From: Pseudogymnoascus verrucosus
Lineage: Eukaryota
Length of the DNA: 64,000 nt
Reading direction: 5' to 3' (one strand)
Assembly: GCA_001662655.1 (NCBI GenBank)
Contig: KV460277.1
Shown: positions 1-64,000 of the stretch, one piece after another
How the letters are laid out: every line of letters begins with the position of its first letter
How positions within the stretch are numbered: the first letter of the stretch is position 1
Notes under the pieces: generated by a model
Seen by the model: only the letters and a program-made list of their open reading frames with translations
Told to the model about the DNA's origin: nothing
The model's database searches: none
Position numbers and translations under genes: made by a program

Positions 1-124
1 TAAGCTCTATAAACATTATTACAGAAGTTATTAAGATTTTAATTCCAGTCACGTGATGTGGATTTTGGTGTGTTTTCTAAAATCGCCGCTTACACCATGT
101 CGCCGCTTACACCATGACCTACGT
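1..124. mobile_element. End of a pogo/Fot1-family MITE, cut by the window edge
   Basis: TIR tcgccgcttacaccatg-tcgccgcttacaccatg-acctacgt (83-124) followed by TA. Bases 1-75 resemble the arm at 3000-3075. Confidence 0.75.
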
Positions 125-126
125 TA

Positions 127-865
127 CCTCTTAGGTAAGATTAGGTTCTACAATTCATTTAAAGGCATCCTAACTTACGTGTTAAGTTAGGACGTAGAGT
201 TAAGGCATAGAGGATAAATAGGGTAACAAAAGAGGTGTTAAAGAGGTAGTTTAACATGTATAAAAGCCTTATAACAGAGCTAAAAATCAAAAACTACAAC
301 ACCTATAATATAGACAAGACTAGATTTTTAATTAGAACTATGTAATCTACACGAATTATAGTTGATTCTACACTCTATACACGATTCTAAGCTCATTCTA
401 GCTAATAGGAATAGGTGTCTGCAGTTGAGTGCATCTTATAGACAGAACAGCTATTAACCCTCTTATTATCTTTAAAGGATAGAATTTTCTATAAAGCTAG
501 ATTCTAAAGGAAGTTATACAAAAATGGCACTTCTCTATAAACATAAAAGGGTAGATAAGCAATCTATATAGATTAGAGTAGTTAAGACGCGTTTTTAAGC
601 TCTCTATAAGAGCAAAAGCAACACTTCTAAATAGAAAACTATAATAAAGGCTCTTTATTTATAAGAGCTATAATAGCTATATAAGTAGAAGCTTTATATT
701 ACACTGTATATAGAATTGAATATTGCTCCTTATAATACCTCCTTATACATCTTATATACTACAACCACTTAATATTTCAATTTTTAGGTCTTTAAAGCAA
801 CACCTTACAACTACTCTCTTATACCTAAATAAGGCACAACTACTACGTATATAGAAGTTAGAATA
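127..865 (+). pseudogene. RIP-inactivated Fot1/pogo transposase, central/DDE_1 segment
   Basis: Frame from 127 reads PLR*D*VLQFI*RHPNLRVKLGRR...TYNIDKTRF...*E*VSAVECI, which is the pogo motif series PLGQDW...YNMDETGF...QEWVSAVECI with C>T/G>A changes creating TAA/TAG stops. Confidence 0.85.
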
Positions 866-1350
866 GAGGTTGTTATTGTAGGTGTTGTTGTATGTGTTGT
901 TGTTGAGGCTGAAAAACGCAACACTTATTTAACCGGACTTCATCTGCAACCTCTCGTAGGATTCGATGGCTAGGTGCGTAGCCACTATTTATAAGCTCCT
1001 TTATCCATTTTAATAAGGTACGCTCTTGATTTTTAGATAATAGTTGCTGTTTTTGACGCGCTTCTTGCCTTAAAGGCCGTTGTTGGCTAACGCGCTTACT
1101 GACAGTATTGCGGCTTAACCCTAAGGCCTTAGCAGCCTCATATGACGACTTATACTTCTTATTTTGGATGCCTAGGATAGCTTCAGCTAATAAAGCTTCT
1201 AATTCCTTTGATTTTTGACTTTTTTGACGCACCATAATTGATTTTAGGTGGTTAATAGGGTGTAGTAAATAACTACACTTACTTTGGTGGGGTATAGCTC
1301 TAGGAAAGCGTCCCGTTACGCCATCCGTCCCGTTACGCCACGACTTACGT
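864..1350 (-). mobile_element. 5' end of a Fot1/pogo element: TIR plus N-terminal HTH-psq/CENP-B-type HTH region of the transposase
   Basis: ORF 873-1235 (YKSSYEAAKALGLSRNTVSKRV...LLSKNQERTLLKWIKELINSGYAPSHRILREVADEV). TIR acgtaagtcgtggcgtaacgggacgg-atggcgtaacgggacgc at 1308-1350, followed by TA at 1351-1352. Confidence 0.85.
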
Positions 1351-2438
1351 TACAGTAGAACGCTTACATACTCCTATAGAGCATGATATTTTTAAGAAGG
1401 TATTCTTAAACAGTAGTCCACCTGATTTTCAAACACTTTAAAAAGTGAATTCTGTGCTCTCTACAGCCTTAAATTAAGGTGTTTTGAATACTCCTACAAA
1501 GCGATATATTAATAAGTTAGCAGATGAGTTAGAACGCCTTAGTATACGTAATACCCTTTAAAAAAGAGAGTGTAATAACTTACACTCAATTATTTAGAAG
1601 CGTAGAGTATAGAATAAGGGCAAAAGAGCAGTTTTAAAGGGTTAATTCCACATTTCTATAGAAGAACTCTAGTTGCAAGTTATAGAAGCAGAAGCAGCAA
1701 CAGCTATAGCTTTACAGAGGCCTAGAACAACACCACAACCTATAAACGAGGCTATAATTAAGGAAATAGATGAAGAGAGTGAAGAAGAGCTATATGATAG
1801 CAATTTAGATGAATTGGCTCTATAGTAATTGAATTATTTACGATTTTCTAAGTTAACGTAAGTCGTGGCCATACCGGCTACATGGCCATACTGGCTATTT
1901 TGCTGACCCCACTAAAAGTTGGTTAGATTTACATCACATGACCTACAATTGAATTCCTAATAACTTTTGTAATAAAAATATTAGGACTTAACCCTCTTAT
2001 ATAAAGTGTCTTTATATACCTATACCTTATAATTAAAAACACTAGCATATAAGCTAGCGTTATAAGGAAATTATTAACAGTTTTAGATTTGCTATACTAA
2101 ATTTTTATATAACAAAAGTTAAAATCTTTAATAACTTATGTAAAACAAAGCTAGTGCTATTAGCGTCTTTATATATAGTAGACAATAGTTTAAAGTTTCT
2201 ATATATAAGAGGGATATGCTCTAGCATTTTTATTAAAGGAGTTATAATGTTCTGTTTTTTTTAAAGTGTAAGTATCATTACATACAAACTTGTATGTAAA
2301 GGTACTAATAGCCGGTATGGCCATGTAGCCGGTATGGCCACGACTTACGTTAGTAGTTTGGTGGTTCTGTCCTGGATTTTAGTAGGGTTTTTAGAATCGC
2401 CGCTTACGCTATGTCGCCGCTTACGCCACGACTTACGT
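1351..2438 (+). mobile_element. 3' part of a Fot1/pogo element (RIP'd transposase C-terminus plus right TIR), interrupted by a MITE
   Basis: Degenerate frame VFLNSSPPDFQTL*KVNSVL...TPTKRYINKLADELERL...KGKRAVLKG*FHIS, ending ~1825. TIR ...tcgccgcttacgccacgacttacgt ends at 2438, followed by TA. Confidence 0.75.
1856..2350. mobile_element. MITE, 495 bp, pogo-type TIR, L-R arm form
   Basis: ~40-bp TIRs acgtaagtcgtggccataccggctacatggccatac(t/c)ggcta at both ends. TA at 1854-1855 and 2351-2352. Confidence 0.9.
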
Positions 2439-2652
2439 TAGTTTATAAACTCTAACACCTACTACTTACTACTTACATAAATCTATAAATAAGTATAGCT
2501 AGTTAGCCTACCTATATATTAATAATTATAAAGCTAAATAGGCTAAATCTATAGGTAGAAATTAGGTTTCTTTTAAGATAGTAGTCATTTAAACATTTAC
2601 TAAGTATAGAATAGAGCTAAGAATAGAGCTATAGCTAATATTAGAACTACTA

Positions 2653-3122
2653 ACGTAGGTCGTGGCCAGAGCGGCGCCATGGCCAGAGCGGCGACTGCAT
2701 TAACCACACTAAAATCTAAGTCATGTGACCTAATTTAAAACCTTAATAACTTTTGTAATAGTGGCTATAAAGCTTAATCCTCCTAGCCTATTGCTCTTTA
2801 TATGATAATACATTATAGTTAAATTTACTAGAGTGTAAGCTAGCCTTATTAAAGAGCTATTTATAGTTTAAGTTTTACTATACTAATATTTATATAGTAA
2901 AAGTTTAAACCTTAATATCTCTTGTAAAACGAAGCTAGCACTACTAGCGTTTATATACATATTAGATTATCATATAAAGAGTAATAGTCTAAGAGGATTA
3001 AGCTTTATAGCCACTATTACAAAAGTTATTAAGGTTTTAAATTAGGTCACGTAACTTAGATTTTGGTGTGGTTGATGCAGTCGCCGCTCTGGCCATGGCG
3101 CCGCTCTGGCCACGACCTACGT
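2653..3122. mobile_element. Foldback MITE, 470 bp, L-L arm form
   Basis: TIR acgtaggtcgtggccagagcggcgccatggccagagcggcga extends into ~130-bp inverted arms (2653-2781 and 2992-3122). TA at 2651-2652 and 3123-3124. Confidence 0.9.
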
Positions 3123-3380
3123 TACCTAAAATATTAAAAATATTACATCTACTACCTAACGTTAACTGTTAGAGTGGCAAAGCATGTAATAACAATGTCA
3201 CGTGTAAACAAGTAAACAAACACTCACGTAATAACCTAGAACACGTATGTAAGATTAAATGGTAGGATATTATAAGTGGATGGTCTTAGTGTGTAGTATA
3301 TAACAAAGATAATAGTAGTATGTTATTATATATGTATTATAATTGACTTATAGAACAGAAAGAACAGAGGATATCCTATA

Positions 3381-3875
3381 ACGTAAGTCATGGTGTAAGC
3401 GGCGATATGGCGTAAGCGGCGATAAGTACCCTTACATATACATTTGTATGCAAAGGTACTTCTACATCCGAAACTAAAAACTTAAATAGCTCTATAGACA
3501 AAAATTATTAGGCTTAGCTGTTCGATATTTAGGTTCTATATATAGGCCTTTACTTAACATAAAAACACTAGTGTTACTAGTGTCTTTTTGCAACGCTAAT
3601 TTAAGGGTTAAGTCTTACTTATACAAATATTTGTATAAGCAATCTTCTCCTATTAATAGAACTACAATAACGACACTAGCAATACTAGTCTTTTGATATA
3701 TTATAGAAGTGTATATATAGAATCTAAGTACCAAACAGCTAAGCCTAGCGATTTTTATTAACAGAGTTGTTGAAGTTTTTATTTTTAGAAGGGTAAGTAT
3801 CTTTGCATACAAATTTATATGTAAGGGTACTTATCGCCGCTTACGCCATATCGCCGCTTACACCATGACTTACGT
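3381..3875. mobile_element. Foldback MITE, 495 bp, R-R arm form
   Basis: Identical 42-bp TIRs acgtaagtcatggtgtaagcggcgatatggcgtaagcggcga extend into ~165-bp imperfect inverted arms. TA at 3379-3380 and 3876-3877. The 65-aa ORF 3615-3812 is spurious. Confidence 0.9.
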
Positions 3876-3911
3876 TAGATTAAGCGTCCTTTATATAGAC
3901 AATATTTATAT

Positions 3912-3995
3912 CGGTTAATGACAGAATTGCCACCCAAAATATCAAAAAGGACAGAATTGCCACCCAACTGTTTTAAAATGACTAAATTGCCACCC
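3912..3995 (+). repeat. Three 16-bp direct repeats at 30-bp period; probable orphan Mutator-like terminal repeat
   Basis: gacagaattgccaccc at 3920 and 3950, gactaaattgccaccc at 3980. The TIR at 57344 has a similar three-repeat layout. Confidence 0.55.
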
Positions 3996-4021
3996 TATAA
4001 ACTTAACTTAACATATCTATA

Positions 4022-4505
4022 ACGTAAGTCGTGGCCATACCGGCTACATGGCCAGACCGGCTATTTTGCTAACCCTACCAAAACCAAGGTTACTAAACCA
4101 AAATTAAAACCATAATAACTTTTATAATAGTGTATATAAAGCTTAATCCTCTTAAATTATGTTTTTTCATATAATAATCTAATATGTATATAAACACTAG
4201 TAGTACTAGCTTTGTTTTACAGGAGATATTAAGGCTTATATTTTTACTATACAAATATTTATATAGTAAAACTTAAAACTGTTATTAACTTATGTAAAAA
4301 GACACTAGTAATATTACCCTTTTTATATATAGTAGATACGTACTTAAAGTTTCTATATAGAAAAGGGATTTGCTCTAGCATTTTTATTAATAGAGTTATT
4401 ATAGTTCTAATTTTTCGCAAGCATAAGTACTTCTGCATACAAATTTGTATGTGATGGTACTAATAGCCGGTCTGGCCATGTAGCCGGTCTGACCACGACT
4501 TACGT
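4022..4505. mobile_element. MITE, 484 bp, L-R arm form
   Basis: TIRs acgtaagtcgtggcca(t/g)accggctacatggccagaccggcta. TA at 4020-4021 and 4506-4507. Body is homologous to 1856-2350. Confidence 0.9.
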
Positions 4506-4645
4506 TACTCTACTTTGCTATATTTATATAGTAATTAAATTATCATAAGGGCTAATAGGGGCGTATTTCCTTAAGAGCTTATAGGTGTACTTATCTAGCT
4601 TAGTAGTAAATTAGAGAGGGAGGCTTTCTTAAGTCTCCTCTATAC

Positions 4646-5037
4646 TGTACTAGCACTAGACCAGGGCTTAACACGTGACAGGGTGAGCCTTTCCAGCTTA
4701 GTCATCCTAGACACGATAAGATAAGCCAACGGGGGAGCTCTAAAGTGACATAGGACTGGGAAGGCGACAGGAATAAGAGTGACGAGTAAAGACCAAACAA
4801 ACTCGTACTTGCTTATCCCTACCCCTTCGAATGATGAGACAACACATAAAGGTAGTACACAATGATGGACATAATGATAGACAGGGAGCAAAATGGTGGG
4901 CTATGGGCCCTAAGAAGCCCCCCAACATGACGTACACACCTTGGCTGCTGAGTGTGTATACTCTCCTGTGAGATGCAATTATACCCCCCAGGCGCTCTCC
5001 AACAACCCCTCTATTGTCCTCCACGCCTTGCGAAACA
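4646..5037. mobile_element. Possible LTR at the edge of the AT-rich block
   Basis: ~390-bp non-coding stretch bounded by TGT...ACA, next to RIP-like sequence at 4508-4645. No matching TSD and no second copy in the window. Confidence 0.25.
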
Positions 5038-5282
5038 GGTTATCTTAGCTACTGGCCCTCAACGCCCCGGAAGTAACCGCAATCCATTTGGCTTTGGCTA
5101 TCCATCACCGTTAACCCAAGTTATCTATACCCATATACCGTGGCCTTGCCTTGTTTCCACCTTCCTCTCACTACCTTCATTCATATAATTCACCAGATAT
5201 CTTCCTCCGCAGGTGCTAAGTAGGATCCTCTATATCAGCTTGTGCGGGTACACAAACCACAAGTAGTGCCCTGTTCCTGATC

Positions 5283-8200
5283 ATGGAGCCAGGAACGGAA
5301 GACTCGAAAGACGCGTTACCAGCTGCAATCATCGCCCAAGCAGAAGCGGCATGTGTTGGAAATGCAGACGAAATTCGTTCAACACAACAGCGGCAGTCGT
5401 CTATTGCATCTTGGCCTCACCAGGCGACGTTGGGGGGTGCTCACAGCTCACCCGAAGCTTCTAGGTAGGCACCGATATACATATCGAACCTCACAAGCGC
5501 TGACCATTGTCTCTAGCTCGGCCGATAGGACCTCACATCCTGGAAATTTCGATTTATTGGGAGTTGAAGGAACAGAAGATGCTCCACCAAAGTACAGCGA
5601 ATTAGAGATCAGCCAAGATGGCCTTGACACGAAGGCGAGAGTCACTGGTAGTCTTCCTCAGCCCTGGCACTGAAGTGATGATTGGCCGCGATACATGTAC
5701 TGACATGTCAATTCGCAGATGATGGCCGTGTCAATATCACCATAAACCAGAAGACACGGAGATTATCTGAGCTCCTTAGCCCTGCATTGAGGGGCCAGCT
5801 ATCCCTGGTAGCACAGGAGGACGATCAACCATTACCTCCAGGGTATATCCCACCTTCCCTCGGTGGGCAGCCAGGACAGATTCCTCCGCCAAACCTTAAC
5901 GTCGTAATTCTTGTTGTTGGTTCGCGTGGAGATGTGCAACCATTCGTCGCGTTAGGGAAGGTCCTGAAATCTGCCTATGGGCATCGTGTACGATTAGCAA
6001 CTCACCCAGTTTTTCAATCGTTTGTGGAAGAAAATGGCCTAGAATTCTTCAGTATCGGTGGTGACCCGGCCGAGCTAATGGCTTTCATGGTTAAAAATCC
6101 CGGGTTAATGCCGGGGATGGATTCGCTCAAGAGCGGTGATGTTGGAAAACGGCGCAAGGGAATGGAAGAGATAGTTCTTGGTTGTTGGCGGGCCTGTATC
6201 GAAGCAGGGGATGGCCTCGGGCCTGCACCGCGATTGGAAGGGGGTATAAATATGGACACCAACCCTACTGAGAGGCCATTTATTGCGGACGCTATCATTG
6301 CCAACCCTCCAAGCTTTGCACATGTCCATGTTGCGGAGAAGCTGGGTGTGCCCCTCCATATGATGTTTACGTATGTACGAATTATCAAATCTAGTTGGCA
6401 AGTTGCTAACATAGCAATAGCATGCCATGGTCGCCTACTCAGTCCTTTCCCCACCCCCTTGCAAATATTCAGTCTTCCAACGCCGACGTGAACATGACGA
6501 ATTTCATTTCATATGCTTTAGTGGAAATGATGACTTGGCAAGGTTTAGGGGACCTTATAAATCGTTTCCGCGAACGCGTTCTGGGCTTGGAACCAATAAG
6601 TGTCATATGGGGCCCAGGAGTGCTGAGTCGACTGAAAATACCTTGCACATACTGCTGGTGAGAACCCCGTTTAACTGTCATCGTTAACATTTGCTCACAT
6701 TCCTTACAGGTCTCCAGCTCTTATTCCTAAGCCGAAGGACTGGGGCCGACATATCTCCGTGTCTGGATTTTTCTTTCTGAGTCTTGCCTCCAGTTACCAA
6801 CCTGAGCCCGAGCTCGCCGAATTCTTAGCTGCTGGACCACCACCTGTATATATTGGGTTTGGCTCAATAGTTGTGGATGACCCAAACTCTATGACATCTA
6901 TGATATTTGAAGCCGTACAGAAAGCCGGAGTCCGTGCTCTGGTATCGAAAGGCTGGGGAGGACTCGGCAACGACTCTCTTGACCTCCCGGAAGGGGTGTT
7001 TATGCTTGGAAACGTTCCTCATGACTGGCTGTTTAAACATGTGTCATGTGTGGTTCATCACGGTGGTGCTGGAACCTCAGCTGCTGGGATTGCTCTCGGA
7101 AAACCTACCGTGGTTGTTCCCTTTTTCGGCGACCAACCTTGGTGGGGAGCAATGATATATCGAGCTGGAGCTGGGCCAGAGCCAATACCATATAAGGATC
7201 TAACTGCAGATAGGCTTGCTGCTGCCATTGCTGAGGCGCATAAACCGTCGACTTTGGAGAAGGCAGAAGAACTCGGGGCCCGCATCAGCAAAGAAAAGGG
7301 ATCCGAAGAGGGTGGGAAAAGCTTTCACGATCACCTCGATTGGAATTCGCTTCGCTGCTCACTTGCACCGAATAGGGTCGCTGTGTGGCAAGTGAAGAAG
7401 ACACAGGTTCGACTGAGTGCACTGGCAGCTACAGTCCTCGCCAATGAAGGCCTCCTGAATTTTTCGGATCTTAAACTGTAGGTGCTTCCAAACAAATAAA
7501 GGGTGCCTGGCTAACTGCGCAGATATCGGCCTCGTGAATATGACACGGATAATGGACCCTGGGATCCTATCTCCGGTGGCGCTTCCGCACTTTTCGGCAC
7601 AATCGCAAGCCTGTCAATGGGTGTAGCTGATTTTCCAGTTGAGTTAATTAAAGCCTTTAAACCCAAGCCAGCATCAACTACCACGGATAAAACAGCAGCT
7701 CTTGACGAGGACGATGTACCTTCCCCGGCAGGCGGGAGTCCCTCGCCGCCGAAATATTTAGCCTCAAACTCACAATCGCAGTTGAGTTCGTCATCAGGAA
7801 GCCACAGTGGGCCAGTAGAGCGTTCAGCGTCAACAGATCAAAAATCGGAACAAAGTTCTTCTTCTCCCGCTCCAAAAGAAACCAAGAAGCAATTTGACCC
7901 CTCTGCTATTACATTAGAATCTGCTATTGGAGCTTCTAAAGGGATATCCCGAGTAGTTGGTGCAGGTATGAAGTCACCAATGGACTTCACGTTGGGTTTG
8001 GCTCGGGGATTTCACAATGCTCCTAAGCTATACGGCGACGATACTGTGCGTCCCCAAGAAAGAGTTACTGGCTTCCAGAGCGGATTGAGAGCTGCAGGAA
8101 AGGTTTGTTTACTCCTATTATATTCCCTTCCGTACGCGTTGCACTCCACCGCTCCAATTTGGAATAGTCGAGATCCATATTTCCACCATGACCACTGTTA

Positions 8201-9134
8201 TATTCTGGGGAGACATCAAGACAAATATTGGCCAATAGGCTCTGTTATATCTGTCCCGTTGTATTTGCCGGTTTCAATGATAGGATAGCTGACTGTTCCC
8301 AGGGGTTTGGATATGGATTTTATGATGGTATATCCGGGCTTGTTACCCAACCCATGAAGGGGGCCGAAAAGGAAGGGGCGGCTGGCTTCATTAAAGGCAT
8401 AGGGAGAGGTATTGGTGGACTTGTATTGAAGCCCGGTGCTGGTAAGTGATTTTCATTTGCATCCCCTAGTATATCTGCTAACAGTGGCCTAACCAGCAAT
8501 ATGGGGCCTCCCTGGTTACACGATGATGGGATTGCACAAGGAAGTCCGGAAAATGTTCGGAGCAAGTGTTCAGGCCTACATCATATCAGCCAGAACTGCC
8601 CAGGGGTACGAGCAGTGGAGGATCTCGTCCAAAGAGGAACAGCAGTATATTATAAGCCGTTGGCAGGGACTTAAATCCAAACCTGCAGAGTCATCGCGCC
8701 ATGATAGTGGGAAAGGGAAACAAGATCCAAAAGTGCGATCTAGTGGCGATGGGTCGCAGGCTCATAGTGCGAACCTGGATGATGATGAAGAAGCTCTGCG
8801 CCGTGCTATCGAAGAAAGTATTGCACATGCTGCCGGACCTAAAACAGATGGCGTCTCCGAAGCCGATCAAAAGGCCGCTCTTGAAGCAGCAATCCAGAGA
8901 AGTCTCTCCGATTCCAAAGGACCTTCTGCTTCTACACACGCAAACGAAGATACAGAGGAAGAAGAACAACTAAAGCGTGCCATCGAAGAGTCCATGCGCT
9001 ATCACGATCGGGATGTATCGGCAACAAAGACAGATGAAGATATTGTTATGGAGTACATCAAGAAACAGAGCCTCGCTGAGGAGGAACACAGGCAGGCAAT
9101 GCACAAACCCGCGCCATCTGGAGACAAAGAATGA
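5283..9134 (+). CDS. Sterol 3-beta-glucosyltransferase-like GT1 (Glyco_transf_28 N-domain) with C-terminal UIM repeats; multi-exon
   Basis: VGSRGDVQPFVALG, RVRLATH, AIIANPPSFAHVHVAEKLGVP, VYIGFGSIV, VVHHGGAGT, PFFGDQPWWG in successive ORFs joined by GT-AG introns. Start exon is uncertain. Confidence 0.9.
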
Positions 9135-9541
9135 TCATAGTAGCTTCTGATTAAGAGCAGACTATGATAATAGCTAGGACACTGAAATTAATGCTTCATT
9201 TCGTCAAATCCACTGTTTTGTGGGAACTAGTAGACTGCTGGATATTTCTCAGCTGCCTTTGTATCAAGACTTAAGTAAGACTACCGAAAATGAATCGAAA
9301 TCTCCACTGTGACTTGAGAGGTATTCAAGTCGTATTGCCCCTATCCTGGTGGCATTTTATATGCTTTCTGCCACACGCTCGCATCGTAAATCATCCACAA
9401 CGCCCTGAAGTAGGGGAGGAAGGAAGGAGGAAAGCGTATTCCACGAAAGATTGAGTGTCCAACGAGCGAAATCAACCTCTCCATATCCACATATCTGCAA
9501 ATATAGCTCCGTCTATGTACTGCAGCCCATATAGAGATATC

Positions 9542-11806
9542 TCAAATACGAAGCTTTTTAGCGACGTGGTTGATTTCGGCATCGTTCGCAAATGAACCCT
9601 CAAGAGCTTCACGGATAAACGCGTCTGCTTCATCCTCCTTGTCATCCTGTATTACGCTGGCGCTAATAGTTGACATCTTCTCTAGCGCCCCAGATCCGCC
9701 TTCACTGCCAAAGCTGTCATAGCCACGAGAGTTCTTGAAACCTGAACGATCGAGACTATCGAGAGGGTTGGTACCAAGTGAACGATTGTTTTCAGCCGCT
9801 CGGTGTTTACCTACCCTCAGTTCATTAAGCTTAACATGACTTTCCGTCCCAGGGTAATCTTCAGGCCATACCCAGCCGAGACTGTTGTTGTTTTGCTTCG
9901 ACATTGCCCATCGCCGAAGCTCCCGAACCCCCTGTAGGCCAATGTTGAGATCAGATGCGTAAATCATTAGCTCCATGGCTTCTCGCTCGTAGCAACGACC
10001 GAGAATGCTATCAGGAGGAAATGTGGCATTCGTTTCCGGGCTTTCTTTGTCATACCATGTGTAACCCCGCATGCATGGTGGGAGGCCTTGCGACACGAGG
10101 TCTTCGTACGTAGAACTTGAACGAACCACAGCCTTTGATTTCGGAGATGGTTGAGTCAATGTGAGACACCTGCCCTCGAAGAAGAGGTTTCCGGCCGGCG
10201 ATTCTGCCTCGAGGTGTTCTAACACGTAAGATATTTCCTTGACGACCAAGACAGAATCAATGACTTCCTGGTCATCAATAGGCATGAGACGCACAGCATC
10301 CCCTTCAATGATTTTTTCCGCACCCAACCAGATCCCTCGGCACTTGAATTTGGCGTGGAGGGATTCTGATTCCGCCTCCGGAGAATCCGAACTAGTAAAT
10401 ATCCTCGTGAATGCGCAAGGATCGAACGGAAATAGTTTGGACATCGTATGAGCGGTTGGCATGATATTACTCTCCCATAGAGTTTGATCCTGGCCGTGTT
10501 GTAACTCTCGTAACATCGAAAATGGTCTAATGTGGCTGAGTTCCACATTTAACTTTGCTGGCATCGATTGGGAAAGCGAGTCTGATGGGAGGACCTCAAC
10601 GCAAATCATTGGGGCCGATCTTTTCTTTCCTTTCAAGGCTGAAAATGCGAGATCTTCAACATGCGCTTCGCCTGGCTCTGGAGCGGACATAACCCGACCT
10701 GCTTCCCATTTTGGCCATCCACCAAACTGCCCTGTCTTTTCGTCAAAGAGCTTCAGGTACTGCGTGCTCTCATCCATACAAACTGCGGGCTCGTCGTTGT
10801 AAAAAAGCACAATTTCATTCTCTCTCGGCTGGAAGGAATGACATTCGTGGAGAATCGAATCGTATTCCACGTGGGGGTTAAAGAGACGATAGCTCCAGCC
10901 CATTGGTTCATTGTAGTTGAAATCCAACGCCAAGGTCAAGTCCCGGGCCTTCGTATTATGGCTTCGATATAAGAGATCGATATACTTTTGGGCAGGGTTG
11001 ATATCAAAGACATCTCCTGGCAGCGCCTGGGGCTTGCGCCCAGACAGTCTCTGCCCATCTGGCTTCTGATAGGACTTGTTGGATTTGCAATTGACACACT
11101 CACATTCGGTCTGCCCTCCACTCATCAAGTGTTTAAAGTGGACAAAGAACTTAATTGGAGAGTCAAACTTTCCCTTTGGGTGTCCAAATAGATACCTGTC
11201 AACCTGAAGCTACGTTAGCCCCATTATGAACTTGATAATTGAGGTATTAACACACATGTGTGCCATTTTTCCGCGTCTTTGTGTAGATGCGATAATCTTT
11301 GGGCAAGGCCGATAATATGTACGTTGTATCTGTCATTCATGTTATTTATGCAACAAAAAAGAGGTGCCATTCTTATTTGCTCTCTGAATAGCGGAGTTGA
11401 CATAGAACAGAATGGATATGCTGGAAGAAGAAGTGTGCGGGGGATTGCCCAAGGTTTGTGTTCACCAGGAGGTGGAAGTGAGATTGAGCGAGATTGAACA
11501 ATAGATCGGACGGTATATAAAACGCGTGTGGACTCTGTGAGAAGAAAAAAAGTAATAGACTCGTTGAGACATATCTTACTGCACCTTTTGATGGTAATGT
11601 GTGCTTGCAGAATACAAAACTAAAGACGTACCTTTTCGAGACTGCCCAATACTATCCATCCACTGGGATCCCAACGACCTATGATAGTAATCATCATTTG
11701 GTTTAAAAATATAGCTTGATTCCGCGGGCCAGTATTCACTGCCACCATCTGAAAAGTCCCTCTCGAGATCAATGATAGAGGTCTGGCGCGGCGCTTGAGG
11801 CGCCAT
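9542..11806 (-). CDS. clr2: Cryptic loci regulator 2 (Clr2)-like transcription-silencing protein; 3 exons
   Basis: N-terminal SDGGSEYWP; spliced YILSALPKDYRIYTKTRKNGTH|VDRYLFGHPKGKFDSPIKFFVH...CECVNC; C-terminal GIWLGAEKIIEGDAVRL and ILGRCYE motifs typical of fungal Clr2. Confidence 0.8.
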
Positions 11807-12503
11807 TTCTAAAGTCTTCTGGAGTTTGTTTTGCAAAATTGAAGAGAGAATCACGTCGGGGTCAAACTTCCCATCAACAGACGCTCCCGTGTTGAGATCC
11901 AATCATCAAGGATCATTGGAGATGTAATCATGTGAACTTGTGTTACAACATAAGGGTAATAAGGTTATAAGGTCAGTAAACATTGTCGATATCCACCATC
12001 TCGCTTCGCCAATGCGCTTAATTGCCGCCACCGACTGCTGCTGCTACTTTCGACGATCAACAAGCATTTGAGCCTCCCAGGGTGATAGCTTCCAGGAACC
12101 CTGATAACAAATAGCAATTTACTCATGTCTTAGAATAGCTTCAAATGGATATGTGGCGGCCTCATACACTACATCTCGTACAAGAAGTCGAAGCTTCTTG
12201 AAGCCATTATAATGAACCACGTAGATATGAACCAGACTGCCTTTAATGATACTTGACAAGAAGCAAGTCAATTAACTTCTATTTTACAGATTGCACCGTG
12301 GACCTAGTGTGCGGCACAAGTTACAATGTCTCTTGTAAGAACGTCCCTTGCCCTTGTAAAACAGCTTTTCTCGAACTTCCGTATCAATTATATCTAGAAA
12401 TCCAGTACAGTCCGCGCCGCCAAAGCCGAAAATGCCGCATGTCTTAGAACCCCAGGTACAAAAGCGAATAACAGTGGAAACTCCCCAAAGTGGGCGCGTC
12501 GAA

Positions 12504-13052
12504 TCAGCTGGAGAATCGGCGGGTGATTTTGGCGATGACTACGGGTCTGTTAGCGAATGGTTTTTTGTGTCATTGGGGAATGTATCATACCGTGTAAAGC
12601 AACAACGCTGAAGATAAATACAATAGACAGAACGAGAACAACGACGGGGTCGACCTTGAGTCCTGGAGACTCATCGGTGTACAGCTCTGCCCAAATTGTC
12701 AGCAAGAATCCACGCGCTACCAAAGCAATAAAACCTACTCAGCATTGTGCTGCTGCTTCCACCGGCGCCAGCCGCCCTGGTGCTGCTTGGTCGTACATTC
12801 GCAACCTTGTCCTTCTGGTCCGCAGCAGCTCTCCTGCGAATAGCAGTCTTTGGTCCACCGGGTGGCGTAGGGGATGATGGACGTCCGGAGTTCTGCACGC
12901 CCGAGGAAACGGGGGATGATGCACGTGGAGAAGACTGTGATGATATAATTGTCAGTCATAAGCAACATAGTAGATGTGGGTTCAGGAGCGCGTGTCTGCA
13001 TTGCGCATTGAAACTGAATGAACCAAGAAAGTGAAGCAATTCCGCTTACCAT
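12504..13052 (-). CDS. SBH1: Protein transport protein Sec61 subunit beta; 4 exons
   Basis: ATG|intron|SSPRASSP...STRAAGAGGSSSTML|LYTDESPGLKVDPVVVLVLSIVFIFSVVALH|IAKITRRFSS*. Not captured as a single ORF in the track. Confidence 0.93.
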
Positions 13053-13881
13053 TATTCGTGGGTGATGGTTTGTGTAGATGGGAGCGACCTGTAACTCGAG
13101 AACGAAAGTGGTTTGGGTATGGCGTTCTGAGTTTGAATCTCGAGGTTGATTGACAGGATTGATGTTCGTTATAATTGAGGCCACGATTACGGACATAGTG
13201 CCCACTTAAAACGCACTACTGTGCGGCGCGGCGCTTCGATTATCCGACCAAGTCCACTTTTGCTGTAGCTCCCCACAATCTAATCTAATCTGAATAAATG
13301 GAGAAAGGGGCTGATCTTCTGGCCCGCCAAGTATAAAACAAGCTGGGCACATGGCCGGCTGGTCACAGTTACTATGGTCACGACGAGACGGTTTATGCAA
13401 TGACAGTGAGCCCAGCTGTTGGTTGAAACGGATAACTAGATTTCACTAAAAGGTGAATGTAGTCTTACACGGGTATATCATATGTGTACGCGTCCCTATG
13501 TTTTCGAAAGAGAGCTGTGAAATAACAAAGGGAAATCGCTTGATGCGTCGCAAAAATGAAAGTACAGAAACGAGTCTCAATGCCTCTGGTTATTGAATGG
13601 AGATATAATCCTCATCCTTCTTCATAGCCAGTCTGAAATTTGGCCAGCTTGGAACTTGGTGAAATTGGCCTCTCCTCCGTCAACCGACGTCCATCCACAG
13701 ACGTCCCATCTGCTCCTCCTCGGAATTGATGCGTTTAATTTCCTGACGTTCGCCTATTCAGCGAGTAATGTCCCATGCTGATTATAAGTATTAAACAGTA
13801 CATTCTATAATAGAATTGAAGATGTCAACCGAACTCCATCCGCTATGAGGCCAAGTTGCAAGAATGCATACTTTAAGAAAG

Positions 13882-15813
13882 TTAAAGAGCTACGTCCAGT
13901 ACCAGACTGACATCGCGTACTTGGGACCCCGCAAGATCTTCGAGAACAGGTATCAAATCCAGTAGCTCATTGTCATGGGCATCCGAAAACCAGCTGCTTA
14001 TAGGTACAGCATGCTGAGGGTGGAATATGTACGATGTTGGCGAATTGTCAATGATGATGGTCTCTCGTAGATCGCGGCCAACCTGGGACAGGTCTTTAAC
14101 GTAATTGCCTTGATGGTTGTAACAGCTCTCTCGGAAAAGGCGATGGTGGACAACGTTGTGTATATCGAGCTGGTCCAATAGGGGATCGCCATACTATATT
14201 ATATCAGATTTCATTTCAGGACAACTGGAAGCGGATATACTAACCTTGGAAACGGATGCTGTGAATACCACTACCTCATATAGCTCGCCAACACGCTTCA
14301 TGAACTGGTCTACTCCAGGGCGCTTAATGACATAGACGTTGTGATACTGCCCCTCAATTTCTACCGGAATTGTAAAATCTGCCTGGTGCAAAATCTGGGA
14401 TTTTGTCAGTATTATGATGCGTGAAGCCTTGTGATGGATGCAAATACCTTGAAGCTGCTGTGCACCAACGTTTCGTCGAGATCAAGGACCAAACATTTTT
14501 TCCCATTAAACCTTGGTTCAATTGGAGGTAGCAACCACTGCTGCTTTTCCTCAACGGTATCAGCAACAGATGGTCCCTGGGTCTGACTTAGCGCAGTGCC
14601 GTTGGTGCCTGCTCCAGCTATCGGGGGAGGTGGGGGTAATGTCGTATTGGCTGTATTCGTCTGTTGATCTCCCTCCACGTCTTTGGTGGTGTTGCCCTCT
14701 CCAGAGTCGCTCGTGTTAACTGTCGTATCAACCTCATTGTTTGTGTCATTCTGAGACGAGATGGGAACGCTGCTGTCTTGTTGGGGAATAATCGGAGTTG
14801 GCGCCTGGACAAATACCACAGGGTTTGATGCACCGGGGGCGTTTGTGTTTGCGACCGATTCCTCGGCATCTCGTGGTAAAGCAGGTAGCGGCTGGTTACG
14901 AGAATCCTTTGAGTTGGCATGCTGCTCGGCGACAGCTTGTTGTTGTTTGAGACCAGTTCCTTCAACAGATGGTCGGCCATCGTTATCGGTGGTATTATTT
15001 GGGACCATGGCTGCCTTTTCCGGTTGCGCAGATTTATGGCTTGTGATTACGTCGGGGACGGTTGACACTGGTTTGCTTGGTGTCGTCGCCCTAGCTTGAG
15101 AAGTGGTTGAGGTAGTCGGCTTTACAGGAAGAGCTGTTTCTTCCGGGTCGATCCCATTCGCACTGTCGGGAACGCCGCAGCAGTTCAGAAAAGACAAGAA
15201 ACCTCGAGACTTCTTTGGCTTTTGCATTTGTGCTGATTGAGAAGATGTAGCATTAACTGTCGCCGGTGTGCTTTCAGCAGCTGCAGGAGATGTTGCCGAT
15301 CTCTTACTGCTCGTTAAACTGCCGTTGCGCTTTTCGCCGATGATGCTGGAGTTGGACTTCCTTGAACCTCCCCCTATGCTGCCAGTTGGATCGCTGGCTG
15401 TGGCTCCACTGAGGGCTGTCGCGGTCGGCGAAGACTGTATCTTGTGCGACGATGATCGCGAAGGCACATGCAGGAGGGTATGATTCTTCTTTAGTGTGTC
15501 GTTTGTTGTGACTGACGATTCGTCGCCAACTGGTACAGAGGTCAGGTCGGGCTCGTTCGAAGTCTGGTCTCGTTGGCTGTCGGCGACTGAAGTGGAGATG
15601 ATGTTAGCCTGGTGAACACAGTTCATCAACCATCGATGGATCCCAATAAATTGGATTGCCAACATGAATTTATGCTGGTAAGCATGAAGGAAGAGTGCGA
15701 TGCTTACAATGGTTCGATGTGGTGGAAGCTTTCGATGTGTAACCGTTCTTCTGCTCTACTGTAGATGAGCGAACGGATTCATGCTCAACCGGCTGAGCGA
15801 CCTCATTACTCAT
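13882..15813 (-). CDS. PSR1: Psr1/Psr2-like SCP/FCP (HAD family) phosphatase
   Basis: [55 protein letters not shown] is a putative palmitoylation site. ATG at 15813 is inferred. Confidence 0.92.
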
Positions 15814-16326
15814 CGAGGGCGACTCGAGGCCTCGATAGACCTACCGTGATGCGCCGTGATTGCTGTTGATGCCTCGTCTTGATCCAGGCTCACCGCCGCA
15901 CTCGTCGCTCGGTTGACCCGAGGCGGGTGTGGCTGGGCGCGTAATAAGGAGAGGGTGGAGATCTCGGCAGATTAGCTCGCGGGTTTGGGTTGAGTCGCGA
16001 CAATTGGCGAAGTCAAGGGACGGTGGATAAATGGGCGACGCAGATGATGATATTTGTCCTCAAAAACTCCCAGTTGCGCGTAGTTGAGGTTACTGGGGGG
16101 TTGAGGTTTGATAGGATTTTGGTGGTGGTGGAGATGGGAAGGAAGGGAAGGCACGGGGGTTGGCAGAGGAGCAGGTTGGCGACTTTGGGGTTTGATTATT
16201 GACAAGAGGCTGAAGGCGATTGAGGCGGACGCTAGTAAGATGCAACCGAGATGATCGATTGGACGGTGGAACTGACATGAATGGTCAGTGCAGCAGTCAC
16301 ATCACACATAATTTGTCTTTGAAGGC

Positions 16327-16475
16327 ATCCTATTAGGCCTATTAGACCTATTAGACCAATAAGACGAATTAGACGAATTAGACCTATAAGACATTTTGTA
16401 TTAGAGCGTGTTAAGCCATGTTAGGCCATGTTAGACGGTATTGGCCTTATTGGGCCTATTAGACCTATTAGAGAC
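16327..16475. repeat. Degenerate ~10-bp tandem repeat (CCTATTAGAC-like) in the PSR1/WDR89 intergenic region
   Basis: cctattaggcctattagacctattagaccaataagacgaattagacgaattagacctataagac... Confidence 0.7.
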
Positions 16476-17951
16476 CCCTATCCGTCGAGAAAGAGAGACA
16501 CGAGACGGGGTACTAACGGGTGCTACGGGGCCTACGGTGAGGGGGGCCTACGGGTCTCTTTGAGTAAGGTACTCTGCAGTCCTAGACAGGCAGTACATTA
16601 GTTGTACGGGTATATAGGGCAGTAATCGCGGTATTTGCGAGTACTCGTTGTCTTAACAGCTGTTCGAGTACAGGAGAGAGTACAGGAGAGTACAGTAGCT
16701 CCCGTTTTACCGGCCTGTGCTTTCTCTCCTGGTTCTACAGTAACAAAGAGTAACAAAGAGTAACGATGGCGAGATGCGAGATGCGAGATGCGAGATAAAG
16801 ACCTGCGTGTAAAGTACGGGCCGTACGGAAACGTATGTACAGTACACGTCGCCCACAGTAGTAGCGCATCTCTCAAGGTCAACATCAGCAGCTTACGGAG
16901 TATACTGTAGCACCGTATATAGCACCTCACCACTCTACGTAATACACCAGGTATACTACATATTACTACAGTATCTAGACTGTACTAGAACGCATAGTTA
17001 GTACACGTAGTTAGGATAACTAACCTCGATAGTCGAGTCGAGTCGAGTCGAGTTGAGGAGAGTAGAGTAGAGAAAGTAAAGGGGAGAAGAGCAGGAGGTT
17101 CACCTAGTTCAGTTACTACGTACGGAGTAGGTAGTTACTTCGTACATTCCGAGGACATGTAAGGAGTTAGATCGGACGGTTGGGAGTGGACACTATTGAT
17201 GTCTAGCCAGTCCTATAGCCAGATAGCCAGTCACCACAGCCAGTCCCCACAGCCAGTCCCATCGCCAGTACCAGAGTTAGAGTAAAGGTGAGTGGGGTAA
17301 GCTCATGGCAGGCACGGGCGGTACGGCGGGTAGCAGGTCCCAGAAAGGGCGACCGCAAAAACTGGGGGAGAGGAAGAACTCCAATACAACAAACGGGAGA
17401 AGCACACACACCAACCACGCACCCCAACCACACACACCACACAAACCACAGACAGCCCAGGCACGTTACCTCCATTTGCTCTAGTGCCAATATACGCGCT
17501 GAACCCCCCATCTCCAACGGCAACCCATAGCGACCAATTCGGTAGTTTGCGCCGATGCTCTGGATTCTACACTGTACGGCGTGTGGTGGTAGGTATACGC
17601 TCCAATGCGACAACGGGCACCGCGCCCACCACGCCGACAATGTCATGTACACGCAATGCTTTATATTCTATTCTCGTATGCCGTATAAACTATGCTCTAT
17701 CTATTGTGCACTTAATAACAAAATCGGACGAATTGCTCTCTCTTCCGTCTATCCTCAGCTACGACTACAGCTTTCATTCGGTCCTGTCTCTGTGATTGGC
17801 TCCTTTTGCTCCATACTTTTGGGCCTGTGTCCGTGATTTTTGGCGGGGTGCGATGGTCGCCCAACTCTCTCTACGCATGGTGGGGAGACAGAGATAAGAT
17901 AGCCTGATACGAACAATTTTCTGCCAGTTGGACTTTCAAGGTCAACCAAAT

Positions 17952-19424
17952 ATGTATACCTTGGATGCCACTGATTCTTTTGCCATTGAGCAACCATCTG
18001 GCACATATGTCTACGACATAGTGCCCGTTGCTGGTGGCATCGTCTCCATCTCCTCTGACGACACAGTGCGCCTCTTCGATCCATCAAATCTTCAACAAGG
18101 GCCGGTGTACAGCGTACCGAAAGTTAATTATGAGGTCACATGCCTCGAGGCTCTTGATCACCAAGGCTCCATTGTGTGCACTGCAGGTAGAGATGGCAAG
18201 GTAACGATTCTGGACTTGCGACAGCAGTCGCGAGTAGCTCAAATAGGGACCAGTAAGACCTGTGTGATTTCTTTCAATAATTCCATCTGGCAACCTTGAA
18301 CAGGAGATCCATGAACCCAGTTTCATACCCTGCTTTCCAGATACTGAACCCGGCATATTTTCTGCGTTGTACACCCTTTAGTCCATTAGAGGATGGGAGA
18401 TCACCGATGACCTCCAATGCTACTTTCCACATAGCCATTACTGACAAGACCACCAGGACACAACGCCCCCATATTGTCTCTCGCAACATGCAAAGATGCA
18501 TATGCAGTTGCAGCGGGCACGGAACTTACCAATGGCCAAGCAGAGGTTATTATATGGTATGTACACGTCATATGATAGATATATTCATGGCTTTTTACTT
18601 ATTGGTCAAAGGGACACCCGAAGCCTCAATGCCCCAAGGCTTCAATACACAGAGAGCCATAATGATGATGTTACAGAGGTATGCTTCGATCCGCGTGCTT
18701 CCAAAACACCCAACCTTTGCTTGTGGCTAACTACGATGACTGGCAGCTTCAATACCATCCCACCGAGACGTCTATCCTATTGTCAGGGTCAACGGATGGG
18801 CTTGTTAACCTATACAACACGACGGTGCTTGAGGAAGAAGATGCTCTTCACCAAACACTAAACCATGGCTCGTCCATCCACAAGGCAGGATTTCTCAATA
18901 ACCTTGACATATTCGCATTGTCGCATGATGAGAAATTTGCCATATATCCCATGATAACAAACACAGAAGCCAGTGTTGAAGAGCCGCCATCAACTCAGTT
19001 TGGCGATTTACGAGAAAGCCTTGGATGTGAATATGTGGCAAGTGTCTTTGGTAGACCCAATGGAGGTGTTGTTGGAATTGGGAGTCACAGGTAAGCAATA
19101 GACTGCGGGCATCGTTTCCACTGATTTAGCTGCCGGTTCTTGGAACATGCGGCGTATACTTTCCAAATGCTGACCAGTCAATATAGCCAGTCGAATTTTA
19201 GCCTTGTGCAGCTTAAGAATAGTCCTCCTTGGGCGATCTCGACTGAGTCACCTGTTACGTTATCTGGTGGCCATGGTGGGGAGGTCGTTCGCTCATTCTG
19301 CTTCTTAGACGAGGTTTGTCATACTTTCCAGCTGCTTAATACATTAATTAACGGTGCATAGTTTCGCATGATCATAACTGGTGGCGAGGACGGGCAGATA
19401 AAGGCATGGAGGTTCGATGGGTAG
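17952..19424 (+). CDS. WD40-repeat protein, WDR89/YNL035C-like; multi-exon
   Basis: SSDDTVRLFD, TAGRDGKVTILDLR, YTESHNDDVTE, LLSGSTDGLVNLYN, ALSHDEKF, GGHGGEVVRSF, TGGEDGQIKAW. Confidence 0.82.
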
Positions 19425-19852
19425 CTAAATTATCACCTCGAATTTTCCATTCTCAATTATCCCGTGTTAAGTGAATTTTTAACTAAGAATTGTTCATAGT
19501 TTGTAACAGTCCACAAAAAGGGCCCTGTATTACAATATTACATTCCTCTTGATTGTATATTTCGAGTAGGTTGAGTTGTGTGGTTTGGATGGTAAAGGTC
19601 GTAGTTGTGTTGTGAGGCTGGTCCTACCGGATAAATGTTAACCCAATTGCGGCTTATAGATGATGACAGCTTGGACTTGGAACAGATCGTGTGCTGCTGC
19701 AGTTCGGCAGAATGCTTCATTATCGCCACGAACATATAAGTTGTTGGCATGACACAACTGAATCTACATGCTGTGATGCATTTTGAGTCGTTCAGTACTG
19801 CGGGATGACCTCGTTGGTGAATGATTAGAAGCTACATCAGGGAGCTTGCAAC

Positions 19853-22539
19853 ATGAAGGGATACTGCCAACGGCGCATGCCGTTCATCATATGTACGTCG
19901 TAATTGCCCAGCAGCAACACCAGCCACTCACTGACAAGATGCAGTACTTCTACAGGTATTATATGTTACAGCTCATGTTCAACCGGCAAACGTCCATGCC
20001 GAAACCAATGACCTCAGTTCGAACAGCGATTCGCCTCCAGCTGCTCATTCAGCCCCCCAAAACGAACACGGCGAGCATGGCACAGAGTACTATCAAGGTG
20101 CGATTTCTTCAATTACTTTGATAATATTTATTAACCACAGAGTTCGTAGGTCTCGTCGGGGAAGCATTGTCCTTCTTGGAACCACTGGAGAAAGGGAACA
20201 GCCGATATGCTTCTCTCAAGACATCTCGATTTCCTAGTACCGCCCTTTACTACGTTGCCGAATTAATATCACAACTATACGTCGGCGCGCCTCCAACTGA
20301 TCAGGGGACATCCGATCAAGAGGCTAAAGGGAAGGATGGCGGGCAGACCCTGACTGGTCCCCTGTCAGATGGCGTGGCTTTACTCCGCGAGTCCGCGAAG
20401 TACAACAATTCCGATGCCATATATCTTCTGGCGCAGATGAGCTTCTACGGCAATTTCTCTTATCCGAAGAACCTCACAGAATCATTCCAGAGGTATTCAC
20501 AGCTTGCGACTCTCTCGGGCAATAGCTCAGCACAACATATGATCGGATTTATGTACGCAACTGGCGTTGGTGGAGTTGTACAACGGGATCCAGCCAAAGC
20601 CTTACTGCATCATACATTTGCGGCTCAGGCCGGTCATAGTAAATCAGAAATGACGGTTGCATTTCGCTATCAAAATGGAATCGGAACTTCACGTAATTGC
20701 GATGAAGCGGTTACTTATTATAAGAAAGTGGCTGACAAGGCAATTGCCTGGTATCGATCCGATGAACCAGGGGGGAAGACTTGGGTCTCAGACTCCTACA
20801 GCCTTGCAGATGATGATGGAGGAGTCTATGGCGAAGGTGCGAGCGCGTCCAGTGCAGGCATGAACTCGCAGCGTGGGGATGGAGGACTGGGTGCCCATGC
20901 AGCGTTAGACGATGTCCTCGAGTATCTCGATTTGATGTCTGGAAAGGGCGACTTCAAAGCTACATTCAGTTTGGGTCGCATACACTATAATGGCCAGAAG
21001 GGTCTCAACCGCGACGTGAAGGCGGCACGAAAATATTTCCAGGCTGTCGTCGGGCAATATTGGAAACGAGACGGGACTAAAGTGGATACTACGGATAAGC
21101 CTGATATCGAGAAGTTTGCTTGCAACGCCGCTGGCTATCTCGGCCGGATGTATATGAGGGGGGAGGGCGTCGATATAAACTATGATAAGGCACTACACTG
21201 GTTCCGGCGAGGAATCACTGGAGGGGACGCAGGGTCAGCAAACGGTTTAGGCTTGATGTATCTTCATGGCCTGAAGGTTTCCAAGGATGCACCTAAGGCC
21301 GCGGATTTATTTAGAGCGGCTGCTGACCAGGATTACGCCCCAGCTCAAGTTAACCTTGGCAAGTTGCACTTGGATCAGGGACGGACTGAGGATGTTCAAA
21401 TTGCCAGAAGCTACTTTGAACTAGCAGCGAGATATGGTAATATCGAAGCTTACTACTACCTCGCCGAAATTGCGAACTTTGGCATAGGCCGGGATCGCTC
21501 TTGCGGCCTCGCAGCCGCCTACTACAAGACCGTTTGTGAAAAGGCAGAGCCGTTACTTTCTTCATTTGCCGAAGCAAACGAAGCTTACGCAAATGGCGAT
21601 CGAGAATTGGCTCTTCTTGACTATATGATGACGGCAGAACAAGGCTATGAGAGAGGCCAGGCGAATGTGGCATATCTCCTCGACCAGGAAAATTCCATTC
21701 TGAAACTGTCAACCCTCTCCCCAATTTCCAAGCCGAGATCAATGCTGCTTGAAAACCCAGGCCTGGCTTTGGTCTACTGGACCCGGTCTGCAAAACAAAA
21801 TAACATTGACTCCATGGTCAAGATGGGCGACTATTACCTTAATGGCATTGGCTCCGAGCCTGACATGGAGAAAGCCGCTGCATGTTACACTGCGGCTTCC
21901 GAATTTCATCAAAGTGCTCAAGCTCTCTACAATCTAGGGTGGATGCACGAGAATGGCATCGGATTGATACAGGACTTTCATCTCGCAAAACGATTCTACG
22001 ATGAAGCACTGGAAACAAATGATGAAGCATACTTTCCAGTTACGCTCAGCTTATTGAAGCTTCGTTTGAGAAGTGCATGGAACACGTTGACTCACGGAAG
22101 GATCAACTCGATACGATATGAACCTGGTAAGTTCCAATACTTTTATTTATTTATTTGATGCTTACAACCATTAGCGCCCTCTAAACAGTGGTCCTTTTCT
22201 GAATGGATTAACAATTTCATGGAAGATGACCGCCTCCAATACATGGATTATGAAGAAGACGATCTACTTCATCGCGATGATCCAACATATGGGGCTGATG
22301 ATGGGATGTATGATGATGTCATTGAGGATGGTATAGTCGAGAGTTTCATTATAATCGCGTTGGCAGGTGCACTTGTTTGGCTTATATACTATCGGCAACA
22401 GCGACAGCTGGCTCATAGGCAGAATGACCAAGGGAATCAACCTGTTGGCGGACAGCAAGCACAACCAGACCAGGGCGTGTTCCCTAGAAACGGTGATCCT
22501 GCATTTGCACAGTGGGCCGCAGGAGGAGTAGGCCACTGA
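19853..22539 (+). CDS. HRD3: ERAD component Hrd3/SEL1L (Sel1 repeats, C-terminal TM helix)
   Basis: Multiple Sel1 repeats (AQHMIGFMYATG, SMVKMGDYYLNG, ALYNLGWMHENG, DFHLAKRFYD), TM segment FIIIALAGALVWLIYY, end WAAGGVGH. Confidence 0.92.
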
Positions 22540-22801
22540 GGATGGTTGAGAAAGAAGAGCTCTAGTTGTTTGATTATTGAAGCTCTATTCTGCATCCTGC
22601 AATTGGTGGATGGCTTCACAATTACTGTATTCCATATTAAATAAAGAAGTTATTATGTATGTGGTAAAAAATGACTGTGAGGTGAAGCGAGTGATTATGG
22701 CGGGAGTTCGCTCGCGCACCTCACCGTGTTTGTTTCAATCCCTCCGTAAAAAAATGTCCTCCACAAAGTAAACCTGTGGACACTCCCCAGTAATTATCGC
22801 C

Positions 22802-23738
22802 ATGTCTGCGCAAGACGCAAAGCGACGCCGCGCAGACTCTACTGCAGCTGCGTTATCAAGACCGTTTCGATCTCCGTTTCGAGGCACAGCAGGAAAGCCA
22901 AACAGAGATTCTCAGGACCAGCCCAGTGACCTTGGCAGAACACAACTTGACCAAACAGCCTCTCCACGGAAGGTCTCCCATACCCCAAGAGCACGGAATT
23001 CTCCATCGTTCCCATCCAAGAGGCAACAAGGCGTCAATCTTTCATCAAGGCCCTCAGACACCTCAGACACCCAATTGGAAATTGCGGCACTTGTGAAGGC
23101 CCAGCGCCAACTAAAGAACAAACTACACAGCTTGGCAGAAGAACTACACCTATGTGAGCAAGCACACAAAATCGAGCGTGGTTCACCGGGTGCCGGGTCG
23201 GGTAGTGGGGAAGTGGATGGCGAGCTTCTGCGCCTGATAGAACGATGGAAATCAGCCAGCCGTCAAGCAGCAGATGAGCTCTTTGGCAGTGCCAAGGACA
23301 AGATAAACAGGTATGTGATGAGCTCCAAATGCCAAGCTCATAACTCAAGTCATGAATGGAGTTGGTAATGATTTGTTATAGAATGGGAGGTCCACAGGCT
23401 TGGAAAGAGATGCAAGAAAAACAGCAGGAGTTTCGAAATGAGTTTAATGCCGGGTTTGAGCAAGACTCCCGTGGTGAAATGGATGACAACGATGGAAGGA
23501 GCGACACAGATACAGGAGCCAACATCGAGTTGGAGACGCATAATGAGAGGGAGGCACGTGGGGGAAATGATGATGCTGAGGATTTGAATGACAAGGTAAG
23601 TCTGAATGATGGGGATAGTGACGAATATGGGTAACAGTTTGCTTTTAGGAGTTTACGATGTCGATGATGCTGAGGTCGCTGAATGTTGAGCTCGAGGTGA
23701 TCGGCTACAGCAAAGAACATCAGATGTGGATAGATTAA
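22802..23738 (+). CDS. Sfr1/Mei5-family recombination accessory protein; 3 exons
   Basis: LSRPFRSPF, ELLRLIERWKSASRQAADELF, last exon EFTMSMMLRSLNVELEVIGYSKEHQMWID*. Confidence 0.7.
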
Positions 23739-24092
23739 CAATGCCAAACGCGGGAATAGTCAGCTCTCAATAGCCATGAGCTTCTACCATAGTTACCAAT
23801 AGCACATATGTGCCATACTTTCCAGCCTAACAAAGATAAAGAATATGGGGTGTAAAGCTCTCGCGTTGAATTGCATGGTCTATGTAAGCATTATATAAAT
23901 AAGAGAATTCCGTGCCGCAGAGCTGATTCGTATAAAAGATAATCTATTGGTATCATGCACTCCGTCAATAGGAGAAATTCATGCAGCGGAGCAAGTTAAT
24001 AAAGTACAGCCCACTCTCGGGTCACGCAACGTACAGCCCGTAGTATCACATTCTGAAAGCACCCAATCGTACTGTAACAGCAATAAACATCC

Positions 24093-25800
24093 CTACGCCG
24101 TCATTCCCAGGCTTTCTCTGATGAGGGCATATTGTTGGAGTTCTTGGTTTGTTGGCCTGGCCTCCGGGCCCCTGTAACGTATCGGATCTTGGTCTTTGCA
24201 GCGGCGAAGGGAGAATCGATACATAGCAGTGCTCGCGTCTAGAATGGTATATTCCACGACAGTGTAGAGTCCATCATATCGTATTCCCTTCGTCGGTGCG
24301 AATTTGGAGTTCTTATTTTCTGCTCGGAGGACTCGAAGAGGCTGTTCTGATTCGTAGGATTCCAACAAAAGCTTGGTGTTCTTCGTCGGAATCGAATTTT
24401 CGCTTTGCGTGCCACAGTATTCAATAGCCTAGAGTATGGATATTAGTATTTGGTATCAGGTATAGCTCCTGTGGGAATTAAAGGTATGCATGACCCGTAA
24501 AGGAACCGAACATAGAATTTAACTCCCAAAAGAACTGAAGATAAGTATAACTCTCAAAAGAACCGCAGATAAGTATAACTCCCAAAGAACTGAAGATAGG
24601 TATAACCCCTACAGGGATTAAAGATGGATATGACTCATATAGGAATTGAAGAACTAATAGATGGGGAAACATACCATTTCTTTGTCTTCGTCCGCATAGC
24701 CGCCTTGCGCCACAACCACCGAGTAGGTTCCTTTTCCCACCTGCCCATGAATGCCAGCTTCCTGCTCACCATGAGCACCATCCCTGAGAGCACAGATGCG
24801 GTTTGGCCACCATTGGCCATTGACAAGACAGTTTTCTCCAACTACATTTGCTGACTTCTTCATGGTATATTTCTTATCAAGCTTGTGTGAGGTACGCTTC
24901 ATACCACTTTCCAGCCGACCTTTTTCAGTTGTTATACCCCGTAGGAGGTGAGAATCCAAATCTCCTACAATCCAGCGAAGATATAATGCCTTTGCGTCCG
25001 CACGCAGGTCAAAAGGAAAGTCGACGCCATCTTGGTTAGCAAATATCCGAGGTAATCCGTCATCCTCCAAGATCCTCGACTTCTTGATTATTATACCGCT
25101 AACGCATTGAAAAAACTCCATTTCGTGAAGTTTCGTACGGATCTCTGCAGTTATTTTCTTCCGCTCACCATCGTCTCTAGCAGCAACAGAGTTTTGACAC
25201 AGTGTACGAAGATATGCCACCAATTGCAAGTCTCCACGAGAGTATTTCTCCCTCATGTCTATTTTTTCATACCACTCGGAAGACCGGATACGTGTGTCGA
25301 CCGTCTGCTTGTTTGTATATGAAGCAATTGCCTTCTTCCTAGGAGCCTTTCGGCCGGGGCCATATCTTACATCATCCTTGGAATCAGGCGGGGCGGAGAG
25401 TGTGCCTAGCACGTCCAGGCTGGTTGAAGACTCGGTAATTTTGACGTTCAATACAGCGTCCTCTGAACCAGGCGAGGCGGAGAGTCTGCCCAGTACGCTC
25501 GTACTGGCTGGGGACTCGGAAACCTTGTCGTTCAACGAACCTGTCGCGTTGTTAACTTGGAATCCTTGGTCAGCCATTGGGCATTATTCATTTACCAGTA
25601 ATTTTCCTCCTTTTCGCGGGCTTTAAACCCGAGAATGTGGATTTTATCTGCCGCAACGAGTCCTGCGTTGGCTCAACAGCTTGGGTTTGGCTATACTCTT
25701 TCTTCACGGCGGCGGCGACTGCATCTTCAGCCGCAATGAGGGCCATACGACGCTCTCGTGCCTCGGTCCGATTCTTTTCTAGGAGTTCCAAGACACCCAT
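24093..25800 (-). CDS. Stand-alone SRA/YDG-domain protein
   Basis: GQWWPNRICALRDGAHGEQEAGIHG...YSVVVAQGGYADED|IEYCG...PLRVLR...APTKGIRYDGLYTVV. Start codon is uncertain. Confidence 0.85.
24456..24655. repeat. ~28-bp degenerate minisatellite (~7 copies) in the intron that splits the SRA domain
   Basis: Units like ataactcccaaaagaactgaagataagt. The three central copies (24519-24603) are closely similar. Confidence 0.8.
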
Positions 25801-26479
25801 GATGCCGGGATGAGCAGATGGTAGGCCGGTTTACTACATGTACCAGCAAGTCGTCTGGATTAGATATTCACTGTTGGCGTCGAAGTGAGGCTGCTGAAAA
25901 GGATTGTAGCTGAGACGCCAGGTCAATTCAGGAGACTATGGGGTAATATGCTGGTTGTCAAATAGCGAGCAGCAATTTCATCACTTTGCAATTCAATCTC
26001 TCGAACGATAGCTTGAGTCGATGAGCTGAGAATGGAAGGAAGCATAGGTAGTTTGTTTGCTATGTTCGCCATCACGTGAGTTCGTTCGAGGTTTACAATG
26101 AAGTGCACACATCAACACCAATGGCTGGCACCATTGCCAATTCACGTTCCGACATACTACTGCATTACTTAGCACAAACAAGGGTTACATTATAATGCAT
26201 TTATTGCCAGAGGTATTGTTCGTAGTTTCAAGTGAAAACATAGAAACGCGAGGACATCTCTTGACGTGACATATGAGTTGAACATCACTTTCATAACCAC
26301 ATATGAGTTGGACATCACTGTCATTATATACGACCGAAGTACTTTCAAATGTTTCATTGTCCCATCGTGGATCGAGCCTCGAGATCTGTATTTAACGCGA
26401 AAGCTAGAATGACAACTGGTTTGCATTGAAAGACCATCTCAATATATCCCGATCCAGCCCTCCTTCCGGTATTGCTCCT

Positions 26480-27510
26480 TTAGTAGAAAGTGGATGGTCG
26501 CTTGCTGGTGAACAGCTTGGTGCCAGCTGCCTTGGAAACGCGGTGAGGAAGAGGGAATTTGAGGTTCTTGGTGAGAAGTTGCTTGATGTAAGGGCGCTTG
26601 ACGTCGTCGGTCTTCTCAAGCTCAATGACCTTGAGAATCTACACAAATTTCGTAAGCATGACTGGGCAAATCTTAGTTACAAGCAGAGACTTACGTGAAT
26701 GGAGCGGAAACGAGATCTGTGCCTCGCGGCCATATCCTGGTAGAGAGCCTCAACAGCATCTGTTCTCGACATCTCACGGTACTCCTTGTACATGTTGTGG
26801 GTACCGGAACGAGAATCGTAACGGATCCAGATACCGAAGTTCTTGACCTTGAGAGGGCGCTTCTCGTGGATCTACAATTTCGGGTTAATCATATGGAATA
26901 TCTCATGCAAATAAGTTGAACATACCACGTTCAAGCTGACGATCTCACCGTTGGCCTTCTTGACCTTGCGGAGCTTCATCAAGAAGTACCAGAAGCGGGA
27001 CTTGGCGACCACAGTGTTAGGCGCAAATATGCGCATGCGGTACAGCTTTGGCGCTGGGTTTGCCTCGGTGGGCAGATGGCGGCCGATGACCTGGTATTCT
27101 GTGAGGCGACCTGTATTGAAATCTAGTTAGCCTGGTACTTTGGCTGAGCAACGTTGTTGGCAACTCGGTGGCATCGACAACTCCATTCTTGACATGGCGA
27201 TTCGCGCTGTTCCTAGAAAACACAGGCCAACCCGTGAACTCTCACGTATTGGGCGCTGCGAACGTCGACAGTCGTCCACGAGTAGACGTAGATTCTGCTT
27301 CCAAATCCGCAAGTAATTTCGCAACAATATCCAGTGGGCATCCAACAATTCCTAGGATCTTTTCATAGAACTCTCATTCATGTCTGGCCTTTGATTCCCG
27401 CTCTTGTTGCTCAAATTGTGCGCCATGTCAAGAATTTGTCGTCGAGTTGTTGTTGGTCCGATGGTGTCCTAGGTAGTGGAATTGAGAAATAAAAATCGTT
27501 GCTTACCCAT
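26480..27510 (-). CDS. RPL20: 60S ribosomal protein eL20 (L20/L18a)
   Basis: [45 protein letters not shown]...[31 protein letters not shown]...KRPSTFY*. Confidence 0.97.
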
Positions 27511-27825
27511 CTGTAAGTCTGTCAGCGCAAATTCTTTGATTATCGACTCTGGATATGCCTGGAAACTGACCTTGAAGTGCTGGCCGAGATTGTTGTCGTT
27601 ATGTGGGTTGTTCGGAAATCCTCGAAAAGGTTTGTGGGAAGATTAAGCGAATATTCCCCACGTGATGTGCACAACACAAGCGAAACAAGCTACAAGCGAC
27701 AGGCGCGAAATTAGCCGCAAGAAGCGGCAGCCCTTGTGGGTGTAGACCCTTGAGCGAATAATATTGTGAACCTTATTAGTGCCTTCAACGAAAGGTGGTC
27801 CCTGTTTTTGATACTGTAAGACGCC

Positions 27826-27884
27826 GACACTGGATGAAAATAGTATTATTTTTGGGTCCCAATCTAAAGATAACTCTGACGAGG
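27826..27884 (+). ncRNA. Candidate box C/D snoRNA
   Basis: C-like box tGGATGA at 27831. tttttgggtcccaat (27849-27863) is complementary, with G-U pairs, to the conserved LSU rRNA GUUGGGACCCGAAAG. D'-like CTAA at 27864 and D box CTGA at 27876. Flanking 9-bp stem atactgtaa/ttacagtat. Confidence 0.4.
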
Positions 27885-28298
27885 TTACTTTACAGTATAT
27901 AGGTTTTATTTTGTCAGGATTAACCGTTTTGACGACCACTGACGCTGTGAGGGACAACGGCTTGGCACGGTTTACGGCACGTGATATTGACTGACTGTTT
28001 GCATTCGAAGTAGCATCCCACTTTGTTCACATTGACCTGCTGGGAAGACTGAACCATCTTTACATTACACTTTCGCCTGCTGTTTCTCGTGGCTGTTTGA
28101 GAAGCCAAAGACGAAGCCAGATAGATCGGGTGCCAACTTCTAAACACTTCTGTTTTGAAATCCATTGTCTACGTCGTATCTTCACAACCAATCGACAGAA
28201 CTTCCCTTGTTGGGAGACATACCAGGCTTTGGTCCCTGTCTTACAAATCTGAGTGTGGTCCAGACGAAACACCCAGATGACAATAAGCAACGATTGAA

Positions 28299-30108
28299 AT
28301 GGAGTCTATTTTCAAAAACTTCCGAGAGGCCCACATTGCTGGTAACGGATACCAGCTGTCTGATACCCTCCTACCAATTTCACACTCTGAAGAACCCGGG
28401 CGCTTGCATAGTTTCTTCAACAGCACCAATGCCGCGAATGTCAAAAGTGACATCCAATACAATGTGTTGTATGATAGACAGTCTACTCTCAGACTTTCCA
28501 CCGAGGAAGGAAAGGCATGGGTCGATGTCTATACTGGTTATTGGACAGCTGTTGGTGAGATCATAAAGGCTGAAGATGCCCAGAAAACCAATTCACCGGT
28601 CAGAAATATTTCCGCATGTCCTGGTCTCAAACTTCCTTTTTAAAAAAGCAAAGCGTGCCTATGTTGTCGTCACAACACCATACACGCTGCGGAATTGATT
28701 CTGCGAGGCCGCTATTCATAGCTATCACGAGTTATAAGGTTGATTAACTAACTTTTGACAGGTCAACTGGGTCGCTGTCTATGAGACTTGGAAGGAGATG
28801 ACGAACGCGATCATTCGTGGATATAGTACCGGATGTTTTGAAGCATGGACAATTCCGTGCCTCTACATCAGTGGAAAATACTTGCGGATATTTGCCATAA
28901 AAGCCGATGCTGCAGGCGGTAACACGGACAAGGCCATGGACTTCCAAGACGACTTCAATCCAGATACCGGAAAGAACGAAAAACTCGAGGATGCGGCTCG
29001 AGTCTTGAATCGGATGTTCCAGTTATGCGTTAGCGATAGGTACAGCATCTCCAAATTTATCACCGGTGGTTTCTAATCTTTGTTAGGGCCCCTCTCGAAG
29101 ATTCACGCAAATGGGGCATCTATAATATCGTCAACCTTCTGTTTAAGACCTACTTTAAACTTAACTCCGTGGCATTGTCTAAGAACATCATCAGAGCCCT
29201 CCAGGCTTCCCGAGGTGATATACCGGATGTCGAGTCTTTCCCGAAATCCCATCAAGTAACGTTTAAGTATTACATGGGCGTCATTCAGTTTCTAGAAGAA
29301 GACTACAAACAGGTACTTGATCCCATTCCTTATATGGTTGAGCATATCTAACAAGGATCTTAGGCAGAAGCTTTTCTGACACAAGCGTGGGAATTGTGCC
29401 ACAAGCAATCCACCCGGAACAAGGAGTGAGAACTTAACCAGTTGCTTATTATATGGTTACTGACTTTGCACAAGACTCATTTTGACATATCTTATACCTT
29501 GCCACCTTCTTACTACGCACACCCTCCCAAGCGAAACACTGCTCGCCCCTTACCCACGCCTCCAAGAACTATTTTTACCGCTTTCTCGATGCATTAAGCG
29601 TGGCGACTTGACCGGGTTTGATAATGCGCTTGCAGCAGGGGAAGACGAGTTTGTCAAGCGTCGTATATACCTAACTCTCGAACGAGGCAGGGATATTGCA
29701 CTGCGAAACCTCTTGCGGAAGGTATTCGTTGCGGGTGGGTTTGAAGAACCCAACGACAAAAGCTCTGTCCCAGTGAGGCGGACTCGTGTTACTGTCGCAG
29801 AATTCAGCGCAGCGATCAGTATCGGAAACAAAGAGAAGCTAGATGACGATGAAGTCGAATGTTTACTGGCAAATATTATATACAAGGTCAGTGCTCCAAC
29901 CGAAGGATGTGCCAGACGTCGGAGCCTTTTGGGACATCTATTTGTAGATTTTTCAACGCAGGCCCATCACTTGCCTTCCTTCACGACTCCATAAATAGCG
30001 AAATTACTAACACTATTACAATAGAACCTTATGAAAGGATATATCGCCCGAGAGCGCGGAATCGTCGTTTTGAGCAAAGGCGGCGCGTTCCCAGGGACGG
30101 GCATATGA
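28299..30108 (+). CDS. CSN12: PCI-domain protein Csn12/PCID2-like; multi-exon
   Basis: [81 protein letters not shown]. Confidence 0.88.
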
Positions 30109-30919
30109 AGTGGCTACAAAGAATTGGTCGCGAGAGACAGAAAGGAGAAATGGGCGATATCCTTATCGCCAAACGTTGTCCGCGGGATAGAACTGGATTG
30201 GTTCTACTTATGGACTTCTGAAATAAACCCAAGGTCTGCTGGCACGTGTGCCAATAACTAAATTTGCTACCGACGAATGCCATCGGAATGGGATTAGCTG
30301 CTTTGTATACTGGGATACTGGCACGGCTGCAGATTATGATGGTCAATAATGCATTAAGCAGGTATCATATGGTGTTGCTTGGTTATCTCCGGGGTGAGTG
30401 TTAATGGCTAAAACATGCATCCCATAAACATATTAGGCCATAGATTGCAAGGGATAATCCAATGGAATCATCATTTGCAGCAAGAAATATTTTACCGTAG
30501 GGGCAGTTCGAGAAGCATACACGGAATAGTGGAGTAAAGTTCACCATCACATGTTGCCTTCAACCATGCACAGCACGTATGGGGAAGAACTCTCAGTAAA
30601 CAACGACTGTGTATCTATCTATGCCCAAGGGTTCAGTCCTCATGGCCGACTCTTAACGTTTCCGAATGTTGAGTCATAAATAATACATTCAATTTGGATT
30701 GTCCCATACTCAAAACAGGAGATGGTCCCTTCAGCTGCAACTAACCAACAAAACAAACGGTCATAGGTATCGCGAGGCACCAAGCCTCAAGCAACTAAGA
30801 AGAGTATTTGTACACTTTCCCAAAACGCCCCATAAAACTATCAAGACACACTTTTTGTCACAAAATCGGTTAATGAAAGTCGAGAAATGAAGAGATCCGT
30901 AACGCCCCAAAGACGTTGT

Positions 30920-31858
30920 CTACATGTGTCGAACACTGCGTGGCGAGTTCCTATACACTGACGTTAGATATGTCTGTGAGTGACACACTCGGAAAGAGAA
31001 ACATACGCAGCGCTGGCAATGTCGTCGACGTGGTTGCAAAGAGCGACGAAGAGATCAAAAAACAGTTGGCTTCCACCCGAATGCATCTCTAGTTGCATTG
31101 TTCCACTTCGCTTGAACGTCCCACGGCTTCTAATAATTAATGCCAGATAATGGGCTCGTAGCTTTGAATCCGTATCCGGGGTATTGGCATAGGCATAACG
31201 TGCCGATGCGAGGATGGTGCTGCACTGAATGCCAGACTGGAGGCCTTGCTTGCGCAAAGCTACCTTCTTCAACTCTTCAAGTCCATACTTCTCTGCCGTG
31301 CAGTATATAACGGTATCCTTCAAAACTTCACCTTCTATTCCATGGTGGTACACTGTTGATTCCATCGCTGGTGCTCCAGCCTCTTGGCTTTGCTCGAGCT
31401 CCCAGGTATTCCTGCGTTTGTTGAACGCAAGGCGGGGATAGTAATCCCCTTTGTATAGATATTCGAGAACCGACGAGAAAATCTCGGGTTCTTCATCGGG
31501 TAATGTAATTCGTTTGCTTTGAGCCTCCATGAACTGGCCTCGGCAGGCTTGTTGAAAGAAAGGCGACAGGCTCAAGACATCTTCGTGAGCAGCAAAAATC
31601 CGTTGCTCTCGACCCACGATCAACGTGATTATCGGGGAGGTTATTGTGCTTTGATGGAATTAGCCACAAAATGAGATGAAATTGATGGAATGCTGCTTAC
31701 CTTGAAAGGCGTGGGTTTTCTCTCTCTTCTGGAGCAGGCCTTCTCGACTTCTCATGGCGAGTTTTCGAAACAGCATGTTCTCGAAACGAGCCCTTCGATC
31801 GACCGGCTTTCTTTGAGAAGCTTTCTGTTTTTGACTGACTCGGTCGGCGAGTGAACAT
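30920..31858 (-). CDS. BTB/POZ-domain protein; 3 exons
   Basis: ITLIVGREQRIFAAHEDVLSLSPFF...ITLPDEEPEIFSSVLEYLYKGDY...IYCTAEKYGLEELKKVAL. Confidence 0.88.
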
Positions 31859-32753
31859 GGCTCTGGTTTATGACTGCTGTCTCGGTCGGGTTGGTAGCCT
31901 AGCGACCGAGTCGAAGCACAGTCGATAAGAATCCAGTTATTCAAACGGCTTCAAAGGGTGTATCTGGTTTAATTTTGATGAAACAGGCAAATATGGTCAA
32001 TATTGTCAATATTCTATGGATGGAGTCGATAATATAGTACAGAAAATGGAAGAAAGAAGGGGAGAAGGGGAATTATATATGCTCATTCAGGGGAACAACA
32101 GGGACAACAGCCAAGGTTACTATAGGAAACAATGGGGAGACGCGGCGTGGAGCCGGATAACGCGTCTTGCCTGAATTGGCTGCAACCACTTTACGCGAAC
32201 CAAACGCCTGATCCCGTGAGTCAACAGAATCTCGCAATTGACATGGGTAGCCCTGGTAAACCTGGTAAGTCTGGTAAGATCTGGTCCGAGAATGTGACAG
32301 TGCGGCAGAAAGTCACAGTTACCGTATGCACGCACTGGCACCATAAGATACTGGTGGTTGCACCAGCAAACTTGATAATTAGTGGACCAACGGAAATGAG
32401 GCCCAGAAGGAAATTGTAAGAATATAAAAGATAGGAAATAATAGTCGATGGACTCAAGCAAGGAAACCAGAAGAGTAGAAAATAAGCACAGAGTCTAGCT
32501 GAGTAACAAGGCGTTGGCGTTGTGAGGAATTGTGCTGTAATTCTTGTTGCCTATCAAATGTCTACAAAGTAAAACCACCACCAGAGCCTTAAAGTAACGC
32601 ACCATTGCCCTTTCATTCACCGAGCTACATACCACATCACGACAAGAATCTGACTCGTCATTCATCCAACGTGTGCATCGTCGCAAACTCCTGCCACATT
32701 ACCTGACCCGTCGATCCTTGGCTTCAATCATCACATCCCCGCCATCCGCGATA

Positions 32754-33990
32754 ATGGTGGAAATAACTGAGGGAGGTACCCCTCCTCAAGCTCCCCAGGG
32801 CGACGACCAACACTCCAAGTCTCCGAGGGACAGCAAAGGATGGGATGGCAAGCTACGCGTTGAAAGGCGTCCGGTTATGACAAATCCAGAAGCTATTTCC
32901 GACCCAGAGTATTCTGACGAGGAGAACATCCTACCAGGGGAGCAGATCGGCCCAGATGAGGGTATGTGAGATGAGACCACAAACGCCCCTCTGGTCGCCA
33001 TGCAGGCAAACATACTGACCGGGTATCTACAGATCTCCTTCAAGACGAGCCATCCGATGTGGAGGAAATCGACTGCATACATTCACGAGTCGCCTCAGTC
33101 CCCTCTCTCAACCTGGATAGGTTCACGAAGCTTGTTCGTCTTTGCCTGCGACAAAATGCTATCACGGAAATCGAAGGGCTCTCGAGTCTTGCGGAAACTC
33201 TGAGAGACCTGGACTTTTATGACAATTTAATATCACACATCAAGGGCCTGGAAGACCTGACGAACCTCACCAGCTTGGACTTGAGCTTCAACAAGATCAA
33301 GCATATCAAACGTGTGAACCACTTGACGAAATTGACGGATTTATACTTCGTGCAGAACAAGATCAGTACGATCGAGGGCCTTGACGGCCTGACACAACTA
33401 CGAAATCTCGAGCTTGCTGCGAACAGAATACGAGAAATCCAGAACCTCGATACACTCACTGGCCTGGAGGAGTTGTGGCTTGGGAAGAACAAGATTACAG
33501 AGATGAAGGGCTTGTCGTCACTGTCATCATTGAAGATTCTCAGCATCCAGTCAAACAGAATCCGCGAGATATCGGGCCTCGAAGATCTACAAACCCTGGA
33601 AGAACTATACATCTCCAACAATGCTCTGAGCTCCCTCTCCGGCCTGGAGAAAAATCTTAAACTAAGAGTGCTCGACATCAGCAACAACACTGTTTCCAGC
33701 CTGGCTGGTCTAGGACATTTGGAGCAGCTCGAGGAACTCTGGGCAAGCTACAATAAGATTGATAGCTTTGCGGACGTGGAGAAGGAGCTGGCTGATAAGA
33801 AACAGCTGACCACCGTATACTTTGAGGGCAACCCCGTGCAGCTGAGGCAACCCGCGCTGTACAGGAACAAGGTTCGACTGGCTTTACCACAGATACAACA
33901 GATTGACGCTAGTAAGTATCCCAAGACCAAACAGCACGACACGGCAGCACCATAGCTAACATTTACGTAGCATTTGTGAGAGTAACATAG
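32754..33990 (+). CDS. SDS22: Protein phosphatase 1 regulatory subunit Sds22 (LRR)
   Basis: 22-aa LRRs (LCLRQNAI, LDFYDNLI, LDLSFNKI, LWLGKNKI, LSIQSNRI, LWASYNKI) and the LRR cap VYFEGNP...YRNKVRLALPQIQQIDA. Confidence 0.95.
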
Positions 33991-34396
33991 GATCTTGCAT
34001 ACCATGTGCTAGTATCACAACACCGAGCACAGATACGCTTCATTTCACAGAATGGCTTCGTTCCAAGCTGAAGATGATGAAGGACGTATTTGTGGCTTTT
34101 GCAAGTTGAGCCGCAGCAGAGCCTGAATTACGGGGAATGGGACTTCAAGAAGTGTATGATTTAAAGACCAGAACATGTCACTATGTATTGGTAAAGGAGA
34201 CTTCAAACACTGAAGTGTCAGTTCCTCATGACGATAATGCGATCGTTTCATACGGTGCGTTCTGATACATTCAAGGCGAGGGTATCAACAGTCACAGAGC
34301 ACCCAACAGAAGACTGTGGGCATCAGGATGGACCATAGCTGCCAAAGAGATAACTTTATAATATGTATTGTTGATAAATCCTGTCTACATGCCCAT

Positions 34397-35474
34397 CTAC
34401 GCGAAAATATGAAGGGTGCCGAGGTACTAAAAATTGCCATGTCAGCTACTTTTCTTGTAAGGTGGATATATGCACATACATCAGTTGGGTTGTTAAACCT
34501 GAGGTTCTTGTTTAAGGCGGAGATCTCGTCAATCTCGGACTGCTCGAGGTTGAAGTCGGTAACATTTAAGTTCTGCTCCAGTCTGCTCTGGGTGTTGCTC
34601 TTGGGGATAATGGCCAATCCCCTCTGTGTGACCCATCTCAGGATAGTCTGAGCAGGTGTCTTCTCGTGCTTCTTCGCAATGGTGGTGATGGTAGGGTGCT
34701 CGAACAGAAGAGGGGTATCGGCGGCCTTTTGCCAGCCGAGCTCGAGGAAGGAAGATGGGCCAAAGGTGGAGTAGGCGGTGACGGCAATGCCCTGCTCCTT
34801 AGCCAGCTTGAGGAGGGTCTCCTGGACGAGGTATGGGTGGTGCTCGATCTGGAGGACAGCCGGGCGGATCTTGGCGTATCTGAGAAGGTCGAGGATAAGA
34901 GCGCCCTGGAAGTTGGAAATTCCGATGCTCTTTGCGAGCTTCAGATCAACTAACGACTCCATCGCGGTCCAGGTCTCTTGGATGGACGCGTTGCTGAGTT
35001 GGTAATCCTCCTTTCCGTCGAAAGCCCATCCTGGGGGGTAGCGGACCTTGGGGTCAACGTATTTGAGGGCGATTGGGAAGTGGATGTAGAAGAGATCGAA
35101 GTACTCAATACCCCAGTCAGCGAGCTGCTTGCGGGCAATTGGCTCGACCTGCTCCTTGTCGTGGAAGCTGTTCCACAGCTTGGAGACGATGAAGAGATCC
35201 TCGCGCTTCACCAGACCCTCCTTGATGGCACGGGCAACACCCTGGCCAGCCTCAACCTCGTTTCCGTAATCTATAAGTCGGCTTAGCATGTCTTGTCGCA
35301 AACCAAAATGGCGGAATGGGGGAGCGTACCACAAGCTCCATCGAACAGACGGTAACCAGTCTTGATGGCGTTGTAGACGGTGTCGGCGCAAGTGTCGTTG
35401 CCAACCTTCCACAGGCCGAAGCCTACTTGTGGCATCTCAAAGCCATTGTTGAGCTTGATGTTTGGGACAGGCAT
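34397..35474 (-). CDS. XYL1: NAD(P)H-dependent D-xylose reductase (AKR2B)
   Basis: [53 protein letters not shown]. Confidence 0.93.
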
Positions 35475-35589
35475 CTTTGCGAAACTGAGTTATAGAGTTG
35501 TTTGGAAGGGTATAAAAATAATAACAAAAGGCGCTCTACTCAGGATCAAGGCTGCTCAGAATGTCAGTTTCGTGGGAGGGGAGGGGTGC

Positions 35590-36330
35590 AGGTGGTATAT
35601 ATAAGTTGTATACTCACAGCACTATGGGGCAAGCAGGCTATTTCAACGGCTGTTTTATCAGGAAGGGCAAAATGGGGACCAGGGCGTCGTCTCCAAGCTT
35701 ATATCCCAATCAATAATGAACACAAGACCACAAGCGCAATAAAATCGAGGGTTTTTGGGGTAGGCAGCATCCAGTGTACAGGTGGGTTTAGTCACTGGCA
35801 AAATGACGGAAGGAGGGGTTGAGGATTTGAGGATGCTATAGGTGGGGTCAAAGGGTGGAGGGGAAGGGTGGAGGTGGAATTTCTATTTCGACCTGTAGTA
35901 AGGCCAGGACAGAGAATAGGGCTCCTGATTCCATAGATGATGCGCTCAATGCCGGCCAAAATCTCCAAAAATTTCGCCGGACTGTGGGCGGAGGGTGGCG
36001 GGGTTTGTCCATACTATCCCATTACTATCCCATACTATCGAGGAGTTGCTTCTACCGCTCTACCGCTCTACCACAATCACAGTAAAAGATGATCGTTCAG
36101 GTGGGGCGGAGGGGTGGTGGGGGTAAAAGAGAAATCACAACAGGCTAATGTCACCCCGAAGTCACTCTGATACGGACTCGAGTGTTTAGATAGTACGTCA
36201 AGGTGCCAAAACCACACTCCAGACCGCCCACAGAGCACCATATGCTACTTCAGAGTACTCCAGAGGGTTGATAACTGTACCTCGATTGTGTTTATCCAAG
36301 GCCAAGGAGCCAAAGAGCCAACTGGAGCCC
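35590..36330 (-). promoter_or_regulatory. xyl1 promoter with TATA, a putative XlnR site and several CreA-type sites
   Basis: TATATATA at ~35596. GGCTAA at 36143. SYGGRG matches at ~35842, 35988, 36101 and 36322. These are short motifs, supported mainly by gene context. Confidence 0.4.
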
Positions 36331-37387
36331 CAACGAGTCTAAGCATCGTCGACCTATTTACCCGGCGGCTATTTACCCTCAACCCTCAATTATGGGCATC
36401 ATGGGTCTCGTTCCACAGAACAGTGGGACGAGGTGGTGTGTGTTGATACTGAGACAAAACGACTATACTATGGTTCTGTTATTCTGTTGTTTCTAATCGG
36501 ATGAATGTCGGTCTTGGAGAGGGGAATTTGATAATGTCACCCTGGCAGCTGTACCCATTGGAGCAGTGCCTTCCGTGGAAGCCGTGCAAGTGCCCGTGCA
36601 AGTGCCTGATCATCATAGCGATTCATACGCAACGATTCGCAAGAATGGATCTATATTCACTCCCCGCGCCATTTGTCCGCTGTCCGCTCATATTTCACCG
36701 TGGCCGAATTAGATTTAGCCATTGAGGACAACACCGACCAAGACAAACCAACCGGGAGTTGGACAATCATACGTACGGGGCAAAAGGACAATTACCCCCG
36801 TATGATTATGGAATAGCGTCGATGATGATTCTAATTTAATTTTCTAGCGGCGATTTTACCTTCTTCAAATATCTTTACCCTTGAGACCTTTTGGCCCTCT
36901 GATCTTTTATAGTTGATATAAGATCCAGCTTATGTCACCATGTGTTTAAGCCCTTAATACTCTTCCCAAATAGTTGCACCTAGATTGTTGATGACATAAT
37001 CACTTACTAATCATCCGATAACGCTAAGATAACACAGTGTGTTTGGTGGGCGCAATGCTTCTCGGTGCGCTGGAAAATGACCGCATAGCCTTAGAGCCTT
37101 GGCGACCTTTCACATGTCGATGATGGATCGTCCCGGCACAGCGCCAACTCCGGTTACAACAGCTCTAACTACACGTCTTCGAATCCCAACAAACTATCAA
37201 CGCGCACGACTATAGCCTCCTGTCGCCAGATGCCAGTGAGAGGATAATGTGAATAAGAGAGAGGCTGCTTTGTTGTTAGGCTTCTATCTGCTGTGATTCA
37301 TAAACGGCCGCGGTAGAATATCATGGGTCGAATTGAAGGGCATTGCTGAGAACAACCCGGCTTGGTTTAACACCTTTGAGTGCAAAT

Positions 37388-39930
37388 ATGGCTGTACAAT
37401 CTACACTGAGGAGCGTGGAGCCTCTCAAACGCCTGCACGCCTATTATACGAAGCTGTTCATCGGAAAATATAAGGCAACCTCCCGCTCTACGCGCCTGCT
37501 GGCAACACTTGCGCTCCTCCTGTCAATTATTGCCAGTGGAGCCGGCGGACGGCGATGGTGGAAGAAGAAGGCCTCTGAGAAGGAGGAAGGTCGACGCTTG
37601 CTACGGAGGAATTCAGGGCTCAAGAACAAAGATGGGTCCAGGACACTTGTCGTACCCTACGGGGACGCGACATCGAAGGTTACAATTCACCCGACGAAGC
37701 CGACGACTTTCGACGCTCATCGCCGGCTATTCCTTAATCCACCGCGCGCCTCTGGAATGGTAGATGGCCAGCCTACACCGCATTTGCAGGCAAAGCCCGG
37801 TCTTAACCTGGCATTTCTTCACCAGTTCCTGAGCCTTTTGAGCATTATGATACCCAGGTGGCGTAGTAAGGAGACGGGCCTCTTGCTAAGCCACGGCGTT
37901 TTCCTACTTCTTCGCACGTACTTGTCTTTGGTTATCGCAAGACTTGATGGAGAAATTGTTCGAGATCTTGTTGCGGGCCACGGAAAGTCTTTTACCTTGG
38001 GCATTATCAAGGTATGTATGACGCGCATGCGCCTACCTCCTTCAAATGGCTTGAAACAATAACTAACAAATCTCAGTGGTGTGGCATTGGAGCGGTAGCC
38101 TCTTATACAAATGCCATGATTAAATTCATGCAATCCAAGGTTTCCATAGCTTTCCGAACACGACTTACAAGATACATCCACGATCTATATTTGAACGACA
38201 ATCTGAACTACTATAAACTCTCCAACTTGGACGGCGGCGTGGGCCAGAGCGCTGATCAATTCATTACCCAAGATCTGACACTATTCTGCACGTCTGCTGC
38301 TAAGCTATACTCCTCATTAGGGAAACCTTTCGTTGATCTATGTGTGTTCAATTACCAACTGTATTGTTCACTTGGACCTCTAGCCTTGAGTGGCCTTCTC
38401 AGCAATTACATATTGACTGCCACAATTCTACGAAAGCTATCACCAAATTTCGGAAAATTGAAGGCCATAGAAGGCCGCAAGGAGGGCGACTTCAGAGGGC
38501 TCCACGCCCGACTTATTGCCAATGCTGAAGAAGTTGCCTTTTACGGAGGAGCTGACATGGAGAAGGCATTCTTAAACAAGGAGTTTGTGTCACTGAAGAA
38601 GTGGATGGAACTCATTTTCACCCTAAAAATCAGGTACAACATTTTGGAAGACTTTGTCTTGAAATATAGTTGGAGCGCTTACGGCTATCTTCTCACGGCC
38701 CTCCCTATCTTCCTCCCATCGTGGGGTGGAATTGGAGGAGCTGCAGAGCTTATCGAATCTACGGTCAAGGGAGGCAGAGAACAAGGGCGAATGAAGGATT
38801 TTATCACCAACAAACGCCTGATGCTCTCGCTTGCCGATGCGGGCGGACGGATGATGTATTCCATTAAGGATCTATCTGAACTCGCAGGGTATACCTCTCG
38901 AGTATACACCTTGATATCAACCCTACACCGAGTCGAGGCGAATGCATATTATCCACAACGTGGGACTAGCGCGGAGTTATACTCCCTTTCGGATGTTCAG
39001 GGTACTACCCAGAAGGGCTATGATGGAGTACGACTGGAAAATGTCCCAGTAGTAGCTCCATCGCTGTTCCCCAATGGAGGCGATGAGCTGGTCGACTCCC
39101 TGTCGATCATCGTGCACTCTGGGGAGCACCTCCTAATCTCCGGTGCAAATGGCGTTGGAAAGAGTTCCATCTCGAGGATCGTAGCTGGGCTATGGCCTGT
39201 ATACAGAGGCCTTGTGAGCAAGCCTCGCAGTGTTGGCACTGATGGGATCATGTTCTTGCCACAGCGCCCTTATCTAAGCGTTGGGACCCTTAGGGACCAA
39301 GTGATATACCCTGATGGGGAGTTCGAAATGAGGGACCGGGGTCGCAGGGATAGTGAGCTCCAGCGTATTCTGGAAGAGGCACATTTGGGATATCTCCCAG
39401 AGCGCGAAGGTGGCTGGGATACTCGCAAGGAGTGGAAAGATGTGCTTAGCGGTGGGGAGAAGCAACGGATGGCGATTGCACGATTGTTGTATCACGAGCC
39501 CCGATACGCCTTTATTGACGAAGGCACCAGCGCTGTCTCGAACGATGTTGAGGGCGTCCTCTACGAGACAGCCAAGGATAAAGGAATCAGTGAGTCTCAC
39601 CGCATGTTTACCATCCTCATTTTACTAACTCGAATAGCTTTGATTACAATCTCGACGAGGGCATCTCTAAAGAAATACCACACGTTCAACCTCACCCTCG
39701 GCCTCGGCGAGAATGGGGATGAATGGGAATATGAGCGCATCGGAACAGAAAAGGAGAAGATGAACGTGGAGAGGGAGCTCCAGGAGCTTAGAGAACACAT
39801 TGGCAAAGTCCAAGAGTGGAAGGACAGGCACGCGGAGATTGAGAAGGAGCTGGCAAAGGTATGGGTTGACGGCGGAGATGTCTTGGAGGCCGCAGAGGTG
39901 GAAGTGGGCACTGAAGAGGGTGGCCAATAA
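37388..39930 (+). CDS. PXA1: Peroxisomal ABCD half-transporter Pxa1
   Basis: EAA-like motif LHARLIANAEEVAFYGG, ITNKRLMLSLADAGGR, Walker A GANGVGKS, signature LSGGEKQR, Walker B AFIDEGTSA. Probable in-frame intron at ~39590-39637. Confidence 0.92.
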
Positions 39931-40155
39931 TATGTAGTACGATAAATAAGAGCACATTAAAATCATTGTATTGACATGAGACGCGTTTGATAAGCAAAGG
40001 CTATAATATCTATTCCTGAAACCCTGCGATGCATTTGTCGCAAACCCAACCATATCGACCGACCAGTCCGTTTCCCCCCTAAACGCCATCCAATTCGCAA
40101 TATTACCACACCACTACGTGCAGTAAAGGGTATCATATCAGGAAGTAGTAATCGT

Positions 40156-41506
40156 CTACTGCTCAAGATGAGACCATTCCGGTATCGCCTTGATCTGCTG
40201 CCACATAAACTTCTCCAGTTTGTTGGCCGACTTCGCATACGGCGTCGTCTCGTTATTGTACTTCCGGCAGTTATCAAACACTAACTTCGCATCCTTGATG
40301 AAATCTTCCGGGGTGGCATAGTTGTCTGCTTCCAACTTTGTTTCCATGGTGGAGAGGTCCATGGGCTCCTTGATGACCTCGTAGTAGTCCGCCACATCCT
40401 CTCGGCTGACAGGGTGCAAGAACGGCCATGCAGACGCGTGGTTTTGCATGTCGTTAAGCAGATGCAGTAATTGGCTATAGTTGGGGCCGTGGCGCGGTTG
40501 CCGGGCAAGTTCATCCATATCAGCTGACCAGCCAGACGCCCGGATGGCTTCGATTTGCATTGGGTCGATCTTGCACGGTCCATTCTTCCATTGTTTGGGC
40601 GGCGGATGGACCTTGTGGGATTTGCTGAATGCGCGGATCTTGGCGTGCACTGCTTCCTTCTGCTTCAACAGCATGCGACCCATCTCCAAGTATCGGATTT
40701 TGGGCAGCATTGTGCACTGCATGATCGTTCCTCCTTCATAATCTTTGATGTATCCCATCCACCGAGGCTTCTCGAGAGTGATTTCCTTGGTGAAGCCTTG
40801 CTTTTTGAAGTAGCCAATAGCGTAGTTGTCAGCATACGTCAGAAAATGCATAACGTCCGAGGTAGCTTTGACATAGTCCTTTAGATGTGACATGAGATGC
40901 GCGCCGTAGCCCTTGACTTGCTGGTCCGATGAAATCGCGCAGAAGACGATTTCAGCAAATTGTCTTCCCTTGAACGGTCGGTATGTGATCCCCCCAACAA
41001 CTTCCAATGGTTTCTTCACTATCGCGATAGACAAGTGCGTTCGATCGTACACCAGCCGTGCGATATAGTCTTTGGGCATCTTGGGGAGTTGCTTTTGGAA
41101 GATACATTTGAGGCCGGTGAGAATTATCAGGCTTTCGCGCTGGTTGTCGTTATTGACGACTCGGAACTCAATTTCGCCATTTCGCTCTTCAATCACTGCA
41201 GGCTTCAGGATGTTAGCTTCGGGGTCCTGCGCATATACGGCACGGTGGCAAGCATGTTCCACTCGGGTCGTCCATTGTCCTGATGGGGGGTATGTAAGCT
41301 CACCTTCTCGGGGAAGGGCACTGGATGCGCTGGCAGTGCCTGTATCTTCTTTGGCTCTGGAGAATCACTGTGCGAGCTCTTCACTCTCTTGTTCGCCGAC
41401 GGGGTTGTGGGGTCGTCAACGGCTTTCCGCTTGGAATCTGAGGTACACATCGTTAACTTGTGGGTGCTTGATAGGATTAGAGTAAATACTGACTGTCATC
41501 TTTCAT
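40156..41506 (-). CDS. GCN5: Histone acetyltransferase Gcn5
   Basis: [47 protein letters not shown], bromodomain AWPF...PMDL...NCRKYN. Confidence 0.97.
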
Positions 41507-41875
41507 AGGCCCCATTGCGAAAGTGCGACAATGTTGATACTCATGCCACAAAGGAACTTGTAACTTGTTGTCTTTGATATTGCCGTCGTCGCGACTGTTA
41601 TCGCCGGTTGGTCCTGGTCGTGACGAGGCCGATGCGGTTCTGCCGCTAAATTCAAAATAGACAAGCGTGAGTAGGTACATGGTGATTGTACTATACCCAC
41701 TGTAAAGTAGTACATGTGTCTTCGGAGCTTCACATCAACGTCGCATACCCTTCATCAGCCAGGCTTTCGAATGCACCTGTCGATTTAATTCTACAGCCCT
41801 TCTTTGGACTGCTCCTACGAAGGCCAATCTCAAATTCAACCCAACAAGCTTCAATCCCTTATCGGCAAACCTCAT

Positions 41876-42170
41876 ATGCCTCAATCATCGCTTCGTGAGG
41901 TCTGGGAAGGTGCTGTAGGCAATCAGTTTGCCCCGTCAATCAGCAAGGACAGCCAGTTCTCACTCGGTTTCTCGTTGCTTGCTTTGGGCATATTACTAAG
42001 TGGATACTTTGGTTTGAGTAGGGATTTCCAATACACCCAGAATTCACTCATTTACTCATCCATTCTTAGATCGCTCAGTCACAAACCTCCCACTTGTCGG
42101 CGTCCCGGCCGCCCTCGCAATCGGCTTCGGTGCAGTGTATATGATCTGTGCAGTTGGCGTCTACGTTTAG
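41876..42170 (+). CDS. OST5: Oligosaccharyltransferase small subunit Ost5/TMEM258-like; 2 exons
   Basis: MPQSSLREVW...FSLGFSLLALGILLSGYFGL|RSVTNLPLVGVPAALAIGFGAVYMICAVGVYV*. Two TM helices and the family-typical GVYV end. Confidence 0.8.
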
Positions 42171-42450
42171 ATTCGCTTGCTGTTGCCATTGGGTGGGAAG
42201 AGCGTGAATAAGGAAGGCCAGAGCCGACTGCGATTCATCGTGCTCAAGAATTTATCAATTGGCTTGCGAAGTGAACGCGCAAGAGACAAAGTCATCGAAG
42301 ATACCCCCGCCGATCCCTCGTCTGTGTATAATAGCATGCCCTCCACGACTTAAGGGCATTTGAAGAGAATATCTGTGGGCAGTGTATGATTAGCGAATCA
42401 AGATACCTCTTTTGACTCCTTCGCGGCTTTCCGTGGTATGAGAATTCACC

Positions 42451-43514
42451 ATGTCAGCCATAATAGAGACCGACGACCCTGTCCCAATATTCAACGCAGT
42501 ATCTACATCTGTTAGACAACTCTGCCAACTTCTTAATTGTATTCGCTTTGCGCCAAAGGTGCAAATTCATATCTCCCCTGAAGGGATTCAATTTGCCGTG
42601 GAGGAGGGCCGCGTCATGCAAGGTATGCACAGCACTGGAGTATGCTCAGTTGGTCTATACTTACGATTTCAGCAACCGCATTTCTTGATAAAGCTCTCTT
42701 TACGTCCTTTACATATAACCCCCCTACATCCGACGACAATGATACGGCCGAACCCCCATCGTTCCAAGTATCTTTGACAGCACTGCTCGAGACTCTTCAG
42801 ATTTTCGGTGCCTCCGAGGCTTCGTCTCGTTTCTCCAAGCCGGAGTCTGACGAGTATGCCACCAGTATCCGCCCACACAGAATCACCGCCTTCAGCAACC
42901 AGACTCTTGGTATGACTGGAGTCTGTCGCTTTTCTTACCTTGGCGTTGGCGAACCATTCCGTGTCATACTTGAGGAATGCGGCGTGACTACTACGTGCAA
43001 TCTGAACTCCTACGAGCCAGAGAATGCAGATGAAATCCCATTTAACAAGCAAGAGTTAGAAGTAAAGATCATCATGCAAGCTCAATTTCTCTACGACGCG
43101 TTTCTAGAGATTGCCTCAATGACAGCTACGTCTGCAACCTCCTCCAACCGACTGAAGGTTGTCGCTTCGCCGAACTCGCCGTTCTTCTCACTATCAGCTA
43201 CTGGCTCGTTAGGCAGCACGACTGTGGAGTTCAGCAAGAGCAGGGACTTGCTCGAGACATTCTCGGTCAGCCGGAATTGGACGCAGTATTACAGGTTCGA
43301 GATGGTCAAAGCAGCTGTGGAGGCCATGAAGCTAGCAAGCAAGGTCAGCTTCCGCGGCGACAGCCAGGGAGTCCTATCATTGCAATTTATGATTGAGGTG
43401 GAAGGAGGCGGGATAAGCTTTATTGATTTTAGATTCGTGCCCTTTATTAGCGGGGATGAGGATGATACTGAAAGCGAGGAGGATAATTATGATGATAATG
43501 GGGAGGAAGTTTAG
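42451..43514 (+). CDS. rad1: 9-1-1 checkpoint clamp subunit Rad1 (S. cerevisiae Rad17)
   Basis: GIQFAVEEGRVMQ|ATAFLDKALF, FQVSLTALLETLQIFG, AMKLASKVSFRGDSQGVLSLQFMIE...FIDFRFVP. Confidence 0.9.
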
Positions 43515-43895
43515 GGTGTAGCCGTCTCACGATTATGTGGCTATATGATATCTCGTGTCCTTTGAGTAACGGGGTAAGGCTGGTCAGAGGAACAACGATA
43601 TAGCTCTAATTACCTTAAATGATGCTGAATTACCATTCTAGCATATATTTGGCGTTTCTCTGGCACCTGTCGTTTATCACATAAAAAAACACTTTCCTAG
43701 TCCATGTCTTTGCATTTATTTGAGTGGTTTTTATTACTTCGGCAAATAAAATATTAATGTATAAATATTTAAACATGGGAGCGTGAATAAAACACGTCCT
43801 AATATATATATGGAGTCGATTAAAATGTCGAGCATCTAAAGAGTCAGCCCATAAATGTTAACCATCTACAATAATATACCACCCGACTAATAGCA

Positions 43896-44867
43896 ATGGT
43901 ACTATACTCCCGCGATAGACCGACGTGGACGCTCGCCGCCACAGCATGTGAGAAGGACGACACAACGCTTGTGGACCAGGCTTTCTCAAAGGCCTCTCAG
44001 CTTGACGGTATCAGCGAAGTCGAGCTGCTTCATGAGTTTTGCGCACTCGCAGTCGAAAAGAATGCGACAAATGCCCTGACGCATCTTATCAAACAAGGTG
44101 CAAATGTAAAGGCGTTAAAGTCAAGAGAAGTCGCATGGCGTAGCCCAAGGACAAAACCAATCCTCGAGATCCTGTTCGCACACGGCTGGGACATTAATGC
44201 GCGCAATGATTTGGGACATAGCTTCTCGGATCCCGAACCCTTTATGTGGAGTGTTGTCAAAGATATCGACCTGGTTACCTGGTGTCTAGAGCATGGTGCG
44301 AGCGTGTTTCCAAGAGATCAGGAGCCACTACGGGACGATATAATCACTATGTCCCATCGCAAATGCCAACAGGTACTCGAAAAGGCCGCACAGTCAGCCA
44401 CTGTAGCGACGTTTGAGCTCCTGCGCTCCAAAGGGGCTCCCTTGGGTTGGCGTCCGCTGCATTTCGCCATCGAAACTACTACTCATTATCAGGCCGACCG
44501 CGGAGAAGAAGCCAACCGCGGCGAAGAAGAAGATAAAAAGGCAAAAGAAAGCGCACGGAACTATGAGGAGCGTATGGCTATGGTGCGCCACCTTGTTGAC
44601 GTGGTCGGAATCGACGTGAATGCTCCTGATCAACCACCGGGAAGAGAGCTGGGTGGTTTTTGGGGAACACCGATCTGTTATATTGCTAAATCCTATGGGT
44701 TGGACACAGACACGCGCGAGCTGGCCTGGTTTCTGCTGGATCGAGGCGCGGATCCAACCCCCGCTCTTGACATTGCGAAATCCACTGAGCACGTCAAATT
44801 CATAGCTGACGTCGAGGCATGGAGGGCAAAGCAGCCCGATCGCCGCAAGTGTTGTGCTCTACAGTAG
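43896..44867 (+). CDS. Intronless degenerate ankyrin-repeat protein ending in RRKCCALQ
   Basis: HLIKQGANVKA, EILFAHGWDINA, WCLEHGASV, PLHFAI, GIDVNAPD, WFLLDRGADP. Confidence 0.75.
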   Translation: MVLYSRDRPTWTLAATACEKDDTTLVDQAFSKASQLDGISEVELLHEFCALAVEKNATNALTHLIKQGANVKALKSREVAWRSPRTKPILEILFAHGWDINARNDLGHSFSDPEPFMWSVVKDIDLVTWCLEHGASVFPRDQEPLRDDIITMSHRKCQQVLEKAAQSATVATFELLRSKGAPLGWRPLHFAIETTTHYQADRGEEANRGEEEDKKAKESARNYEERMAMVRHLVDVVGIDVNAPDQPPGRELGGFWGTPICYIAKSYGLDTDTRELAWFLLDRGADPTPALDIAKSTEHVKFIADVEAWRAKQPDRRKCCALQ

Positions 44868-45264
44868 GCAAAGTGGGTTGAATACCTGTGGCTGTCTTGT
44901 TCCCCATTACTGAACAGGTCGTTTGTTGTATAGAGTAACGCTCCTGTGCAAACCTCACGTATAAACCCGGGAAGTCAGTGGTAAAATCTATTATTTAAAT
45001 ATCATTGCGCTGTAGCTAAACTTTGTAGCCCTCAATAACCATCTATTCTGGCGGACGCCTAACCCATAACCCATTTATATAGTGCGCTGCTCAACATTAT
45101 TGACCAGCAAACTGTTGCAACGAAAAATGAAATGCCATAGTGCAAGTGCACGTAAAACGCTAGTTCTGAGCATTTCCATGCAATCAAAGCAACGCCCAAC
45201 TCCATATTTAAACCGCCGGTGCAAACCCACAATATGACGCCAATCACTGAACTCTCTGACAACC

Positions 45265-46260
45265 TCAACGCTGAAATGAATTTGGTGGCCGCGACGAACT
45301 CTGGCCAAAGACTCGATCACCTGGAGCCCGGTTTGTCGTGGAATGTGTGGGACGTGAACCAGTCAGACTCATACGTGGAAGAGAACGCATCGAGTTTAGG
45401 ACCTGCGCAGACCCATTTCCAACAGGCGATGTAGCACTTGGGCTACTGATTCTGTCCGCGCTGGCCGCTGATGTAGAGGCCTCTTGGCGAGGGGTGGAAG
45501 ATACAGAGCCGTTTCGAAGCCCATTGCCTTGCAGTATAGCATTGATGATACTCGGGGGCAATCTTGTATATACCGACGCCTGGCTGGGTGCCACGTTGCT
45601 CAAGGGAAGGCTTTGGCCAGGCAATACGGATACTCCCCCCGCTTCCGCTGCCTCCTTCAGCCACTGCTCGTATTCCTCGTCGCTGAATCCTGCTCGTAGA
45701 CGCCGATTAAGCTCCACGCCTACGCTTTCAACCTCAGCATCGCTCTCCTCACCATCCTCGTCCATCTGGTCCGGGTCATCTGAGCCTTCGTTCTCCTCGG
45801 CCTCGTCAAACTCGTAGAATACGGCTTCTCGCTCCGGCAGTGACGACATCTCAGGGCGAGTATCGGTTGGGTCAACCCAATCTTGAATGCAATCGCCCGT
45901 TGTGTCCCTAATCTTGATATTCTGCTCCTTCTCGAACCGCTCCTTTGCCCATCTCGTCCCTTCCCAGTGTGTTAACCCAGCAATCTCCGATTCCGTCAGT
46001 TTGAGAGTATCGAAAGCCCGGAAGAGCCGCCTGTGCCATGTGAAGCGGGAAAGGCGCATTCGATGGGGTGGATATGAGTAGTCGAGGCCGGGATACTGGG
46101 CTTCTCGGGTGTCAAGGGAGCCATAGAAGCAAGCCGTTTCTTGTCGTACCTCGGTGAGGAGGTGTCGTTCCAGAAATTTGGCCCAATTCTGAGGATCTGT
46201 CGGCTTTGGGTGAGGGAACATGTGCTCGTAAACGAGTTCGTCGATAGCTCGTCGCTTCAT
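45265..46260 (-). CDS. Conserved fungal hypothetical protein
   Basis: Long ORF with an ordered N-terminus (EAQYPGLDYSYPPHRMRLSRFTWHRRLFRAFD...WEGTRWAKERFE) and an acidic, low-complexity tail. Confidence 0.7.
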   Translation of the reverse strand: MKRRAIDELVYEHMFPHPKPTDPQNWAKFLERHLLTEVRQETACFYGSLDTREAQYPGLDYSYPPHRMRLSRFTWHRRLFRAFDTLKLTESEIAGLTHWEGTRWAKERFEKEQNIKIRDTTGDCIQDWVDPTDTRPEMSSLPEREAVFYEFDEAEENEGSDDPDQMDEDGEESDAEVESVGVELNRRLRAGFSDEEYEQWLKEAAEAGGVSVLPGQSLPLSNVAPSQASVYTRLPPSIINAILQGNGLRNGSVSSTPRQEASTSAASADRISSPSATSPVGNGSAQVLNSMRSLPRMSLTGSRPTHSTTNRAPGDRVFGQSSSRPPNSFQR

Positions 46261-47324
46261 CTTGGCTGGTACGTGCGATATCGATAGTGATGGTGAGTGA
46301 TAACTGATAGGCTGTAACAACTGGTGAATCCCGTCTGATAACCGTATCGCGATGTCGATGAGCGTTTCACTTTGTAAAAGGTCGTCGGTTGTGGCACGAC
46401 ACCTTGCCGGTGCAGTCCTTCCAGCGCAGTCCTCAAACTTGGGGGAATATCGCAGCCCAACCGCCTAACTGATTATTACATGCAAGCACAGGTAGTAATT
46501 TTACTACCAGTTCGCGAACGCAGATTTGCAGGATCCCCGTTGGAATGCTCTTTCAGCGCCAAGTGCAGGAGATGCCACCAACGATAGGAACCGGATCCGG
46601 ATTAGATGCTCTCTTAAGGCCCGAAATTGTTTGGGCCAAGTGTGTTTCCGAATGTCCTGTGTTGTGCAAAACTGGAAATGAGTGTATCGGACTGGGAGGT
46701 TGCAGTAGAAGAGGAATAAGTTCGAGGGCGTTTCAGGGTTTTTGTGGCTGTGAGGTCAAAGGACGGTGAGTGAACCGCAAGTCTTTCGCGCCGAGAGGGT
46801 GTTTGGCTGTTTGGCTACTCCGGTTGCTCCACGTAAAAGGATGGAGTGGCCGAGTACATTCGAGTACCTTGTGGTATGCGGTTATACAGCGGTGTACTTG
46901 TACATAAATGGGTCATAAGTGGTGTAGTATATATGTACAGTTGCGTAAGAGCCTTAGTGGAGCATTAGGCAAGAGTGACCTACAGCAACCAAGGCCCGAA
47001 ATTTATAATCTCCGCTGTTACTATTGGCCGGTCCCTACACGTCGGGCGACTTTTTTTCCCAATTGAGAAGCTGCCTGGTAGTCGAAGCATGTGTGAAATG
47101 AGAAAAAAGAAGCTACGTTGCTATAATCGAAAACCAGAGCACCGTGGTGGCCCAGACAACATATGCTGAGTCGTATGGTGGTTGGAAGGAGCTTGTGGTG
47201 CTGATAATAATCATGGAGTCTCACTGCCGAGCATAATTTATCACTACGAAAGCTAAGAGGACCAACAAGACGTCCGTGAATATATGTGCGACTAACGACT
47301 AACGACTAACAACTAAGACTACAG

Positions 47325-48559
47325 CTATTTGGAAGTGTTCTTCTCCACCACCCCTCTTGCAAACTCACCGAAGTTAATCCCTTTCTCGGTGTCCACCAAC
47401 TCGTCGAGGCTGGGCTGCGTAAAGACAGCAAGTGTGTTCCGAGCTATGTCACCATCTCCTACTTTCGGGGCGACACCCTTCACAAAATGAGGCACAGCCC
47501 TAAACTTCCCTTTCGTGATCTTTTCCAGCGCCTCGCCAGTCTGGAAAGCAATGCAGTCCCGGGGGATCTTAACTTGCACTGTCTCACCATTTCGAGACTG
47601 GATATATAGTCCCGCTTGTGGGTCTGGTGAACTTGGCAGCTCCGGCAGTGCTGGGAGATGAGTATCAGTTGCGTTATGACCTTGAATCAACGCCCTCGTG
47701 GCTGTTTCGTCCACGAACATAGCGCTGGTAAGGCCGGTAAGACATCCATGGTCAACATGTGTAGCACACCAGTCATCGTCAAGAACAGCACCCTGGGCCC
47801 CGTCAGAGGCGACGGGAGGAGATGGGTAATAGTGCAACAGTCGGGCCTTCGTCGTAGTTGAGGTTCGAACGACGTGCTCCAAATACCCCTTCGTATAACC
47901 GTCTATTTTCTGCTCCGCATACTGGTCACATGCACGTGCGACCAGAACTGCGGTATCGATTATCACTCGACAAAGCTCTTCAAATGTCGGGCGAAATCCA
48001 GGGAGAACACCCTCAGATGGCCAGACATTTGGGCTCAGGTATTCGGGGAAATTCTCCAAGGAGAATTCGGCAGTGCTCTCCGCACATTCCAGCTCTGGGT
48101 TCATATAAAAAGCGCAGTTGGCATAATATGACCCCTTCAACGTGTCGACCTGGCCGTTTTTTAACGTCTCCTTGCCCAAAGACCACCCGGTAAGGTACTT
48201 GGCAGTTGCATCTTCTAGCTGCTCTATGCACGAGTTAGTTCTTCTGTAGGCAGCAATATGAAACTTGCACTCTACCTAGAATTTGGGGAGGGAGGTTGCC
48301 CAGATAAGTCGAATAGGACAATAGTCGTTGACGTAGTTCAACAAAAGCAGGGTCTACATCTTTGACAAGAATTATTCCGAGTGACTCTGGACCAAAGGCA
48401 GCTTCTAATGTAGAGAAAGGCACAGTTCCTAAATCCCAATAACGTGTCAGCCTTCATCCCTTTATCTACAGCAGGTGGAGGCATTTCCCATGACCACATG
48501 ACCATACACGTACCATTTTTGAGGGCCTCAAGGCTAACAGTCACCGCAGCATGCGCCAT
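47325..48559 (-). CDS. 2-oxoglutarate/Fe(II) oxygenase (IPNS/clavaminate synthase-like)
   Basis: EAAFGPESLGIILV, GWSLGKETL, KARLLHYY, WCATHVDHGCLTGL (HxD), FQTGEAL, AVPHFV, RNTLAVFTQP. Confidence 0.85.
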
Positions 48560-48816
48560 TGCTTGAAAATAGAAATAATATAGTCCTTAAATCAAATATT
48601 ATAATACACAAAAGTGCAATATATTGGGAAGCCAGTTTTATAGTCCTCTCTCAAATCGCGGAATTCACCGCATTCCAGTCCAAGAGGGGCAGGTAGCTGT
48701 TGGAGGAGGGTTAGCGGCGCTAGTCTTGACCCCGCATTCGTTCTTCATACTACAACTAAAGCTGTTCTAGACTGCGGTCACTCAGTGACCAACCCCACAC
48801 CAGGAACAACATCAAC

Positions 48817-49686
48817 ATGGTAAAAGCCTTATCATTCAAGGGTGACCCAAAGACCAAGAAGCGCAAACGCGTCGATACAGCCGCCAAGTTCGGCGAGCCA
48901 TCCACGGAGCTCACAACCGATGCGGCAGGTCCTGTGGAGGAGCAGGCATCAGATGATAGCTGGGTTAGCGCCGAAGCTACCACAGACATTGAAGGGCCGA
49001 TTGTCTTTGTCTTGCCCTCAGAACCTCCTACATGCATAGCATGCGATACCAATGGCCAGGTGTTTGCCAGTCCGTTGGAGAATATTATAGATGGTGATCC
49101 AAGCACCGCCGAACCGCATGACGTGAGGCAAGTATGGGTTGCCAACCGCGTCGCTGGCACGGAGAACTTCAGCTTCAAGGGGCATCATGGAAGGTACGTC
49201 TTGCCTGTCAATACTAGTAAATAGCTTCATGTTACTGACTGCTATAAACACAGATATCTCAGCTGCGACAAGCTTGGCATACTCACTGCCCAAACCGAAG
49301 CTGTCTCGCCCCTTGAATCCTTTCTCGCATTTCCTACCGCTTCAACACCCGAGACATTCCAAATCCAGAACTTACGTGACCTATATATCACAATAGCTGC
49401 TCCAGCCAAGAACTCAGCAGTCCCCCAGCTGCGCGGTGATGCGGCCGATGTGAGCTTCAACACCACCCTGAGGATACGCATGCAGGCCCGTTTCAAGCCA
49501 AAGTTGAAGAGAGGCAAGGAAGACAAGGCCAAGGAGAAGATCAGCCGAAAGGAACTGGAGGAAGCCGTGGGGAGGAAGCTTGAGGATGATGAGGTTCGAA
49601 AGCTCAAGAGGGCGAGGAGAGAAGGCAATTACCACGAGGCATTGCTTGACGTGAAGGTGAAAAGCAAGCACGATAAGTACAGCTGA
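48817..49686 (+). CDS. FRG1: FRG1-like protein; 2 exons
   Basis: MVKALSFKGD-KKRKR, EPHDVRQVWVA, FKGHHGR|YLSCDKLG, LKRARREGNYHEALLDVKVKSKHDKY. Confidence 0.88.
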
Positions 49687-50190
49687 GTACCCTATAAAGC
49701 TTGCATTGCTACAGCATTGGCCATTGGCCAAGCTCCAAAGGTGTTCGCAAAGTTACTTCAAGCTTGCTTATTACAAGATGATGCACTGCCACTGCGAAAC
49801 ATATCACGGGGATGCGGCTGGCAAGTATTGCGGGGCGACCCTTCTGCACGGATTTCCAAAATGGTACCTGCAAAAAGTCTGGCCCTTTAATGGTCATAAA
49901 AGAGATATTTATAGATTGAGTAGATACAACGAGCCTCCTGGCTGTAGATTTCCATGGTGTGGGCAGTTGCACTCGTACCCGTCTGGTATGTGGTACCTTA
50001 GTGTGGCAGGCCACAAATTTCCGCTCAATGTCAGTTGGATTTCTACAAACATCTAGGAGCGAAAGATTTTTGAAGGGAGATTCCTTATGTACAAGTTATC
50101 TACAGTATATAAAGGTATATAGCATGAAATCCGCACCGCAATATGTAGTAAATATCAACCTGACCACCAACGCCGCCATGCACTTCATAT

Positions 50191-52839
50191 CTAATCAACT
50201 CCAACCCACTCGAACCCACGCCTCACAGAATCCGTCATAATGGTACATTCATGAGCTCGAGTGGGGATAATCAGTGACTGGTCTCCTCCCACTTCCACAA
50301 AGTGCTCCTTTCCGCCAAATAAGTATTTCACCACTAACACCTTACTCGACAGTGGTGCAGGGTCCCAAAATCCCGTAAGCTTATTCCTGTCTACGCTCCG
50401 AGGGATGTTGAGCTGATCAGCATCCACGAGCGATGCGAGGGCGGTTGTTACATCCACCAGGACGCCATCTGTGCCTTTAGTGCCATACGATGCACTTAAT
50501 ATTACCAATCCGCCGGAGCGCCGCGCCTGTGCCTGGCGGTGCTCGACGGACGGTTTCAGGAGCGACATAACCTGTTCTGCCTCCTCGCGCTTTTTGGCAA
50601 TGTTCTGCTTTAACTTTGCGCGCTGTGATTTCAAAAGCCGCCGGCGCTTGCGTCGTATGCGAGGGCGAATGACCGCGAATTCCAGAGTTGTGTAGAGCGC
50701 CCAAGGTATGCCGACAGCAAGTAGAATGGCACTCGTGGTAACCTCTTCGAGGGGAATCAGAGCCACTGGGAAACTGATGTTTTGCTTTAAGCGACTCCAT
50801 GAGAAACTGCAATAGAGTCCTAAGTTTTGAGCCACGCCGACACTTAGGCCAACAGAGGTGAATGTTCCGATGCGCCTCTTGCCACTTACTGATGCAGAGA
50901 GGATTGCTGGCAATCCAACCTTGGCCTCAACTTCGAGGAGAATACCACGCGATTTGCCAACATGAAGCCCTGCGGGTTGAGGTATGACCTCACCGCTGTT
51001 ACTTATACGAGAGCGCACAGGCGGTTCATCGTATCGTGAGAAGACATCACAAAAATAAGACACACTGAGATGGACGCTTTCGGTGTGTGCTTGGACATAG
51101 ACATTAGTGCCGGACGAGGCTGTTCCAGACCCGTCATTAACGCCTGTAGCTTCTCCGTTAAAATTCCAATCGGCACCGAGCTTCATTAAAGGAGAGCCAC
51201 GGCCTTGAGTGACCCAGCGAACAGCATATGGCAAGTTTAGAGGTGCAGCACCTGCAAGTGACCGGGAAATTGATGCGGGCCACTCTTTCTCGCCTGATGC
51301 CCAAACAAAATAACCACGAGGGTTTCCCCGTACTCCTAGAGCCCGTTGTATGATGACGAATATCTCCGGAGGCCTAAGAATAAGAGAATCTTTTACTGTG
51401 GTGGTGACGGAGATAGTGAAAGGGGTCGTATCTGGTATGATGTACACTGGCCTTTCTAAGACAAGTGTTGTGGAAGCTGGGTGAGGAAGCATGCTGGTTT
51501 CCAGACGAAACGCCGTCCCTTGAAGCAGGGACGCGATGGAGTTGCCGTTACCATTGCCTAGAAGCTCTGGGAAAGTATGATGCAAGGCGACGCCAAACCC
51601 GATCTGTTGGGAAGCTATAGCGTAGTGACGATTAAAGTACGGTGGGAGCGAATTATCGCGCCGAGGCAAGACTGCGACAATATCTTGGACATCTCCGGAG
51701 ACACCACCTGTAATGGTCAACTTTGGAACAGAAGGGCTCAACGTATCGGCCCAGTCATTAGGCTCTGTTTCATCATCTCCTCCATTTAGACGCACTGATT
51801 GGCCTTGGAATAACTGCCGTACTGGTATCTCAAAAATACGACCGAGTTTTGGCAGTGGAAGTGTAAATGAGGACTCGAAACCAATCTCATCGACTCGGAG
51901 AGGTTGGTTAGGTAGTGGAATCTCCACATCACCACTGAGAACGACCCTGGTCTGCCTTACGAAATTGTCGGACGCATCGAGGCCGATCTTGAAATTCGAT
52001 TGGTGGTCAATAAGAGCTTCAATCGCGCGTCGCTCTCTCCGGTGCAAAATCCCAAGGAACCATTTTTTGAATTCTTCCGCACTCATGGCCTTCACAGACG
52101 AAAGCTGCTTCCTTGACTCGCCACCAGGCCCCATTGCCCCGCCTTCTCCGTACTCATTTTGAACCCCCTCTTCTCCTTCAATGTCATAAATGACTCTCTT
52201 CCTTGGCTCCGATAATGTCTCATATGCAAGCCTTAGACGCGCAAAGTGCCTTTCAGCGGAACCCTTGAGATAGTGCGGTTGTTTGTCAGGGTGGAATGCA
52301 AGGGAGAGTCTGTGATATGCGGCCTTTACTTGCGTGGCCGTGGGAGGGGGGTCCCTTGAAAGCCCCAGAATAGTATAATGATCCGCGAACTCGTCCCTAT
52401 TTGCTTGCAGAAGCTGGCGTATTTCGGCGTCTGAAATGTCCTGGAAAGAGTCCTCTTCTGGGCCGGCGATAGCAGCGGTATGGGCAGACAGGATGTCTGG
52501 CGTAGATTCCTCAGAGTCGGACTCATCCTCGTCCTCTTCTGGGACGGCGGCGGCAGTTGGGGCAGGTGGGATGTTCGCTGTCGGTTCTGTAGAATCGGGT
52601 TCATCCTCGTCGTCATCACCGAATTGAAACTCCTGCCTTGACGACGCGAATTGCTCATTGAGACTGTATCTTGAGTTCATCGAGCGCAAATCAACCGGGA
52701 TCTGCGCTCCATCATATGCACTGCTTGGATTCGAATCGGCGGGGCGCCCTCGTCTCTCGCGGGGAACCGCGGATTGCGGCTGGGCTGTAGGTCGGACCCT
52801 ATCTCTGTCCCCTCGGTCCCTGCGCGGACGGTCTGCCAT
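50191..52839 (-). CDS. DNAJC11-like J-domain protein
   Basis: J domain DHYTILGL...AYHRLSLAFHPDK...AYETLSEPRKRVIYD, and C-terminal GGLVILSASYG...GFWDPAPLSSKVLVVKYLFGG (DUF3395-type). Confidence 0.88.
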   Translation of the reverse strand: MADRPRRDRGDRDRVRPTAQPQSAVPRERRGRPADSNPSSAYDGAQIPVDLRSMNSRYSLNEQFASSRQEFQFGDDDEDEPDSTEPTANIPPAPTAAAVPEEDEDESDSEESTPDILSAHTAAIAGPEEDSFQDISDAEIRQLLQANRDEFADHYTILGLSRDPPPTATQVKAAYHRLSLAFHPDKQPHYLKGSAERHFARLRLAYETLSEPRKRVIYDIEGEEGVQNEYGEGGAMGPGGESRKQLSSVKAMSAEEFKKWFLGILHRRERRAIEALIDHQSNFKIGLDASDNFVRQTRVVLSGDVEIPLPNQPLRVDEIGFESSFTLPLPKLGRIFEIPVRQLFQGQSVRLNGGDDETEPNDWADTLSPSVPKLTITGGVSGDVQDIVAVLPRRDNSLPPYFNRHYAIASQQIGFGVALHHTFPELLGNGNGNSIASLLQGTAFRLETSMLPHPASTTLVLERPVYIIPDTTPFTISVTTTVKDSLILRPPEIFVIIQRALGVRGNPRGYFVWASGEKEWPASISRSLAGAAPLNLPYAVRWVTQGRGSPLMKLGADWNFNGEATGVNDGSGTASSGTNVYVQAHTESVHLSVSYFCDVFSRYDEPPVRSRISNSGEVIPQPAGLHVGKSRGILLEVEAKVGLPAILSASVSGKRRIGTFTSVGLSVGVAQNLGLYCSFSWSRLKQNISFPVALIPLEEVTTSAILLAVGIPWALYTTLEFAVIRPRIRRKRRRLLKSQRAKLKQNIAKKREEAEQVMSLLKPSVEHRQAQARRSGGLVILSASYGTKGTDGVLVDVTTALASLVDADQLNIPRSVDRNKLTGFWDPAPLSSKVLVVKYLFGGKEHFVEVGGDQSLIIPTRAHECTIMTDSVRRGFEWVGVD

Positions 52840-53235
52840 GGCGGGATACCGTTTGCGCCCATCGATGGCTGCAAGTTGAGTTTTGTGAATAAATCCGGAG
52901 ATGCGATGCGCGTCGTCTATCGTACCTTTTCTATATGCAGCTTGGTGCGACAGCAACCACTTGAGCAAGTCCAAGCGCAAATCTACATGGTACAGACATG
53001 CACAGTGTGGCGCTAGCGCCCGCCATACCCGCCATGAGACGACAGTTGTGAAAGCATATCCCTACCACTGGGATAAGATACAGTCACAGCAAGAATGACA
53101 TGAAGACATTCGGGGCCGTTAAAAGACTCTACAACCTCTTATATTTTTCGAGAACCTGTGTAGCTTATTGTCCGGGGCAAAAAGCGCCGGTGTGAATCCT
53201 ATCCGACCTTGCCACCGCGTTATATTTGAAGGACG

Positions 53236-55303
53236 GTGGGTGCGGCCGCATGGTCTAGATATACGAATAGGATGCCCTCAAACATGGTATATGCCACGCA
53301 TGATGTCAATAGCAACAATGGCGATACATTGTCTGCCCCAAAAGCATCACAGGCATGCCTCTCTTGCAGGAGACAGAAGCGTCGATGTGATAAAAAGATA
53401 CCAGCTTGCTCCCTGTGCGAACGCATGAATAGGGCATGCGACTATTCCGATGCATCACCAGCACCGACGTCTGACGATTTTAATGTCCTACAACAACGGG
53501 TGCTTGAACTGGAAGGGCGGCTATTAGGTGCTGCTGCTGGGAATGGTTCGGGTCATGGACAGAGCTACCTGCACACACCTGCAAGTACCATATCGACGTT
53601 GAGCGCAGGCGTTCAACAGCCACCCACGCCTGCTTATACCCCTAGCCCGTCGTATCAGCCGGTGCACAATAGGTTCCCCGCTATTGCTTTCTTGGAGGCG
53701 GAGAGTTTCACCCGTGGGCGCATAGAAGCTCCCAGTGCCCAGATCGAAATACCATTAGTGAGTAACCATATACCTGTTTTACTAGACGGACAGATCTAGA
53801 AATATGATTTGTACGACTACATCTGCTATCTAAGACGGTAGCTACGTATGAAATTACTGAAAAACACTGTTCCAATGTTAATTTAGCTGTCTAACTGCTC
53901 TATAGGAAGTCCTAGAACTCCTTGGCGATGGCTCCGTTGTCCAGACTGTTATCAGAGACTACTTTGATACAGTGCATACTTGGATGCCAATTATATCCAA
54001 AAAGCGCCTCACAAGAAATATGCTCAATCCTATGTGGGAAGCCGGACCAGATTTAGCCCTTCTTTTTCTTTGTATGAAATTGATAGCTCAACATCCCCTG
54101 GATGACCCGGAAAATATATACAACCCTATATATGCCGCCGCCAAACGGTTCATATCTTCCTTGGAGGCCAGTGGGATAGTATCACTCATGGTGCTCCAAG
54201 CATATATTCTTGTGGCACTATATGAGTTGGGGCACTCTATATACCCGGCTGCGTGGATGACCGTCGGTGCCTGTGCTAGATATGGCCAGGTTCTTGGCGT
54301 CCACGACTCTGAGCGAGCTCCCCAACTTCTACCTCTCGTGGTAAGTAGCTCCCAACGATGGTTTCGATGCCTATCTAACATGATGCAGTCCTCGTGGACA
54401 GAGCTGGAAGAGAGGAGGCGCTCTTGGTGGGGCGTCATTATCCTCGACAGGTATAGAAGCAGTCACTCCGTATATTAGACTATTTCTAATGACTCACGCT
54501 AGGGTGATTTCCATTGGAAGCAAAGGGCGGGTTTTGGCTTGCGAAGATCCTCGCGATACAGCAGCACTACCGGCGACAACATCGGCTTGGGTAATACTTC
54601 TAGTTGATAAGTTTCTGCTCAATGTACTGACCTTTATCAGGATGAAGGGCAAATGGCATCTCAGAATCCGCCGAGCGTATCTTCACCTATGTCCGACCCA
54701 CTCTGCCCATTTGCTCGCCTTTGCCAGGCATCCCGACTACTAGGTAAGGTACTTCGCCATCACAGCGAGCGGGATATGCAAGAGACGGAGCGCTTCCAAC
54801 AGGCTTCAGATCTCTACCTAGAGCTCTCTGACCTTGCACGCATATTGGTCCACCAAGCCGCCATGCCACAAGAGTACCTAAGTTTTTCCACGCCTATGTC
54901 CGTATGCTTCAGCGCACTTTGCGCCTTGTGCGATCCGTATGCCTGCCATGTCTCAGGGGATAAGCCTACCACTCCAGAAGAAGGCAAAATGCAGACCCAA
55001 GCAGTCGATGGGCTGAAAACGGTTTCAAGCAGCATCAAGGAGTTTTCAGACCATCTGGTTTCGCAAACAACAAATCACCTCGACATTGAACGAGTGAGCC
55101 CCTTTGTCATGGAGACCTTGTACACCGCAGGTGCCAACTTTGCATGGGATGTGAGAGAAAGTGGCAATGAAAGCTCCCAGGAGACCCTGGACTCTCTCCG
55201 ACAGAGCCTAGGGAGGTTTAGTGGAAAATGGAAATGCTCCCAGGCATATTTACGAATACTAGAAGCCCAAGAGTTTACTTATGCTGCTGTTGCCAGCGGG
55301 TGA
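53236..55303 (+). CDS. Zn(II)2Cys6 fungal transcription factor
   Basis: ACLSCRRQKRRCDKKIPACSLCERMNRAC; middle homology region YFDTVHTWMPIIS...EERRRSWWGVIILDR. Confidence 0.92.
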
Positions 55304-55857
55304 GCTGCAGGTGCCAGTTCAGGGGTGGCAAGAGGCTATGCTATGCCCATGAACTGTTGTGTTGTGCATTGACAATGGGTTTCTTCATAACAATAACCAG
55401 CGTCACTTAGATGAGAGTTGGGCTAGGAAACGGGCCATATCCCCAGCAGAAAAATGTTGTCAATAATAAGCTTGACACACGTACACATACTTGCACCAAG
55501 GTGCAGGAATATGCCATCTGAAACCGCACATAATGCAAAGCAGCTGCAGATCCTGTTTTTTTATAAATAAAATACTACTAAAAACATATCGTGTATTCTC
55601 ATGTGATAGGTATAGATCGATACCTTATCGCCCTTGTCCATGTTCAATTGCCTTGGATTTTGAGGATAATGGAAAAATGTCACGTGATCAAGCATTGTTT
55701 TTGTACTTGGCAATTATGGCCCTGAATTATGACGATTTTGTCACCGGGCCCGAGCGTCGCCGAGCTCTGGTGGAGATCCCGGAGGAACTTTCTGTTGCGC
55801 CTTAACTTGATAAAGTCAATTCAACCACAAACATTCAATTGACTCTGTTATATCAAG

Positions 55858-56972
55858 ATGTTTGCACGCCAGGCCTTCAGGGCCGCTCAGCAGCCGCTAA
55901 AATCAGTAAGTTGCCCAATTTTACGAGACCGATAGCAGCCAATTAACAACTGCTCCAGCAATACCGTCGTTATGCCACCGAGCCGGCGCCAGGCGGTTCC
56001 TCGAACATCCTGGTCTATGCTGCCGTCGCAGCCGCAGCCGCTGGTGGAAGCTACTTCTATTTCAACCAAAAGGGAAGCACAGACAAGATCAAGGAGGGCT
56101 TACAGAAGGCCGAGGAGAAGGTCAGAGGACCAGCCAAGGACGCCCTGACTGGTGGTGACCAAGGATGGGTCAGCTTGAGGCTGGCAAAGGTCGAGAACGT
56201 CAACCACAACACGAAGAAGTTCTTTTTCGATCTGCCTGATGAGGACGATGTCAGCGGCTTAAAGGTGGCATCTGCCATCTTGACCAAGTATAAGGGACCA
56301 GAGATGGAGAAGCCGGTCATCCGCCCATACACTCCAGTTAGCGACGAAGGTGAGCTTGCATAGCACTCATATTATATAACGTTTCTAACCAGCGGAATAG
56401 ATGAGAGGGGCCACTTCACCCTCTTGGTTAAGAAATACGCCAATGGACCAATGTCCACCCACCTACACGACATGAAGCCCGACCAGCGTCTTGACGTCAA
56501 GGGCCCAATCCCAAAGTACCCCTGGACCGCCAACAAGCATGACCACATCGCGCTTGTAGCCGGAGGAACTGGTATCACCCCCATGTACCAACTTACCCGC
56601 GCCATCTTCAACAACCCCGAGGACAAGACCAAGGTGACCCTCGTCTACGGTAACGTGACCGAGGATGACATCCTGCTCAAGCGCGAGCTCGAGGACCTCG
56701 AGAACACCTACCCCCAACGTCTCCGCGTCTTCTACACCCTTGACAACCCCCCCAAGGATGCACCCAACTTCCAGAAGGGATTCATCACCAAGGAGCTCCT
56801 GAAGACCGTGCTCCCAGAGCCAAAGTCCGAGAACATCAAGGTCTTTGTCTGTGGACCACCGGGCATGTACAAGGCTATTTCGGGCGACAAGAAGAGCCCG
56901 AGGGACCAAGGAGAGTTGACTGGTATTCTGAGCGAATTGGGATACAGCAAGGACCAGGTTTACAAGTTCTAA
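55858..56972 (+). CDS. MCR1: Mitochondrial NADH-cytochrome b5 reductase 2
   Basis: Presequence [53 protein letters not shown]. Confidence 0.95.
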
Positions 56973-57343
56973 ATCCAGAATAAAGCAGGCTAGACTGAGA
57001 CACGCATATGCGCTGCATGGAATGATAGATAGTATGTACGTTTACTAGCGATGGTATACACCATTCTGCAATTAGATGCATTATTGTACTTGTCCACCAC
57101 CTGCCTCTCTCAATGTTGCTGAGCAATAACATGATCTGCGGTACTGTGGTCTGATGAGAGCACCTGGAGTGCTGAAGTTCGCTGTGCCAGGCTGCCAGCG
57201 AATACATATCTCTATCAATCAATCTGTCAAGTCCTCATCCATGCATACGACCTCACCAGATCAAAGGCGAAACGGGGTTCAATACACGGTGGGAGTTCCC
57301 CCGAGTTACTAATCCATTGGTTTAAAAGCTACAATACATATAA

Positions 57344-58207
57344 CAGCTAATATCATAAATGGGCCTCTTTTTAATTCAAATATCATAAGTAGGCCTCTTT
57401 TTAATATACTATCAGGAATGGGCCTCTTTTTTTCTTATCGCTCACTGCCTATATCATATTACGCGAGTAAAAACTCTAACTGCCTCTATTTACATTTTAT
57501 ATTTAAGTATTCCTAGCTATATATTACTATATCCTTACTAGTATAATGTCTACTCTAGTAATAGGTAATGTTTTCCCTTTAATGAAAGAAGCTAAGCTAT
57601 CTATTATAGCTACTCTTAAAGACAACAGGTAATCGTACTAGACTAAGACCTTAAAGCTAATGAGATTTGTCTTAAAATGTAAGACTGTTAAAGACTAAGA
57701 AGAATAGGAGGAAGATATACTATACTATGAATTTAAGGTATAGTAAACATTATAGTAAACATAGGATATACTAACTATCTTTAGATACGTTATATTACCT
57801 TAAAATTATAATTAAAGGGCCCTATTACATTAATTACTAAGTTACGTCATTATGCTTGTCCTCTATCTATCTACTATAACTTTAAGGGAAATAGCTAGGT
57901 TAAATATCTCACTTAACATCATTCTAAGAGTGTAGCTATTAATCGTCTTATTACAGTTGCATAAATCTAAAGCAATGAGCAGGAGATATCTAGAAATATA
58001 ATCAGCTATCTTATAGCATATATTTAAATTAGCAACTTCAATTAGCGCTGGAAAATCAAAGTTAGGTGATGCTTGGTCATATGACTAGTAGAATAATCAG
58101 GCACATGTATGATGAGAAAAAAAAGAGGCCTATTCCTAATATTATATTAAAAAGAGGCCTATTTATGATATTTGAATTAAAAAGAGGCCCATTTATGATA
58201 TTAGCTG
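57344..58207 (+). mobile_element. RIP-degraded, internally deleted Mutator-like element (864 bp)
   Basis: ~90-bp TIRs (cagctaatatcataaatgggcctcttttt...) with three internal repeats. 9-bp TSD tacatataa (57335-57343) / tacatatga (58208-58216). Decayed MuDR-type N-terminus MSTLVIGNVFPLMKEAKLSII...RFVLKC from ~57546. Confidence 0.88.
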
Positions 58208-58724
58208 TACATATGACAGAGCTGTGGGAGAATATAATAAAGTATTTTATGCTACCAGAGCGAACCATATGGAACATAATGCGCTCAATCTATGCTTGAT
58301 ATATGTGCCATCTACCTTCTACCCAAATAGAGTGATTGGCAACATCTCCATCATAAAAAGGAACCAGGCATACGCCAACGCCATAATAACCCCCGGCCCA
58401 TTATCCAACCGCCTTACACCCCAAGGCGCCCCGAGAAAGTGACAGGAATTAGGGCCTTTAAACCAAGACAGAGCCTCCGTGGGAGATTAAACATATTATG
58501 GAAGGCCAGGAAAAGAATAGAAATTATCTTCTTGCAACTTAAAAAAGGGTATCGGTGCTAGCATGCTGGCAAATGAGAAACGAATTGAGATGAGAAACGG
58601 GATAAGGTCGTCCAGCGTGTGCTTCCATTAGTCGCTGGAGCACAAAGTACGAAGGGAATTTGAAGGCATAGCTCGGTGTGCAAGCTGTCACTCGTCATTT
58701 ATTAAAAGTGCCGTGTGATAATGG

Positions 58725-60823
58725 TCAATTTTGAAGGCGTGGCTGCACGCATGACCGATGCCACCAATCCAAATCTTGAGGTTCTCGCCAATTTACTTTG
58801 AAATCTTGGGCAATATCACCAGTGGGAATAGGAGTACTGTATGATGATAGGTAGCCATCGTTTTCAAAACGTTGTAGGTTGGGATGAGTTTGCCACATAT
58901 TAGCGTTTTGCTCGAAGCCGTGGAGGTTGGCGGGGTCGCTGTCGACCATGTAGTTCATATGTAGAGCTTGCTCTGCAATGGCCCCATCACTTTGTTGAGT
59001 GCTATGAGGCATAAAGGTCATGTTCTCGGGCACTATATCCTCGTGTGTTGGATTGCCGTATTGAGAAAATGGCGACGGCTGAGCGGGCGAGTTGGAAGGT
59101 GTTATAAGATCATTGGGTACGGAGTCGTAATATATAGGCTGGATGGAAAGTAATGGTGCACGACCCGTGGTATTGAAGTTATTGTCCATTGCAGCTTGCA
59201 TGTCCTGGCTATTGTCTGGATGAGGAGACAACAATGACTGTCCCAGAGGAGCTGTGTGGATGTGACGCCACGTAATCAGCCCTCTCTCATCTTGGTTGGC
59301 CTTGTTGAATGTCCAAACCAATATAACCTTCTTCGTCCAAGAGCGGCCGTAGTCGGTCGATGAGAAGACCTCCTGGTACATGGTCATCTGGTCAATGTAT
59401 TGGCGAGCTCCCACTTGAACTGGATGGTATAGTCCACCTCGTTGACTTTCCTCAAACTGCCCCTGAAAGTCGTCCATCTTTCCGAGAGCGTGTGCCCATG
59501 GAAGAGCGGGAAATGCCAAACGCATTATAGCGCCAGTGCCCTCCTCGAATCGGTCCACATGGAGTGGGGAATTATTGGTTGAAATTAGATCCGACCCAGA
59601 AGCGCCGAACAAGTCTTTGTGCCTTTGTACGGTTTGTACGCTGCGCCACTTCAAATGGCTTTTATTCGACGGAACGGCTATTTCGAAGTTACCCAATAAC
59701 TCAGCCTCCGCAGGAGCACTAGCATATCTCAGAGTCAAAGAAACATCGACGTGGATGAGGCTGCAACCCAAACCGCGGGCTGCCGCCGAGCCATGTACGA
59801 TTTGAGGAAATTGTCGGCGCCAGTTTGGTAGCGATTCTTCAATGCCGGTCGGACTTAACACGAGTGGTTCTGGGTCCAAGTACTCGTGTAGACGCTCGTA
59901 ATGGCCATTGAATTTCGGAATCGACATGCACAGATCAAACAGGCAGGGCCGTATCGATGCCATGCTAATGGGCGAGGGTGCTGAACGCCAGTGGGGCAAT
60001 GTATTGTTCGCAAGGGCTATGAGGCATGGATCGTTGTTCAGCATGTCCCTGTTGCTACACTTTGGCTTCTCGTCCGCCGAGCGGAATATATGCTGGACTG
60101 GGTCTAATTAGCCTGAGAAAGGGCTCAAGAAGCGAAGTATACTTACAGGCAGGATCAGTCCGTATGTACCCTTTCAAGACCTGGATGTGACTGGAGACCT
60201 GCTTCTGGGTACGGCGTTTCGTTTTATCAGGGCGGACATTGGGTGGCAGCGATTTCTCATACGCAATCCACATGTATAATGCTATCAACTGGTTGCGCCC
60301 GTGGGGTTTCCCGTTGATTTGGAACATGAGTTTACCCATCATTGGGACGTCAAGGAAAGCTGTGATTGTTAACATGACGTCCGCTAATCATCGGGGCGGG
60401 CCAAATACCATCTAGAAACGCCTCCTCCAAGTCCGCAGACCACTTCTGACCATCTTGTTGCTGATCCTGCTTCGTTCGGTATGCCCTGTACTGCGACGAC
60501 TGGGTGATTATCCTGCGGTAACGCCTGGCTCGTTGAATTCTTGAGTTGGTTCGTCTATTAGAATGGCCTTGCTCCATCCGCGAGTGTTGGGCGATAGAAT
60601 GCGATGGGGGGTATGGCAAGATAGCCTTCGGCGAGTTATCCTCAAGCTTAGGTTGCATCATCCTTTCAGCGTCGTAGGTGTCGAATTGGGCAGTATTTGG
60701 ATGCTTTGTATCTTGGGAAGTCATGGAGAACGGCGACAGAAGCCCCGTATTCTCTACTGGCGATAGTAGTGGCATCTGTTGTGACGTGTAGTTCTGTACC
60801 GGTGCATGCCAACCTTGTGCCAT
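58725..60823 (-). CDS. abaA: AbaA-like TEA/ATTS transcription factor; 3 exons
   Basis: QKWSADLEEAFLD|AFLDVPMMG...KPHGRNQLIA...RRTQKQVSSHIQVLK TEA domain. Confidence 0.8.
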
Positions 60824-62626
60824 TGAATGGAATCAATGCAATTTGTTGTGCTGGTCAGTCAATTCTGACCAGTGAGAGACGCAAAGTAACGAGGGATGGA
60901 AGTGCCTTCAACAGCGTAGCCAATAGAACAGCCACGCAAGGAGCGATAAGGTATAACGCCCCTCTATTGTGTATGCAGACAGAGAGGGAGGTTGGTTCTT
61001 GTAACTAGTAACGACTGTAGTAGGGAAAGAGAATGGAAGCTGTCTGCACACTGGGGCCAGTAAGAAAAGATTAAAAGAGCGGGAATGTCGACCATGGAAT
61101 TGAGAATGACGAGCCAGCCGGCAGTCGAGCTTATAAGAAGAAAAGCAAGCCCGCACGAACGCCCGTGCCAAAAAGTAAGATCGATCGGAAGGTGATGCGG
61201 TATAGATCTGCCCGTGATCCCGAGAAACATGTCTCTCAGGAAGCAGAGAAGGGAAGGAGAAGTAAACTAACTTGGACAGGGCAGTAGAAGATAGCAATAT
61301 GCGGAAGCATGAGACAGCTGAGAAGGGGAACCTCTATGGTTGTGTGCCCTCTCGAATGACCCTTTTCGGCGTCGAACCGTTGAGCACTGCCCATACCAGA
61401 CAACATGGACAGTCAGTGCACACGCGGCATTGTACCTAGAGCGAATAAGGGCCGTGGCCGAGGTGACTATTGGGCAGATGCATGTCAGTAAATGGGGGTT
61501 GAAGCAAGGAGAAGTCTATGCTCCGATCGATCTAAATGATAGACGACGGCGAATCTAGAAAACAATGGATTGACTTTACTGTCTTTGACCACCTCCGCGT
61601 TTCTAGTTTGACACTCATATTGGAGTCAAGGTAAACTGATCGCACGTCATATGCGTAGCAAGTACTATGATGAAGACGTGGAAATGCTCATATTCTCATC
61701 CCGATCCCGTCTAAATACTTCCACATTCAACCCAAAATGAGAAATATACCGTGCTCAAAGGCTATGATGTTAGTCTATCTTTCAATGTGGGGGTTGTTGT
61801 ATTGATTAGTCAGCTCCCTTACCTTGGTCTGCCTCTTGTAGTATTGCGGCCTATCAGGAACGTTGGAGGGCAGGGAGTCAAGGGGTATAATTGAGGGGCA
61901 ACAAACAAGGGATGAGGGATGCTTCTATGTTATATGTATAGAGTACAAATAAAGGATACACACGCATTAGCCATTATATCTGAAAACAGTCTTCCATGCA
62001 TGAGGTAGGGGGAACGTTTCAGTTCATGTCTACGCCTTCTATGAATTGGTGCTCTAATATCTAATTTTATTTTGGCCAGGACAAGCCAGAGCCTCAATCC
62101 TGATGTGAGACCAAAAGGTGCACCGTAAAACACTCCTCATCAGGCAGGTTGAGACTAGGTAGGGCCTCACAATAGACTTGTCATATTAGATGACTGATGC
62201 GGGAGGGATCTAGGATGTTCCGTCTGATGGCATGAGCAACAATTTCGATCATGAGACTGTACTACTATGGTAGGCAGCGCCCGATATCTCTCGAACCGCC
62301 TTTGTTGACAGGTTGACCAAAAACACATTCCGAGTCAAGGTACAGCCATCACCGTTTATGATTGCCTTCCGTGTGACCCCCCCACCTTTGCATTTCCTGC
62401 TAGGATAATATTCTGAAACGCATACGCCTTCGACATTTCAGGGCAATGCTCCGAAGGCGTCGAGTATGTTCATCACATATTACTCAGCCGCTGTGCCTGT
62501 AAGCTGTACGACACAACGCTTTGTTCTTTCGAACACCATAAAGAACATCACAGACCAACTTTATTTGTGCGGCGGCCGCAACCGGATCCGATTGCTCAAT
62601 ATTTTGATTTATTTGTAGCACAGGAC

Positions 62627-64000
62627 TCACTCCTCCCCAGCGCCATCTTCCACATTGAACCTCTTTCGTCCGCCCCCTGTCAGGTTTTGCAGGGCTACCT
62701 TGTTCACCTGCTTTCCAACCTTCTTCTGCATCTTCTCGATCTCCTCCTCCGCGTCGACGGCATCCTCAGCCGCAAACTCGATTACCAACCGCCTACCCAG
62801 TAAATGAGTGTCTTTCAACGCCTCGATGGCATTCTCCGCTTCGCGAGCTGTCACAAACTCCGCGAAAGCAAAACCGCGAGCCGTGTTGTCAAATTTCTTA
62901 GGCACCCGAACCGACCGTAGTTGACCATAGGTCCCGAAAAGAGTCCTGATGTCTTTCTTGCTTGCCTCGAACGGCAAGTTCTTGACAATAATCTTGGTGC
63001 GCTTACCTGCCAACTTCTTGGCACGGTCTTCCTTCCTTCGCTCCTCTGCAGCATCGACGCCCCTGTGGGACGCCTTAATTGTGAGATTGTGACCATCAAG
63101 GCTATGACCATCCATAACCTTGAGGGCGGCGGCGGCCTGTGCTTTACTCCTGAACTCTAAAAATCCGAAACCCATGCTCAGCACTTGACCAGGTTTTTTC
63201 GGATCTGTCTTAGTGTTGACCCGTGCAGACATAAACCCATCTAGGGGTTTAAATGTCTCCGTCAGGCGATCAGAAGTGGTGTTGAAGCTAAGATTGCGAA
63301 CGAAAAGAGTGCTTGTGTCCGCACCAGTTTGGGCACTCTCCGGTCCCAGCAGATCGGATACCGAGAGCTTGGCATCGATCGATGTGCTTTTGGCATCGTT
63401 GGTTACATTCTTAATTTCAACATTTGCAGGCTGAGTGAACAGGTCTTTCGGTGCCTTCTCCAGGTAAATTACAGAGTCTTTCATACGACGGTACGCAAGA
63501 CTTGCAAACGCCGCCCTGGCTTGAGGGGCCTGAGCAAACTCGACAATGGCAATTGTCCCCGAAGGTGGCATCAGTACACGGATTACTGAACCAAACTCCT
63601 CGAACATCTTCCTTATTTCATCAATTGATGTGCCGTATGTGAAGTTTTTCACCAGAATTGTGGTATCGCCTCTCTCGCGCTTCTTGAATGCGTCCAGGTC
63701 GACGTTATTATTGGAAAAATAAGCCTTCGTTTCTTGAATAACCGATGTCTCCGCAATAGCTTGCTTGACACCTGCATCTGCCGAGGTAGGATCAAGAAGC
63801 TCTGACTTTGAGACACCAAGACGATCGGCGATCGAGGAGTTGACTGCATCCTGGTTCATGTACAGAGAATTCCAGTTGAAGGCGCTAGAGGTAGCCTCGG
63901 CTTTCTTCTTGATTAACCTTTGCTTCTTGAGGGGAAGTTTGGCGATCTCGAATTCATCAAGCTTCTTGTCTCTTTTCGCCGCTGCAGGCAGAATATGCAG
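62627..64000 (-). CDS. MRD1: Multiple-RRM ribosome biogenesis factor Mrd1/RBM19 (3' part; continues beyond the window)
   Basis: WNSLYMNQDAV, TTILVKNF, LFVRNLSF, LSMGFGFLEF, KIIVKNLPFEA, RGFAFAEF, THLLGRRLV. Confidence 0.95.
   Translation of the reverse strand: MHILPAAAKRDKKLDEFEIAKLPLKKQRLIKKKAEATSSAFNWNSLYMNQDAVNSSIADRLGVSKSELLDPTSADAGVKQAIAETSVIQETKAYFSNNNVDLDAFKKRERGDTTILVKNFTYGTSIDEIRKMFEEFGSVIRVLMPPSGTIAIVEFAQAPQARAAFASLAYRRMKDSVIYLEKAPKDLFTQPANVEIKNVTNDAKSTSIDAKLSVSDLLGPESAQTGADTSTLFVRNLSFNTTSDRLTETFKPLDGFMSARVNTKTDPKKPGQVLSMGFGFLEFRSKAQAAAALKVMDGHSLDGHNLTIKASHRGVDAAEERRKEDRAKKLAGKRTKIIVKNLPFEASKKDIRTLFGTYGQLRSVRVPKKFDNTARGFAFAEFVTAREAENAIEALKDTHLLGRRLVIEFAAEDAVDAEEEIEKMQKKVGKQVNKVALQNLTGGGRKRFNVEDGAGEE

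Follow-up and report, generated by a model that had tools for sequence, protein, structure and literature searches.

Terminal inverted repeats as the apparent unit of exchange in a Fot1/pogo-type MITE family of Pseudogymnoascus verrucosus

Four elements and their family

The window analysed here is a stretch of 64,000 nucleotides from contig KV460277.1 of Pseudogymnoascus verrucosus (assembly GCA_001662655.1), which carries four short elements, E1 to E4, next to parts of two full-length pogo/Fot1 elements and a truncated further copy (Table 1). An earlier note on this DNA had described the four from their letters, and its coordinates, lengths and TA flanks are all correct, as are the outer arm classes (L-R for E1 and E4, L-L for E2, R-R for E3) and the central palindromes at or near the midpoints, that of E4 lying 7 nt away. 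The elements are genuine TA-flanked MITEs of the Fot1/pogo family in a RIP-active host fungus; they are small, uniform in size and non-coding, with no ORF of 120 aa between 1856 and 4505. Each 17-bp direct repeat of the TIR consists of [AG]TGG and a 13-nt lineage-specific address. E1, inserted at a TA within the 3' end of a full-length element, has an inverted repeat of 46 nt (98%).

Table 1. Features of the locus, with positions in the window
Feature	Position	Strand	Description
Further MITE copy, L-type end	1..124	-	truncated at contig start
RIP-mutated full-length pogo/Fot1 element, 5' part	126..1350	-	address CGTAACGGGACGG; ORF for the N-terminus, 873-1235, containing a variable first HTH plus HTH_Tnp_Tc5
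Second full-length element, 3' part	1353..2438	+	split by E1; transposase C-terminus 1355-1828; 3' end 2353-2438 with address CGTAAGCGGCGAC
MITE E1	1856..2350	+	495 bp; basal L-X / Y-R; TIR address CCATACCGGCTAC
E1 TIR	1856..1899	+	ACGTA[AG]GTC and two 17-bp direct repeats; mirror at 2307-2350
E1 central palindrome	2089..2115	none	axis 2102, 1-nt loop
MITE E2	2653..3122	+	470 bp; L-X / Y-L; address CCAGAGCGGCGCC
E2 central palindrome	2873..2902	none	axis 2887/8
MITE E3	3381..3875	+	495 bp; R-R; address TGTAAGCGGCGAT
E3 central palindrome	3618..3639	none	perfect 22-bp; axis 3628/9
MITE E4	4022..4505	+	484 bp; L-Y / Y-R chimera; TCAGACCGGCTAC at right end; central axis 4256/7
E4 left end	4022..4089	+	unlike 5 sisters; matches CCATACCGGCTAC autonomous lineage
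R-type subterminal palindrome CATACAAATTTGTATG	4436..4451	none	resembles central palindrome; counterparts near 2281-2296, 3434-3449, 3807-3822

Genome-wide, the TIR pattern gave 262 matches as opposed to 2 with a reversed control, so the family is not due to chance. The length was 440-520 bp in 50 of the 65 TIR-bounded elements taken from the window and the first 80 fetched loci, and 48 complete copies, representing 28 non-redundant types, were analysed. Copies on many contigs, together with multi-copy depth in runs X4 and X5, indicate amplification at independent loci. The TA flank in 50 of 50 elements holds by construction, as the extraction demanded it; independent support for a TA target duplication comes from empty sites, in other runs, of E2 (2652>3128, spanned by a run X4 contig) and E3 (3380>3882, in runs X4 and X5), although these may be paralogous copies of the repeat that flanks the elements. 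All distances are blurred by RIP, and where MITE clusters occur the assembly is fragmented.

The L and R halves are homologous and colinear, with a half-body core of 152-154 nt in 51 non-redundant halves. With regard to a foldback-like design, in which long inverted arms carry internal repeats, homology of the arms extends along the whole half and each unit is weakly self-complementary (mean z 0.9 per copy, with a common axis in 32 of 56 halves, which are not independent), but separate tandem subrepeats were not resolved. A further left/right polarity (X/Y) lies in the inner part of each element; it is independent of the L/R class and is retained in 39 of the 48 copies. Nearly all TIR-bounded copies examined keep the central palindrome, and an exact search for it found only 9 sites because its loop varies. 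The R-type subterminal palindrome lies about 185 bp from the element centre, as read from the sequence. A one-unit relative measures 293 bp.

Other properties of the sequence were less informative. A 10-bp periodicity of the kind linked to nucleosome positioning was unsupported (YR and CA/TG/TA peaks at 10.3, p about 0.8), and the sole clear period among seven features of this RIP-altered sequence was 7.7 nt (WW p=0.002, R p=0.016, S p=0.026). E1 folds with z=-11.9, a score that adds nothing because the centroid is mostly TIR stem. Rfam returned nothing at threshold and one sub-threshold match to a bacterial csRNA (40 versus 57 bits).

Addresses and transposase lineages

The partner transposases fit Fot1/pogo by criteria taken from PMC3441728 and PMC2836289, with DDE_1 and HTH_Tnp_Tc5 domains (Pfam E 5e-28 and 1.5e-7), ACGT ends and 17-bp TIR repeats, and the full-length transposons form at least 17 lineages in which the first HTH (HTH1) co-varies with the address. 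For the first domain, possibly a helix-turn-helix of HTH_psq type, HTH_50 scored below the cut-off (E 1.3e-4), PF05225 was present on some homologues, and a search of PDB sequences with the first 160 aa gave no relevant solved structure. Across 118 between-address pairs, divergence of the HTH1 coding sequence was 0.40 (transversions 0.23), whereas that of the catalytic core was 0.09-0.12 (transversions 0.015-0.033); at four-fold sites the corresponding values were 0.53 and 0.13. HTH1 identity was 0.87 within an address versus 0.48 between addresses. The Mantel correlation of HTH1 with the core was 0.2 (p=0.07), the core signal being small. The contrast between HTH1 and core recurs among database homologues, a comparison skewed by the merging of proteins of >90% identity in that database.

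For address nt 1-5 the co-varying stretch of the protein was the post-helix linker (r=0.52, p=0.003), and for nt 6-13 it was the presumed recognition helix (r=0.28, p=0.007), the position of which was deduced from the sequence pattern; with the N-terminal helices controlled, the partial correlation of helix and address was 0.17 (p=0.051). These values derive from 28 of 29 sequences in 17 lineages that are not independent, leaving out the row for aa 301-400 and the late windows as inflated by truncated copies. They are consistent with HTH1 being the domain that reads the TIR address. One intact ORF of 580 aa was found (L032:2368-4110), in an element whose address occurs on no MITE among the ends examined.

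The MITE ends correspond closely to those of the full-length transposons. For 101 of 133 ends there is an autonomous end with at most one non-RIP mismatch over nt 14-41, and 18 of the 35 address classes have an exact autonomous match, versus a shuffled mean of 1.5 (maximum 6 of 300); of the 17 classes lacking one, some reflect parsing errors or differ by a single base. Median anchored homology to autonomous ends was 64 nt for L ends and 43 nt for R ends, several L ends having just 43-47 nt in common with their cognate. The arms had been said to lack similarity to the transposase CDS, which holds for the coding sequence, but many L arms match the non-coding transposon ends over 62-68 nt. The family is probably moved in trans by the cognate transposases. 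Address distance and inner-body distance showed little correlation (r=0.08 and 0.09, p=0.11 and 0.13), and bodies 0.01-0.03 transversions apart carry addresses with as many as 5 differences in 13 positions; judged from these comparisons, the TIR rather than the half appears to be the exchanged unit.

It is unlikely that this pattern arose by co-descent, with MITE sublineages following their transposase partners by point mutation and concerted evolution of the four repeats, and no trans replacement. Sister MITEs are often one to three address changes apart (L036_1415/L043_1437, L021_3613/L025_7893, L023_7932/L037_1598), and the address correlates weakly with mid-arm segments (r=0.15-0.21 in the whole set and 0.31-0.41 among L-R elements), so some co-descent exists. 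However, the partner lineages are old, as the four-fold divergence of HTH1 shows, whereas differently addressed bodies are young (0.01-0.04 transversions), and in several pairs, not all, the bodies split much later than the cognate 5' modules. The 62-68-nt matches to autonomous ends speak against co-descent as well, as do copies with unlike addresses at their two ends (E4, L031_4298, L044_739) and fossil sub-TIRs: the sisters of E4 carry a sub-TIR of the CCAGAGCGGCGCC lineage (20.5/22) beneath another address, and CCTAAAGGGCTAC MITEs carry one of the TGTAAGCGGCGAC lineage (21/22). The left end of E4, with an anchored match of 68 nt and a sub-TIR score of 20/22 to the CCATACCGGCTAC lineage, is a candidate for a recent trans end replacement, seen in a single copy and maybe an assembly chimera.

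Probable copying between ends, and the central palindrome

Arm-identity strings fall stepwise from terminus to interior and end 83-206 columns from the terminus, and the inner 40-80 bp stay left/right asymmetric. E1 shows identity between its arms confined to the 44-nt TIR (changepoint column 45), and the outer 62-66 nt or so of its L end match the autonomous ends L004:490 and L020:1336. The right end of E2 would be a copy of the left end over about 157 nt (changepoint column 171), the arms agreeing at 150 of 157 outer columns versus 37 of 64 inner columns, so that E2 is no mirror image. E3 has the longest such tract, about 204 nt (changepoint column 206 in the sister copy L010_2261), with agreement at 168 of 204 outer columns (23 further are transitions) versus 17 of 31 inner columns. 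In the inner-half tree, the L-L elements group together (UFBoot 100), as do four R-R types in a second clade (UFBoot 99); both clades are nested among L-R, and none of the 48 complete copies is a mirror-image L-L or R-R. L-R is the basal form, from which L-L apparently arose once and R-R twice by the copying of one end over the other.

The earlier note had proposed that half-elements are reshuffled at the central palindrome. Reassortment is real, and for E4 the proposal holds: the left half of E4 derives from the right-hand half of an L-L element, the same half thus occurring in two differently built elements, and the reverse complement of 2880-3004 is identical to 4140-4262 at 107 of 125 columns, with 13 further columns being transitions. 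The left inner half of E4 matches E2 at 56 of 63 columns versus 42 of 64 with its own partner half. The junction is confined to the central 30 bp or so, within the palindrome, is present in E4 and its five sister copies elsewhere in the genome, and is crossed by contigs of run X5 (4068-4290) and run X4 (4222-4416). These six copies, and the retention of the palindrome in nearly all others, are what routine exchange of whole halves by cruciform resolution or site-specific recombination could explain. Yet this junction type is limited to the E4 lineage, in 1 of 28 non-redundant types and 6 of 48 copies. Arm breakpoints, expected to gather at the axis, are scattered over columns 83, 101, 116, 151, 157, 164-171, 175 and 206 of 249, and the inner halves on either side of the centre, expected to give incongruent trees, are phylogenetically associated (Mantel r=0.67, p=0.001 for 25 non-redundant elements), two outcomes that the earlier note itself had counted against its proposal. 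The monophyly of L-L and the lack of mirror-image forms among the complete copies point the same way, no recombinase was seen, and E4 equally fits a full-length trans tract halting at the hairpin. Site-specific recombination at the palindrome was rejected on the breakpoints and half-trees, with the E4 lineage as sole exception. Whole-half exchange is refuted as a general mechanism and by itself accounts for one lineage; as a routine process we consider it decidedly unlikely.

Derivation of the MITE by internal deletion of an autonomous element was likewise rejected, as past nt 70 a comparison of 100 half-bodies with five full-length elements gave a single weak match, of 37 nt.

A very improbable route is nesting, in which a MITE would insert at a TA inside another TIR, lose its own TIR by deletion between the 17-bp repeats and copy the new one in cis to its other end. 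Stacked TIRs do occur (L042:2355/2397/2424), and 24 of 262 ends lie inside another end at a distance of up to 130 nt (42-67 nt for several), but such ends are not enriched (9% observed versus 18.5% of TA sites available), and preferential insertion into element ends was not seen; nesting would also leave the CCCCAYCAAA junctions and the long arm tracts unexplained. That repeat collapse in the assembly generated the chimeric elements is hardly credible: MITE clusters lie at contig ends and on small contigs, and single-copy oddities such as the left 68 nt of E4 could be artefacts, but each type is found at several loci with different flanks, and run contigs from other organisms cross E2, E3 and E4 at their centres and show few differences.

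Proposed route of re-addressing and known systems

We therefore favour, as the likely reading, a lock-and-key radiation of one pogo transposase, on which a single MITE body, re-addressed by template switching, is a parasite. The body of about 480 bp would be an old inverted duplication of a unit of about 150 bp, a non-autonomous Fot1/pogo MITE that depends on transposase in trans to move by cut-and-paste. End-anchored, homology-directed copying would reshape it, most likely through template switching when excision gaps or a broken end are repaired. Short tracts of 42-47 nt would hold both TIRs identical, and longer cis tracts of 80-205 nt would convert L-R to L-L once and to R-R twice. Trans tracts may import an end from a second MITE or from a full-length transposon; many of these would measure 62-68 nt and terminate at the common CCCCAYCAAA motif, and in the E4 lineage one such tract would comprise an entire half up to the central palindrome. 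By this route one body could have acquired about 30 TIR addresses, each matched to one of at least 17 transposon lineages, and selection may have favoured such re-addressing; the lineages themselves would have in common a homogenised catalytic core and retain an old lineage-specific 5' module of TIR and first HTH.

More tentatively, and with less than even confidence, the data can be read as a eukaryotic specificity-switching arms race within one genome. Here one pogo transposase would maintain at least 17 exchangeable 5' cassettes (TIR address and first HTH) on a shared core and use a two-part code, the linker reading nt 1-5 and the helix nt 6-13, and one MITE body whose geometry is quantised (one or two units of about 150 bp, with a step of about 185-190 bp) would follow it and capture each new address at one end, then copy it to the other.

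Vader has a 44-bp TIR and an AT-rich interior, with one known partner and one known TIR. By description only, the present family is like Vader in being the non-autonomous partner of a Fot1-type transposase with essentially the TIR alone in common. Stowaway MITEs have only their TIRs in common with diverse mariner-like transposases, and their internal sequence may tune mobility; Stowaway families differ in body and depend on cross-mobilisation, whereas here a single body would alter its TIR to match. Vader and Tan1 of Aspergillus niger, like Stowaway and Osmar of rice, are named as pairs in PMC13728883.

Among the ACGT-ended Fot1/pogo-like fungal transposons, the available parts of PMC3441728, PMC2836289 and PMC4188875 describe DAHLIAE1 (Verticillium), Trem (Paracoccidioides) and Mariner_SS (Sclerotinia). 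The full-length elements here resemble these in size (about 1.9 kb), TA duplication, ACGT ends, a 41-62-bp TIR with two 17-bp direct repeats, an ORF starting near nt 100 that encodes an HTH, HTH_Tnp_Tc5 and DDE_1, and the presence of several subfamilies with unlike termini in a single genome. DAHLIAE1 subfamilies are 73-74% identical overall, whereas here the core is about 90% identical, with sharp divergence in the first 300 nt or so and at least 17 address/HTH1 pairs. One MITE body common to several lineages is not described in those parts of the three papers.

End copying has precedents (PMC3573991, PMC4161770, PMC3814204), which are compared here from the portions available. In Galileo of Drosophila mojavensis (PMC3573991), TIRs are likewise extended by copying internal sequence from end to end, and chimeras combine the ends of one subfamily with the interior of another (X-E-X); unlike the present family, Galileo belongs to the P superfamily, has kb-long TIRs and an interior from the autonomous element, and lacks a link to a variable DNA-binding domain. 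In Drosophila mariner MITEs the 3' part is replaced by the 5' part (PMC4161770), and in these and Goblin of Aedes (PMC3814204) end-anchored replacement gives long inverted arms, gap-repair template switching has been proposed and size is tightly constrained. Both are deletion derivatives of a single progenitor, whereas the body here is without CDS homology and serves many lineages. We found neither this family nor MITE re-addressing tied to a variable HTH in the main texts of the open literature; the TIR alignments in the supplement of PMC3441728 may bear on novelty.

According to PMC4161770 and PMC3814204, most MITEs have their tips alone in common with a transposase, and how they originate and change partner is an open question. 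Here the intermediates of a partner change are visible, as fossil sub-TIRs, copies of mixed address and graded tract lengths. At least 17 protein-DNA pairs on a near-constant catalytic scaffold form a natural panel in which the co-evolution of TIR and transposase is directly testable, and these transposase/TIR pairs could yield mutually orthogonal transposon tools.

Anatomy of the MITE family

The window lies at the start of its contig in a 30-Mb genome, and a GC scan showed its first 5 kb to be AT-rich (GC 0.30-0.37). Differences from contigs of four other sequencing runs in this region are mostly A>G and T>C, as in RIP-type decay. Its four TA-flanked elements (E1 to E4), their outer arm classes L and R, and their central palindromes were all found as the earlier note had described them. 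The TIR pattern gave 262 genome matches versus 2 for the control. We took 65 TIR-bounded elements from 80 fetched loci and the window, a subset of the genomic copies, comprising 50 of 440-520 bp, eight of 278-310 bp, five of 1.9-2.0 kb and two of other sizes. The half alignment contains 48 of the 50, leaving out a distant 444-bp relative (locus L005) and copy L033_3505, in which the axis was misplaced; 17 loci added later entered only end-level counts.

Each TIR opens with ACGTA[AG]GTC, after which come two 17-bp repeats, a layout already reported for fungal Fot1/pogo elements (PMC2836289; PMC3441728). The halves of every aligned element are colinear from terminus to centre, with a core of 152-154 nt in 51 of 51 non-redundant halves. 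The L and R arms differ mainly at nt 45-90; the L arm terminates in a TCACGTGAC-like motif and the R arm bears a palindrome similar to the central one. The inner ~75 nt take two forms, X and Y, independently of L/R class. With a hyphen marking the central palindrome, the 48 copies are LX-YR (21), LX-YL (11), LY-YR (6), RX-YR (5), RY-YR (3) and RX-YL (2). A core profile matched the 444-bp element weakly and each member of a 293-bp family once, at 16-22 bits against a shuffled maximum of 3.6; on its own reverse strand it scored 18-19 bits. The MITE body is therefore a pair of ~150-bp units, each weakly self-complementary, joined head to head, and the 293-bp family is a one-unit sister. A sequence period of 7.7 nt is present in the MITE, and a 10-bp period, also looked for there, is not supported.

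The TCACGTGA-like motif of the L ends, a typical bHLH-factor site, could confer promoter activity on L ends that adjoin full-length elements, in which the 5' leader measures just ~100 nt. The repeats at window 3917-4006, together with 3125-3380, seem to be parts of another repeat that was the target of E3's insertion; its depth in other runs is above single-copy.

Coordinates of elements and neighbouring features (L-prefixed handles are fetched genomic loci)
Feature	Position	Remark
E1	window 1856-2350	
E2	window 2653-3122	
E3	window 3381-3875	
E4	window 4022-4505	
TCACGTGA-like motif	e.g. window 50-55, 1935-1940, 2722-2727	conserved in L ends
Three 30-bp repeats	window 3917-4006	core ACAGAATTGCCACCC
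Intron-containing gene	window ~5680-9130 (+)	adjoins MITE cluster; by eye similar to a sterol glucosyltransferase
Second AT-rich dip	window 57001-58000	GC 0.35; without the family's TIR motif
293-bp MITEs (examples)	L013:2636-2928, L013:3494-3786, L018:1910-2202, L022:4549-4841, L070:550-842	single core unit; 8 complete copies, one address; ~190 bp below two-unit L-R length
444-bp element	L005:1038-1481	same TIR layout; weak core-profile similarity in both halves; putative distant two-unit relative
Back-to-back pairs	L003:1550/1553, L010:5130/5133, L032:1986/1989, L034:1436/1439, L034:3231/3234, L064:380/383	one common TA
Three-TIR stack	L042:2355-2440	different addresses; nested insertion at TA sites inside TIR
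Full-length element	L033:852-2842	ends with different addresses; chimera or nested pair

End copying and the central palindrome

The earlier note had proposed that half-elements may be reshuffled at the central palindrome, which incongruent half-trees and breakpoints concentrated at the axis would support. In L-R elements the two arms are identical in the TIR alone, with changepoints at columns 41-47. Arm identity in L-L and R-R elements begins at the terminus and reaches as far in as column 83, 101, 116, 151, 157, 166, 171, 175 or 206, so that tract ends are scattered, and it often falls in two steps, the second at 164-167, beyond which divergence is that of ordinary X versus Y. The arms of E2 are identical at 150 of 157 outer columns versus 37 of 64 inner ones. 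Instead of incongruence, distances of inner X and inner Y are linked across the centre (r=0.67, p=0.001, 25 non-redundant elements with one X and one Y half; r=0.43 when restricted to L-R). In a tree of inner segments, L-L and R-L together form a clade (UFBoot 100) and four of the R-R types form a second (UFBoot 99); midpoint rooting leaves L-R at the base. The R-R type to which E3 belongs is a further one, outside this tree. Because arm identity stops part-way, inner X and Y are linked and L-R is basal, the sequences identify L-L and R-R as L-R elements in which one end was apparently overwritten by a copy of the other.

Half-swapping at the palindrome holds for the E4 lineage only, one of 28 non-redundant types. 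On its left side E4 agrees with the Y half found in L-L elements (columns 131-235), and on its right side with Y halves of L-R elements; the junction therefore lies within the central palindrome. Six copies make up this lineage, and contigs from two other runs, X4 and X5, cross the junction.

Many cis-copy tracts end at the unit's internal symmetry axis (columns 164-171, ~window 2810 in E2), in both the L-L and R-R clades.

Probable address exchange and partner transposases

Comparison of MITE bodies with full-length elements rejected an origin by deletion from the autonomous element. On the features tested the element is a MITE and its partner a Fot1/pogo element, whose transposase has a closest named homologue 92% identical and labelled Pseudogymnoascus verrucosus, which makes it probable that the host belongs to this group. 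The address, the 13 nt after [AG]TGG, differs among subfamilies and is nearly always the same in an element's four repeats. With inner-body distance it shows no relation (r=0.08, 0.09), with mid-arm distance a weak one (r=0.15, 0.21). For 101 of 133 MITE ends there is an autonomous end that departs from them by no more than one non-RIP mismatch across nt 14-41, and 18 of 35 address classes, which include some parse artefacts from nested insertions, have an exact autonomous match versus 1.5 expected. Homology to the cognate, the full-length element sharing the address, has a median of 64 nt at L ends versus 43 nt at R ends. Some L ends carry a sub-TIR from a lineage other than the one their address names, and some copies bear one address at the left and another at the right; both kinds resemble intermediate stages of a process in which one end captures a new address and is then copied onto the opposite end. 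A possible alternative that would yield similar products is that both ends were copied from a full-length element after its excision, the copying then switching to a MITE body.

The back-to-back pairs number six, i.e., 12 of 262 ends versus 1.2% of TA sites, and a preference for insertion into another element's target duplication is possible.

One full-length element retains an intact 580-aa ORF with HTH_Tnp_Tc5 and DDE_1. The N terminus was readable at thirty 5' ends (one a duplicate parse) representing 17 address classes. The lineages diverge by 0.34-0.38 across the initial 300 nt, and the figure falls abruptly past residue ~65; it is 0.40 (transversions 0.23) in the sequence coding for HTH1, the first helix-turn-helix, and 0.09-0.12 (transversions 0.015-0.033) in the core. 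Because four-fold sites diverge by 0.53 in HTH1 versus 0.13 in the core, the 5' modules are old and the core was probably homogenised among lineages, a contrast that does not simply reflect quicker amino-acid change. Database homologues repeat this contrast: where two proteins are at least 90% identical in the core (eight pairs, among 85 of 120 listed proteins), identity averages 61% in HTH1 versus 94% in HTH2, with a bias from 90% clustering. Address nt 6-13 co-vary with the presumed recognition helix (r=0.28, p=0.007; partial 0.17, p=0.051), and nt 1-5 with the linker after this helix (r=0.52, p=0.003); the cross terms, helix and linker against the other address part, were not significant (p=0.79 and 0.08). 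By eye, RPD[TS][VI]R[RK]R pairs with GGCTAC/GGCGAC, ERT[IL]QRR with GTCGGTA and E[TS]LR with GGGT[AG]TA.

Proposed template switching and precedents

Earlier reports hold precedents for end-copying: a template-switching model of one end copied onto the other in Goblin (PMC3814204), TIR extension and X-E-X chimeras (PMC3573991), and replacement of a 3' part by a 5' part (PMC4161770). Several subfamilies in one genome are likewise known (PMC3441728; PMC4188875). In the open literature, which our search covered, no description turned up of a single MITE body that carries many addresses, nor of a common core combined with a variable HTH1, and earlier description elsewhere is possible.

Excision of Tc1/mariner-pogo elements leaves a gap whose repair proceeds by strand invasion; a template switch during this repair can place a copy of one end over the other. 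Such switching would act on MITEs both in cis and in trans, a product would amplify only if its two TIRs match and a transposase is available for it, and in full-length elements lock and key would stay together only if the switch falls downstream of HTH1. We consider this joint reading of cis/trans switching, matched-TIR amplification and switches 3' of HTH1 to be likely. More surprising than the half-swap is an exchange of ends tied to the radiation of transposase DNA-binding domains.
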